A stretch of DNA of 64,000 nucleotides from Paraphysomonas bandaiensis. Lineage: Eukaryota; Protista; Chrysophyceae. The translations under genes were made by a program, and so were the position numbers. The notes under the pieces were generated by a model that saw only the letters and a program-made list of their open reading frames with translations, was not told the origin of the DNA and searched no databases. The stretch's first letter is position 1; every line of letters begins with the position of its first letter. Of this stretch, positions 1 to 64,000 are shown one piece after another. The stretch covers positions 35,318 through 99,317 of the forward strand of contig CBFFRP010000608.1 of NCBI GenBank assembly GCA_965644295.1, read 5' to 3'.

Positions 1-989
1 AATATGGACAAATATATAGTAGTAGATAATCATATTCGATGCATTTGTGAAGGTGCTGCTTTTGCTAAGAAATTGTAGAGATTGATATATACTGCTTAAA
101 GTTAAATAAACGTCGTTTATCAATACTGTACACATTTCAACTTGCATGGTACAAGCTACCACACGAAACTGTATCCTTCTGCTTTACCTTATGAACACTT
201 ACGATATGATTCACAATTATATCCAGCGCATTAGCAAATAATATTTCTTGAAGTCCACGTCCAGCTTCATATTTCTTAAGGTATATAAGTAGACGATGGA
301 GCCTCTATATCCCTTAATGTGGGATCTACTAGGGGGGTCAGGTTCACTTTCTGGAATGTCATCTGGGGCCCTTAGCTTCCCTCTTTCGCTCCTTCGTGAG
401 CCGGTGTGAACAGATGGCCGAAGTACTCAAGAGAGATGTCTTTCGGGAATGGAATCTTCAAATTTTCATCATCATCAGAGCTTCAGGGTACGCTGTTATA
501 CACCACGCTACAATATGGCCAACCTTTTTCTTGTATGCTGCTTTCATTCCTGCTTCTGTTCATTTCTTCTTATAGTCAGATACATTATCAGCATTCGAGT
601 CAACAGATACAACACGCTGTCGGCGTATACGGCCACTTCCTCTTCACCATTTAGGCAACTCTTCTTCCTTGTCTGAATCTGTCTCACTCATGTTTGCAGT
701 AAGTATGGTCGAATATTGATATATGCCACTAACGGATATGACGTTCAAGGAAAATAGTAGAGTATTCTAACAGTGTTTTACAACTAATAAAGTGGCTATT
801 TCCCTATAAAGTTGTAGTTTCCTCATATAAAAGTGCCGATTTTTCTGTGAAAGCAAATTTTTCACATATGCATGGAAATTGATTATCTACTATATATTCG
901 TCCGTATTCGAGGCATATGTGAAACATTTCCTTTCACAGGTGGGGTTTCTAGATGAGGAAAAAACCCACAGAGTTTCACATATGCAGTC

Positions 990-1178
990 CATACATACAT
1001 ACATACATACATACATACATAATACATACATACATACATACATACATACATACATACATACATACATACATACATACATACATACATACATACATACATA
1101 CATACATACATACATACATACATACATACATACATACATACATACATACATACATACATACATACATACATACATACA

Positions 1179-1207
<29 letters not shown>
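990..1207. repeat. (TACA)n microsatellite, ~0.22 kb, ~110 bp upstream of the FYVE gene ATG
   Basis: Near-perfect CATA/TACA tandem array read directly; it generates the YIHT/MYVC pseudo-ORFs. Confidence 0.99.
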
Positions 1208-1210
<3 letters not shown>

Positions 1211-1316
1211 CAGTAGTTTGGGTAGCTGTTGATGGGTTGTTGTGGTATCATCTTCCAGTATCTGAGTGTGCGTATATATACTCCTGTTAGGGTCTGTATA
1301 TCTCACTAGAGGTCCG

Positions 1317-3291
1317 ATGGATGAAATCATATCTATCCTTAAGTCGGAAGCGTGTGGTAACAGGGAGGAGAGTACGGCTCATCTTCCTGATGTGTCTGAT
1401 CTGTATAGCGCTCATTTCAATAACTTCAGAGGAGTTGCAGTGCGCAAACAGAAAGTGTCCGTACATGGCACAGAGAGTTACATCCGTCGCGTGTTCCTGC
1501 AGTGCGGTATATATAAGTACGTGGGTTGGATGGTGGACGAGGACGCCTATCAGTGTATGGTGTGTGCGGTCGACTTCGATACATTCACAAGAAAACATCA
1601 CTGCAGAGTGTGTGGCGATATCGTCTGCGCAGATTGTTCGGCAGGAACGTTACGGATTACTGAGTTATTAGATTGGGGTCCTGTGCGTGCGTGTGCATAC
1701 TGTAACTACGGACAGGTAGAGTGCGCTATACACACTGATCAGTTGGGGTTAGTGGGTGCATATGAATATGTGTGATTTTTGGTTGTATTCTGTAGGAAGA
1801 AGTATCCATCATCCCTCCGCTGACCAGAATTGTGTCTAATAAATACAGCGAACAATCTTCAACAGATTATAGCAAGCTGCGGCAGGAACAGGTTGCAGAT
1901 GCTATCAAAGCTAGTCGTGGAAGTGATCACCGTGGGGGCATCGGGCAAGAATATGATGAATATCTACATTTGCAACAAGAAGAGGCATTTAGGCTTGCTC
2001 AGAAAGATAATTCAAAAGGATCAGCGGATATTTTAGAGCATCAATATGCGAAGAAAAACCTGCAAACGACCGAATTACAATTAGAAAAAGATCATCCGCT
2101 AGATAGAGAACCATCGCCGCGAGTTGCTGCATCTGAAGCTGTGGTCCCCGTTGTGCTTGGAGAAAAGGTTGCGGGTGATATTGGAGCGGACGTTAAGTCT
2201 TCTATCATACCTAACCCTCCAATTGAGAAGCAGATAGAGAAAGATAGTAACAAGACCCTGCTGGATTCATCCAAAGTCGTCCAGCCGGTCAATTCCCCCT
2301 CGTCGTTGACTTCGAAAGTTACTGGTACTGAGAATTGTTCGACGGATACAGTAATAGAGTTTAGTGGTGAGCCGTATGCTGTGGTTAAGACCAGGCAACA
2401 TCAGCAATACGGCGGCGGGAAAGTATTCATTAATATCTGCCTGTCAGAAGAAGTGACGGAGGCGGTTATTGGCCAGAATTGTCCTCATACTATTATAAGT
2501 AGAAGTGGGGATGAGTGTTCAGCATATGATGTTTGCATACACCCCGGAAAATTGGAAAACAGCGAGAATGAGGAGGTATAGATACTGATATTACTGTGAT
2601 GTCGATATATATGTCATATCCACTCAACTCGCTTCTATGGTAGGTTTACTACGATGTTATTGAGAAACTAAACCAAGAGTGTGACGCCCATCTTGAGAGT
2701 GCGTTCACCCTCCCAAGGATTAGAAAGAATTTTAAAGGCGACCATCAACCAATGTTCACTGCTTCTACTCATAGTGTCCCTTCTCCACCAGATAATAGTG
2801 TGCGCCAGAGTATAAGTATGGTGAATGAAGACATTGTGGCTGGTGATAAACATGAAGGTGTGAGTAAACCTGAACGTTTGTCGCCAGTGGGATTTACTAA
2901 GATTACACCGACTGAATCTAAAGACTCTTCTTCCCCGAGAGTATGCATGGGTTGGCTCAGTCGGGAAGAAGGCACCATTATGAAAGTATTCAAACGACGT
3001 TACTTTGTCCTTGATAAAGGTACTCTTACATGTTTTGAACGAAGCTCAGAAACTCCTCCATATGGACTCAACAAAAAATATAGTGTAACCCTGCGCAGGA
3101 GCACTGAATTAGATCTAGTAAACGCTAAGTCGAAGCCACTAACTCTAAATCAGCTCTATATATCTGATCCAGTGGAGAAAACAGATATATTACTTGAGGC
3201 GGAGAGCGTGGAAGATCACGGGAGATGGGTACAGGCATTACTTCTACATAAGGATTACAACTGCTTGTTACAGAGAAGAAACTCTGTGTAG
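1317..3291 (+). CDS. FYVE + PIH1-like + PH domain protein (3 exons, introns ~1716-1795 and ~2576-2644)
   Basis: Exon 1 has the FYVE signature WxxD..CxxC..F..RKHHCRxCG..CxxC..RxCxxC. Exon 2 has PYAVVKT..KVFINIC..SG.EC.AYDVCIHP (PIH1-like). Exon 3 has a PH domain (GWL.R..FKRRYFVL..W..AL). GT-AG junctions join ORFs 1266, 1832 and 2752 in frame. Confidence 0.85.
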
Positions 3292-3542
3292 TGTGGACTA
3301 AAAGGGGTTAAGTGTTGCCTTTGCAATTGTAGTTATTACATTGTAGTAAAATTTGTGGACCCCTCTTTTTGAGTATAGACAATGCTGTAACACTTAATAT
3401 TTTTCATGTGTGCGAATATTACGAACAAGCTTGCAGTCGGTATTGATGAATGAGTGTAAATCAGTTTGTGACTTCATTATTGTTATCTATCCGAGTAGCT
3501 CAGTAGTCAGTAGGACTTATATGCTACAGGGCTTGGGCGAAA

Positions 3543-3710
3543 GCTTGCGGAGACACACAAGCAGCTGTCGTAGCGCAAATAGTAAATAGTAGGATATCAG
3601 AGTTAAGCACTAGTTAGTTAAATCATTTTGCTACATTAGTTCTGAATCTTACGCGCCTATTGCTAATAGTCAGACATGTACTACTATCTATTGCTAATAA
3701 TAAGACATTC
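3543..3710 (+). mobile_element. Dispersed ~500-bp repeat family, truncated copy 1
   Basis: GCTTGCGG..CACAAGCAGCT, TAGGATATCAGAGTTAAGCACTAGTTAGTTAAA and CTATTGCTAATAATAAGAC are shared with the copy at 11331-11814. Confidence 0.8.
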
Positions 3711-3940
3711 GCTACTAGCTACATGTAGTTTGTATTGCTTATGAATATGTATTATGTATTATATAGTATATAGTAACTAACAGGACTACGTATCCATTAA
3801 TTGAGAATTAATTAATACGCAGCCCTGGTAACTAAATACACGAACTCCTGTTATATGTTGCCAGTATCAAAATTATGGTATTACTATAATTTCAATTAAT
3901 TCAATTACTTGACAATTGAAGCAGGTTGTAGTCAATTGCT

Positions 3941-4440
3941 CCCTCAACAAAGTCGGACCACCCTTTTCGTGGTGTTCTGGGGGATAAGTACCGGTGAGAT
4001 TCTCTCTGGGAAACTAACGTGAGCCGCAAACATAGCCAGCATATATTTTTCTGCCCACGCATAGCCGAATGCTTGTGTGGTACAAGGGACACCAATAAGT
4101 GTCACTTGTGTAGACGTCTTTGGGCCCTGACGAATAAACAATCCGGGACAGGGCCCACGTCAAGGACATCCGGAACAGGGCCCACCAGAGGATAACCGTG
4201 GTATTGGGCTGCCTGCTGAAGCCAAGCATCCGGGATGTTTACCTTAAGAACTCAGAGCGGAAGTGGTCGCACCTTGGTGCTTGCGGCGACGCACAAGCAG
4301 CTTCCGTAGCGTTAATTGTAGGCTAAGAAAAGTGTGTACTGATTAGTTACGGGTAGAGGTCTAACTAGGTTGACTAGCATTCATCTAGCTACTAAGTTGG
4401 TGAAGGTTTTAACGCCTATTGCTAATAATAAGACTTTCAA
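3941..4440 (+). mobile_element. Dispersed ~500-bp non-coding repeat family, full-length copy 2
   Basis: Runs from CCCTCAACAAAGTCG to CTATTGCTAATAATAAGACTTTCAA; aligns by eye with 11331-11814 and with the reverse complement of 55027-55642. Confidence 0.9.
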
Positions 4441-4989
4441 TATACAGTCAATTGCTATTGGATTTATATTTTGCTTCCCCTAATTCTACTGTTGTACTTT
4501 CTATAATTGACAGTTGTTAGTTTGTTAGGAATCCCTGATACCAAGTATAGAAAGTATAGTGACCATAGAAAATGTGGCGACTACAAGAATTTCATCCATA
4601 AGTAATGAGAAGTACATTATCGTTTACAAAACCCATCCGTAAAATCACTGTATTTAAGTAATATATCACCAAAGCCCTAATCCACTGTACTTCATGTCAA
4701 TAAAAGCGAAAACTTCATGACGTAACTTTGAAACTTTGTAAAACAGAAATACATTTAAGAAAGCCATGAGTGAAAGTATATTGCACGAGTAGTCACATAT
4801 TTGGTGTTTGAAAGGTGACGCGTTTAAAATATAACCACTATAGACCTCAACTCAAAATATTTATACGTCTGGGTTACAGATAATGCACGGAAGGTCAAGC
4901 CTCAAAACAGTAGAGGGATAGTGGCCGTGAGTGTATACCTCGTTTCCTACACATGACACAGATGCCTAAAAATCAATACATAAACTACT

Positions 4990-6191
4990 CTATTGTGACT
5001 TGGATTCTATCCACAACTTTCCTCTTTCAGCTTCTCCAGCTATAAGTCTTTTCCATGAGTTATGCGTTTCATGAATTACTTCGACAGCTTTCTTTTCACC
5101 CAAGCACTTCTCATCATACCCGAACTTATTGAGGGGCTTTCCAGATGGAGTTTTGTACCATCGAAACCATTCTCTAATACCTACGAGTACTCAGAGTAAG
5201 AAACTAAATGAGTTCGCATTTATATTACGTAAATGCCTTCCACTATATCCAACATATATTATGCAGAAGATTAACTTACCGCTAATGACCCCGGGCAGTT
5301 TACCTTCAACATCATTCACATCATGTAGCTCCTTTGCCATTGGATCATCAGAGCGAATTGCAATAAGTTTCCAATCTAGTTCGCCACTGTCGATCATAGC
5401 GAGGGCACCAAGAACTTTTACCTGGAATAGAACGACCATGAAAACAAAAGATGGTAAAAATAATTTTGCACCGTTCCAATCTGTGCGGCACGTGACAACA
5501 AATATTATTCCAAAAACCATGATGCTATGTACGACGTGTGGAAGTACAAAGTACACATATACATACATACCGGCGAGATCGAGCCCATCTCAAGAGTGCG
5601 GGACCCTATTTCCACAACATCCAGTGGATCGCTGCACACAGTTATAATATGCATACAAACACAAGAATATGAATGAACTCACTTGTCACCATACGCATTA
5701 ACATCTTTATTCAACTGAGTTGGATCCTCCCATGTCTGAGGGAGGCATCCATAGTTCCAATAGAGGGGTCCGTCATAGCATCTCGGCAACCCGTTCTTAA
5801 CATCTTGAGATATAGGGTTGTACTGTTCTTTCCCATTGATTTCCATCTTAAGGGTAGTATATCGAGGGATCTGATAGTAACTACACGTTAGTCCATATCT
5901 ATGAGGTGATGTGTGTGTATGTGCGTGCATGTGTATGGGAGGTACCTCTGTGATGAAGTTGTAACAGTTATCGTTGGAGTGAAGAGGAATATCGTGCCAC
6001 GGAGACACCTGCCGACCACTACGAACAAACTTCATACGAAAATCTAACTTCCCCAACTCTCCTGATGTGTGAGTGGACACTGTTGATGCATACCGTGCAC
6101 TGTTACGGGCATGCTGAAGGGCCGACAGGGATCTGATAGGGCTATAGCCACACCTAGATACGAAGGAGGATACTCTAACAGGTGATATCAT
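4990..6191 (-). CDS. PPA: Family I soluble inorganic pyrophosphatase with an N-terminal organellar-type extension (multi-exon)
   Basis: Motifs SPWHDIPL, EIPRY..KMEI, NPI.QD.K.G..R, NYG.LPQTWEDP, GDNDPLDVVEIG and VKVLGALAMID.GELDWK.IAI are spread over spliced exons; ends ..KLWIESKSQ* at 4990. Confidence 0.92.
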
Positions 6192-6199
6192 CAGATATA

Positions 6200-6545
6200 T
6201 GATCAGAGTTACGAGTACAGTGCCTGATTGCATGCAGTGGATATACTCTACTGGTAATGGAGCCTCCTCGACACCTGCATGCATGCATATACATATACAT
6301 ATGCATATATACCTATAGGGAGAGTAGCGGCTATACGAGTCGTAGTATGGGAGGTGTACACACACATATACTTATAAGTGTAATACGGTAGATGTATAAC
6401 AGCTGTATACAGATGTTATCGTTATACTGTATGCTGCTGTATCTGCTGTATACTCTACTCTACCATATGCACACACACACACACAGAGAGTTATGCAGAC
6501 ACACACACACACACATATATAGATAGATAGATAGATAGATAGACG
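6200..6545. promoter_or_regulatory. Degenerate TAC/ATA/CA-rich alternating purine-pyrimidine tract with (CA)n and (GATA)n, between divergent genes
   Basis: Lies between the PPase ATG (6191, -) and the ATG at 6585 (+). A regulatory role is inferred from position only. Confidence 0.45.
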
Positions 6546-6584
6546 ATACCAGTCTGATTCAGGTCAGCTGAACCTCGGGTGACA

Positions 6585-8188
6585 ATGAATAGAATATGGC
6601 TACGAGAGTACGAGAAGCTCCTTAGCTCCAACAGACGCGAGAAGACTAAAGACATCAAGCCTAAACTATACGACTCATTACAGACATCCAAACCTGCTAA
6701 GACTAAGAAGAAGAAGCGTAAGGAGATGAAGAAATGTGACCAGACTCTACTAGCCACTCATCTGTTAAAGATGTCTGTCAAAGACGAGTACGTGAAGGGT
6801 GCTCCTGAGGAGAGTGAGAAGATGTTTGCTCAGACTAAACAGGCTCAGCTGCGGCAGAACAATGCACGCCCATACTTTAAGCCGATTAAAAAACTCTCTG
6901 ACGTGGAAGCTAGTGAAGCTAAACGCTCCCAACTTGGCAATACTGGCGATTTGAGCCTGTTCGAGCAACTCTACCCACCTATTGACCCTTATCTTCCGTT
7001 ATGTGTCTATAAGCCGAATTCTCCGGAACGAACAAAGATAGTAATGCGTGATATTGTTGGTACAATTGCGCGCGACCCGATAAAGCGACCACAGAGCAGT
7101 CCAATGAAACGTACGAAGCGTACACCTGACGATGCTGTACAGTCATTCATGGATGATCTGAAGATCACGCGACATGTGCCGTATAGCTCAACACGAGATA
7201 TTCCTGAAGCTGTTGTCGACAATACGACTGCTCAGCGTGCGCAGGAGCATTGGAATGGCATTATGGACAATATTTGGCAGTGTGGTAACGCCATTGAATA
7301 CGGAGATGTTGTTTTTCTTTCCACTCATTGGACGCACGACGCTTGCATGCAGCATATCGTAATGTATCTCTGTACACTTCTTGGCCTGAAAGTTAAACCT
7401 AATGTCGATGATCTAACACCAGTTGTTGAAAGGTCATTATTTAAAGAGTTACTTCCTCTGGTCAAGTACTTCAGAGAGGTATGTTTCTCATGCGTTCATA
7501 TATATTTCTTGCTAAAACGTCATTGCCTGTTTTCTTCGTGTAGATGAATCCTTTGGCTGTACCAGCACGGCGACTACGCAAGGCTACTACATTGTATACG
7601 AAGTATCTTGAGCCAATGCATAGTGCAGTTTTTGTGGCCAAGACTCCTGAATACATGCACAATAATAAGTTTTTAAAGTAAGATAGCGTGTCTGCAGCGC
7701 AAATGGCAAACGTATTGCACATTTTCTTCGATGGATTATGACATTTACTTATAATTATCTTGTTCATTTGTATCTATAGGTGGGTTCACGCCGTTCAAAA
7801 GTCTTTAAATATCGTATTGCAAGCGAGTGTGCATCAGTCCGCTATTGATAATGACGCGGTGGAAGAGGAAGCAGCTGCATCTCGGAAAAGAAAAGAAGCT
7901 TTAGAAAGATCTTACACCCTGAAAAACTCTAAGTCAGCCCCTGGCAAAACGCAAAGTTTTATGGTAACACATAGTGATTACGAACGAGAATCGTCTTCTG
8001 CAAACATGTCGCAGCTGCTTGACATGTCACTAAGTGGGGTGCTTCAGATTGATGAAATTTTCTCGAAGAGTGGTGATCATAGCCAGCAAATAGGAATTGG
8101 TGGCCAGCAATCGTCAGAGGCTGTACCACAGCGTGTATATAGCCATCATGATAGCTCTGGCTCTACCAAGCAGGAGGACGTATCTTGA
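6585..8188 (+). CDS. Hypothetical protein (3 exons, introns ~7479-7544 and ~7678-7779)
   Basis: 322-aa ORF plus downstream frames linked by plausible GT-AG junctions; no motif recognised. Confidence 0.7.
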
Positions 8189-8898
8189 GTTTTATGTATG
8201 TATAGTTTTTAGGTTATACTGAGTGGGCCAAATTCGATGTATATATTTTACAGTTTCTCAGAACATTTGTGTGTCACATATCATGTGTACTTTGTTTATC
8301 TCTCGAGTTTGATTCTCTTTATACCAAACGTGCTGTATATGGCTCTTCAGGTAATTTATTTCTCGTGGAAGAGTCATATTCCGGCAACGATATTTTTCAT
8401 TGAGGTACGAAGTAATCGTAACGACGAGAAGGAGAAATTAAATCATTGCTAATGTAAATAATGCTACAGCTCTATATGAAGAAGTGTTGTTTTCGTGTAC
8501 GAAATGGAAATATCCACCAGTAAAACGCAAATTTAATTGCTTAATACTTTTACAATGTACATATTTAAAAGTTTTACAACGAAATTCGTAAACTAGAATG
8601 TAGGGATGTGACCAATAACGCATACTTTTTCTAATAGTAATTGGAAGCTCAACACCTAAAGCGTGACATTTAATATATACATAACGGTGTTATTTTTCAA
8701 ACGTATTATTAATGCCCAGAAGATTTTTATCACAACACGCTATTACTTCTGCATTATAATAATTAGCAGTAAAGCAGCATTTTATAGGAAGGACAGCGAT
8801 TAATGATATGAAAATTCCTCTACACAATCCATGAGCCATGAGCCTGTCGTATAATCCTGCCATTAAATCAACCTTAACACTACAGCTAACTATAACAT

Positions 8899-9408
8899 TT
8901 AGGAACAACAATCATTTATCATCGACTCAATCTCAGTTTTGTTTTCACCAGATATACTGTGCAACACATTGCCTTCCTTATATATGCGAATATGAGGAAT
9001 TCCGACAATACCAAGAGATTGGTACAACTCGTCGTTATCATCGACGTCTACAGTTACAAATCTGTGAGATTTGTGTATGTTAGCAAGTTCATAGAAAACA
9101 GGCTCTACTCTCTTGCAAGGTTTACACCAGGACGCTGTAAATCTCACAATAGTTATTTTGTCCGAGCCAATCAATTTATCCCACTCATACTCAGGTTTAA
9201 AGTCAATTGCATTCTTTTCCTGGAAATAAGAGTCGGTTTCAGCTGTCTCTGCAGCAGAACAGCATGTCTTCTCTGTGTGTTTGTTGTCCTTCTTATCCCA
9301 TCCAAACACACTCCGTATATACGTCCATAGCGGGCGAAATATAATAAGAACTAACGGAATGAGAGACGAGTAGGGGATACATACGCCGCAGATACATATC
9401 ACTGCCAT
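8899..9408 (-). CDS. Thioredoxin-domain protein (WCKPC) with an N-terminal Cys-rich hydrophobic segment
   Basis: IVRFTASWCKPC..F..VDVD....GI.GIP thioredoxin pattern; N-terminus MAVICICGVCIPYSSLIPLVLIIF. Confidence 0.9.
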   Translation of the reverse strand: MAVICICGVCIPYSSLIPLVLIIFRPLWTYIRSVFGWDKKDNKHTEKTCCSAAETAETDSYFQEKNAIDFKPEYEWDKLIGSDKITIVRFTASWCKPCKRVEPVFYELANIHKSHRFVTVDVDDNDELYQSLGIVGIPHIRIYKEGNVLHSISGENKTEIESMINDCCS

Positions 9409-9477
9409 GTTCAGCACCTTGACAGTTGATTAGCTAGTTCAGTGGTGTGGTTTGTATGGGTAGTTTGATGCAGCTGA

Positions 9478-9860
9478 GGCTGTATGTGTGTATCAATGGA
9501 CGGGCACTCGACAACTAGTGGGCTGGAATATATATACGTACTGTATATATGACAGTGTACCGTGTACTGACTGGGTGTGTTACGAATCGTAGAATAGAAG
9601 CACCGTACGAACACTTGTCTGTTGGTAGGGATTCTAGAAACATGGGGTTTCTTATTAAAACCCTGGTTATTCATCCGCCTAACACGACAGGTATACAACA
9701 CTGCAGTGCTGTACTCTGATCTGTACACCGGATATGTACAGTTACACAGTTCCAGAAGTACAGTACAGTACCTCTCTATGTACACACAGCAGTGCTGTAC
9801 TTGTATACGACACTATACCATACTATACCATACTATACTATACTACGTATATACGAGGAA
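9478..9860. promoter_or_regulatory. Degenerate GTAC/TATAC-rich tract between divergent genes
   Basis: Lies between the thioredoxin ATG (9408, -) and the ATG at 9920 (+); includes TACTATACCA repeats. Confidence 0.4.
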
Positions 9861-9919
9861 CATCTCCTCACAGCTAACAGATAGACAGACACCCTCCTCA
9901 CCCTGAAGGGATATTCCCA

Positions 9920-10888
9920 ATGACAGAGGCCCCTGATGCCGAGTCTCCTATCCCTGTCTATGCAGCTGAGAGTGCAAGTGTCATGCATATGGACGATGAG
10001 GGTATGCATATGGACGACTCGCACACAGTCATATCCGCCACACCTAACATACCCGCTCCGCCTGATTCACCTGACATAAAGGACATTACCAGACGAGTGG
10101 GAGTCACTGAGGCGATAAACACTGATTTAGTCGTTATAAAACGAAAGAAAAAAATAAGTATTCAGATTCCGGACTTTCCGTCCTCAGCCCATCGGTTATA
10201 TCGCGTGTATCTGTCTTCCAAGAAATATAAACATTTACTTGATGAGGCTCGTGGTGGAGTCTATGGTCCCAGCTCACGACCTGAGCTAGAAATACAAGAG
10301 TTTGAGTTTGAGTGTGTTTTACCGTCTGACGACTCGACGAAAGCCTCCACTTCCACTGTATCCAAAACATTACTCATTGAGCTTATATATGACCCTGAGA
10401 AACACCTGTATGTTATTAGTCGTCGTGTTGAAGATAAACTGCTGCTATATTTGCACCAGCACAGAGATAGACACATACTCCATTCGGATGGACTGAAGAG
10501 TGCCATTTGCCGAATAGCTACGTTTGAGATGAGCATGCTGGATTTATTCCGACAACGCATGTTTCGCCGTTTCTTAACGCTCTACATAGCACCGTTATTA
10601 GAGGACCCACTACGGGTGAATTACGCCATCGCGTTTGTACGTGCACTTATAGTATCTGGTGAAGACGAGGTCCTGACACCAGAAGTTAGCGACGACGGCG
10701 GCTGGGAATTCTCCGATTCTTCTTCTGATTCGGAATCTGAAAAGAAGAAAGTGGTCCGCAGAAAGAAGGCTTCAGCGATGGGAAAAGGGGCAACAAAAAA
10801 GAAGGGGTACGCTCCCAAGCATCCGCTCAAAAAGCAGGGGACAGGGTCGAAGCTAAAGAAAACTGGAGGTGGTCAGAAACACAAATAG
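9920..10888 (+). CDS. Hypothetical protein, 322 aa, with acidic/Ser and Lys-rich C-terminus
   Basis: Uninterrupted ATG-initiated ORF with protein-like composition; no motif recognised. Confidence 0.75.
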   Translation: MTEAPDAESPIPVYAAESASVMHMDDEGMHMDDSHTVISATPNIPAPPDSPDIKDITRRVGVTEAINTDLVVIKRKKKISIQIPDFPSSAHRLYRVYLSSKKYKHLLDEARGGVYGPSSRPELEIQEFEFECVLPSDDSTKASTSTVSKTLLIELIYDPEKHLYVISRRVEDKLLLYLHQHRDRHILHSDGLKSAICRIATFEMSMLDLFRQRMFRRFLTLYIAPLLEDPLRVNYAIAFVRALIVSGEDEVLTPEVSDDGGWEFSDSSSDSESEKKKVVRRKKASAMGKGATKKKGYAPKHPLKKQGTGSKLKKTGGGQKHK

Positions 10889-11330
10889 TATGCAACGCTG
10901 TAGATATAATTCTTATTTTCAATTGATTTTGGTATGCGTGTTTACTGTGTTGTCTTAAAACTGCGGTGTATATTTTAAATCTATGTAATTACAAGTGTCG
11001 CTAAAGTGGATTTTACCTGAGAAAGTCATATAGTTGTGTTCGGTAGCAGTTTGTGTACTTATGATTACCTCGAACTGACTAAACGTAAGATGTACTCCAC
11101 TTAGAGCCATTTCAATGTGATGTCTTTTGAAAGTAAAGAATAGTGCCATGCAAGTGTCGGATGCACGTTTTCACCATTATAAGCACTGGTAATTGAATGT
11201 AATCGGTATCGGTATGCAACATCTGACTTAAGTTTGTTGCTCTAGTGCAGCGTGTACATTTTTCTTGATCTTTATTTACTCTTGCTAGAGTAAGCTTTAG
11301 TTTTCTTAAGCCGCAAATTGACTTCAGATC

Positions 11331-11814
11331 CCCAACAAAGTCGAATACGCACCTTTTCGTGGTGTTCTGGAGGCTAAGTACAGGAGAGATTTCTCCGGAA
11401 AACCGTATCTATAGCAAAATGCTTGTGTGATACAAAGGACACAAATTAGTGTCACTTGTGTAGATGTCTCTGGGCCTTGACCAATAAACAGGCATCCGGG
11501 AATGGCCCACCTCAAGGGCATCCAGGGTATTGGGCTTCTTGGGTTGTTCACCTCTTAAGGACTCATAAATCCTGAAGTCAGCAGATGTCAGGTATATCAA
11601 CATTTTGCGTGCACACTGCGTTTGCTTTGAGTTATAGAGCAAAAGTGGTTGCACCTTGGTGCTTGCGGTGACGCACAAGCAGCTTTCGTAGCGTTATAGG
11701 ATATCAGAGTTAAGCACTAGTTAGTTAAACACACGGAAAGGCTTTCTGTGTGTTAAATTGCAGTGCTAAATTAGTTCTGACTCTTAAAAGCCTATTGCTA
11801 ATAATAACACATTC
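11331..11814 (+). mobile_element. Dispersed ~500-bp repeat family, diverged copy 3
   Basis: Same 5' and 3' ends and same core blocks as 3941-4440, with indels. Confidence 0.88.
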
Positions 11815-13199
11815 ATTCCTTCAGTAGCTTGTTCCATATAAATGTTCTCCGTATCTTTGGTTATAAGCCGAATAAGACCCACGGCCTTGTGGAAATTTGC
11901 GGTCGAAATCATCATCTACAAGTACAATATTGCTAGTATTCACCTCAGGATGAACGAAACAATTCACAAGGTAGTTGTCATTGCAGATAGCCAATATTGG
12001 ATTACGAGAACCCCGCGCATTCTAGGGGGGGCGGCCAATGTCACACTAGACTTACTATACTGAGTCATGCATGGTCACGAGAGGCTCTGTTTAATCTTTG
12101 TTAGGTAATGGGAAGGTACAACTGGACACATGGTCCTACTAGAATCTGCGCGACTTACACATATAAGCCACACATAGCTATGGGAAATCCCGCGTAATCT
12201 GAGTAAAGGTGAACACGGGTGGGGCAGCAACAGAATCTGCGCGTGATCTACGGTCAGCTATGTTGGTACACGGTAAGCGGATAGGCGGGTGATAGAATCA
12301 GCGCTATAGGTGGTATACCAGCCAGCCTACGCTATGGCCACGTCCTCGGAATGAGGTAATTATCATATATCGTTATCTTCATCAGTAATATTCATTATTC
12401 ATCATTATGTGATTTCTTTGTCTTATTCTGCGGAATAGTTCCATATAAATCAATGAAAAGCATATATTATACTTGTCATAATATGTCATAGATCTTAGTA
12501 CAGTAGTGCAATAATAATAATTGATCTATTTTGAACATATTATATGTACAAGATTAAGTATATACAATGGAGAGATCATAGTGTAGAATACCCAATAGCT
12601 GTTTATTTCTTTATTCTATATTTATCTGTTGATTATTTTCTGCCTAAGGCCAAAGCTAAGAAATCACATGGTTCTTATCGAATATCATATATATAGTCTA
12701 TCCAGTACTTTCACACCGACACTAGGGCTAATATAGATATATCGATTCATAGTCCTGACACAGTACATAGCGATATATTAGCAATTTCGAATTAATTGAG
12801 AATGATATAGTTCTGTATATAATAGCATAGCTTCGATTTAATTGAGGATGATATAATTCTGTGGTTTAATTAAACATATTTATATATATATATACATATG
12901 CGATTACTTACATATACATATATATACATATAGTCTAGAGTGCATAAAGAGTGTTATGTTTTATTCAGTTAGATGTGTGTAAGTAACTCTTTGACAGCTT
13001 GATGTACATACCCCCTCAAACACTCACTTGTATTAACTTATATATACACGTATATATAATCACTCGTAAACACATACATTAAGTAATTAGCTGCGGACTA
13101 ATTATAAAAACAATTGAACTAGGTATTGGTGGGAAGATATGTCACAATAGCATTACAATATATTGTTCCCTAGCCCTGATATACACGTTTATGTGTGCA

Positions 13200-13535
13200 G
13201 TATACATATGACGGTGACATTCTATATCTACATATCGCACAACACATGTAACATAAGCTTGCAGATTATATATGACAGACATACAGAGATATTTGAAGTA
13301 TATATGTCACAGACGTGTATTTGCGTGAAGTATTCATAGGGCATATATATATATATGCAGTATGACAGAGGCATATATATATGTATATATGCAGCATGTA
13401 TGTAACAGAGACTTCTGTATGTGACATATACATATAACTCGCACATATATGTGTACGCAGTACATATATAACACACATATATATACGTTAGTGCAATATA
13501 TACGTAACTGAGACGTGTATACGCGCAGTACACAT
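13200..13535. repeat. Low-complexity TA/CA/TG alternating tract
   Basis: Dense ATATAT/ACATAT/GTATAC sequence; source of spurious Y/I/C/M-rich ORFs. Confidence 0.7.
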
Positions 13536-14399
13536 GCGACAGAGAGATCTATAAGTGTGACATTCACAACAATGAAGCATACGGGAGGCGACGTACAGAT
13601 GTAAGATGTATCCATCATTCACACCATCGCCCATCACTTAAAGTCTGTCTCTGTCGGTCGGGATCGTGGAATCTCAATTGCGGGAGCGGTGAAATGTGAG
13701 GGACAGAATGGAGCGGTTTTTAGTTTAGCAGAGCAAGATAAACACGAGGATATGCTGATAGGTGTGGATGGTGTTGTATCAGTGCAGTGGAGATATATAT
13801 GCATGGAGTGACAAGAGTTGGATATGATCATAAAACTGAAAACTGAAAAATGGGAGCGACATGGTTTTGACCGACAGTGGCATGGATTTTACGAGTGTGT
13901 GGGACTGTATGCTATAGAATTCATCAAGTAGGCTCCAAAATTACCTAAAATTGTGCATTTCAGGGGTAAATTTGCAAGTTATTTCCCATATGAGACCGCA
14001 ATAAAGGCCAGAGACCTAGAAACCACAGTCATACACTGTATATAGACTGCTTTGCATAAAAATTCCACAAACAACGAGAAAAGGGCGATTTTTTGCCAGA
14101 TACATATAAAAATATGTATAAGGGACGAATAGTGTTTGTGGTTTATTCCCACCGACTTTTTATTCGTGTCGAGAATATATTCTAAAAATCCCCAGTTTTC
14201 TACACTGATAGGTACTTCAAGTCATGTGCGTCACTGTCGTGTCCTGCTGTTCCCTCATGAAGATATGCAGCCAGTTGTCGTACTCCGCTGTGCCACGGCG
14301 CATCGTGAGTATCTTCACAACTATGCGGCACTTCTCATACATAAGAGTCCACCCTCTAGTCAGTGGACATACACTAGAATATATATGAATATAGCTAAT

Positions 14400-16509
14400 A
14401 TGATCCGCCTCCTGACAGTTCTATTGCTCCCTCTTATATCTGCTGTGGAGTACTCATGTCCTGATGGCTGGGATCTCTTCCAACACTCCTGTTATAGACA
14501 CGGTAAGATATCACGGCGCATGCTCTGTGTTCACGATCATGCATAACAAACACGCATCAGGCGGGACAACGAAGGATTGGGGCTATGCAGTAACAGCATG
14601 CATTCAGTTTCATGGGTTCCAGCAGGCGTATTTAACGGTACTGAACTCTGGTTCGGAGAGAGACTTCATATGGCAGTATGTGAACAGTCATGGCATATGG
14701 CTATCTCTCAGTGATGCAGCTCAAGAAGGCAACTGGCAATATTATCAGGATGATAAGGCTTTCTTAGGATGTGATCCGCCTTTGGATTTGTGGGATATAA
14801 ACTCGAATTGGGCATCTGGAGAGCCGAATAATCATGAATCGAGAGAACACTGTGCTGTACTATACAGCTCAGGCGTTGTCGATGAAGCGTGCGATGATTC
14901 TTACCAGGAAAATGAAAACACCATTGTCTGTGAGATACCTGCCATTGGAGTAGTAGATTTTTGTTTACCAACAACATTGGCAGTGCATTTCGTTGTGGTA
15001 ATACGAGGCACAACTTACATTAACCCTTCTGATCAACTTATGACCGACTTGTGTGGACCCCTATCGAGATTTTATAACAGAGATGATGTTATTGTGTATG
15101 GCTTTGGACCCAGAGGAACTCACTGTAGTGGAACTTGGCAGTATGTTGAGGATGGGGAGTCGAGGCGAAAACTACAAAGTGGCAATGCCACTGATATTGA
15201 GATAACATTCGACATCACAATTAATGCAGAAAATTCTAATTTTATTGATGTGGACAATGTAGTTTCCGGCTTTCAGGACGATGTAACGGCCGCTGAAGCG
15301 GGTGCTCTTAGTGCACTTGAGTCCACTGGAGATTTTGTTACAACTGGGTCTCTATCTATTTCAGAGTTTACTTCGGCCGAGTTTGATACAACAGAAGTTC
15401 CAACTGGTCAACCCACGGGCCAACCTAGTGGTCAACCAACTTCTATTCCGACTATGCATTTTGAGTACTCTCTTGTGCTATCAGATATATATGGAAATGG
15501 TTGGGGGAGCGGTGTCAAAGTTGTCTTGGAAAATACTGATGGGTCAACCGATTACTACGTTCTTGACTGTGTATGTGATGTTATTCGGTACATTCAAGAT
15601 GGAGTGAAGTCTATATCAATATCAGTTGACAAAGGAGCAACCACTCCGTGGGAAGTGTTTTGGTTTATTGAAGAGCGCTGGACGGAGAGACGATGGTATG
15701 GTAACGCTGAAACGAAATTTATATTCAGCTCGAACATGGATGTAATCGAAACTGTTCATCCTGTTGAAGGTTGTCATGCTTCAGGCTGCAAGAATTGTTT
15801 GCCGGAACCAAAACCTAAGCCTAAACCATCACCTATAAATAACACTCACCCTCCCCCACTGCAATTTCCATTTAGGCTTGAGTCTAAGAGTGGGCAAGGG
15901 TGGTTTGTTCCTGCTGACGTGGAAATCAATGTTGACATATGCACTTTTTCCGTTCCACAGAGTCTTGTTTACCCCATGTATTTTATCATGGATGAATACA
16001 ATACCAAGTTACTTCATTCAGGGACAATGTGTCGCTATGGTGATTTAGACCATTTACATGAGGTGTTGCCTAGAGACGGAAGGTTTCTCTTTCGTGTTGC
16101 AGGGTTATCAAACCTTGAAAATGGGAATTTTACATGGGATTTCTGTGGAGTGACCGGAGTTTTAAATCAAGAAGTACACTTCACCATGACGAAAGGAAAG
16201 TGCAAACCTGGAATGGAGCGAATTCCGTCCGATTACTGCACTGATGACTCGATGAAACCTCCTGTGGATCGTATAAATTCTGCTGGTGGTGCATTCCTCT
16301 CATATCAGCAAACAGTTGCTGCGGTTAGCGGAACTGTGGCTGTTACTGTCGTAATTCTATCCTTCTTGGTGTATGTGATGTATTTTGCGCAAGTACAGCG
16401 TCATCAACATATACCCGTATCTACGGAAAGTCAACACGATGCTATGGATTTTGAATTGGAGCCGTCTCCTGTCAGGGAAGGTTCCACAAAGCATCATCTG
16501 CAACTATGA
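14400..16509 (+). CDS. Type I membrane protein with an N-terminal C-type lectin domain (intron 14503-14560)
   Basis: Signal peptide MIRLLTVLLLPLISA, then CPDGW..F..SCY, WLSLSD, WASGEPNN, C..C..VCE. Followed by an RRKLQ site, a PTGQ repeat, DIYGNGW, a PKPKP linker and a C-terminal TM helix. The splice G|GC keeps the frame. Confidence 0.9.
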
Positions 16510-16864
16510 ATGCGTCAATGCGGAAGCTATTTATTACAACATGTTGGCTTTTTGACTACGTTACTTCTATTATTTTGCTCAAATTATTATGCGATGCCTG
16601 ATTTTTATTTAGGCTGTGTGTCGTAGTCTATGTAACTAATTTTTTGACGAAAACATAGTCACGATAGAAACTGCGAATACAAGGCAATAGTATGTCACTA
16701 TTGCAAACATAACATATATAGAAGCTTTTAGTCACATATTCTGATTCAACTAGACATTTTATGATATGAGGCAAAAACTCCATGTGTGCATTTTGGAGAC
16801 ACTAATGTGTTAGTTAGTGACTCCTTTAACCTTATCACAATTCCAATGTGCATAATATGTTCCT

Positions 16865-17183
16865 TGTCAAGGTTTGACATTATATGAGAAGTATTAACTT
16901 AACAACAGAAGGTAACTTATACTCAAAGCTGAGAATTATAAATTATAATCAATGTCTCTTATCATTCATCAATATCATGTTGTCTCCACTACCACTCATT
17001 TCTCGTACGACGATCTTACATCGTCACTACAACTTGCATCGTCACAATATTCCGTTTTACCGCTATGTGCTTATCGTCATTCATTCTCACAATACGATTA
17101 ACAAGACTACAACTGTATAATACAGTAATTTAAATACCTTATAACTACAGCTTTCAATTGCTCTCATATAGCAGAACTCAACA
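16865..17183 (-). repeat. 3' LTR (319 bp), preceded on the minus strand by PPT GAGAGGGAG (17184-17192)
   Basis: Direct repeat of 22078-22396 with no difference seen by eye. Confidence 0.98.
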
Positions 17184-17326
17184 CTCCCTCTCAATTCAAA
17201 GCTGTAGATAGACTCTTCACATCACAAGACATAACTGACGGATACGCAACCACCGAAACCAAACAGGACAAACAGGTGGACGTATGACTCCGACATTTCA
17301 GCTAGTCTCACAGTACAGTCAACTGA

Positions 17327-20300
17327 TCACTTACGTCGTTTGAACGTCTTTTCTCTAATAACCTCAACAGATGATTTTCGATCCTCTCCTAGGCATCTCT
17401 TCCTGTGTTTCTCGAAAGTTACACCACACAACGATTTCGTGAATATGTCTGCTGTCTGATCATCAGTTCCAACGTGGTACAATATGGCAGTGTTAAAGAG
17501 GCCATCTGGATCTACGTGTTCCCTAACCCAATGGTATTTGATCTCGATGTGTTTTGAACGCTTATGGAACACCGGATTCAATGCTAAGTCACGAGCACTC
17601 TGGCTATCCAAGAAAAATGGTGTGGGTTCGCGTAGACGAAGTCCTAATTCGTCCAACACCCCCCGAAGCCATACCAGTTCTTGCATGCCAGCATACATAG
17701 CCTGATACTCACTTTGCATTGATGACGTTGAAACGGTAGCCTGTAAAATGGACTGCCAGATAAGTGGTCCACCGGCGGCAAATACTATGTATCCAGTCGT
17801 AGATCGGCGTGACACCACATCGCCAGCCCAGTCTGCATCAGTAAAGATGTGCATGTCGAAGTGCTTACTACTGAACCGAATACCCTTTCGAACTGTACCC
17901 CTAACGTACTGCAATAGGTAAGTCATTAAATAACATGTAGCCCGGGTAGGTTTAGATGCATATCTAGATAACAAACCAACTGCATATGCAATATCAGGGC
18001 GAGTATTCATAGATAGATATAACATGGCACCCAGTAGGCTGCGATAAGGATAATTATCTACTCCCTCTTTCTCCTCAGGTGTGAGATCACTGTCTGCTTG
18101 ATTAATTCTGTCCATTGCATCGAGGGGTAGCGGCGACTTTCGAATTTTTGATGAGGGACCGAGGAAATCAGTGAATTTGAGAAGAATTTTCTCCGCATAT
18201 GTCTGCTGATCCAGCTGAATGAAATCCTGTCCTCGCGTGACACGAACATTGAGGAAATGTTCAACGGCTCCCATATCCGTCATGTCGAATCGTTCGCAGA
18301 ATCTAGCTTTTATTTCTGTAATAATATTAAGGTCAGCACATGCGATGACGATGTCATCCACATATATGGTGAGATACACTTTATGACCTTTATATACAGC
18401 ATGATACAAGCAAGGTTCTAACACACACGGTCGAAATCCCAAGGATTTGATGAACTTGTTTATGGTTTTCCACCATGATCGTGGTGAACTACGGAGCCCA
18501 TATAGAGATTTCTTCAATTTAAAACAATGTCCAGGTGGAAGTTGAAAATCTGGAGTAGGATTCATGTAAACGTCGCCTTCAATATCGGCATAACAGAACG
18601 CACTGGATACATCGAGTTGATGCACAAACATACTGAACACAAGAGCCAACGCCAGAATCAACCGAACAGAGATACTCTTGACTACAGGGGCAAATGTGTT
18701 CTCCACATCTACGCCAGATTGTTGACCGTACCCAAGTGCTACAAGTCGTGCTTTATGCTTCTTGATGGAGCCATCCTTATTGTACTTTCGCTTATATACG
18801 TAACGAGATTTAAGAGGTCGAGCATCAGGCGGAGTTTCTACTACTTCAAACACTTCACGCTGAAAAAGTGCATTCCGTTCTAATCTGCGCGCCTCCTTCC
18901 ATTTGTCTGCATCACTACACTGAAGAGACTCTTCGTATGACTCAGGCTCCCTATAATCAGACGGGTCAGTAATCAATGAGTCATCACTTGCCTTACACAT
19001 ATTAACGGCATCTTCCCCACACAGGAAGTTGATTTCACCCAGAGTAGACACGTTGGTCATCACTCTTTGGGTTCGTACCCTCTTGCTTATAGCAGCTGGC
19101 GGGTTAGCAGTTTGACTACTAGGGACACACACACTTGTCTCTCTAGACGAAGTGCTCACGCTTCTCTCGGGTAAGGCACATGGAGTCTGCTCACTCCCTG
19201 ATGAGTCATCTGCCGTAGACTGTTTGGGTGTCCCACCCCCAGCCGGCATCGATCGCTCCTCACCACCTGCCCCATCGTCACGGGTCGCAGGATTTTCGTG
19301 CCACCTGCGCAAATTATACGACTGAGTTAGTTTCACTACATCAGCTATATGTATCGGAGTCTTCTCCTCCAACTGCTCTCTACCAGCAGTTACTAAGGCT
19401 CTATAAGCCACGATCAAACCTTTCCGAACCACGACTCTCGTAGTCCTAAACAGGAAACCCTCATCGGTATGGTAAGATCCAATCAAATGGTTGAACTCTT
19501 CAACCTGTCGAGCCTGGGGGTCATGTTTAACTAACGCAGCCTCCAGCTCCTCGAAATACTCCTTCTCTCTGGGGGGAATGCTTTCGTCGAATAACACATG
19601 TATTGACACAACTTCGGACTCTCCTAGCCATATTCTGTATCCCCTCTTCTTTTTGGAGAGACCTAAAAAATATCCAATCTGCGATTTGCCTTGCCAATTT
19701 TTTCGACGATCACCCCTGGGAGTCTTCACATAAGCTTTACACCCCCATCGACGTAAACTGGATAAATCCGGAACAGAACCTCCAGGTACACACTCCATGG
19801 GAGACATCCATCCGCGGTAGGTCCGAGTGGGCATCATGCGAATAATTTCAGATGCATATACGTAGGCATCCCACCAGAATGGAACTGGGAATCCAGCATC
19901 TGACAGCATTGCAAGAGTCATCTCTCCCGCGGTTCGAAAACGTCTCTCAGACACGCCATTCATCTCAGGTGAGTCCGTAGAGCTCCACGTAATTGAGGTG
20001 CCAAACTTGCTGTGAAGATACTCCTGAATAGACTTATCAATGAGTTCGGCTCCCCCATCGGCATGATACACAGATAGTCGATGAACTCCTGGATACTTGG
20101 GAAGAAGAACCTCGACCCAATTCCTAATGTGCTCCAACACCTCACTTGCGGTCCGAGTTTTCAACGGAAACTCCCAGCATTCCTTGGTGGCCACATCTGT
20201 CAACGCTAATACATACCGGTATCCCTGTCGAGATGGACAATTGAAATATACTCCTATATCGACAGTTACTTTTTCCAGAAACCTTGTCGCCTGTAGCTCT

Positions 20301-22093
20301 TCATCACTCTTCCCAGGAAACGAGATTCTGGTAATCTTCGACTTTGCACAGGCTTTGCAGATACCCTTGGTTTTCTGAAGACTCTTCTTACTCAGATGAG
20401 ATCTGTTAAGGCCACTCCCTGTGAACAACCGATGTTTGAAAGCTTCTAATAGCTTGCGCTTGCTGACATGCCCGCATCGTTTGTGAAGCAATTCCAGAGG
20501 GTCTTCATTTGTTTTATCCGATAGATGTACTTCTGCAGCTAAACTCGTCAAGTCAGGTAACTCCAACAAGTCCTTTAGATCAACGAAGGGCATTCCATTA
20601 TCTGAATACCTAGCTTCAAGAACAACTTCTGCATTATCCAATCGCACTATTTTTGGAGTCTCTAGCAGCTGAAGTCCATATCCAAGCGTACGAAGCATCC
20701 CTCCCGAACAAATATTCTTGACTGAGTCGGGGCATACCTTTAATTTTGTCCAGTCACCATAGTTGCCTGAGCCAGTATATCGTAAGCTGGATCCCGCTTT
20801 GGTTGTCTGAATGGCTCCTTCGTCTGCAACAAATGTCTGTAGAATATCACTGTTCTTGATGATGAAGAGTTGTTTCGACGCGCAGCTGTCTAGAAATACA
20901 ATGTCTTCAGAAGTATGCAGCACCTCATCTGCAACATTCACTTCTAAGTTACTCGATTCATCATATAACAACATGTGCACAGAATCATCCTCTTGCTCGT
21001 CTCTTTGAAGATAACGATTCCAGTCCGAGCTCTTTTTGATGGGCCTTTCCATCGTACCGTTTTTTTCGGAAAAATGTCGTTTTTTGTTAACAGAATCCTC
21101 CGCTTTCCTTGTTTTTCGAACTTGAGCTCGATGTCTGCATTCATGAGCTCGATGTCCAGATACGCCACACACAAAGCATCCATCATCATCAGCGCCATTT
21201 TTTGACTTACTTCTTTTGGATTCTGATTGCTCTCTTCGATGCTTGTTTTTACCATTGCGCTTCATTTGGGAGATCTTCAAATCTTTCTTCTTCATCCAGC
21301 AGTTCTTCTGCGTGTGACCTCGTTTTCCACATTTAGAGTATGAGCATGTTACCTCTTGATCAGAAGAATTCCAATGTACTTCCGGTGCAGAAGACTCCTG
21401 TGGTAGACCCTTTGCCTGGTCGAAGCGCCTACAAATGGTGATCATCTCATTAAATGAAATATCACCTTTCAGGTAGATGTTTGTGTACAGCTGCTCCAGA
21501 TCCTTCCTCGTTTCCAGCGCAGTCTGCAGCTTCGTTTTTTTGGATACGTCAGTTGGCGGCTCACCAAGTTCCGTCATTTTTTGGACAATTCCGTTCAGTC
21601 GATCAATGGCTGTACACACCAGCTCCCCCTGTAGAATTCTAAATGACGCAAACTGTTTATTCAGTTCCACCAATTCGTACTGGGTTTCCCCACGAAATCT
21701 AATAACCAATTTATTTACCAATTCACTTGCTAACATCTCCTTATCGGGATCATCAGGTGGAAGCATGTCCTTCTCTCGGAAGTATTGATCAACAATCTCA
21801 AGCGCCTCCGCCACAGGTTGAACAGCTTCGAAGATGGAACTGATGCAGGTGTCTTTCCTCTCCAACCACTTGTCGAGGTCTTCCTTATACTTGTTTTTCA
21901 CAGCTGTGGACGCATTGTCAGCAGGTCGATGCGGTCGCTCCTCCAACCCAAGATGGTTCCGATTCTTTCTCATGAGCCAAACTCTCAATCGCTTCGTCCA
22001 GTTCACAACACCGAACTGATCGAACTTCGGAAGGTGTTTCCATTCCGAACTACTTGCGGAACTACCGTCTGCTACCATGTCAAGGTTTGACAT
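17327..22093 (-). CDS. Copia Gag-Pol polyprotein, 1588 aa
   Basis: Two Zn knuckles, protease FLDSCAS, HKRCGH..CKAC, integrase D..D..E (VTVD/HADGG/NGVSE), RT IYVDD, RNase H TDADWAG..SEY..DSQSA..ADIFTK. Confidence 0.99.
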   Translation of the reverse strand: MSNLDMVADGSSASSSEWKHLPKFDQFGVVNWTKRLRVWLMRKNRNHLGLEERPHRPADNASTAVKNKYKEDLDKWLERKDTCISSIFEAVQPVAEALEIVDQYFREKDMLPPDDPDKEMLASELVNKLVIRFRGETQYELVELNKQFASFRILQGELVCTAIDRLNGIVQKMTELGEPPTDVSKKTKLQTALETRKDLEQLYTNIYLKGDISFNEMITICRRFDQAKGLPQESSAPEVHWNSSDQEVTCSYSKCGKRGHTQKNCWMKKKDLKISQMKRNGKNKHRREQSESKRSKSKNGADDDGCFVCGVSGHRAHECRHRAQVRKTRKAEDSVNKKRHFSEKNGTMERPIKKSSDWNRYLQRDEQEDDSVHMLLYDESSNLEVNVADEVLHTSEDIVFLDSCASKQLFIIKNSDILQTFVADEGAIQTTKAGSSLRYTGSGNYGDWTKLKVCPDSVKNICSGGMLRTLGYGLQLLETPKIVRLDNAEVVLEARYSDNGMPFVDLKDLLELPDLTSLAAEVHLSDKTNEDPLELLHKRCGHVSKRKLLEAFKHRLFTGSGLNRSHLSKKSLQKTKGICKACAKSKITRISFPGKSDEELQATRFLEKVTVDIGVYFNCPSRQGYRYVLALTDVATKECWEFPLKTRTASEVLEHIRNWVEVLLPKYPGVHRLSVYHADGGAELIDKSIQEYLHSKFGTSITWSSTDSPEMNGVSERRFRTAGEMTLAMLSDAGFPVPFWWDAYVYASEIIRMMPTRTYRGWMSPMECVPGGSVPDLSSLRRWGCKAYVKTPRGDRRKNWQGKSQIGYFLGLSKKKRGYRIWLGESEVVSIHVLFDESIPPREKEYFEELEAALVKHDPQARQVEEFNHLIGSYHTDEGFLFRTTRVVVRKGLIVAYRALVTAGREQLEEKTPIHIADVVKLTQSYNLRRWHENPATRDDGAGGEERSMPAGGGTPKQSTADDSSGSEQTPCALPERSVSTSSRETSVCVPSSQTANPPAAISKRVRTQRVMTNVSTLGEINFLCGEDAVNMCKASDDSLITDPSDYREPESYEESLQCSDADKWKEARRLERNALFQREVFEVVETPPDARPLKSRYVYKRKYNKDGSIKKHKARLVALGYGQQSGVDVENTFAPVVKSISVRLILALALVFSMFVHQLDVSSAFCYADIEGDVYMNPTPDFQLPPGHCFKLKKSLYGLRSSPRSWWKTINKFIKSLGFRPCVLEPCLYHAVYKGHKVYLTIYVDDIVIACADLNIITEIKARFCERFDMTDMGAVEHFLNVRVTRGQDFIQLDQQTYAEKILLKFTDFLGPSSKIRKSPLPLDAMDRINQADSDLTPEEKEGVDNYPYRSLLGAMLYLSMNTRPDIAYAVGLLSRYASKPTRATCYLMTYLLQYVRGTVRKGIRFSSKHFDMHIFTDADWAGDVVSRRSTTGYIVFAAGGPLIWQSILQATVSTSSMQSEYQAMYAGMQELVWLRGVLDELGLRLREPTPFFLDSQSARDLALNPVFHKRSKHIEIKYHWVREHVDPDGLFNTAILYHVGTDDQTADIFTKSLCGVTFEKHRKRCLGEDRKSSVEVIREKTFKRRK
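22068..22077 (-). other. Primer-binding site TGGTAGCAGA (tRNA-iMet type)
   Basis: Immediately internal to the 5' LTR; complementary to the ..UCUGCUACCA 3' end typical of initiator Met tRNA. Confidence 0.85.
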
Positions 22094-22396
22094 TATATGA
22101 GAAGTATTAACTTAACAACAGAAGGTAACTTATACTCAAAGCTGAGAATTATAAATTATAATCAATGTCTCTTATCATTCATCAATATCATGTTGTCTCC
22201 ACTACCACTCATTTCTCGTACGACGATCTTACATCGTCACTACAACTTGCATCGTCACAATATTCCGTTTTACCGCTATGTGCTTATCGTCATTCATTCT
22301 CACAATACGATTAACAAGACTACAACTGTATAATACAGTAATTTAAATACCTTATAACTACAGCTTTCAATTGCTCTCATATAGCAGAACTCAACA
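22078..22396 (-). repeat. 5' LTR (319 bp)
   Basis: TGTTGAG..CTTGACA on the minus strand; direct repeat of 16865-17183. Confidence 0.98.
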
Positions 22397-24836
22397 TTCC
22401 TCCGTAGCACTAGTCAATGTTGAAGTATCCTCCTAAATCATTGTTCTCTGCATAGCCATAGCTGCACTTAGCTTATAGCTGAACTATGAACCTCAACTTT
22501 AGGCTCTTCTTCCATAAAATGAATCAATATGAATCAATGAATATGTCTACAACTATAAACCTATCCACAAGCAACTTTCAAAAAGTATAGAAATTGCATC
22601 TTATTATCAATAATCAATATATACTACCTAAGATTCTATGGCCAACAGAATGAACATCATTCACATTCAATACCAATATATGAAGCGTAAGGCTGGAGAA
22701 GTTTATTGGAGAATTCTGTGTATGATATCCATGATCCAGTAATACGGTTGTACGTTACATATTCTATTATATGCTTATTGTATATTTAAGTGTACTTGGA
22801 GGTACGTATGCTATGAATCAACTACAATGAGAATACTGAGTGTATATTCCCTTTAAGTTATACATTGATGATGAGTTGGTATGATATGCATGTATTTATA
22901 TATTATTGCCTCATTCCGAGAGCGTACTCAAGTAAAATGCCAGAGTTGAATAAACTAAGTAACGCATAGATTCTTAATTAAATTTCAGAGTATAAGCAAG
23001 CTCTATCTAGATCTACACTATATACTTAACCTATTTATTTATCTGCAGGTTAATAACGTGCCTGCATGACTAAATCCCAAGTATCGAGGACTCACCTCCG
23101 TCCGTGTAATCGGCGTTACCCTCTAGTGAACTTGCCGAATATGAGGAGACAAAAGAGTCTACAGCTCAATATTCTATATGAATCCAAAACAATACAATTT
23201 AGTTACAAGAGTGAATTGTGAGTGCAAAAGACAACTCAAAGACCTTGTCTCTTGACTACTGAAACACAATCAATTGCAAAGTATTTTACGAGCAATTAAA
23301 GTAATTAATTACTATGACACAACAGAGTTTGAGAACTCCAGCTATGACTCACAGTTCGGTCTGATAACCAAGACTATGACTCGTGATGACACTAAACTAC
23401 AATCGCTATATGGGTATCAAGGAAGTGAAACTAAAGAAGCGATATTATTACAAAAAAGAAAACTTTTGTTCAAATCAGCTATACTCGAGTGATTGACTCC
23501 AGCACGCAAACACCACCGCGAGTGATGTCAGGTCGCTAGGTACCCAAGTAAGGTTAACATAAACAAACAGTGATTCACAACAGAAACATAATATATAAAA
23601 ACAATTGTAGATTCGCACTCACACAACGTCATTCATGTCACACTGTCTTGCAACACACAACCACAACACAGGCTGTGTCATACAGCAAGTGAGTCCAGTA
23701 CCTTAGGCCCTTAGGCGCAAGGAGCTTCGTCAACGAGCGGCAAACGGCGTCCTGGGGATCCTACTGTGCATTGCGCTCCATTGAACACACATTAGCCTTA
23801 TGGAGACAAGCAAGTCGTACACATATATCCACCAAAATCCATGGAGATTGAGGTCTCTGAATGTGCTTCTATCCATGACCAGTGCATGCAAGGCCCGTGT
23901 AATACTCTGATGTGTGGCTATAGAGGCATGCATGGCATGTCTCTGATATACATGTTCCTGCGGCACTGGGTTGTAAAGCTAAGAGTCATATTCAATACTA
24001 AAGAGCTGCAGACCGAGCACTGGTTCAGGTATGAGAGAAGTTTGAGGCCTTAGTCATATCGTGGAACTAGTTCTTTACTTTTGTGTTGCAATAAATAATA
24101 CGAGTGATTATTGGTTGTCTGATGAATGCGTTTATAGTTATTCGCGCTTTCAATGCATTGTAGTCCTGTAGTTTCAGCATGTAGTAACGCACTACGGCCA
24201 CGTAAGTGCCCGAGTTGTCATGTGGTCACTATACGTATTAATTTGGTTTAATTTCACGTAGAGAATGTTCTGTGGTTGAAAAGGAATACATCGTGATAAC
24301 TAAACTTACATCAGAACAAGATCAGTGGGTATCAGTTTTGTATTTAGTATTTAGCAGATCATACACGACCAGAGCACGCCAATGTAGGCGTACAGATATT
24401 CGAGAGCATAGACGAGATCTGGTCGTGTATGAAGTGCTAAATACAAAACCGCTCCGATTATACTGCGATATGGAAACGTTGATCCCAAGACGCTTTAACT
24501 TTTCCTCAACGATAATTAAGTGATAAAATGAGCGACAGTCTCTAATGTATGCCCCCATCTTTCACATAGTTTTAACACCATTACGAATCTCGATCCATAC
24601 CAATTCAAGTATATATAAGTGTTGTGCATTTAATATTAGCTAGCAGTGTTATAGACGTACGAATTCTCAGAGTATACTAGGAAAAGATGATTGCAAATAT
24701 ACAATACTTTCCTTGAAACTCGTTGACAAAATACAGTAGTAAATAAAATTATTTACACCATTATATTCCGCTATACAGTCGAAATCCCACGACGCCAGCA
24801 ATAATTACAAACGCTATTACTAACACTATCATATTT

Positions 24837-27800
24837 TTACCACTCAACATCATCATCACTCGAATCAGATCCATTGGTTGTGTTCATTTTTCGAATTTGC
24901 TGTAGCTTCTTCTTGAAGCTCTTCATGGCATCCTCTTGGGAATGCTGCCTTGTGCGTGCTGGAACTGGGACTGGTTTCGAAACTACCAGTGACTCAGCCC
25001 GATTTCCTGTATCGCGTTTAGGGATCGGCTTAGTGGTAATCCTCTTCTTTGCTTTCTCAGCTTCTTTTTTCCAGTCTTCATTTTCCTGCACAGATATCTT
25101 GTACATCGTTGAAAACTTTATGATGAGAGCAAAGAAGGTCTGCCAGGGGTCTTCATCAGTGGCTCCAGGGCTACAACCTAATACAATCTCACCAAAATGT
25201 CCCTTGAGAGACGACACTGCGCGATCTGCTTCGTCAAACAGTAAACTAAGGTCTTTGTACGCTTCAGAAGCCGAAGTTATAAACTGACCTACAACACAGA
25301 TACTATTATAAGAAACAGATGAAGAAGTAGTCGCCAACACACCTAAGCGGTCAATGAGTGGGCCTTTGACAGACGGGCTCGACAACTCCTCTGCGAATTC
25401 GATTTCCGCCATACAGTTATCAAGAGACAATTGTAAATCTTTCATCACCACCTCCAAGCTCTCACGGAATATCTTTGGCGCCAGCCACATTGATTTCCAG
25501 GAACTGTAGAACGGTGGCATATCAGGGTAGAGCATTGAGAGCTGCTCGATCACGAAGTGCAATAGTGTCCTTCTGCCTGGTCCTGTTTGTTTAACGTTTC
25601 TCACCTTTAGCAGAGTATCAAGGCGGTAGCCATGTGCTTGTCCACGTGTAGTAGCACCATTCATGTAATTACCAGCGGATAGGATAGCGCCCATAACAGT
25701 TCGCAGGGAGCCCATACATGGTTCACCGGCTAACTCGGTGACGGACTGAATAATAATATTAAGCTGCTCAGATACCATCTCCGCTTGTTCAAACCAAGAC
25801 AACATGATGCGCTGAGTTATTAAACGCTGCTCCAGTCTCTCAATATCCATGAACAAATAAAACAGCTTTCCGCAAAAATCGAGTTCATCAATTTCGCCAT
25901 TGTAGGACCGTATAACATTCAACTCCTCGGTCGTCGGTACCAACAGATTAAGAATAGTGTCATTAACATCAGCAGTAAGCTCATCTGGATCGAGTCCAAT
26001 CACCAAGTCAAAGAGTTCCTCGGGGGTCTTCCGCAACTTACCACATGCTATAGCAACATTCTGGGTCCTACGGCTGTCGAAAAGGGACACTTTTTTGGTT
26101 GCGTTGCTACCACCTTTCACGGACGACCGTATATTAGCCCTTCTACGGCTAGTAACGACAGCAAACTGAGATTCCAGATCTGACCACGACAACTCCGGTT
26201 CCTCCACTTCCTCCCATATTGTATTGTAAACATTTACCGGCTTTACCTTGCTCCAGAATAGTTGTTTCACCTTTTTGGTTGGAGTTTTAACCGGTTTCGG
26301 CGGAGGCATAGGTGGTAATGGAGGTGCCCGAGGAACAGGCCGGGAACTATCAGGAACCGCGAGAGGATACTTTCGACCCGCAAATACGTCCTCTTCCTCA
26401 ACAACTGGACGTGGTGCGTAGTTACTGACAACGTATGTGGTAATATCTTTCAGCGCTCCAAGGAGTTTACCCTCGTTGCGATGAACTTTCAATTCATACT
26501 GCAAAAAATTGGCTAGGTCAACTGCACTCATTGAAGGACCTGACGCAGACGTTCCCCCACCATTCACAAAATCTTCAACACTGGATGCATATATAGTAGC
26601 TACATCTTCCTTGGCAACCGACCTGTACAATGCCACCTGCTGCTCCAACTTCTTCCTCAGTTTCAGTAGTACTGATGCACTCAACGTAGGAACAGGTGGA
26701 CGACGAAAGGGCGCCCGGCGAAGAAACCTGCCTTTACGCACTGCAGTAAGAGCGACCAACCATTTGTGCTTTGTCGCAACTGTATCAAAACATAAGTGCA
26801 GTTTTCCTCCATCAGCAATAACAATGGTAAAACAATTCTGAAGAAGAAAATTTATTTTAGATGTAAGGGTACTATAGTCCACAATGTCGACAATGTCGTC
26901 TATTAAAATAGTTCCTAATCTCTTGCTTGCTGAATGTTGTGCAGTATATGTACTGCACTCTACTGAAGCATACCATGCCAAACTGTTGTCTTCAATTTTG
27001 TACCACAGCCGCCTCGCAGCCACACTCTCTTTAAGCATTTCTGTGCGACTACCCTGAAAGGAGCTTCGTCTTCTGGACATAGCAGATTCAGATGCCCTCC
27101 TCTCGGTTAGAGATGACCGACGCAAGGATAATCTTCTCCCCACCTTACCTATCGACGTCATCGTGTTGTCTACGATCTTTCCGAGGTCATCTCCTGTCAT
27201 CCACATTCCATCGGATTCACCTTCAACTTCATCCTTTTCCACAATTTCAATGGCGTAGCCTTCCATTTTGCCTTCATTTGGATGCACCACGGCCAACAAG
27301 CCATCAGCAAGCCCTTCGCCCATGTCCTCATCGCATACCCACACCCCTGCTCTCAACTTCTGTGTGTATGACTCCGCCGTTGTACATTCCCCGCAGTTAC
27401 TTTCGAAGTCATCGACACCAGATGCTACACAGGGTGAATCCTCTAGAGGAGTTGGCTTCTGTGGACTTCGCATCCCACCCGTTTTCCTGTACTCCTTCAG
27501 CATTTCCGAACACGTTTTATCAAAATCTAAATCAAGCAATGTTCGACGCATAGCCATTCGTTGATCAATGTCTCGCTCATATAGCATAATAGAGTTTACC
27601 AACCCCAGAATGGCAGTCTGAAGCAGAAGGTTGCCTGATTTGAAAGCATTAACCAGAAGCGAAAAGAGTTTCTCTCCTCGAGACCGAGCAAGTCGAGAGA
27701 GCCCCTGAATAACCTGCCACACGGCATCAGCGCCGCCAAATATTATGCATTCTGAGAGCAGATCTAAAGCCTCTAGGGCTAAAGATGGGTGTTCAAATCT

Positions 27801-29882
27801 CAGTGCATCTACAAAACTATCGACTGTACCCTTGGTGGCCATAACAAATACACGACATTCTGTTTCCATGATGATTCTAAAACATCGAAGAATTTGCTGA
27901 ACGCTGCACATATCAACCTCATGCAAAGGATGCTGTTCAAATGATTTGTCCAAAATCGATGCAAGAATAGAAACGCCTCTAGTAGCACAAAAGCGATGAA
28001 GCCATTCGAAGTTTGCAGTGGCTTGTCTTATACGGTACCTCAAGATTAGTAGAAGGAAAGATGAGGCAGGATCATCAGAGCCCAGGCTGGCGATCAAATC
28101 TCTGTCTTCAGCAGAAAAGCAAATATCTTCATCCCACAGCGAAACACCTTTTACAATACGCGCCAGCTTATCAGTTGTCGTGAGCTCAACATCCAGGACT
28201 GCTTTGATATCATTAGGCACCTCAAGTAGCCTCAATAGATCATCGAAAACTCTATCGACCTCTGTGATAGTACCAGCATCCAGTTGCGCGTCTGTTTTAC
28301 CCTCGACAGTCCCTACTAATCGTCGCACTACAGCCCGCGCAACTTTATCATGGAGGTACGGTAGTTCTTGAGCACTTGTTTCTTCCAGGGCCTCTATAAA
28401 CGCCTTCTTCGATTTAAACCCCGTATAGTCAATGCTACGGTCCAAACAAAGCTGCGCAAGGTCAAGAATTCCCATCGTTCTCAAATCATGAGCATCATGG
28501 GGAGTTGTAGAAGGCTCATCCGGCTCTGAATCTGAATCAGAAACATGGGCAAAGAGTGAGGTCACTCCAGTGTTTGTCGGAACAGTCTCAGTCTTGTTTT
28601 TAGTCGAGTCTCCCATGGTGGTCTCAGGAGAATCTGAACCAGATACACTACCGTCAGGAGTACTCACAAGAGACTGATAGTCGCCTTGTGATGCACATGC
28701 TACCACACGAGAAATTCTTGTAGGATTGCCGCCATACAGCTGGGCAATACTGTCAAGAACCTCTTCAGCCTCTCCCCCAACCTCTTGAAGAAATTCGAAC
28801 TCAGTGTATTTATCCAGTAACTCCTGTAAGCAGTTTTCCAGCTGAAAACGGCGACTTTCGAGCTCATCTTCTCCTAATTTAACTCCAAAAGCACTACGCT
28901 TATACTGCCTTGGGAAAGGCTCTTCAACTGCAATATCCGATGTGACCCTCAAGCGGTTGAACGCATCCCTGATATCGGAGTAAAAGTGGTATGCGCTTTG
29001 TACTTGGCGGCACTTTACAAAAACGCGTACAAGAAAAACAGACTCCTGCATACTCTCCAAGATATCAACATCTGTAACTAGCGACACACGAACCGCTGCA
29101 GCATGATGTTTATGCCTCATTTGCAGCACAGTGGAAGCCAGTGCGTGCTCCCACCGCTGTAGCACAGCTTCAGTGTGTGCCGAAACTAGTATGTCGGTCC
29201 GAACACCCCCACTACGAGCATTATAGTCTCGCCCCCCACCAGAACTTATACTTAGTAGATAAGGACGTTCACTACTCATCGGGCGACGTCTAGTTACCGT
29301 GCAATGCTTATCAATGAGAAACTCGCCTTTTTTTTGAGCCATTGTATCGTCTGTGTAATGGCAAAGAGAATAAGCAGTAGCCGTACGGCTCAGTACGAAC
29401 CACCGCCTATTCCAAGCCATCATAATATTGCTTTGTTTTTGCAGGTACCCATAAAGCAGCACGCTAGAACTCTCCCCACTCCATATGTCAAGTTTAATAG
29501 ATTTCCGAGGGTGCATGCTTAAAGATGCATCAGCACAAAATTCTGCAGCCTGACTGCTGTGTAGAGGATCAATCACATCTTGGATAGCTCTCTCCCAACT
29601 GCCAAGTGTAGTCATATCTGGAGCACATATGAGCATCTCCTTCTTTGTGGTGTCATCATATATACTGAGCAGGTGCTTATGAGAGCCCTCTGGAGGCTTA
29701 CGAGTGATTCTAGTGGAGCCACTGATCTTACACTCCCCCTTCTTAGAGGCGAGAGTCTGATCTGTGTAATAGCACAAGCTTGTATCTGTTAAAACAAACC
29801 AGCGAGTGTGCCAGGTCGATATGAGCCCATGTCCCTGCTTATCAAGGAACCCGTTCTTAATTACTCTATGAGACGATGCCAT
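24837..29882 (-). CDS. Multidomain formin: PH-PH-PX-like-GBD/FH3-PH-FH1-FH2 (probable 54-nt intron 25289-25342)
   Basis: FH2 motifs KQLFWSK, TIW, R.QNVAI and GNYMNG.T.RGQAHGY.L..L.K; short poly-Pro FH1; two N-terminal PH domains (GFLDKQG..W..RWFVL); PX-like FP..K...RR.QLE..LQ. Confidence 0.93.
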   Translation of the reverse strand: MASSHRVIKNGFLDKQGHGLISTWHTRWFVLTDTSLCYYTDQTLASKKGECKISGSTRITRKPPEGSHKHLLSIYDDTTKKEMLICAPDMTTLGSWERAIQDVIDPLHSSQAAEFCADASLSMHPRKSIKLDIWSGESSSVLLYGYLQKQSNIMMAWNRRWFVLSRTATAYSLCHYTDDTMAQKKGEFLIDKHCTVTRRRPMSSERPYLLSISSGGGRDYNARSGGVRTDILVSAHTEAVLQRWEHALASTVLQMRHKHHAAAVRVSLVTDVDILESMQESVFLVRVFVKCRQVQSAYHFYSDIRDAFNRLRVTSDIAVEEPFPRQYKRSAFGVKLGEDELESRRFQLENCLQELLDKYTEFEFLQEVGGEAEEVLDSIAQLYGGNPTRISRVVACASQGDYQSLVSTPDGSVSGSDSPETTMGDSTKNKTETVPTNTGVTSLFAHVSDSDSEPDEPSTTPHDAHDLRTMGILDLAQLCLDRSIDYTGFKSKKAFIEALEETSAQELPYLHDKVARAVVRRLVGTVEGKTDAQLDAGTITEVDRVFDDLLRLLEVPNDIKAVLDVELTTTDKLARIVKGVSLWDEDICFSAEDRDLIASLGSDDPASSFLLLILRYRIRQATANFEWLHRFCATRGVSILASILDKSFEQHPLHEVDMCSVQQILRCFRIIMETECRVFVMATKGTVDSFVDALRFEHPSLALEALDLLSECIIFGGADAVWQVIQGLSRLARSRGEKLFSLLVNAFKSGNLLLQTAILGLVNSIMLYERDIDQRMAMRRTLLDLDFDKTCSEMLKEYRKTGGMRSPQKPTPLEDSPCVASGVDDFESNCGECTTAESYTQKLRAGVWVCDEDMGEGLADGLLAVVHPNEGKMEGYAIEIVEKDEVEGESDGMWMTGDDLGKIVDNTMTSIGKVGRRLSLRRSSLTERRASESAMSRRRSSFQGSRTEMLKESVAARRLWYKIEDNSLAWYASVECSTYTAQHSASKRLGTILIDDIVDIVDYSTLTSKINFLLQNCFTIVIADGGKLHLCFDTVATKHKWLVALTAVRKGRFLRRAPFRRPPVPTLSASVLLKLRKKLEQQVALYRSVAKEDVATIYASSVEDFVNGGGTSASGPSMSAVDLANFLQYELKVHRNEGKLLGALKDITTYVVSNYAPRPVVEEEDVFAGRKYPLAVPDSSRPVPRAPPLPPMPPPKPVKTPTKKVKQLFWSKVKPVNVYNTIWEEVEEPELSWSDLESQFAVVTSRRRANIRSSVKGGSNATKKVSLFDSRRTQNVAIACGKLRKTPEELFDLVIGLDPDELTADVNDTILNLLVPTTEELNVIRSYNGEIDELDFCGKLFYLFMDIERLEQRLITQRIMLSWFEQAEMVSEQLNIIIQSVTELAGEPCMGSLRTVMGAILSAGNYMNGATTRGQAHGYRLDTLLKVRNVKQTGPGRRTLLHFVIEQLSMLYPDMPPFYSSWKSMWLAPKIFRESLEVVMKDLQLSLDNCMAEIEFAEELSSPSVKGPLIDRLGVLATTSSSVSYNSICVVGQFITSASEAYKDLSLLFDEADRAVSSLKGHFGEIVLGCSPGATDEDPWQTFFALIIKFSTMYKISVQENEDWKKEAEKAKKRITTKPIPKRDTGNRAESLVVSKPVPVPARTRQHSQEDAMKSFKKKLQQIRKMNTTNGSDSSDDDVEW

Positions 29883-30045
29883 TCACAGAAAGTTCCAACA
29901 CTACAGTTAGATATTCGTCAAAGGAGAAAGGCATAAGAAGATAAGGGGAATAATCAGTGACATGGTTCCAATACTAACACACTATAGTAACATACACACA
30001 CTCCACAGCAAGAAAATGAACATGTTCAAACAACAGCTACACAGA

Positions 30046-31137
30046 ACATACATACATACATACATACATACATACATACATACATACATACATACAAACA
30101 TACATACATACATACATACATACAAACATACATACATACATACATGCATATGTACATACATACATACATACAAACATACATACATACATACATACATACA
30201 TACATACATACATACATACATACATACATACAATCATACATACATACATACATACATACATACATACGAACATACATACATACATACATACATACATACA
30301 TACATACATACATACATACATACATACATACATACATACATACAAACATACATACATACATACATACATACATACATACATACATACATACATACATACA
30401 TACATACATACATACATACATACATACATACATACATACATACATACATACATACATACATACATACATACATACATACATACATACATACATACATACA
30501 TACATACATACATACATACATACATACATACATACATACATACATACATACATACATACGAACATACATACATACATACAAACATACATACATACATACA
30601 TACATACATACATACATACATACATACATACATACATACATACATACATACATACATACATACATACATACATACATACATACATAACATACATACATAC
30701 ATACATACATACATACAAACATACATACATACATACATACATACATACATACATACATACATACATACATACATACATACATACATACATACATACATAC
30801 ATACATACATACATACATACATACATACATACATACATACATACATACATACATACATACATACATACTACATACATACATACGAACATACATACATACA
30901 TACATACATACATACATACATACATACATACATACATACATACATACATACATACATACATACATACATACATACATACATACATACAAACATACATACA
31001 TACATACATACATACATACATACATACATACATACATACATACATACATACATACATACATACATACATACATACATACATACATACATACATACATACA
31101 TACATACATACATACATACATACATACATACATACAT
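30046..31137. repeat. (TACA)n microsatellite, ~1.09 kb, between divergent formin and MORN genes
   Basis: Read directly. Confidence 0.99.
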
Positions 31138-31254
31138 GAGTTCGGAGCCGTGTATTCAGTGTGTTGGCTCTGTGGATGGTCTGGTCTGTTCTTATTCCTC
31201 GAAACTTTGAAGAACAATTTTAAACATAGTATTTTAATTAACCTACACGCTCGA

Positions 31255-32022
31255 ATGCAGAGTTTATCATCTCTCCGTCGGCTGCCTATCAGTGTAGGTA
31301 GAAATTATGGGAGAGTTCAGAGAGTGGCCACACACATGACAGCGATGGACTACTCGACGACTCCTGTCCTCCAGCTGCCTCGTCAAGCGAACCCTTATCC
31401 CCCCGGTACTGTTGTAGAAGGGGAATTTACGAAGAAGAAGTGGACAGGAAAGGGTAAGGTTGTGCACACCAGTGGTCAGAAGTTGGAAGGGCTTTTTAAA
31501 GATGGCATGCTGATGCGAGGAAAGATCACGTTTCCTAATGGAGACACATATGAAGGGGAGCTAAGAAGAAATAAACCTCACGGACGAGGCAAATCTACAT
31601 CGATATTTGAGGGAGAAGCTTTTGAGTATGATGGCGAATGGGTTGACGGTGAGAAGCATGGATACGGTGTACAGACTGAACCAGATGGAGTGTACAGTGG
31701 TAATTTTACTAATAACATGCAAAGCGGCCATGGCAAATTTACATTTAACTCTGGAACAGTGAAGGATATCGAGGGGAAAATTGTGAATGGGAACTGGGTC
31801 GGTGAAATAACCATGACTACAACAGATGGTAATGTATATATTGGCGAACTGTTAGACAATTTCGTCATGCACGGAAAAGGAAAGCTACTGGACCAGAATG
31901 GCGCTTTATATTATGAAGGAGAGTTTAAACACGGTAAAATGCATGGAGAAGGAAAAATGAATGTATATGGTACAATGCGGGATGTTATGTTTGAAGATGG
32001 TAACTTAACAGCATTAAGGTAG
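31255..32022 (+). CDS. MORN-repeat protein with a possible mitochondrial presequence
   Basis: Repeated Y.G.[FW]..G..HG.G motifs; Arg/Ser-rich, acid-free N-terminus MQSLSSLRRL. Confidence 0.9.
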   Translation: MQSLSSLRRLPISVGRNYGRVQRVATHMTAMDYSTTPVLQLPRQANPYPPGTVVEGEFTKKKWTGKGKVVHTSGQKLEGLFKDGMLMRGKITFPNGDTYEGELRRNKPHGRGKSTSIFEGEAFEYDGEWVDGEKHGYGVQTEPDGVYSGNFTNNMQSGHGKFTFNSGTVKDIEGKIVNGNWVGEITMTTTDGNVYIGELLDNFVMHGKGKLLDQNGALYYEGEFKHGKMHGEGKMNVYGTMRDVMFEDGNLTALR

Positions 32023-32505
32023 TTGTTAAACAGTTAAATATATTTACAATAGAATGGTTGAGCGTAGTTCCTCTTCTTAATTAAATTAAATCACATCGAG
32101 GAGAAATACTACCGTTAAATAGTGTTAAATAGCAGGAGCTTCCTATTTAGTGCTGCGGATGACGTTGCTACGATCGAGTAAGGTGACTTTCTGCTGTGCT
32201 GCGGTTTGCTACATCGCTACACCAGTCTACAGGAATTTTCTAGTCATAGTAGAGTGCCATCGCCAAACTAAACAGCGTCGTGTCATACGAATTCATTATT
32301 CATTACTCTCGGTACAATGTGATACACAATTACGATTCGGATACGTAATTCTAATAATGACAAGAAATGACACTGCGCACCAGTTACACTAAATATGAAT
32401 AAAGTAACTCTCAAATCGAGGTGTCAATTTCAGGCGATAATACATGGTCAAAGTTCTACGAGGAAAGTTGTCGCCACATCTGGACTATTGCTACAATATA
32501 AAATT

Positions 32506-33265
32506 CTACTCCACCACAATTTCAACTTGCTCCATGAGTTCTGCTGATGTTTCCTCAGCACTTGGGCTCAACGACAACGAGTTTTCATAAGGTAATTGCA
32601 AAGCATTAGGAGATGAACAATGAAGCTTCACTTCTCCATCATCTTTAAAACTAGTAAAGTAACTGATATACTCATCCTGGCTGCATGAAAAGATATCTCC
32701 CATGAGTCTTGTAACAGCTTCGAGCTGCTGTGACAATTGAATAGGGGTTGGTGTGTCAACGAGCTGAATAGTACATGCCTGGACGGCCATCTCTTCTGAT
32801 ACTACGCGACAAGCCACTTTTTCGTACACACCATCCCCAATAGATATAATACTCTTCGGGGTTTCGTCGTACGATTGAAGAAGCATCCGAAAGGACTTAA
32901 CTTTCCACAGCATGGGATTGTTGGGCGTACACGCGACAAAGAGGTCTTGTGCGGATACCACAGGAATGTTGTTCTCCACCACAAAGGCAAGAACATGACG
33001 AAAAAAAGTGCATAGAGTGAATTGAACCCAATCCAGAGTAGCGTTGGTGATGATAACTACTCGGCCTAGGGCCATAGCATGCTTAAGTGTAGAAATGGAC
33101 ACCTGTTCCATTTCATATACTCTCTCCCGCACACCCGCACCACTCCAAACAAAATTCTGCATCGATACAATGAATAAATATGTAAGATGGAGTCGATGGT
33201 CTCACCTGGTCGGACAGGAATGAGCTGCACACTAGTGTGTCGTCGTAATCGAATATAATCAACAT
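32506..33265 (-). CDS. HAD-superfamily hydrolase-like protein (FDxDDTL family), one intron ~33159-33205
   Basis: Exon 1 MLIIFDYDDTLVCSSFL (motif I) splices to an exon with ITNA (II), WK (III) and SIGDG..E (IV). The start codon is uncertain. Confidence 0.8.
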
Positions 33266-34282
33266 CGCTGTGGATTAACAGCACTCTGTAGTTGTGTTTC
33301 GATGGAAGATACATGACGAAAGAGATGTTGAGTCGGCAATCAAATGTGTAGAGCTCAAGACACTTCCAGTAATGACAGCAGTTGCTGTGGCAACATTAAC
33401 TGTAGCTGCTGCAACATCTAGACATCATATACCCGTGCATACAGTTACGTATACAGCAGCAGGGCAGCAGGTATACCGTATATCTACACATAGCTACTGT
33501 ATTTGTACCGTATACGCCAAGAGTGTGATACGGCACTTTGTCCCAATATATCGATCGCTCGTAGCTATGGCGTAACCGGATGACATGTGGATGGCATGCG
33601 GAGATATGTATGTATGTATGCTATGAATGTACACTCTCTGTCTAGATGTCCATCAGACTTCCAACAAGTATCTAGTAGTGTTCCCCTTCAGGGTATGTCT
33701 CTACAATAAATAGATTCAATATAACGATGTTGATGAGTGGAAACTATTGATGATCTACAGTATACACTACTGAAACAGGTGCTATAGTGCGATGGGATCG
33801 TGTGTAAAAATGGTGTAAGAAATATCTGTCTGTGTAAAACGGGAAAAATATACTGCAATGGTATTGTCAGGTATCAGGTACCCCACTAATATATAGCTGA
33901 TCCGACAAAACTATTGCAACATAGTAATGTCATTATCCAGTAGCTGCACATATGAGTAATTCCATTTTTAGTTCTAGTCTTTAAGATCACGTATCGCATG
34001 GTCACCAGTCCGACTACTGCACAGCTAATAATCCAAAACATCGTAGTGTATAGTATACCATCGGCCTAATATGTGGAATAGCAGATAAAAGAAACAACCT
34101 GGTCCTTCGCCCGAAATCTACCCTTTCAACGTAAAATATAAGTATATAGAAAGTAAAATGCTAAATTATTATCAATTGCTACAAGGAATATACTTTCTAC
34201 TTGTAGTTTGCACTAATCTATAGCAGCACCCTATTCACTGTTCCGCTACACTACCAACATAAAAAGAAATAGCTCATATGCC

Positions 34283-35914
34283 TTAGGCTGCATTGTAGCC
34301 ATTACCAGCAAACGTCGGCCACATAACCTTTCGTTTCATAAAAAAGTTGTTTATGATGTTCCACACCTATACAAATCACAATTATACTTCTCAAGCAGTA
34401 GCATGTCATCATGACCACCTACCATGCGATAACAACCTGCATCTGTAAGTGATTTGCACACTGTCATACCAGGGAATCGGTATTGTCGTTTCCTATGACT
34501 GCTGGACTTCTTCGCCGAGTCTTGCAGATTCCTTCTGAGGACATCACGCGATACAGACGATTCTAATTGAAGAAATGCCGATAACGGATCTACAAGAGAG
34601 GCGGGATCCGAACGCAAATGCTCGAAGTGGACGACAAAAGTCTTGTGGCAGGGAACACTAGACATACGACATTAAAAGTACTTCGTGAGATATATATCGA
34701 TGTGAAAGTCGCCAAAGGAAATTGAATAGAGTGAACACAATACCAATACAATACAGGACTCCTGTATTTCTAGCGTTCCCACAACAAAGAAGTAATAGCA
34801 CAACTAGACCTCACCCCCTCATAGCGGCTTCCATGTAAACCATATTCTGCTCGCTGGTGCGAACAGCTTCGTCGATGTTTTGCACAAATCGGCGGCCCAA
34901 AGCTGACACCGCGGAATCCTATCCATGAGCAGTCAACCATTATAACCAGAACATATATAGTTTCGCAACTGGTTCTGCTACACAATAGCACAAATGCAAC
35001 ACTTTGCCACCATACCGTCAAATTTCTAACAAGAATCAGGTACTTGATGTTGAAGAGGACTCCATCCAGGCTCTGAATGTTTCTAAGATCTGGGTGATTC
35101 ATAGCCCTGCCTCCAAACTTCACCAGGCCATATGGAAAGGAGTCGATGGCATCAAAAACCTGTCTGTAACCAAGAAAATATTAGTACAGATATTATAACA
35201 CATCTAGGAGGTGACTAATGTATTGTTACTTAATAATGACTATATACATTCGAAATAGAGGTTATCGTATTATTTAAAGGTGCTGAGTATATATAATCAA
35301 TATGTACTAAGGATTCTATCAGGACTAAAAGTTCTGTCACTTAATAGGGAAAGTAGAATATCACCTGCAAGGTTTGTTATTGGAATTCTTCCTTTTCTTG
35401 TATTCTGCAGCCAGTGACTGGTAAAGGGTCTCCGGTTCAAGATGAGGAAATCCTGTCAACACGATTTTGTTCCCCTGTCGAATGTTCGTGTAGTGGTCGC
35501 TGGCTTGCTGTAACATCCACAATCATGATATTAATGCCTGCCAATTGAACTTTACATACATACCCATACGCAGTCAAGAACATTGGTAAGCAATGTTTGC
35601 CATACATGATGACCAGAGCCTTCACCCCCGACAGCAAACACTAGTAGAGGAAGATCACTCTTCACCACCGGCCATCCACACTGCATATATGCTGGCACAC
35701 AGGTTTGCTCTATTGCCACATCAGCATAAATGTCTCTCAGAGCTTTAAAATATTTCGAGTAGTCACTATTGGAAGATGCCGTTGAGTCACAGTAGTCACC
35801 CAATTGCCGCCTGCTCCCATTTATCGTTCTGTTTGGGTAATCCCCCGCACTCAAGGAGATGCGCATACTGCCTATAACTAACACCAGCCATCCCACTATA
35901 TATATATGGGACAT
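34283..35914 (-). CDS. Secreted or Golgi sulfotransferase-fold protein (VGxEGSGHH family), multi-exon
   Basis: Signal anchor; LLVFAVGGEGSGHH (P-loop-like); DSFP..PDL..KYLILVR..DSAVSA.GRRF; ends WPTFAGNGYNAA*. Paralog at 63346. Function inferred from motif layout. Confidence 0.7.
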
Positions 35915-36056
35915 CACTATCAGACACAGGCACTACACTGGGATCTACTACAGGTCAATCACAACCAATCTCTCGTGGAGAGAAGTGGATTGCATCCACG
36001 TTAGTTGATGGACATCAAAGAAGCTCTGAGGTGATTAATGTTGAGATGAAGTCACG

Positions 36057-36284
36057 TACCTACCTACCTCGTACCTACCTACCTACCTACCTACCTACCT
36101 ACCTACATACATACATACATACATACATACATACATACATACATACATACATACATACATTCATACATACATACATACCTACATACATACATACATACAT
36201 ACATACATACATGCATACATACATACATACATACATACATACATACATACATACATACATACATACATACATACATACATACCT
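36057..36284. repeat. Compound (TACC)n(TACA)n microsatellite between divergent genes
   Basis: Read directly. Confidence 0.99.
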
Positions 36285-36341
36285 ATATTAAAGTGGTTCA
36301 GTTGGACTGCACTAATTCGAGGCCAATAATTGCCTGCTGAA

Positions 36342-37124
36342 ATGCCTAAGCATGGGTTTACCGAAGCGGAACTAATGGCTGCTGCATGGAGTAAGCAGCA
36401 CAAGGGTAGTGTTAGTGGTGATGGTGATGGGGGATACGATAGGAGTAAACACTATAGAGATAAGGATAGAAGATCACATAAACACCACAAGAAACACCGT
36501 CACAGGTCACGGTCACGATCAAGAGATAAGAAATCGAGGCGTTATGAGTCTCCTCGCAGAGAGGGACGTGAGCGCTGTAAGCCATCCTATAGTCCCTATA
36601 GAGGCAACCCTGCTGCTGGTCGAGAGAGCCCAACATACAGTCCATATAGAGGTAACACAGCTTCATCACCATCTCCTCTGAGAGATATTCCTGATGTGAA
36701 GCCTGCTCGATGCAGTAGAAGTCGATCGCGTTCTCGTGATAGGTTTAGAAGCTCTTACAGTCGATCTCGTAGTCGGTCGCCAAGCATCGACGAACGGGAG
36801 CTAGCGCGATTACCACCACCAGTTGATCCAATTCGCCCTGATCATGACGATCGGGATGGAAGAAGAAGGCGGCACAGGCGACGAAGCCGAAGTGCGAATA
36901 GGCGGCGGAGTCGAAGTCGAAGTATGAACAGGCGGCGTAGTCGTAGTCGCAGTCGCTCCTCTTCCCCTGGGGCGGATGCTCATTCTACCTGGACGCATGA
37001 CAAGTATATTAGAGTGGTAACAACATATAGCCCTGAACCAGACCGTAAGCCTCCTCCTGACTATAAACCTCCTAGCCCCACATGGGTCAGTCGGGCTGGT
37101 GGAGTGGCGATCATGAAAAGATAA
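36342..37124 (+). CDS. Arg/Ser-rich (RS-domain) protein
   Basis: RSRSRS tracts, duplicated YSPYRGN, a WTHDKY motif and C-terminal PTWVSRAGGV. Confidence 0.8.
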   Translation: MPKHGFTEAELMAAAWSKQHKGSVSGDGDGGYDRSKHYRDKDRRSHKHHKKHRHRSRSRSRDKKSRRYESPRREGRERCKPSYSPYRGNPAAGRESPTYSPYRGNTASSPSPLRDIPDVKPARCSRSRSRSRDRFRSSYSRSRSRSPSIDERELARLPPPVDPIRPDHDDRDGRRRRHRRRSRSANRRRSRSRSMNRRRSRSRSRSSSPGADAHSTWTHDKYIRVVTTYSPEPDRKPPPDYKPPSPTWVSRAGGVAIMKR

Positions 37125-37817
37125 AGTGTGATGTGTGAGGTAGATTAGATTCTTGAAAATAACATCCCATATGTATGTATCATATGATAGTGTGAAAGTA
37201 TGTGGTATCGTTTTGTGTTTACCAATGCTGTCTCACTGTCCCGAAAATATTACGGTCGGCGGAACTGGACATATGTAAAAAAATAATAACCTTTTAGCAT
37301 TGTTCCTACTCTTGACTTTGTCTTTTGCATTTATTGCCTATTGCTATCATGGGTTACTCGCCGTCTAAGGCAGTGTGGTTAAAACTCTATACTTTAAATT
37401 TTAAATGCAACGCTCAAAGAACACAGCATAACTAGAAATAGAATACTAATACACTAACGGCCAGTTATATTTTTTAATCGCAAATAACTGGGTGTCATTA
37501 TTCCCATTATTGATTATTGAGCCTATAGCATTTTCGGGTTGTACCTACTTTAAAATGAGGAGTTAAGCGCTTTACTCCTGAACCCCCAAAGAGGGCTCCT
37601 CTCTTCGATAATTTCTATTTACAGCAAACGCCAATACACAACATGTGTGCGAGGTCAGAATAATTCATGTTTAGAATAAATATAACATCAATGAGAAAGC
37701 GCTAAATCGTATTCATCGCAAATAGAAACTTACTGTTACTTATGTGGCAGTAGTGAATATAGTTAAAATTATACTTGGAAGGTTACTCTACATCTCATAG
37801 AACTTATAGAAAATATA

Positions 37818-39010
37818 TTATGACTCCATGTCCGCCAATACCATAAGTGCTATGGCAGATATAAACAGTACTGTTGATACTGCAATATAAAACGTTTGAT
37901 AAAACGTCGCTTTTTTCAGCTGCTTAAATATACAAACTCCTATGACTATAGTGACTAGAGGAGCACAGCTGCATATAGCAAAGGATACCGTGGATGGGAT
38001 TACTTCTGATGCCGTAAAGAAAATGTACGTTCCAGAAGCGACCATGCCACCAGCTAGTATGCCATACATCTTATCTTCAGCAGGTAAGTTCCACACACTT
38101 GACATGTAACTGGAAATACTCACTGGGGGCATCTTTGTATCAAGAACCACAATAACGCGCCCATGGTACCAAAGAATGAGAGGAATAGTCAATATTTCTC
38201 CCAGTTGAAAAAAGAACAAACAAACTGAGGCATTTCCGACTGCGTTGTGCCCGCTTCTTCCCACTACCTGCAATGGAGACCAAATACCTCCGAATATACC
38301 AGAAAGAACAGAGACATACATCCACGGGCTGACAGGCTTTCGAGAGTGTACTTTCTCCTCATCTGATGCGGATACATCTGGAACAAGAAGAGACTTTTGG
38401 ACTTCACTAGCTTCGGCACTCATAGAAGTACGAGACAATCGTGAGGAAAACTCAGAAACTGGAGTAGAAGCATAAGAGTCTGATAAGGCCATGGCGCATA
38501 TCGCCATGAATGCTAGAAATACACCAGAAAAAAGCAGAGGAATGTTGCAGTCAGATCCTTCGATGATAAAGTTTAGGATTGTCGCCTGAATCAGAGACCA
38601 CCCCATAAACACCGGTACCACCACAGCAAATGGCAAACGTGTGCATGCACAGGCTGCCAAAAAGTCGGAATTAGCACAAGCAACACCACCTGCTACTATT
38701 GCCAGCACGCGATACCACGCGCCCGGGTCTGTTAAGCCGAGAATAAACGTTCTTGCATCAAATAGGCCAGGAACGCCTCTGGCCATCCCTAGAGTGAGGG
38801 ACCACATGGTGCCGAACATAAACTGACCAGCAATATATATAACAACAAAGACAGGAGCATCAGCTTTGCACAGCATACGTATACTGGACCAGGATCCCCT
38901 ACAGACACCATCAGCACACAGATGGTGATGAATATGGTGATGAGTTACCAGCATATCATAGTGATGAACAGGATAGCTGTAGCCAGCACAGTATTCTCAG
39001 GAGAAAACAT
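37818..39010 (-). CDS. Ureide-permease-like 10-TM transporter (DMT superfamily), intron 38899-38948
   Basis: Spliced N-terminus MFSPENTVLATAILFITMICWGSWSS matches the ureide permease pattern M.CWGSW; 5+5 TM layout with a central hydrophilic loop. Confidence 0.82.
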
Positions 39011-39190
39011 AATGACACCTATAACACAGCCCACAGGCTATATACAGGTCCAATCACGACACAGGCTAACTAGTTATGATATAGTTAGTGCCTGGAGAAC
39101 TACAGACCAGAAGAACGCCCAGCCAGCTAGATGGATGCGTTCATATCCTATACGTAGCAGTATACATCAGTAGGAATTCCTATATACTGC

Positions 39191-39196
39191 TGTATG

Positions 39197-39230
<34 letters not shown>

Positions 39231-40673
39231 TGTATGTATGTATGTATGTATGTATGTATGTATGTATGTATGTATGTATGTATGTATGTATGTATGTATG
39301 TATGTATGTATGTATGTATGTATGTATGTATGTATGTATGTATGTATGTATGTATGTATGTATGTATGTATGTATGTATGTATGTATGTATGTATGTATG
39401 TATGTATGTATGTATGTATGTATGTATGTATGTATGTATGTATGTATGTATGTATGTATGTATGTATGTATGTATGTATGTATGTATGTATGTATGTATG
39501 TATGTATGTATGTATGTATGTATGTATGTATGTATGTATGTATGTATGTATGTATGTATGTATGTATGTATGTATGTATGTATGTATGTATGTATGTATG
39601 TATGTATGTATGTATGTATGTATGTATGTATGTATGTATGTATGTGTATGTATGTATGTATGTATGTATGTATGTACGTATGTATGTATGTATGTATGTA
39701 TGTATGTATGTATGTATGTATGTATGTATGTATGTATGTATGTATGTATGTATGTATGTATGTATGTATGTATGTATGTATGTATGTATGTATGTATGTA
39801 TGTATGTATGTATGTATGTATGTATGTATGTATGTATGTATGTATGTATGTATGTATGTATGTATGTATGTATGTATGTATGTATGTATGTATGTATGTA
39901 TGTATGTATGTATGTATGTATGTATGTATGTATGTATGTATGTATGTATGTATGTATGTATGTATGTATGTAGTATGTATGTATGTATGTATGTATGTAT
40001 GTATGTATGTATGTATGTATGTATGTATGTATGTATGTATGTATGTATGTATGTATGTATGTATGTATGTATGTATGTATGTATGTATGTATGCATGTAT
40101 GCATGTATGTATGTATGTATGTATGTATGTATGTATGTATGTATGTATGTATGTATGTATGTATGTATGTATGTATGTATGTATGTATGTATGTATGTAT
40201 GTATGTATGTATGTATGTATGTATGTATGTATGTATGTATGTATGTATGTATGTATGTATGTATGTATGTATGTATGTATGTATGTATGTATGTATGTAT
40301 GTATGTATGTATGTATGTATGTATGTATGTATGTATGTATGTATGTATGTATGTATGTATGTATGTATGTATGTATGTATGTATGTATGTATGTATGTAT
40401 GTATGTATGTATGTATGTATGTATGTATGTATGTATGTATGTATGTATGTATGTATGTATGTATGTATGTACGTATGTATGTATGTATGTATGTATGTAT
40501 GTATGTATGTATGTATGTATGTATGTATGTATGTATGTATGTATGTATGTATGTATGTATGTATGTATGTATGTATGTATGTATGTATGTATGTATGTAT
40601 GTATGTATGTATGTATGTATGTATGTATGTATGTATGTATGTATGTATGTATGTATGTATGTATGTATGTATG
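39191..40673. repeat. (TGTA)n microsatellite (TACA on the minus strand), ~1.48 kb, between divergent genes
   Basis: Read directly. Confidence 0.99.
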
Positions 40674-40805
40674 CATAAGGAGGGAGGTGAGTAGGTACAT
40701 CTAGACATGGACCCAATCATCCCAGTCATAGCAGTAGATCTTCTTGTTGTGTATGATCATATCGAGCATGCTACAGTTGTATGGTGTGAGATAACATGAA
40801 ATCAT

Positions 40806-42165
40806 ATGTATAGTATGATGCATCATCTCTCAGACGGAAGTCACAGGGATATCCTTCACCTCATCTGTTTGTTGTTAGATGTGACAGATGTGTGTCGTGT
40901 GCGGAGTGTCAGCAGGTCTCTGTTCCATCTGTTGAGCGACGAGAGCTTATGGCGGCTTATATTCACGTATCACATCCTTCCTATTCAGTTTCCCACTGAA
41001 CAGAAGCCTTCTATGTGTCATGGAGCCTCATTATGTGAGGCTATAGGAGCAAGTGGGTACTTCCCTGTATGTGTGCTGCTCCATAGGGCGAGATTCCCTC
41101 TACTCGGATACTTTATGTTTACCATCAAAGATAAGAGCGCTTACAGTGAAGAGGAGTGTCGTGGGGGACTTATTCGTATTTCTTTAGTCAACGATAAAGT
41201 TCTGCTACGTATTGGTGAACGAACATGCCAGTTACAGTACAATTCTATGGCCAGTCTAGCGGGGTCACAGTTGCGACAACCTTGCTTAGTAGCTGCGGAC
41301 GTTGATGTTCCGAACGAGACATTCGCCTTCATTGAGGTAAAAGAGTTTGAGTTGTTGCATTATTGGTGTACACCTGGCGGTGTTCCACTGTCAATGAAAT
41401 CCTTATGTCCCATTTTAAACTGCGATCCTTTACCACCGTCGTTGTCTAATATGTCACAATGTCTTGGACTAGTGGAAGGTCTATATGGTCCTCATGGTAC
41501 TGAAGTTATACACACACGGTATCGATTGAACTCTACTTTGCCGGGTTTCGTATTGGAGGGAGTGAAAATTACAGGAGATCCAAATGTACCGGCAGGAGAA
41601 GTGTCATTTTCTTTCATTACTGCAGAATGTGTGACACCTATGGTGGGTTTTTTACGAGGTAATATTCATAATACATCTGGCCATAAAGTTATCGGGACGG
41701 TGTATTACGTAGATTGTGAATAACAGTCTTGAAACACATTATACAACACAAGTATATCGTTGTTTCTGATATCGTCTTTGGTAGATGAAGTGGACACTGC
41801 TATTTCTTTCGTCGATCAGTTAAGTATGGTATCTGTAAGGTGTGAGGAGAGGTTACCAGCAGTTGTACATTGGTGTAAAGGTAATGGGTAAGGTTATATG
41901 CCGTGAAATGCTATACTTGGCACTGTATTTTACTTGTTACATGTGACGGTTTGGTTCTCACGTAGGGAAGTGCCTACTGAACCCCACACCCTTCCGATGG
42001 AACCCTTATATGGGACCAGCAGTCCTACTTGTATATTCCACTGACCAGAGGCTGAAAATTTCATGTGGTGTTGATGAGCAAACGCTGTTCTCTGTGATAT
42101 TTCTTTTTGATTCACGCATTACCACAGGTCATATTATAGATTTTCGAAAATACCACCCTAGTTAA
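40806..42165 (+). CDS. F-box protein with an FBXO31/EXECUTER-type C-terminal domain (introns ~41659-41785 and ~41881-41965)
   Basis: F-box-like DILHLI..LLDVTDVCRV.SVSR....SDESLWR; GLYGPHGTEVI..G.KITGDPNVPAGEVSF; spliced continuation ends ..HIIDFRKYHPS*. Confidence 0.8.
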
Positions 42166-42314
42166 ATACAAGCTATATGTATTGCTAATCGTATCTATAA
42201 AATAAGTATATATTGTGTTGATCTTACTCTTGTTGTCATCGTACGATTCTACAATGCTGTAGTGTGACGGAACGAAGATGTCGAGGTGCTATAAAGTTAT
42301 ACACTAATTTTGAG

Positions 42315-43039
42315 CAGGGCTGCGTAACAAATAATTGCAATTTAATTGTGCCAATTATTGTCTAATTAACTTAGTTACTCATTACAAGCACATATAGCAT
42401 CGTCAACCGTACTTGCATCCCACAGAATCTATTAAAGCGCAATTACATAAGTGCCTCTAATCGAAGAGGTGCCATAGATTTGCGCAGATCACTCATGTTA
42501 ATTTTTGCTCTACTGTAGTAGTGGGGTAAATATCCAGGTTTTCGACTGCAAAGAAACAGTAAAAAGCCCTGATAATCCATGTCCATACTGCAGCACATCC
42601 AGTTCGTAGTGAACTATAATCCTGCAGTGTGTGAGACAGGATCGGAAGAACATGATTGCCACACTACTTATATATATATAATATATCTAAAACTAGAAGG
42701 GTATTGAGCATTCTTCTATATATATTAGGGATCGAGCTGAACTAAGTTTTGTAGGTCAAAATCAAGAGAAAAGACACATAATCGACCGTTTAAGAAACAG
42801 TACCTCTCTTAATGTAAAAAAAACGTCATAATGAGAGACCTACCTTCCCACCATTGTAATAGCCACTAAGAGCAATAAATGGCCATCGTCCTTAATAATA
42901 TGTGCTTACACTATATAGTTAATAATTGCCAATTAATTGCAATTTAATTGCAACCTTCCAGCAAGCGATTATAATTGCAATTATTACGTATGTTCTATGC
43001 AATTAACTTGCAATTACAATTAATTGTTACGCAGCCCTG
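42315..43039. mobile_element. Non-autonomous hAT-type element (725 bp) with 8-bp TSD ATTTTGAG
   Basis: TIRs CAGGGCTGCGTAACAA..TTGTTACGCAGCCCTG; perfect TSD at 42307-42314 and 43040-43047; subterminal AATTGCAATT repeats. Confidence 0.95.
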
Positions 43040-43268
43040 ATTTTGAGACACTTGTGATAATTTTATTATTCAGATAGAAATCCCTAGAAGAGGTGGATTT
43101 TAAAGTATTTGAATTATGACCCTTACTTGAAGAATACATATTTGAAAACAGTATCACATGATACGTGAGTTTATATGAATTACATTTTAGGAAAACTGAA
43201 ACTTTTAGGTCGTATAAGATCGTGACTATCTATGACTTGATGATATCGGTTGGTAGTAGTGAAGATAT

Positions 43269-44056
43269 TAGGGTTGAAGAAGAATTAGTTGTCAATTAAT
43301 TGGTGCAGATTGTTGTAAATTGTAATTGTCATTATTATTTGCTGTCCCATTATTATTGTAATTAATTGATTCTATACGCCGAGCTCTACAGTAGCTATAC
43401 TATACTTAACTTTCTTTTCATCCCCGAGGCGACTATATATGCGTACTGAGTAATCTTTCAACCGTTTGGTTAAGGTAAGCAAGTACTGCATGCCGAGGTT
43501 CTACCGCCTCTTACCATCGTTAAACTAGACCCTCACTGTCATTGTCATCTTCTTCCTCATTGAGCAAAAATATTCTTTTTCCTCCACCTTGTATCATCAC
43601 GACTGCTTTTTCAAAGCACCATTGCCGGCCCAGATTTTGATGAGATCGTCAAAAATATTTACTAACATCGTGGAGATGTTCACCTGCCTTATGTAATTCT
43701 ATTGACACACATTGAAAGATTTCCTAATTTCACTTTGAATTAGACTGAACACAGAACACAACAGAACCAAACCCGCATGATCGCAAGTGGTCAGATAAAG
43801 CAAATAGTGCTCAATCATATCTAATATGTGGAACCCCACCTGATATCTGGTTTGATTACTGCACATATGAGGTCTTTCTTACAGAGCTTACTAGCATTCT
43901 CTTGTCTTTTGAGCTCGCAATTGGCGACACATATCAATCAACTTATCCACCATTAAAAATGAAGTTTAGATTATATATTATAGTTATTAGCTGCCCTGAT
44001 TTCAATAATAGACAATTAATTGCAATTGAAAGTCAATTAATTGTTACACGGCCCTG
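43269..44056 (-). mobile_element. Older internally deleted hAT element with a transposase remnant
   Basis: Degenerate TIRs TAGGGTTG../..TTGTTACACGGCCCTG; TSD GAAGATAT/GAAGGTAT (7 of 8 match); minus-strand IRWGSTY..MI near 43810-43845 resembles the hAT TRWNSTxxML motif. Confidence 0.75.
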
Positions 44057-44604
44057 GAAGGTATATATCTAGTACATGATGGTATAGTTATATTTAATAA
44101 ATGCCAATTTCGGATGACGTCGTCTAATAGTGCGTGGAAAAGTTTAAAACGTATTCCATATTTTATAGCTTTGGTTGGTCTACCGCAATCTCCATGACAA
44201 GAGAAGGTACATTAAATACTGTATATTATTTATTACTAATTAACATATGATATATATAGTATAATGTGGCGAAGTCAAATCACCTCATCATAATCCTATA
44301 TAAATATAAAACTCAATACAAGTAAGAAATAAAAGCACGCAACAATAATCTAAGTGTAATAACCAAGGACAAATGAAAGCGGGGTTCAATAATCAGATTG
44401 AAGCTGAAGGTAATTGAGAGGCCAAAGTAAATATCGTTTGGTATGTAACATAAACGTCATATACACAACCTACAGGAAGTGACAGACCAGAGGAGACATA
44501 GTTCGTATGCCCGTTAACAGTACACCTTAAAAGAATAGTAGTACAAAGTAATCAAGAGGTAGCGTGAGGAAATCAAATTAACGATATATATTCGTGTAAC
44601 ATTC

Positions 44605-45639
44605 CTAGAATGTTTGGCACTTGGTAATAGTAGGCGAAGATGTAGAAGCAGTCCTCTCGATATCCAGGCCCACATGGATTTTCCCGTAGTTTCGCGGACG
44701 TACTAGTCTGGAAACGAAAGAGATAGCTCTTCCTAAACGCCTTCTAAGCAAACACTTGCATTCGTATTTGCACTTAGAACACTGCATTTTTTTGAGAGGA
44801 AGAGTGCAAGCAGTTTGAGTGCTGCCCTGTATCACCGCGATACTTCTTGGTGATGGTGGTGTATTTCCAGTAATCTGATTAGGTGTGGATGCCGCAGCAT
44901 TATCGTCTAATCGAAACACATCCCCATTTTCACACCCCAAATTGTAAATTCGCCCCAAATGCGAACGGTTCTCCTCGACAATACTACCTTGAAAGGACTT
45001 GACAAGAAGCTGTAGATCCAAATCTTCGTGCAAAGAGATATACATAATTTCCTGGATAGTATTATACATAGTCGTATACTCTTCGCGTGTGATCATCACG
45101 GAAAAATCCAGAATCTCCAATACTTTGCACTCCATTTGGTTTAAGCGACACAGAGATGTGTTAGCAACTATGCCCGCAAAATCCGCATTTAGCATAGAAA
45201 AGTCATCCCATATCTTACTGGCAAGCATCATACAGGTGATGAGAGTATACCGCCAATTCAAAGCACATATTCGAAACGAATTATTAGTAATCTTCGACAG
45301 TCTCTCGATATAAATGAGAGCTACTATCAAGCACTCACTCTCCATGTCGCTCTGGCGGTGTATGAGTGTGAACATATACTCAACCGCTTCAATGGAAAAA
45401 CTCTGCATGTGATTGTTATAAGCGACATGATGGGCATGATGACGTACATGAGGGTGTATGGCCTCTGCTGTACAGCCTCTGGAGAGGATATCATACTCTC
45501 TGGGGGGGATATAGTGGGCCTCCTCTGATCTCTCGATAGATGAGACCACACACGCACAGATACACCTCACCACATCCATCTTACTGCAGCTGGTATCATC
45601 TGAAGTCATTGGAGGCTGTATCTCTTGAGGTACAGACAA
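44605..45639 (-). CDS. Cyclin Y / PHO80-class cyclin (5' end uncertain)
   Basis: ESECLIVALIYIERL..NWR..MMLASKIWDDFSMLNADF..LNQME..L..LDF. Confidence 0.88.
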   Translation of the reverse strand: MSVPQEIQPPMTSDDTSCSKMDVVRCICACVVSSIERSEEAHYIPPREYDILSRGCTAEAIHPHVRHHAHHVAYNNHMQSFSIEAVEYMFTLIHRQSDMESECLIVALIYIERLSKITNNSFRICALNWRYTLITCMMLASKIWDDFSMLNADFAGIVANTSLCRLNQMECKVLEILDFSVMITREEYTTMYNTIQEIMYISLHEDLDLQLLVKSFQGSIVEENRSHLGRIYNLGCENGDVFRLDDNAAASTPNQITGNTPPSPRSIAVIQGSTQTACTLPLKKMQCSKCKYECKCLLRRRLGRAISFVSRLVRPRNYGKIHVGLDIERTASTSSPTITKCQTF

Positions 45640-46069
45640 GTGTTGGGTGTTCTATGCAGAGACATGGACATATATATACGCTCTACACACGCATGCAGCT
45701 TCTAGTCGGGGGTTGCAGTGAGGTCTCGACTACGTATACAGTATCACTACACGCTTCCAGTGCAGTTGAGTACGTTCCAGATCAGGGATGAAGTAGAAGT
45801 TGAAGTCACATCAAGAATCACACTGTACCTCAACACTGTATTACCACTGTATTACTAAAGTAAAGTGTTGTGTTGGGACATGCATACACGGTAATGTCCA
45901 TACATATACCATATACCGATATAGTCCCATCCCACCCTATCTGTTAAGTACATAAACCAAAATCAATACTCTTTTAAGATTCATCTACATATATGAGCTG
46001 CGATCGTTGAGAATTTTAGTTGGTTAGGTCATCAGATTCACTGCCTGTTTCCCGGGTTGGGATCATAGA

Positions 46070-46365
46070 GAGATAGATACATGTACCTGCTGCTGGTGAG
46101 TACATATATTGATAGCATTGGTTGGTATACTGTACTGTACAACCATCTATACAGCAGTGTAGTATCTGCATATATATGTCGGGAGGACAGCACATCCACG
46201 CATATATGTGTCCGTCTGTATCCACGTGTGTATGCGTGTGTGTATATGTACTGTATGTATGTGTATACCGGTATTGCAGCGTACATGGATACCTATGTAT
46301 GCAGTGGTATTGGTATTGCTGTGTATACATACTGTAGCATACACTATTCGGGTATCTGTATATAT
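46070..46365. promoter_or_regulatory. Degenerate GTAT/TACA-rich tract between the divergent cyclin and 46457 genes
   Basis: Composition and position only. Confidence 0.45.
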
Positions 46366-46456
46366 AACCTCTAGAGAATATCACTGTAGAATTCTATCTT
46401 CGATAATCCACACAAAGAATCCGAGCAATATACTGCACCCCCTCTAAGACACTACA

Positions 46457-46867
46457 ATGTTTATCACAAGAAGCATCGGTCTGTCCTCGACCCGCGCAGT
46501 GCAGCGCCTATCAGCTCAACGATCTCTCAGTGTGCTTGCTGAGGGCGTCGAGTTCGATACCATCGCAAGAGAATGGCGCTGTAAGTGGTCACCTTCTGAT
46601 GAAAAAGCAAGCCTGGTCAATGTTCAGAAATTGTTGTCCTCGTGTGTGGGAGATATCCAGCAGGTAGGCGAGGGCGTGAAGGTTCAGAGGGTCGTGTGCG
46701 GCACATGCCATGACTTCAAGGTTATTATTAGCCTTCCCACGAAGGAGTTCAAGGCTTGGGGCGAAAAGAACTTCGAGCCGGAGGCAACTTTTCTAGCTAA
46801 GGCTGGGGAAATTCCGGGAATAACCTGTATTGAAACTCAGACATACACTTTGATGAAGGTCATCTAA
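46457..46867 (+). CDS. Small protein of unknown function (FDTIAREWRCKWS / RVVCGxCHDFKV) with a probable mitochondrial presequence
   Basis: ATG ORF of 136 aa with an Arg/Ser-rich leader; motifs recalled from conserved algal hypothetical proteins, not verified. Confidence 0.8.
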   Translation: MFITRSIGLSSTRAVQRLSAQRSLSVLAEGVEFDTIAREWRCKWSPSDEKASLVNVQKLLSSCVGDIQQVGEGVKVQRVVCGTCHDFKVIISLPTKEFKAWGEKNFEPEATFLAKAGEIPGITCIETQTYTLMKVI

Positions 46868-47435
46868 TTGGAAAGCGACTTGATTGTGATGCCTGATATG
46901 AAAGTTGGCACCATTTCAATCACCGCTTGTACGTCCTTATGATTGATTGCAATTTTCGAATTTGTTGAGTAATTAAAAGGTATATAAAGGTACACATGGC
47001 TTCACCAGTAGGTGCAACACTCTTCTTTTTTGTCATAGCACATACGTAGGATATATACAAGAAAACATCTTTATTCTTCCTTTGTGTGATTGTAGCATAA
47101 TATAACAGCGCGAGATACCAGATCCACAAGAGCTCTATTGATTGGATTCAGAGTGATGATGTGACGTACTGAGTAGAATTTGTGAATAGTAATCACGGTT
47201 ATAAAATAAGCAACATGGTACAGCGGTATGAGACAATATACAGACAAACCCAAACAATATACAGGAAAGTTTCAGTTGTAAAAGTCATAGATAATATTGC
47301 AATATATTGTTCCCTAGATCTTAGATTTCTACACCTTATTAAACAATGATAGTACAAGTTGTACTGCAAGTATACGAAAAGATTATGGCTTCATAATATT
47401 AAGATAATAACTCAAATGAATTGAACACGCAACTG

Positions 47436-50077
47436 CTAAGTCGCTATATGATCTAAGTATTTCATTGCAAGGGCTGGTTTTCCAGCTACCATGGCACGTT
47501 CAGACGCGGACGTAAAACAATTCGTTGCTTTATCGGAAAGCTCTGTAGTTTCCACAGAGGTGCTCATAGATAATTGGAGGTATAATTCCCCCAGCATAGC
47601 AAGCAATTCATAGTCGGCTACTGTAGGCAAATCATCGTCACCAACACTTTTTCTGGGAACGTAAGGAGACGACTTATTCGCACCATCACCTTTCTCACTA
47701 TCATGTTCTGAAAGGTTTGTTCCATCAAGAGTATGCTCCTGAGAACTCTCATTTACATAGTCCTCGGGTTCCATCTCTACTTCAGTTTTATTTAATACTG
47801 GAAAACGTATGCAATTTTCCCCAACAATTTCTTCTTCTCCCCCATCGTCATATTTAACACCGTACTGCTTATCACTGGAACTCGACCCAGCTATTATTTT
47901 TGTCACCACGGCTGTATACCATGAGCCGCAGCCATAATAGTTTGCTTCCACATGATCTAAGTAAAAGCATGTACGTTAAGCGTCAGCTTTCATATAGGCT
48001 ATTCGTTGGTACCTCCAGTACAAAATGAGGCAGAAGATACGTCACCTGCCTCAGTATCTTTAGTGTACGGATCTTTTGTATCGTCGGCTTTACTCATATT
48101 CTCAATAGCAAGCTGATACATTATCACAGCATGTTGCAAATCTATAGAAATATTTGATTGAGATCTAAATGTTATGAGCATACCATTACCTCCATTATCC
48201 CGACATATATTTCCCGCGAGGCAAGCACCTACTATACTTCCTCGATAAGCAGCTAACTGTAAAAGTGAAAGTGCAGCGTTGGTGTCAATAGGAACGTAGT
48301 CAGATAGCGCGGCAAGAATGTCTGTGTTGACGCCGAAACGAAGTCGACCTAGAGATAACGCAGCTGCACAGGAGCCTAAAATAGTAGCATGGCATAGGTG
48401 GACAATACATGAAGATATATCCGCCACAGGATCTCCAAACGGAGATCCTATCACTGCGGCTTTCATACCCATACCAACGTTTGGCGAATCGTCAGAGGTG
48501 AAGCGGCCATCTAAGAAGGGATTTTAATTAGAAAACCCCACACGAATTAACCCCGATTTACTTACTCGCTTCGAGCAATGCCAACTCCAAGTGAACTTCA
48601 GCTGTATTTCGCTGCAACAGTAATACTCTTTTACGCCATTCTTCGACGTCGTGGATGGGATTTTCAACAGTGCCACACATGGTATTATTCACTACAGATT
48701 GCATCTGTTGGATGAGAACTGGAGATCCATCCGCCGCAACGACAGCGGGATTGATTTCGGTAAATATTAACTCTTCACTAATGCCCTCACCGGCAGATAC
48801 GACTCTTACGGCGTAGCTTTCAGCTAACTCTAGTGAGCTATCAATATCCTGCTGCTCGGAGTGCGTTAACGAAGCAGGGAGCACTGAGAGCTGTTCAGAT
48901 CGAGAAAGTGACGTAAACGATGGCTGAGACTTAATTTTTCTCTCGGCTTCCAATGCTTTAGATCTACACACATACATGGAACACGATAAAATATGGGGAA
49001 AAATTGACAAATTTGTCGAGGACATATTACCTACCGAGTAATAGTATCACTCCTGACGCCCATATACTGTTCAAGAGACTCTCTTCGAAAGAAATCTTTC
49101 CGTACACCAGTTAAAGCAGCTACAATCGATTGTGAATGAGGATAATAAAAACATGTAATATCTAAACAAACCTGCATTCAGCTGTTCCGCCCTGGGACTC
49201 TTGGGAGTGAGCATTCTATCCCTTTCATTGCTGCTTAGAGGGAATCGTGGGAGCTTCAGAAGATCACAGACAGGGTTGCGTCTGAATGATACAAAAAATA
49301 ACGCCATCCCACGAACTCCGAGGTCTGAGTCGCCGAATCTGGTGTCTTGTGAATGTATCTGTGGATCTGTATAGAGGTCACCAACACCCTGGATATCTAC
49401 GACCATGGTTCGACCGGCAGATGCATAGAAGGAGTGGGCAGAGAATGCCTGAGGCGTTGCACGCCTTTCGGCAGTATCTACATACCCAGAGTTGGAATTG
49501 TGTTTTACAAACCCAGCTCCGCATTTGTCATGACCGTCAACGTACCGCTCGCACCCGACAACAGGAGAGTTGGGGCGACTGGAAAGCTCAAGCACGTAGC
49601 ATTGAATAACCATAATATTTTTCGGAGGATTTGCGGAGTTAAATATCTGCAAACAAAAAATATGAGAACGATCCACTCCATAATATTGGTATATTATACG
49701 TTAGCCCAATAGGCGGCCTCATACTGAAGTCGGACATCGTCAAAACATCTTCTTCGGTTAGTGGTATTAATATTTCCATCATCAGTGAGATAGCTCTTAG
49801 CAACATAGTTCGGTGCTTTCGACCAATCCAATTGATGCCATTTAGAGGTAGGGGCCTGAGATATCTTCTTGAGCCTGTAGACCTGTCTCTGAGCCCCCCT
49901 ATCAAACGGTTGAGGCTCCATCTTAATGATCGACGTGTCTGTTACCCATGACTGGGTCTCAGGGATATATCTGTGTCGAGTGACCTTCTCTGCAGGAAGA
50001 GATTCAATGTGTTTATCTGCCCATGGATCGATGTGCTCGTCCACAGCTAGCTTAACCAGAGCCTTAAACTTCTTCAT
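47436..50077 (-). CDS. Alpha-kinase (eEF2K-like) with a Sel1-like helical region and a C-terminal Tudor/Agenet-like domain, multi-exon
   Basis: PFDRGAQR.VY..YVAK, ERYV.G..FVKHNSNSG, PQAFS, VVDIQGVGDLYTDPQIHS; later LLQLAA.RG; then VEANYYG.G.WY.A.V....Y.VKYDDG.EE. Confidence 0.88.
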
Positions 50078-51591
50078 ATTTGAGAAACGAATAGAGTGAG
50101 GGGTAGCAGGGATGGGTAACAGAGAGTGAGTCGTTCACTTACACGCCTGTATATAGAGGATGGATGCTCTCTTAATGCGATGTATGTGCACTGCTGTGTC
50201 ACTGTGTACTACAAGCAGCTGCATGCATGTGCTGCTGTATGTATGTATGTATGTCTATATGGTGCAGGCAAGCAGAGTTGTCGTACATTGCACCCAAATA
50301 CAGTGAAGTACAGTCTGTTGGCCAATAGGAGTGCAGCCACCCTCAAACTTCAACTTCTACATACACAGCCAATCATAAGGAGTATTTCTCAAGTGGTTGG
50401 TCCCCCATATCGTTCTCCTGCTCCTTGTTCATGCCGTATATACATATATAAGTCTCATCACCAACATAAGCTTATTCCATCATGCAATTAATGAAGTCAA
50501 GTGAGCTGGTTTTGAGTTGAGTTTCAAACAGTGTTGAGTGGAATGAGTGGGCGTGGAGTGCAGTCATCTGTAACGAACAGACCCTAACAGATACGTGCAT
50601 AGTAACGATGAGGGAATATAGTTCGAGCATGTCGTCGCATAGCTCAACTACTCTACTGGTGATGTGGATATGCTAATCAGATTGTATTGCGATATTAAGT
50701 TATGTGAATACATATGAAGTAGAATCTATTTTACTCTCTTATGTGTGAGGCAGTGAAGCCGATGTCAAGGGATCATCTGGAGTTGTACCACACACCTCTT
50801 ATGTTATTAAAACTAGAGAAGATGAGTAAAATAAGCAATAAAAAGTATCAGTGATAACAGCACACAGACTAGAGTCGCTAACAGTTGCCATTCATAAGTA
50901 TTTTATAGCCTACATTTTAATTTAGCTGTACCTATTATCTATGTACCATTTGTGTGCTTAAGAATCCACTACTACCTATGGACTTGGCTAGAGTTATAAG
51001 AAGAAATCGCATAGTAATCTTGAGCTGTTTGAAGACAACTATTTTCATTTTATAACCATTTCCTAAACCTCACCCTTATATTGTATATTGCATTCTCGAA
51101 ATACTTGATACTTATATATAGATATCAATAGGTACCTATGACACTCTTGAATTTGTGTATTGCGCCTTCAAAGCTAGAATAGAAAGTGAAATCGAATAGG
51201 CGAGAACATAGTATAAAGTTCTAGATTTCTTACTGTGAGCTTACCTATATATTAGAGATTAAAATTAGCAATAGATAATAGCTATCTATCTTTATGCTGC
51301 TTTTAAAATCATACCAGAGCAAAGTAACTATATAGGTGTAAAATATGTACACATGCAGTAGAGATCTCCACTTCTGTGTTTGTATTGTAGTGTGAGTTTG
51401 GCGAAATATCTATATATTAGAGATTTAAATTTTGATGACAACTGGCGAGTAGTGGCATCTGTATAATTGTGCATCTCTCTCCGTCTGAAACCACAACTAG
51501 GGGAACAGTTTACATGCCAATAAAAATATTTCAGATTTCAATACTCAACACTCTAGTTTTATATAAACATATACTATTTATGAATAAAATC

Positions 51592-52558
51592 TTATATCTT
51601 TTTTCCTGTTGAGAGCATCGCTTTGAGCGATCCCAGTCCTGCAGCTTGCGTTGTGGTGTTTCCTCTCGGCTGTTGCGATGTCTCAGTCCCGATACTTTTC
51701 CTCTTCTTCTTCTTATTCATCTGCTCTAGCTCTAATAAGTTTACTCGTCGCTTTCCGGTCTGGGATGTCGAAGAAGAAGTCAGTGGTACAAAATCTAACC
51801 GACCAATATCTGACTTCATTCCACTCGGCATACTGTCTTTAAAGCTAAATTTAGACGCCTTCCCTTTAGTGCTGGAGGACGCCATAGGGGCAGGAGGAGC
51901 GGTAACTTTCACAGGTGTTTGTGGTTTTGATGCTCGATAGACTGACTCTCTCTTGGAGACACGGTTACATACCAGACAAGTGTACACCTGCGGCGGAAGG
52001 TAAATAAACAGTCAGGCCACTTCATTAAGCCTATTGGAAGCAGTTAACACACGACATACCATTTCATTTTTCATTCGCTTCGATTGTGCCTTGTTGGCTT
52101 TACTTCTCTTAGATCGAGATCGCAGTCTAATCCTGCTAGTAATACCGGGAATCTGAAGTGCAGTGCACCAATGACAGAGACGTTCACGTATATGAGGAGG
52201 AAGATCTGGCATATCATATGATTCACAAAAAGAATAAATACTATATAATTTACCCGCAAAATATTGGTTGCATATATCCATAAAGTTACGACTGCATACA
52301 GCAATTAAGCGCGACATGTATGGGAATAATGCAACAACCTTGCTTGATGTGACAAAGGAACAGATGCAGATACAAGCTGATGAATCGTGCGCCATTGAAA
52401 GTGAAGACGCTGTTGGATATGGAAAGGGATTTCTTGATTGTGCTACCAGCAAATATAAGCGACGAATGCAAGTAGTCTATACAAGCAGCTGAATGCACAG
52501 TAAGATGATTGAATACCTTCGAAAGGATAGGCTGAGGAAGTGGTTGAAATACCTCCAT
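51592..52558 (-). CDS. RNase P/MRP Zn-ribbon subunit (Rpp21/Rpr2/Snm1-like), multi-exon
   Basis: Spliced motifs QQRLHF..P.MSR, RERLCHWC..LQIPG.TSRIR and NEMV|YTCLVC, followed by a Lys-rich tail. Confidence 0.72.
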
Positions 52559-53197
52559 GTTCCCTGAACAGCGATGCCTGCCCTGTTCTTCAGTCCCGTC
52601 GGCTTACTTATAGCCATGTTTCCGTCTCCACGCAGTCCTGTTGGCGTATTGCCATACTACATCCACACGACATACAGCAGTACCAGTCCGTGCAGCAGTA
52701 CGGTACACAAGTACAGAGGAGAGCAGCACCTCGTGGCAAAAGTCCTTATAATCCGCCGGTTTTTGTATAAATCAGGGGTTTTTGGTTTTCTGATTGAGAT
52801 CCAGGCAGGGTGCTCTGTAACAGGCACGAGGATCGCTCGCTGTTCGATGTTGGAGCGGCATCAGAGTCAGCTGCATTAACGTTAAGGTGCTGCTAAGCAA
52901 CCTAAACAGTTGCAACTGCTGCAGCTAATCGGTGCTTATTCTTCGATTCATAGTCATGCAGTGATCGTGATGTGGATGCGATGTCGTCAGGCGTGTAGCT
53001 CCACACCTCCATCACTACACCGCTACACCCCCCCATACACACACCCATGTGCACCTCTACACACCTCTACGTTCTATGCACCACATACACTATATGCTAT
53101 ACGCTACACCCATAAGATAACTATACCCCGCTATACGCTGTGCATAGACACCCTACACAGACACTAGGTCACATAGCATACACTATACACGTCAAGT

Positions 53198-53955
53198 ATG
53201 GGGAGATGGGTCATAACTTTCTGTCCTGTGCTGTATACAGTGGCAATGAACAACGACCTTATGAGTCAGAGTGTGGTACAGCGGTCCGGCCGCAGACAAC
53301 ACGCCACAACAGAGTGGAAGTGCATCAAATCAGGTCGCTCAGTGGGAATTGGCCATGTTGATACCACTGATAGTGAGGATCAGTCTGTATCATCACCACA
53401 GTACCCGCCGAAGCCGTTCAGGCAGCTTCCTTGCCGTACGTTTATTATGAATGGTGTCTGTCCATACCGAGACAGATGTGTTTTTCTCCACGATCCTAGA
53501 ATAGCCAGTTCCTGTGCACGAGCGAAGTGTAAGGTATGGACCCTATTCAACTACGTAATCTAGTATTTATCACATCAACATTAGAAAAAGGCCATGGATG
53601 ACTCATGCATAGACTCGCTGTTCTGGCCCACAATGGAAGCCAATGATGTCAGACAAAAAGTAGATTCAAATAAATGTAACTTACACATATCTACTAGCCA
53701 TTGGCAGACTCAAACATGTATGTAGGGCCACACGTGTGTCAAGAATACGTGGTTCCCATCCCAGAGCGGCCCGGATCTTCACCACATGCCATGCATAACA
53801 GAGCTGTGTACTCTATATGGTCACATTTTACTGCACACTGTCAAGGTAACAGTAAGAATGGCTTACTGAATCCATATTGTTCTATCAATATTTATACTGG
53901 GAGACCAAGATTGAAGGCCTTTGTAGAACTGTCTAAAGAGCGAACTTTGGGGTGA
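53198..53955 (+). CDS. CCCH zinc-finger protein (3 exons; ATG at 53198 or 53246)
   Basis: FRQLPCRTFIMNGVCPYRDRCVFLHDPR is C-x8-C-x5-C-x3-H; downstream exons carry DSLFWP and GRPRL.AF..L. Confidence 0.85.
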
Positions 53956-54441
53956 GAGTATGTAGCCAACGAAAAGGCTACTTTGTTAGCGTAAATTTTT
54001 AAAAGTAGGTGGCAGTAATTGTGCACGGTACATTTCGAAAGTTGTATAACATGTATATTATGGTAGAACTGTCCAGCTGGATTGATTGATAAGTCTCTTA
54101 GCGAATAGTACGAAGAAAGTAGTTGTATACTCTCTACAGTCTACTCTTTTACTTACATAGCAAATCCACGTATTATTATAAGATTATAAGTGGTGATGAA
54201 TTATTCAACTTAATCAAAATGGTTTATTTACCTCGTCACACCAATTTTGGTGTAGCCATCTCGTAAGAATATGAAAAATCTTGTGTGCAAGGTCGACTAG
54301 GTGTTTATGGTATTCACGTCGCCAAATCGAAATAAAGTTACCCCTGGAGAACGTATAGTCTACCCACCAACTAATGATACACATACAGGGCCCATATATA
54401 AGAAGAAAAATTATAATATTTGAATATTATTTTACCTTATA

Positions 54442-54610
54442 TTGAAAGTCTTATTATTAGCAATAGGCGTTAAAAATAGTAGCTAAATGAATGATAGAAA
54501 AACTATTTAGACCTCTACCTGTAACTAATCAGTACACACTTTTTTTATCCTAATATTTAACGCTACGAAAGCTGCTTGTGCGTCGCCGCAAGCACCAAGG
54601 TGCGACCACT
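54442..54610 (-). mobile_element. Dispersed repeat family, truncated inverted copy 4
   Basis: Reverse complement of ~4262-4440. Confidence 0.85.
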
Positions 54611-54769
54611 AGGCAACCAACTACCCAACCAAGTAGCCATCCGACTGGAGAACCAACAGGACAACCGACCGGGTATCCAACTGGCCAACCTACTGGAGAA
54701 CCAAGTAGCCAACTGACTGGTGAACCAACTAGACAACCGACAGGGCAACCAAGTAGCCAACCGACTGGT
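54611..54769 (+). repeat. 12-bp-period PT-repeat coding fragment (PTGQ/PSSQ), not part of an intact gene
   Basis: CAACCnACn/AGT period-12 array translating as QPTTQPSSHPTGEPTGQ; abuts repeat-family fragments on both sides. Confidence 0.8.
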
Positions 54770-55026
54770 TCCATTATCCTACTATTTAACGCTACAGAAG
54801 CTGCAATGAGAATGTTACTATTGGAGAAGATATTGAAATGTGTTGTTTCGTTATTACAGTGCTACACATCTTATCCTGAGTGCAGTTGTACTACGATCTA
54901 CGATTGCATTTACTTTCGCTTGCTCAAGAAATAAATACTGAATTCTCACAAAGGAACAATGATTATAACCTTCTCTAAAAGAGAAAAAAATACAGCATCT
55001 AAGGTATGTATAGATGCATATATACA

Positions 55027-55642
55027 TTGAAAGTCTTATTATTAGCAATAGGCGTCTTTAATCCTACTATTTAACGCTACGGAAGCTGCTTGTGCGTCCC
55101 CCCGCCGCAAGCACCAAGGTGCGACCACTTCTGCTCTGAGTTCTTAAGGTGAACATCCCGGATGCTTGACTTCGACAGGCAGCTCAATACCCCGGTTACC
55201 CTTCAGGTGGGCCCTGTCCCGGATGCCCTTGAGGTGGGCCCATTCCCGGAAGCCTGTTTCTTCGTCAGGGCCCAAAGACGTCTACACAAGTGACACTTAT
55301 TGGTGTCCCTTGTACCACACAAGCATTCGCTTCCGCTCTGAGTTCTTAAGTTGAACATCCCGGATGATTGACTTCAGCAGGCAGCCCAATACCCCGGTTA
55401 CCCTTCAGGTGAGCCCATTCCCGGATGCCTGTTTATTCGTCAGGGCCCAAAAAGACGTCTACACTAGTGACACTTAGTTGTGTCCCTTTTACTTGTACCA
55501 CACAAGCATTCGGCTATGAGTGGGCAGAAGAATATATGCTGACTATGTTTTCAGCTCACATTAGTTTCCCAGAGAGAATCTCTCCGGTACTTATCCCCCA
55601 GCAGAACACCACGAAAAGGTGCGAATCCGACTTTGTTGAGGG
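55027..55642 (-). mobile_element. Dispersed repeat family, inverted copy 5 with an internal ~190-bp tandem duplication (55128-55329 / 55330-55512)
   Basis: Reverse complement of 3941-4440; the block CTCTGAGTTCTTAAG..CACACAAGCATTCG occurs twice. Confidence 0.9.
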
Positions 55643-56654
55643 TGAACCTGGTTACCCGTTACCTTTAAGTGAACTTAAATTCTATTATAGGGGATAAGAT
55701 TACTCATTGTAGACTATTTAATAGTGACCTTTCAGGTTGGATTGTATCTAATGTTACTGATAGGAGATAGTCTCAGCCAAAAAGGAAATTTTATACTTAA
55801 ATGTGATATATGATCCTCCACCTACTAGTAATAATGTGCTCTAACGGTTGTTGCTGCGTCGTCTCCCAGCGCAGGTACTAATAGTACTGTAAGTAGTAGT
55901 GGTGTTATAGCATGCAGTAGTAGTGGAGATAGCTATATATGAGAGTATGCAATGTATTCAAAATCAGGCAATTCGGTTGGAGCATTTGAAATCTCAAGAG
56001 AGGCAAATAACTCTTAACGCAATAAATGATTATAATAACAACTATATTTTTCGACTTTTTCTTTAACCTCTCAGATACTAGTTACAGTATAATAATTCAG
56101 TACTTAGATATGAAACCTGGTGAAATCGATTTACCAGGTTTTGGTATTACCTGATGCGAGCATTCTTCCAAAAACCACGGACAGTTTTTCTAGTAAAAAT
56201 CCTATTTCTTTTTTTAAGGAGAATTAAGCACAGTTATGAAAATTGTGTTGAAAAAGTAGAGAATAGAGGGTGTATACAAAAACGTAACTCGACGGTGGAC
56301 CCTGCTTACTGTCAATATATTTCTATCGCCATTTCTTGTCATTGATGAGTGCCCTAAAGAGTTATGCTACATTGGATAAACCTGATTATTTTGAAATACA
56401 TAGTACTATCTTTAAAGGGGATAGTGGTTGGTGACTACAATCCTAACTACTTATTCTTTTGACGAGGCCAAGTACATAATTTCTACTGACAATATCATTC
56501 AACTGTGTTCAATAATGCATCACAATCTCTATTTCTATTTCAAAAAGTAACAATTCTACAGGACTAATATATGCTTTTATTGCTAACACACTATTAATTC
56601 CTAACCAATTTGCTAAATTGGATATTCATGACGATAGAGACATATTCACTTCTA

Positions 56655-59600
56655 TTATTGGAGATTACAATATTTGATCAAAACCTCCGTCACAGTGCTA
56701 CCTTCACGATCTGAAAGGCTAATGGAACATCTCCCTGATTCAAACTTTGTATCGTACCATGGTGATTTCTCAAAGCCAGGTATATGTCGTTTTTCTATAT
56801 TTATCTTTTCGTTGAACAGCCAATTGGTACGAAGTCGCTCACTTTTGGCCTTAGAGTTTTCTATTACATTATCCGGTAGATCACGGAAGTAGAAGGGATA
56901 GTTTATTAAATCATTCACTAACTTCTGCCGGGGCATATACTGGCTGCTGAACTGCATGTATGCAATCGCGAACGAACTTGCCACCACAACCCACATGATA
57001 ACAAGAACTGTGGTTAGAAGAGTCTGGGGAAACAAATCACTGTTCAGATTGTAAGCAATTACGACTATCACTGCCGATGCTACCGCAGCAGTGTAAGAGG
57101 CAGCTTTCCAGTAGTTTACAAAATCTACACTACAAGGCTGCATATCAGCCGAGTAATGCCGCTGAGTAAAGTCTTGATTTCTAAACCATAGCAGAGTGAT
57201 AGCCCCTAGAAAGACCGAAGACACAGTCGTAGATGCCACGGTCGTTGTGACGGATGCAGGTCCCATTACCACTACGAGTAGCATCGCACTCTTCACAACA
57301 TTGACCACCATAAGATACAGCTTCATGTATGAGACACCAGGTGGGCTGTTATCACGTGAATTTGACGCTGGAACCTCCAGAAGCATTGGAGTAATCATAA
57401 TTGAAAGGGGCACATAAAACGAGTATCCAACCATAGCAAAGACTGCTAAAAGTGCATGATCATCTCGCCAGCACTCAATGCTTTCATCTGCCCGTAAGCT
57501 AGCAAACACATCGTCAACATCATCCGTATAGTTACAGGAGAAAACCTGAAGCAGTTGGAAGCTAACGATCAAAAATAAAGCGTCACTTAAAATTGATATC
57601 AAAAGTCGCATACGAGGGGATATATTGTTCGGTCTTCCGTGCCCGTATACTATTGCCCCTGTGAAGGAAAAGAAAAACTCATCCTTTGAATTGCCTTGGC
57701 GTAAAAGCACGCCGTAATCAGTCAGCTCCTTTAGAAACTGAACAGAAAACAAGGTCAACAACAGTCCCACTATTCCAACAGCTGCCCACATCATTGTAAA
57801 CTGCACGGTGGTTCCAACTGTAACGCGAACATAGACTGATCGAAAAAGGGATTCGCCCCAAAAAGCCGAATTGGATGATTTATCCGATGTAGTATCGTCA
57901 TTGTCGTCATTGTCATCATAGGGATTATTCTGAAGTGCAAATGATGCCATTTGAACGAATTCAAAAGCCAAAGAACATATTTCAATAACATTAGCTGGAT
58001 TCCTGATAGAAAATGTATTCGGTGCAACTGGAGGGGTACTCTTTTTTAATGTAGTCGGGGACTTGTCATTCGAATACTTAACCTTACGATTAAGGCATGC
58101 GCACATTTGTATCGAAGACTCATTCTCATCATCTCTGTAGTATAGCTGCGGCGCTTTGGGTACTGCTGGTTCTCGAGAGATCCACGAATGGTAAGCTCTT
58201 ACCGATCCCAGTACTTGTAGCACAAGAACCCCTGTAAGATAAGATACCAACCAAATCGTTATGGTAGCACTATCTCTCTGCTGTCTCGCTCGAGGAAAAA
58301 TAACGTACACCATCATGTAAGGCAAACCAAGAATATAAAAACTCATGGGAAGGGATCGTAGTATAATTCTAATCCAGCGAAGCGCTTTCTGACTTGTAGT
58401 TTCTGCTTCAAGTGCGGCACTACGAGCTGCAACAAAAATGAGTGTTTCCTATTATCAAAATCAAACTATATCTCTTCGCATAATCTTATATTACAATGTC
58501 GGTATACAGTACACAGTTGGTGCTAGCTAACCTTGGAATGCAGTGGATTCTTTTTCAACAGTTTTAGTTCGCACAATAAGGATGGTAAAAAACGAAGGAA
58601 GAATCAAGGTGATTGCGGAGAATGAAACTAACACAAATGAAACCACCGATGCCAATACACCGTACCACTTACAGATCCACTTATAGCATATATCCGTATT
58701 TCTTATACACGCCAGCGTGTAGGCCAGAGTCTTGAATGCATTATCAGTATCCGTGAGAACATTGTCCACTAGTTTATTCTTCATAACCAGCATTTCCCAC
58801 AGAGAATACATGCAGTCCTTAATTTCAGAGAAGAGACTTTCAGAGCATGACTCCATGAACTGTCCACAACGAATACAGCACCAGCATATTGTTGCATATC
58901 GACGAGTGCTCTTACTTGTATTGTAAAACATGGCAGCTTGCGCCTCCAAATCATTACTATGTTCCAATAAATCATCCAGCGCTACTCTACGATCCATCAG
59001 CTTATCAATATTCCTACTATGATCGACCAGCTCCGATTTGATGCTCTCTGCGGTTCGTTTTATTTCTGACACAGACGATTGAATTCTATCGAGATAATCA
59101 TCACCAAGACGTTTATCACTCGAAGACAATTCATTATCTGTGTCAACGAACGCGTCAGCATTAAAAACTGTGTATATATCATCTCCAGTAGTATTCAGTG
59201 CAGGCCGTTGTTCTTCTGTTGTACACGGCGCAATGACCGTATCTAGGATCTTATTATTACTAGCAGCATCTATGTGTGTAAGTACAAATTAGGAAAAGTC
59301 TGTATTCAAATCGCATGCGCACAACCAACCTCGTTCTTTAAGAGGAGAGGATGGCTGTTGAGATACATTTCGCTTTTTCCCTCGTCGTTTTGCACTTCGT
59401 CGTTCTCGTTGTCGCGGTTCACTTCGTTGGCTAGCACTATGCCTTTTCTCACCCAGCTCCACAATGCCTTCTCCATCATCATCAACATCATCATCACCAA
59501 AGCCATCAATATCAACATTAGAACTAATAAGGCATATCTGTGAGCATGCACGATGCAAGAAAAATAATCTTATGTGTTTCAAGAGCTCGGAAACAGCTAA

Positions 59601-60092
59601 TTCATCGCGGAATCTCTCAAAAATTAATTGCAACATCATATCCACCACATAGTCCACATGCTGCCCCGTAAGAGTAGATAGCTCACAAAACTTAGCTGAT
59701 ACCGACCTAGCGACTTCCATCCCCTCAGACACAGACACAGTTCGCCAATACTCCATATCGATCTTGTTCCCAACGAGGAGTTTAAAGGGGCTGTTGGGCA
59801 CACACAGCGACTCTAACAGACGACAAGCAGCAGACAGAGACGAGCTGTCAGTGACGTCATAGACGACAACAACCGCATCATATCTATCTGCTGTGTCTCC
59901 CTCATAGAGATGAACCACTCCTGTTACATCCTCAGAACTCAAGAGAGAGCCAGTGACATACCTCAACACATCCAACACACTCTCTATGAGAGAACTCTTA
60001 CCAACACCACACGAACCAACCACCAGCACACTAACAGGAACACTCGCACTGAAAAAACCTTCAACAGTACTTCTCAACGCCGACTCATCCAT
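56655..60092 (-). CDS. Rab/Ras-like GTPase + R-SNARE + multi-pass membrane protein, ~1090 aa (exons 60092-59330, 59269-58532, 58426-56655)
   Basis: G1 GSCGVGKS, degenerate G3 DTADRY, G4 GNKID, G5-like ELST; synaptobrevin-type heptad NIDKLMDR..LDDL...SNDLE.QA..FY; ~11 hydrophobic segments. Both GT-AG introns are phase 1 and join the three ORFs in frame. Confidence 0.8.
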
Positions 60093-60128
60093 CTCACACT
60101 CAACAACAACAACCATAATGAAATATCC

Positions 60129-63100
60129 TACATACATACATACATACATACATACATACATACATACATACATACATACATACATACATACATACATACA
60201 TACATACATACATACATACATACATACATACATACATACATACATACATACATACATACATACATACATACATACATACATACATACATACATACATACA
60301 TACATACATACATACATACATACATACATACATACATACATACATACATACATACATACATACATACATACATACATACATACATACATACATACATACA
60401 TACATACATACATACATACATACATACATACATACATACATACATACATACATACATACATACATACATACATACATACATACATACATACATACATACA
60501 TACATACATACATACATACATACAAACATACATACATACATACATACATACATACATACATACATACATACATACATACATACATACATACATACATACA
60601 TACATACATACATCCATACATACATACATACATACATACATACATACATACATACATACATACATACATACATACATACATACATACATACATACATACA
60701 TACATACATACATACATACATACATACATACATACATACATACATACATACATACATACATACATACATACATACATACATACATACATACATACATACA
60801 TACATACATACATACATACATACATACATACATACATACATACATACATACATACATACATACATACATACATACATACATACATACATACATACATACA
60901 TACATACATACATACATACATACATACATACATACATACATACATACATACATACATACATACATACATACATACATACATACATACATACATACATACA
61001 TACATACATACATACATACATACATACATACATACATACATACATACATACATACATACATACATACATACATACATACATACATACATACATACATACA
61101 TACATACATACATACATACATACATACATACATACATACATACATACATACATACATACATACATACATACATACATACATACATACATACATACATACA
61201 TACATACATACATACATACATACATACATACATACATACATACATACATACATACATACATACATACATACATACATACATACATACATACATACATACA
61301 TACATACATACATACATACATACATACATACATACATACATACATACATACATACATACATACATACATACATACATACATACATACATACATACATACA
61401 TACATACGTACATACATACATACATACGTACATACATACATACATACATACATACATACGTACATACATACATACATACATACATACATACATACATACA
61501 TACATACATACATACATACATACATACATACATACGTACATACATACATACGTACATACATACATACGTACGTACATACATACGTACATACATACATACA
61601 TACATACATACGTACGTACATACATACATACATACGTACATACATACATACGTACGTACGTACATACGTACGTACATACATACGTACATACATACATACA
61701 TACGTACGTACATACGTACGTACGTACATACGTACGTACATACGTACGTACGTACGTACATACGTACATACGTACGTACATACATGCATACGTACATACG
61801 TACATACATACGTACGTACGTACGTACATACATACGTACGTACGTACATACGTACGTACATACGTACATGCGTACGTACGTACGTACGTACGTACGTACG
61901 TACGTACGTACGTACGTACGTACGTACGTACGTACGTACGTACGTACATACGTACGTACGTACGTACGTACGTACGTACGTACGTACGTACGTACGTACG
62001 TGCATGCGTACGTACGTACGTACGTACGTACGTACGTACGTACGTACGTACGTACGTGCGTACGTACGTACGTACGTGCATGCGTACGTACGTACGTACG
62101 TACGTACGTACGTACATGCGTACGTACGTACGTACGTACGTACGTACGTGCGTACGTACGTACGTACGTACGTGCGTACGTACGTACGTACGTACGTACG
62201 TGCGTACGTACGTACGTACGTACGTACGTACGTACGTGCGTACGTACGTGCGTACGTACGTGCGTGCGTGCGTACGTACGTACGTACGTACGTACGTACG
62301 TACGTACGTACGTACGTACGTACGTGCGTACGTGCGTACGTACGTACGTACATGCGTACGTGCATGCGTACGTACGTACGTGCGTACGTACATGCGTGCA
62401 TGCGTACGTGCGTGCGTGCGTGCGTACGTACGTGCATGCGTACGTACGTGCGTACGTACGTACGTACGTGCGTACGTGCATGCGTACGTACGTGCGTGCG
62501 TACGTGCGTGCATGCGTACGTACGTACGTACGTACATGCGTACGTACGTGCGTACGTACGTACATGCGTGCGTACGTACGTACGTACGTACGTACGTACG
62601 TACGTACATACGTACATACATACGTACATACGTACGTACGTACATACATACGTACATACGTACGTACGTACGTACGTACATACATACATACATACGTACA
62701 TACATACATACATACATACATACATACATACATACATACATACATACATACATACATCCATACATACATACATACAAACATACATACATACATACATACA
62801 TACATACATACATACATACATACATACATACATACATACATACATACATACATACATACATACATACATACATACATACATACATACATACATACATACA
62901 TACAAACATACATACATACATACATACATACATACATACATACATACATACATACATACATACATACATACATACATACATACATACATACATACATACA
63001 TACATACATACATACATACATACATACATACATACATACATACATACATACATACATACACACATACATACATACATACATACATACATACATACATACA

Positions 63101-63216
63101 TACATACATACATACATACATACATACATACATACATACATACATACATACATACATACATACATACATACATACATACATACATACATACATACATACA
63201 TACATACGTACATACA

Positions 63217-63250
<34 letters not shown>

Positions 63251-63257
63251 CATACAT
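60129..63257. repeat. 3.1-kb compound microsatellite: (TACA)n flanks around a TACG/TGCG/TGCA core (~61400-62700)
   Basis: Read directly. Confidence 0.98.
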
Positions 63258-63345
63258 GCGTCATGGATGTTCATATGGAAGATGTGTTGTGATATTGTTC
63301 GATCGTCGAGTTCATTGTTCGTGCCAATTGTTTTCATATGGTGGT

Positions 63346-64000
63346 ATGAGTGGCTCAGTGCTCGTAGTGTTGTGTGTGTATAGTTTGCTATCTGCGCATG
63401 TAGCGTATGAGTCTGTGAGTGGTGTCGTGAGAGGCTCTCAGTGTAATCATAACTATGCCACAAGGGAGGGCGTAGAGGCATACTTCACTGGTGTGGATCG
63501 AATATACGGAGACTCTCATGCAGAGGGCGTGTGTGTTGATGATAACAAGAGGTGTGGGTGGAGTCCTCCAAGAAGAGATCTGCCTCTGCTTGTGTTCGCA
63601 GTGGGTCTGGAGGGATCCGGACATCAGATGTTTCAGTACTTGTTTTCTGGTGTCGTTGACTGTGTTATGGTGTGTATTATGGGCTGTATTTATTTTTGTG
63701 GGTATAACTATTACATACAGAAGGAGTCTCCGCACTATGTGGAAAATGCCAAGCAAAGTGATACTGTGCCATTTAAGCGCCGGTCGAGAATGCGACCAAG
63801 TCCTCCTCAGCCACCTTTTCCTCATGCGACATCGGAGGTCCTTGGAGAACGTCTGGTGGAAGCCTATAATGCAGAAGGTATGAATTCCCCTGGAGGACAG
63901 TGCAGGTTGTAGAGTCTACATTGCAGGGTATTACCCCTGATATATATTGCGCAGAACGATATACGATGGACTCAACTCCTTCCCGCAGCAATGCGTATCA
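63346..64000 (+). CDS. Second VGxEGSGH sulfotransferase-fold paralog, 5' part (runs off the window; intron 63670-63720)
   Basis: Signal peptide MSGSVLVVLCVYSLL; C..GW...DLPLLVFAVGLEGSGHQ..DCV; later YDGLNSFP; first intron in the same position as in the 35914 gene. Confidence 0.75.

What the first reader, a model, noticed from the sequence alone, without database searches (positions are those of the whole stretch)
56655..60092. Single gene joining a Rab-like GTPase, an R-SNARE motif and a ~11-pass membrane domain
Seen: the ORF track shows three separate ORFs, the first hidden inside a microsatellite read-through. Two short GT-AG introns (59329-59270, 60 nt; 58531-58427, 105 nt), both phase 1, join them into one stop-free 3273-nt CDS. 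Exon 1 carries small-GTPase motifs (GxxGVGKS, YDVT, LVGNKID, ELST) with a shortened switch region and DTADRY in place of DTAGQERY. Exon 2 (~59084-58899) reads NIDKLMDRRVALDDLLEHSNDLEAQAAMFYNTSKSTRR..CWCC. Established: this parallels VAMP2 (NVDKVLERDQKL) and Ykt6 (LDDLV.KS..L..QSK.FYK), with Arg at the zero layer (~58991). Rabs and R-SNAREs normally act as separate proteins in vesicle docking and fusion, and R-SNAREs normally have one tail anchor or a lipid anchor. Inference: this could be a self-contained trafficking module, in which a polytopic membrane protein carries its own (pseudo)GTPase switch and a SNARE or tomosyn-like decoy helix. I do not know of a described protein with this architecture.
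Basis: partly seen in the sequence, partly recalled or inferred. Interest (0 to 1): 0.85.

Follow-up and report, generated by a model that had tools for sequence, protein, structure and literature searches.

The report
GTPase-SNARE multipass membrane protein family
A marine protist makes one protein that joins a probably disabled Ras/Rab-type switch, a membrane-fusion (SNARE) helix and a large membrane-embedded domain, and it belongs to an apparently undescribed family, found in several distant protist groups, that carries changing sets of G proteins and SNARE helices on the same membrane domain.

Summary
The gene is real. Transcript contigs from three runs show both introns, and two contigs cover all three exons in one spliced piece (1090 aa, single copy). 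Exon 1 is a Ras-superfamily domain (Pfam E 5e-15) lacking switch I/G2 and DxxGQ; close relatives share this loss, so it is probably a pseudo-GTPase, not a true Rab. Several relatives keep the two motifs apart. The ~600-aa membrane module has no Pfam or PDB match; a homolog folds confidently (pLDDT 89), and its core weakly resembles TRP-like (PF06011) protist proteins. Intronless homologs confirm the domain order. Distant homologs (Capsaspora, Rigifila, Rhizaria, a kinetoplastid, a dinoflagellate) put canonical Rab, permuted Ras, Rho, G-alpha, syntaxin-like or R-SNARE motifs on the same module. No description was found in ten paper searches. Best guess: an endomembrane channel or sensor whose cytosolic arm docks to SNARE machinery as a decoy or sorting signal. 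Function is untested.

The parts
59330..60092 (-). Exon 1 (codons 1-254): G domain, then an acidic and a basic low-complexity linker
59613..60038 (-). Ras-superfamily G domain: intact-looking G1 (60017-59994), G4 GNKID followed by the clade signature EYWR (59771-59757 for G4), G5-like ELST (59684-59673); switch I/G2 and DxxGQ/switch II replaced by a short variable linker
59270..59329 (-). Intron 1, 60 nt, GT-AG, phase 1
58532..59269 (-). Exon 2: SNARE-like helix, Cys-rich stretch, start of the membrane module
58998..59093 (-). Q-SNARE-type half helix, layers -7 to +2, His at the Gln layer (59021), small Ala at layer -3
   Evidence: score 28.9, within the 27-46 range of ortholog motifs, 0 of 1000 shuffles
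58905..59012 (-). R-SNARE-type half helix, layers -2 to +8, Arg zero layer at 58991
   Evidence: score 52.6, 0 of 1000 shuffles
58866..58886 (-). Cys-rich stretch after the SNARE helix; possible S-acylation site (inference)
58575..58766 (-). Start of the family membrane module: conserved amphipathic helix (DNVxxDxxNxF) and first long hydrophobic segment with an invariant Pro
58427..58531 (-). Intron 2, 105 nt, GT-AG, phase 1; the two exon ends read colinearly with intronless homologs
56655..58426 (-). Exon 3: ten predicted membrane helices, conserved cytosolic FFxSFxGxIxYGHG loop (57680-57636), invariant lumenal Cys pair (57536, 57473), C-terminal tail, stop
56368..56654 (-). 3' untranslated region to the poly(A) site seen in run X9
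60129..63257 (.). TACA microsatellite (782 copies) just upstream; explains the false 1322-aa ORF; not part of the CDS
   Evidence: transcript contigs begin at 60098, 60097 and 60069

Best explanation
One expressed gene encodes a member of an undescribed protist family built on a conserved ~600-aa polytopic membrane module (shown). The module most likely is a channel, transporter or sensor of an endomembrane compartment such as the food vacuole (inferred from its weak likeness to TRP-like PF06011 proteins and from a host list I know to be phagotrophic). Its N-terminal arm lies in the cytosol (inferred). In this clade the G domain has lost its switch elements (shown) and so probably acts as a nucleotide-stabilised docking surface, not a cycling switch (inferred). 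The SNARE-like helix probably binds cellular SNAREs in a partial, non-fusogenic bundle, tomosyn-fashion, to sort the protein to its compartment or to tie the module's activity to vesicle docking (inferred). The Q/R chimera here probably arose by deletion between two separate motifs seen in relatives (inferred).
For: Single spliced transcript. Same order in intronless natural ORFs P0015, P0016, P0017 and in loci L011, L012, L014, L036. G1 degenerate in several orthologs, G2/G3 missing in all 15 aligned, G4-EYWR and G5 kept. SNARE motifs canonical in some orthologs, degenerate (Ile at the zero layer in P0179) or undetectable in others, which fits an accessory rather than an essential fusogenic role. 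About 110 residues, not a direct tail anchor, lie between the helix and the first membrane segment. Module conserved across supergroups with invariant residues, folds at pTM 0.89, and resembles PF06011-type proteins.
Against: No localisation, binding or transport data. The TRP-like link is weak (HHalign probability 25%; no PDB match, best Z 6.8). The window's own P-loop, G4 and G5 look intact, so nucleotide binding and even slow hydrolysis are not excluded. Simple parity of 11 passes would put the N-terminus outside the cytosol; a hairpin or re-entrant first segment is assumed, not shown.
Confidence: 0.45

Rival explanations
1. Receptor with a tethered G protein: the 7-8 helix core senses a lumenal or outside signal and activates the attached G domain in cis, with the SNARE helix as output; this clade's G domain is a decayed remnant.
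For: At least four G domain types sit on the same module: G-alpha (P0045, P0064, P0065, P0083), canonical Rab (P0069), permuted Ras (P0160, P0082, P0058), Rho-like (P0052); they fall in different parts of the module tree; invariant lumenal Cys pair and conserved cytosolic loop.
Against: No GPCR fold match; one surface is unlikely to be an exchange factor for both G-alpha and Ras folds; several long members show no G domain.
Confidence: 0.2
2. A genuine fusogenic SNARE: the protein supplies the R helix (and in relatives also a Q helix) to a four-helix bundle, anchored by acylated cysteines and the module.
For: Layers -2 to +8 match R-SNAREs fully, and about ten orthologs keep a canonical whole R motif; Rigifila and P0052 members have Pfam-level Q-SNARE hits.
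Against: In this protein layers -4 and -3 of the R register are Glu and His; motif lost or degenerate in other orthologs; the genome has eight other Synaptobrevin matches; no adjacent tail anchor.
Confidence: 0.12
3. Integrated-decoy sensor: the swappable cassette of host hub domains (Rab, Ras, Rho, G-alpha, SNARE, WH2, CCDC53-like) is bait for effectors of intracellular bacteria or giant viruses, and the membrane module is the responding pore or signal.
For: Cassette is labile and often degenerate while the module is constant; adjacent paralog-like genes with different N-termini (P0015 and P0179); these hubs are known effector targets (own knowledge).
Against: Single copy here; no family expansion seen; the EYWR signature is nearly invariant, unlike a fast-evolving bait; no test of selection was run.
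Confidence: 0.1
4. The N-terminal domains are decaying passengers of old fusions and only the membrane module matters.
For: Degenerate G motifs; SNARE motifs lost in some orthologs.
Against: G4-EYWR and G5 are kept in every full-length close ortholog at about 45-50% module identity; heptad layers are kept; G-plus-module fusions recur across supergroups.
Confidence: 0.1
5. Two or three separate neighbouring genes, or an assembly artefact.
For: None left.
Against: Spliced contigs across both junctions from independent studies; intronless single-ORF homologs.
Confidence: 0.01

Closest known systems
Rab/Ras small GTPases (Pfam PF00071)
   Same: G1, G4 and G5-like motifs and the beta4-alpha5 half of the fold.
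   Different: No G2 Thr or DxxGQ, no Rab-family switch motifs, no C-terminal prenylation site; fused to a polytopic module.
R-SNAREs (VAMP/synaptobrevin, VAMP7, Ykt6; PF00957)
   Same: Arg zero layer and layers -2 to +8; basic and Cys-rich stretch after the motif.
   Different: First half is in Q-SNARE register; no longin domain here; no single tail anchor; internal position before 11 hydrophobic segments.
Tomosyn and amisyn (R-SNARE-motif decoys; from my own knowledge)
   Same: An R-SNARE-like helix inside a larger protein, likely non-fusogenic.
   Different: No WD40 or PH domain; membrane-embedded; carries a G domain and a Q-type half.
cpRAS proteins (PMC2430557)
   Same: Distant family members (Capsaspora CAOG_08748, P0082, P0058) have the G3-G4-G5-G1-G2 order.
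   Different: The paper describes only VWA and COG2373-like hosts and never mentions transmembrane or SNARE; the window protein itself has the normal order.
TRP-like membrane domain proteins (PF06011) of protists and giant viruses
   Same: Feature-level likeness 0.91-0.94, TM 0.54 and 0.69 by target, shared C..L.AD.S..C loop.
   Different: No Pfam hit in 27 members; extra N-terminal three-segment part and YGHG loop; cytosolic G/SNARE arm instead of an outside domain.
G domain-membrane fusions such as FeoB, Miro, atlastin (own knowledge)
   Same: A G domain joined to membrane segments in one chain.
   Different: Unrelated membrane parts; none has SNARE motifs or interchangeable G domain types.

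Membership tests
Ras superfamily G domain | Profile match above curated cut-off | tested here: met
   56 bits against 21.6
Active small GTPase / Rab | G1 P-loop GxxxxGK[ST] | tested here: met
   GSCGVGKS; degenerate in several orthologs
Active small GTPase / Rab | G2 Thr (switch I) and G3 DxxG with catalytic Gln | tested here: not met
   Region shortened and unconserved in all 15 aligned sequences
Active small GTPase / Rab | G4 NKxD and G5 SA | tested here: met
   GNKID and ELST
Active small GTPase / Rab | C-terminal prenylated Cys motif | tested here: not met
   Domain is N-terminal in a 1090-aa chain ending in YCNLQ
Active small GTPase / Rab | GTP binding and hydrolysis | not testable with these tools
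   needs biochemistry
R-SNARE | Arg at zero layer | tested here: met
   58991
R-SNARE | Sixteen-layer heptad motif in one register | tested here: not met
   Layers -4 and -3 are Glu and His; first half scores 15.5 in R register against 24-47 for orthologs, and fits the Q register
R-SNARE | Pfam Synaptobrevin cut-off | tested here: inconclusive
   26.3 against 26.4; 28.8 in the genome scan; orthologs up to 66.6
R-SNARE | Single C-terminal membrane or lipid anchor next to the motif | tested here: not met
   Cys-rich stretch, then about 75 more residues and 11 hydrophobic segments
R-SNARE | Forms a four-helix bundle and drives fusion | not testable with these tools
   no multimer tool
Q-SNARE (Qb/Qc) | Gln zero layer, small residue at -3, full motif | tested here: not met
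   His for Gln here; Gln and small -3 residue in seven orthologs, but their second half is unconserved; no Pfam SNARE hit for close orthologs; the genome's syntaxins score 31-35 on the ortholog profile
cpRAS | G3-G4-G5-G1-G2 order | tested here: not met
   Normal order in the window; met in Capsaspora homolog
TRP-like PF06011 | Profile match | tested here: not met
   0 of 27 modules; this locus absent from the genome scan
TRP-like PF06011 | Shared fold of the membrane core | tested here: inconclusive
   TM 0.54 and 0.69 by target with predicted models, HHalign 25%
Tomosyn/amisyn | WD40 or PH domain before a C-terminal R-SNARE motif | tested here: not met
   no such Pfam hit

The most novel reading that the evidence does not exclude
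An ancient family, present across several eukaryotic supergroups and not seen here in animals, fungi or plants, in which one membrane channel or receptor repeatedly captures G proteins and SNARE motifs into its own chain, either as a one-protein signal-to-fusion switch or as bait that detects microbial effectors in phagotrophic cells.
Probability: 0.25. Interest if true: 0.9.

Novelty: categorically new. Interest (0 to 1): 0.75.

Why it matters
SNAREs and Rab/Ras switches are normally separate, singly anchored proteins. A polytopic protein that carries both, conserved in lineages as distant as Capsaspora, CRuMs, Rhizaria, Discoba and this marine protist, would be a missing part of the early eukaryotic trafficking or signalling kit and one that model organisms would not reveal. 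Repeated capture of four G protein types by one membrane module is a natural pointer to what the module regulates. It also adds a third host architecture for permuted Ras, and a natural Q/R hybrid helix that tests SNARE register rules. Capsaspora has a member, so the family can be studied at the bench.

Tried and rejected
Separate genes: rejected. Microsatellite read-through as N-terminus: rejected; transcript contigs start at or below 60098; an in-frame ATG at 60116 is not excluded. Spliced leader: the X8 contig has 22 foreign letters at its 5' end after an AG; they match a dispersed repeat with 99 genomic copies, none of 24 copies examined has a GT donor after them and they share a 4-base overlap with the gene, so a chimeric contig end or a strain insertion is likelier. 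Known fold for the module: none in PDB by sequence, Foldseek or VIA-align. Longin domains in distant members: only one weak hit, E 0.21. An HMM of six Q motifs scored exon 2 at only 2.6-3.2 bits; the chimera call rests on the ungapped profile and the layer table. Ten paper searches found no description. Earlier findings of the scan: none. A word search from the Capsaspora module found only itself. The careful tree did not finish; the quick one was used. The joined protein was not searched or folded, as the operators directed; exons were searched apart and a natural intronless homolog was folded instead.

Full report
Observation. The three exons lie on the minus strand at 60092-59330, 59269-58532 and 58426-56655. 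They total 3273 nt with one terminal stop, both introns are GT-AG and phase 1, and each holds in-frame stops if kept. Contigs of three public runs skip exactly these 60 and 105 bases, and single contigs of X8 and X9 cover all three exons, X9 with poly(A) at 56368. These runs are labelled only as guessed RNA, but missing introns and poly(A) mark the contigs as transcripts. A true poly(A) marine metatranscriptome also holds pieces of all three exons. The gene is single copy in a 62.6-Mb eukaryotic genome. The 18S gene looks chrysophyte-like to me; that is recollection, not a test. The 3.1-kb TACA array upstream explains the false long ORF. As the operators directed, the joined protein was neither searched nor folded; exons were searched apart.

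G domain. Exon 1 matches Pfam Ras well above cut-off and many Rab and Ras structures, mostly over the second half of the fold. Aligned with 14 close orthologs, the stretch from helix 1 to strand 4 is short and variable: no G2 Thr, no DxxGQ. G1 is intact here but altered in several orthologs, while G4 with a following EYWR signature and G5 are kept. I infer a pseudo-GTPase with a conserved binding surface. It cannot be called a Rab.

SNARE helix. Exon 2 scores at the Synaptobrevin cut-off and best matches VAMP4 among solved structures. About ten orthologs have a canonical R motif, and seven have a separate Q-type motif with Gln at the zero layer and a small residue at layer -3. The genome's own syntaxins score 31-35 on that Q profile. 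In the window protein the first half fits the Q register (His at 59021; score 28.9, ortholog range 27-46, 0 of 1000 shuffles) and the second half the R register (Arg at 58991; 52.6, 0 of 1000); the first half fits the R register poorly. A small HMM gave only weak support for the Q half, so this rests on the ungapped profile and layer pattern. A deletion between the two motifs is the simplest origin. Among orthologs the motifs are canonical, degenerate or undetectable.

Membrane module. It starts in exon 2 at a conserved amphipathic helix and runs through exon 3. No Pfam family matches any of 27 diverse members and no solved structure matches by sequence or fold. The natural homolog P0008, folded with 103 sequences, gives pLDDT 88.8 and pTM 0.89 with eleven long membrane-type helices. 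Lys/Arg bias alternates cleanly from the loop after the first segment (7.1, 0.7, 6.0, 1.4, 4.5, 1.2 per loop) and puts the invariant Cys pair on the lumenal side. That makes both flanks of the first, 29-residue, Pro-containing segment cytosolic if the N-terminus is cytosolic, so it is probably a hairpin or re-entrant segment (inference). The rear core resembles TRP-like PF06011 proteins by language-model features, by predicted structure and by one loop motif, but weakly.

Family. A scan of 1.8 billion representatives found 190 relatives of exon 3. A close clade of 19 rows (support 100), mostly unnamed metagenome sequences at 41-53% identity, has the same order, several as single intronless ORFs (P0015, P0016, P0017) and others as neighbouring ORFs; some add a C2 or CCDC53-like piece. 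Distant members at about 30% come from Capsaspora, Rigifila, Amorphochlora, Nonionella, a cercozoan, Polykrikos and Apiculatamorpha. Their N-terminal cassettes differ: permuted Ras, canonical Rab, a split Rho-like domain with Qb- and syntaxin-like motifs, G-alpha, R plus Q SNARE, WH2, or nothing recognised. These types are scattered over the module tree, though deep branches are poorly resolved and unrooted. Only 30 proteins were looked up by name, so absence from animals, fungi and plants is not proven, and transcriptomes of predators may hold prey sequences. The named hosts are phagotrophs or mixotrophs by my own knowledge.

Mechanism. Shown: one transcript, the domain order, loss of switch motifs, the Q/R hybrid, a conserved confidently folded module, cassette variation. 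Inferred: an endomembrane channel, transporter or sensor whose cytosolic arm docks on SNARE machinery through a non-fusogenic helix and a pseudo-GTPase surface (0.45). Rivals: receptor with tethered G protein (0.2), true fusogenic SNARE (0.12), integrated decoy against microbial effectors (0.1), decaying passengers (0.1).

Comparison and novelty. It works, by inference, like tomosyn for the helix and like G domain-membrane fusions for the switch, but fails the membership tests for Rab, R-SNARE, Q-SNARE, tomosyn, cpRAS and PF06011. The cpRAS paper (PMC2430557) lists only VWA and COG2373-like hosts. Ten searches of open literature found no description; subscription papers were not searched. The parts are known and the function is unproven, but the architecture and the family appear undescribed. 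Interest 0.75.

Noticed in passing
P0160 (Capsaspora CAOG_08748), P0082, P0058: Circularly permuted Ras domain on the membrane module: a host architecture not listed in the cpRAS paper.
   Followed up: partly
P0052 (L037:38-5005): Rho-like G domain split by an insert of about 570 residues, followed by Qb-like and syntaxin-like SNARE motifs and the module, in one ORF.
   Followed up: partly
L034:1-7537: A CCDC53-like gene lies directly upstream of P0015; P0179 has an almost identical module but a different N-terminus, suggesting tandem paralogs with different cassettes.
   Followed up: no
window 60098-60099; L038-L062: The X8 contig begins with 22 letters of a dispersed repeat (99 copies, followed by a 42-base tandem unit); probably a chimeric end or strain insertion, not a spliced leader. 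The repeat family itself was not characterised.
   Followed up: partly
window 58920: All four runs differ from the assembly at this base (Asn to Lys in the SNARE helix, layer +6/+7); assembly error or strain variant.
   Followed up: partly
window 60129-63257 and 29962-30687: Very long TACA microsatellites create spurious ORFs of over 1000 codons on both strands.
   Followed up: no
window 17327-22093 (-): Intact-looking 1588-aa Ty1/copia-type retrotransposon polyprotein (by motifs read).
   Followed up: no
window 24837-29882 (-): 1681-aa formin-like protein with PH-like domains (by motifs read).
   Followed up: no
window 56101-56152: Short high-copy repeat downstream of the gene, matched by many unrelated contigs.
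   Followed up: no
BFVD A0A5J6VI06: An uncharacterised Megaviridae protein shares the predicted fold of the module's rear core (TM 0.69 by target).
   Followed up: no
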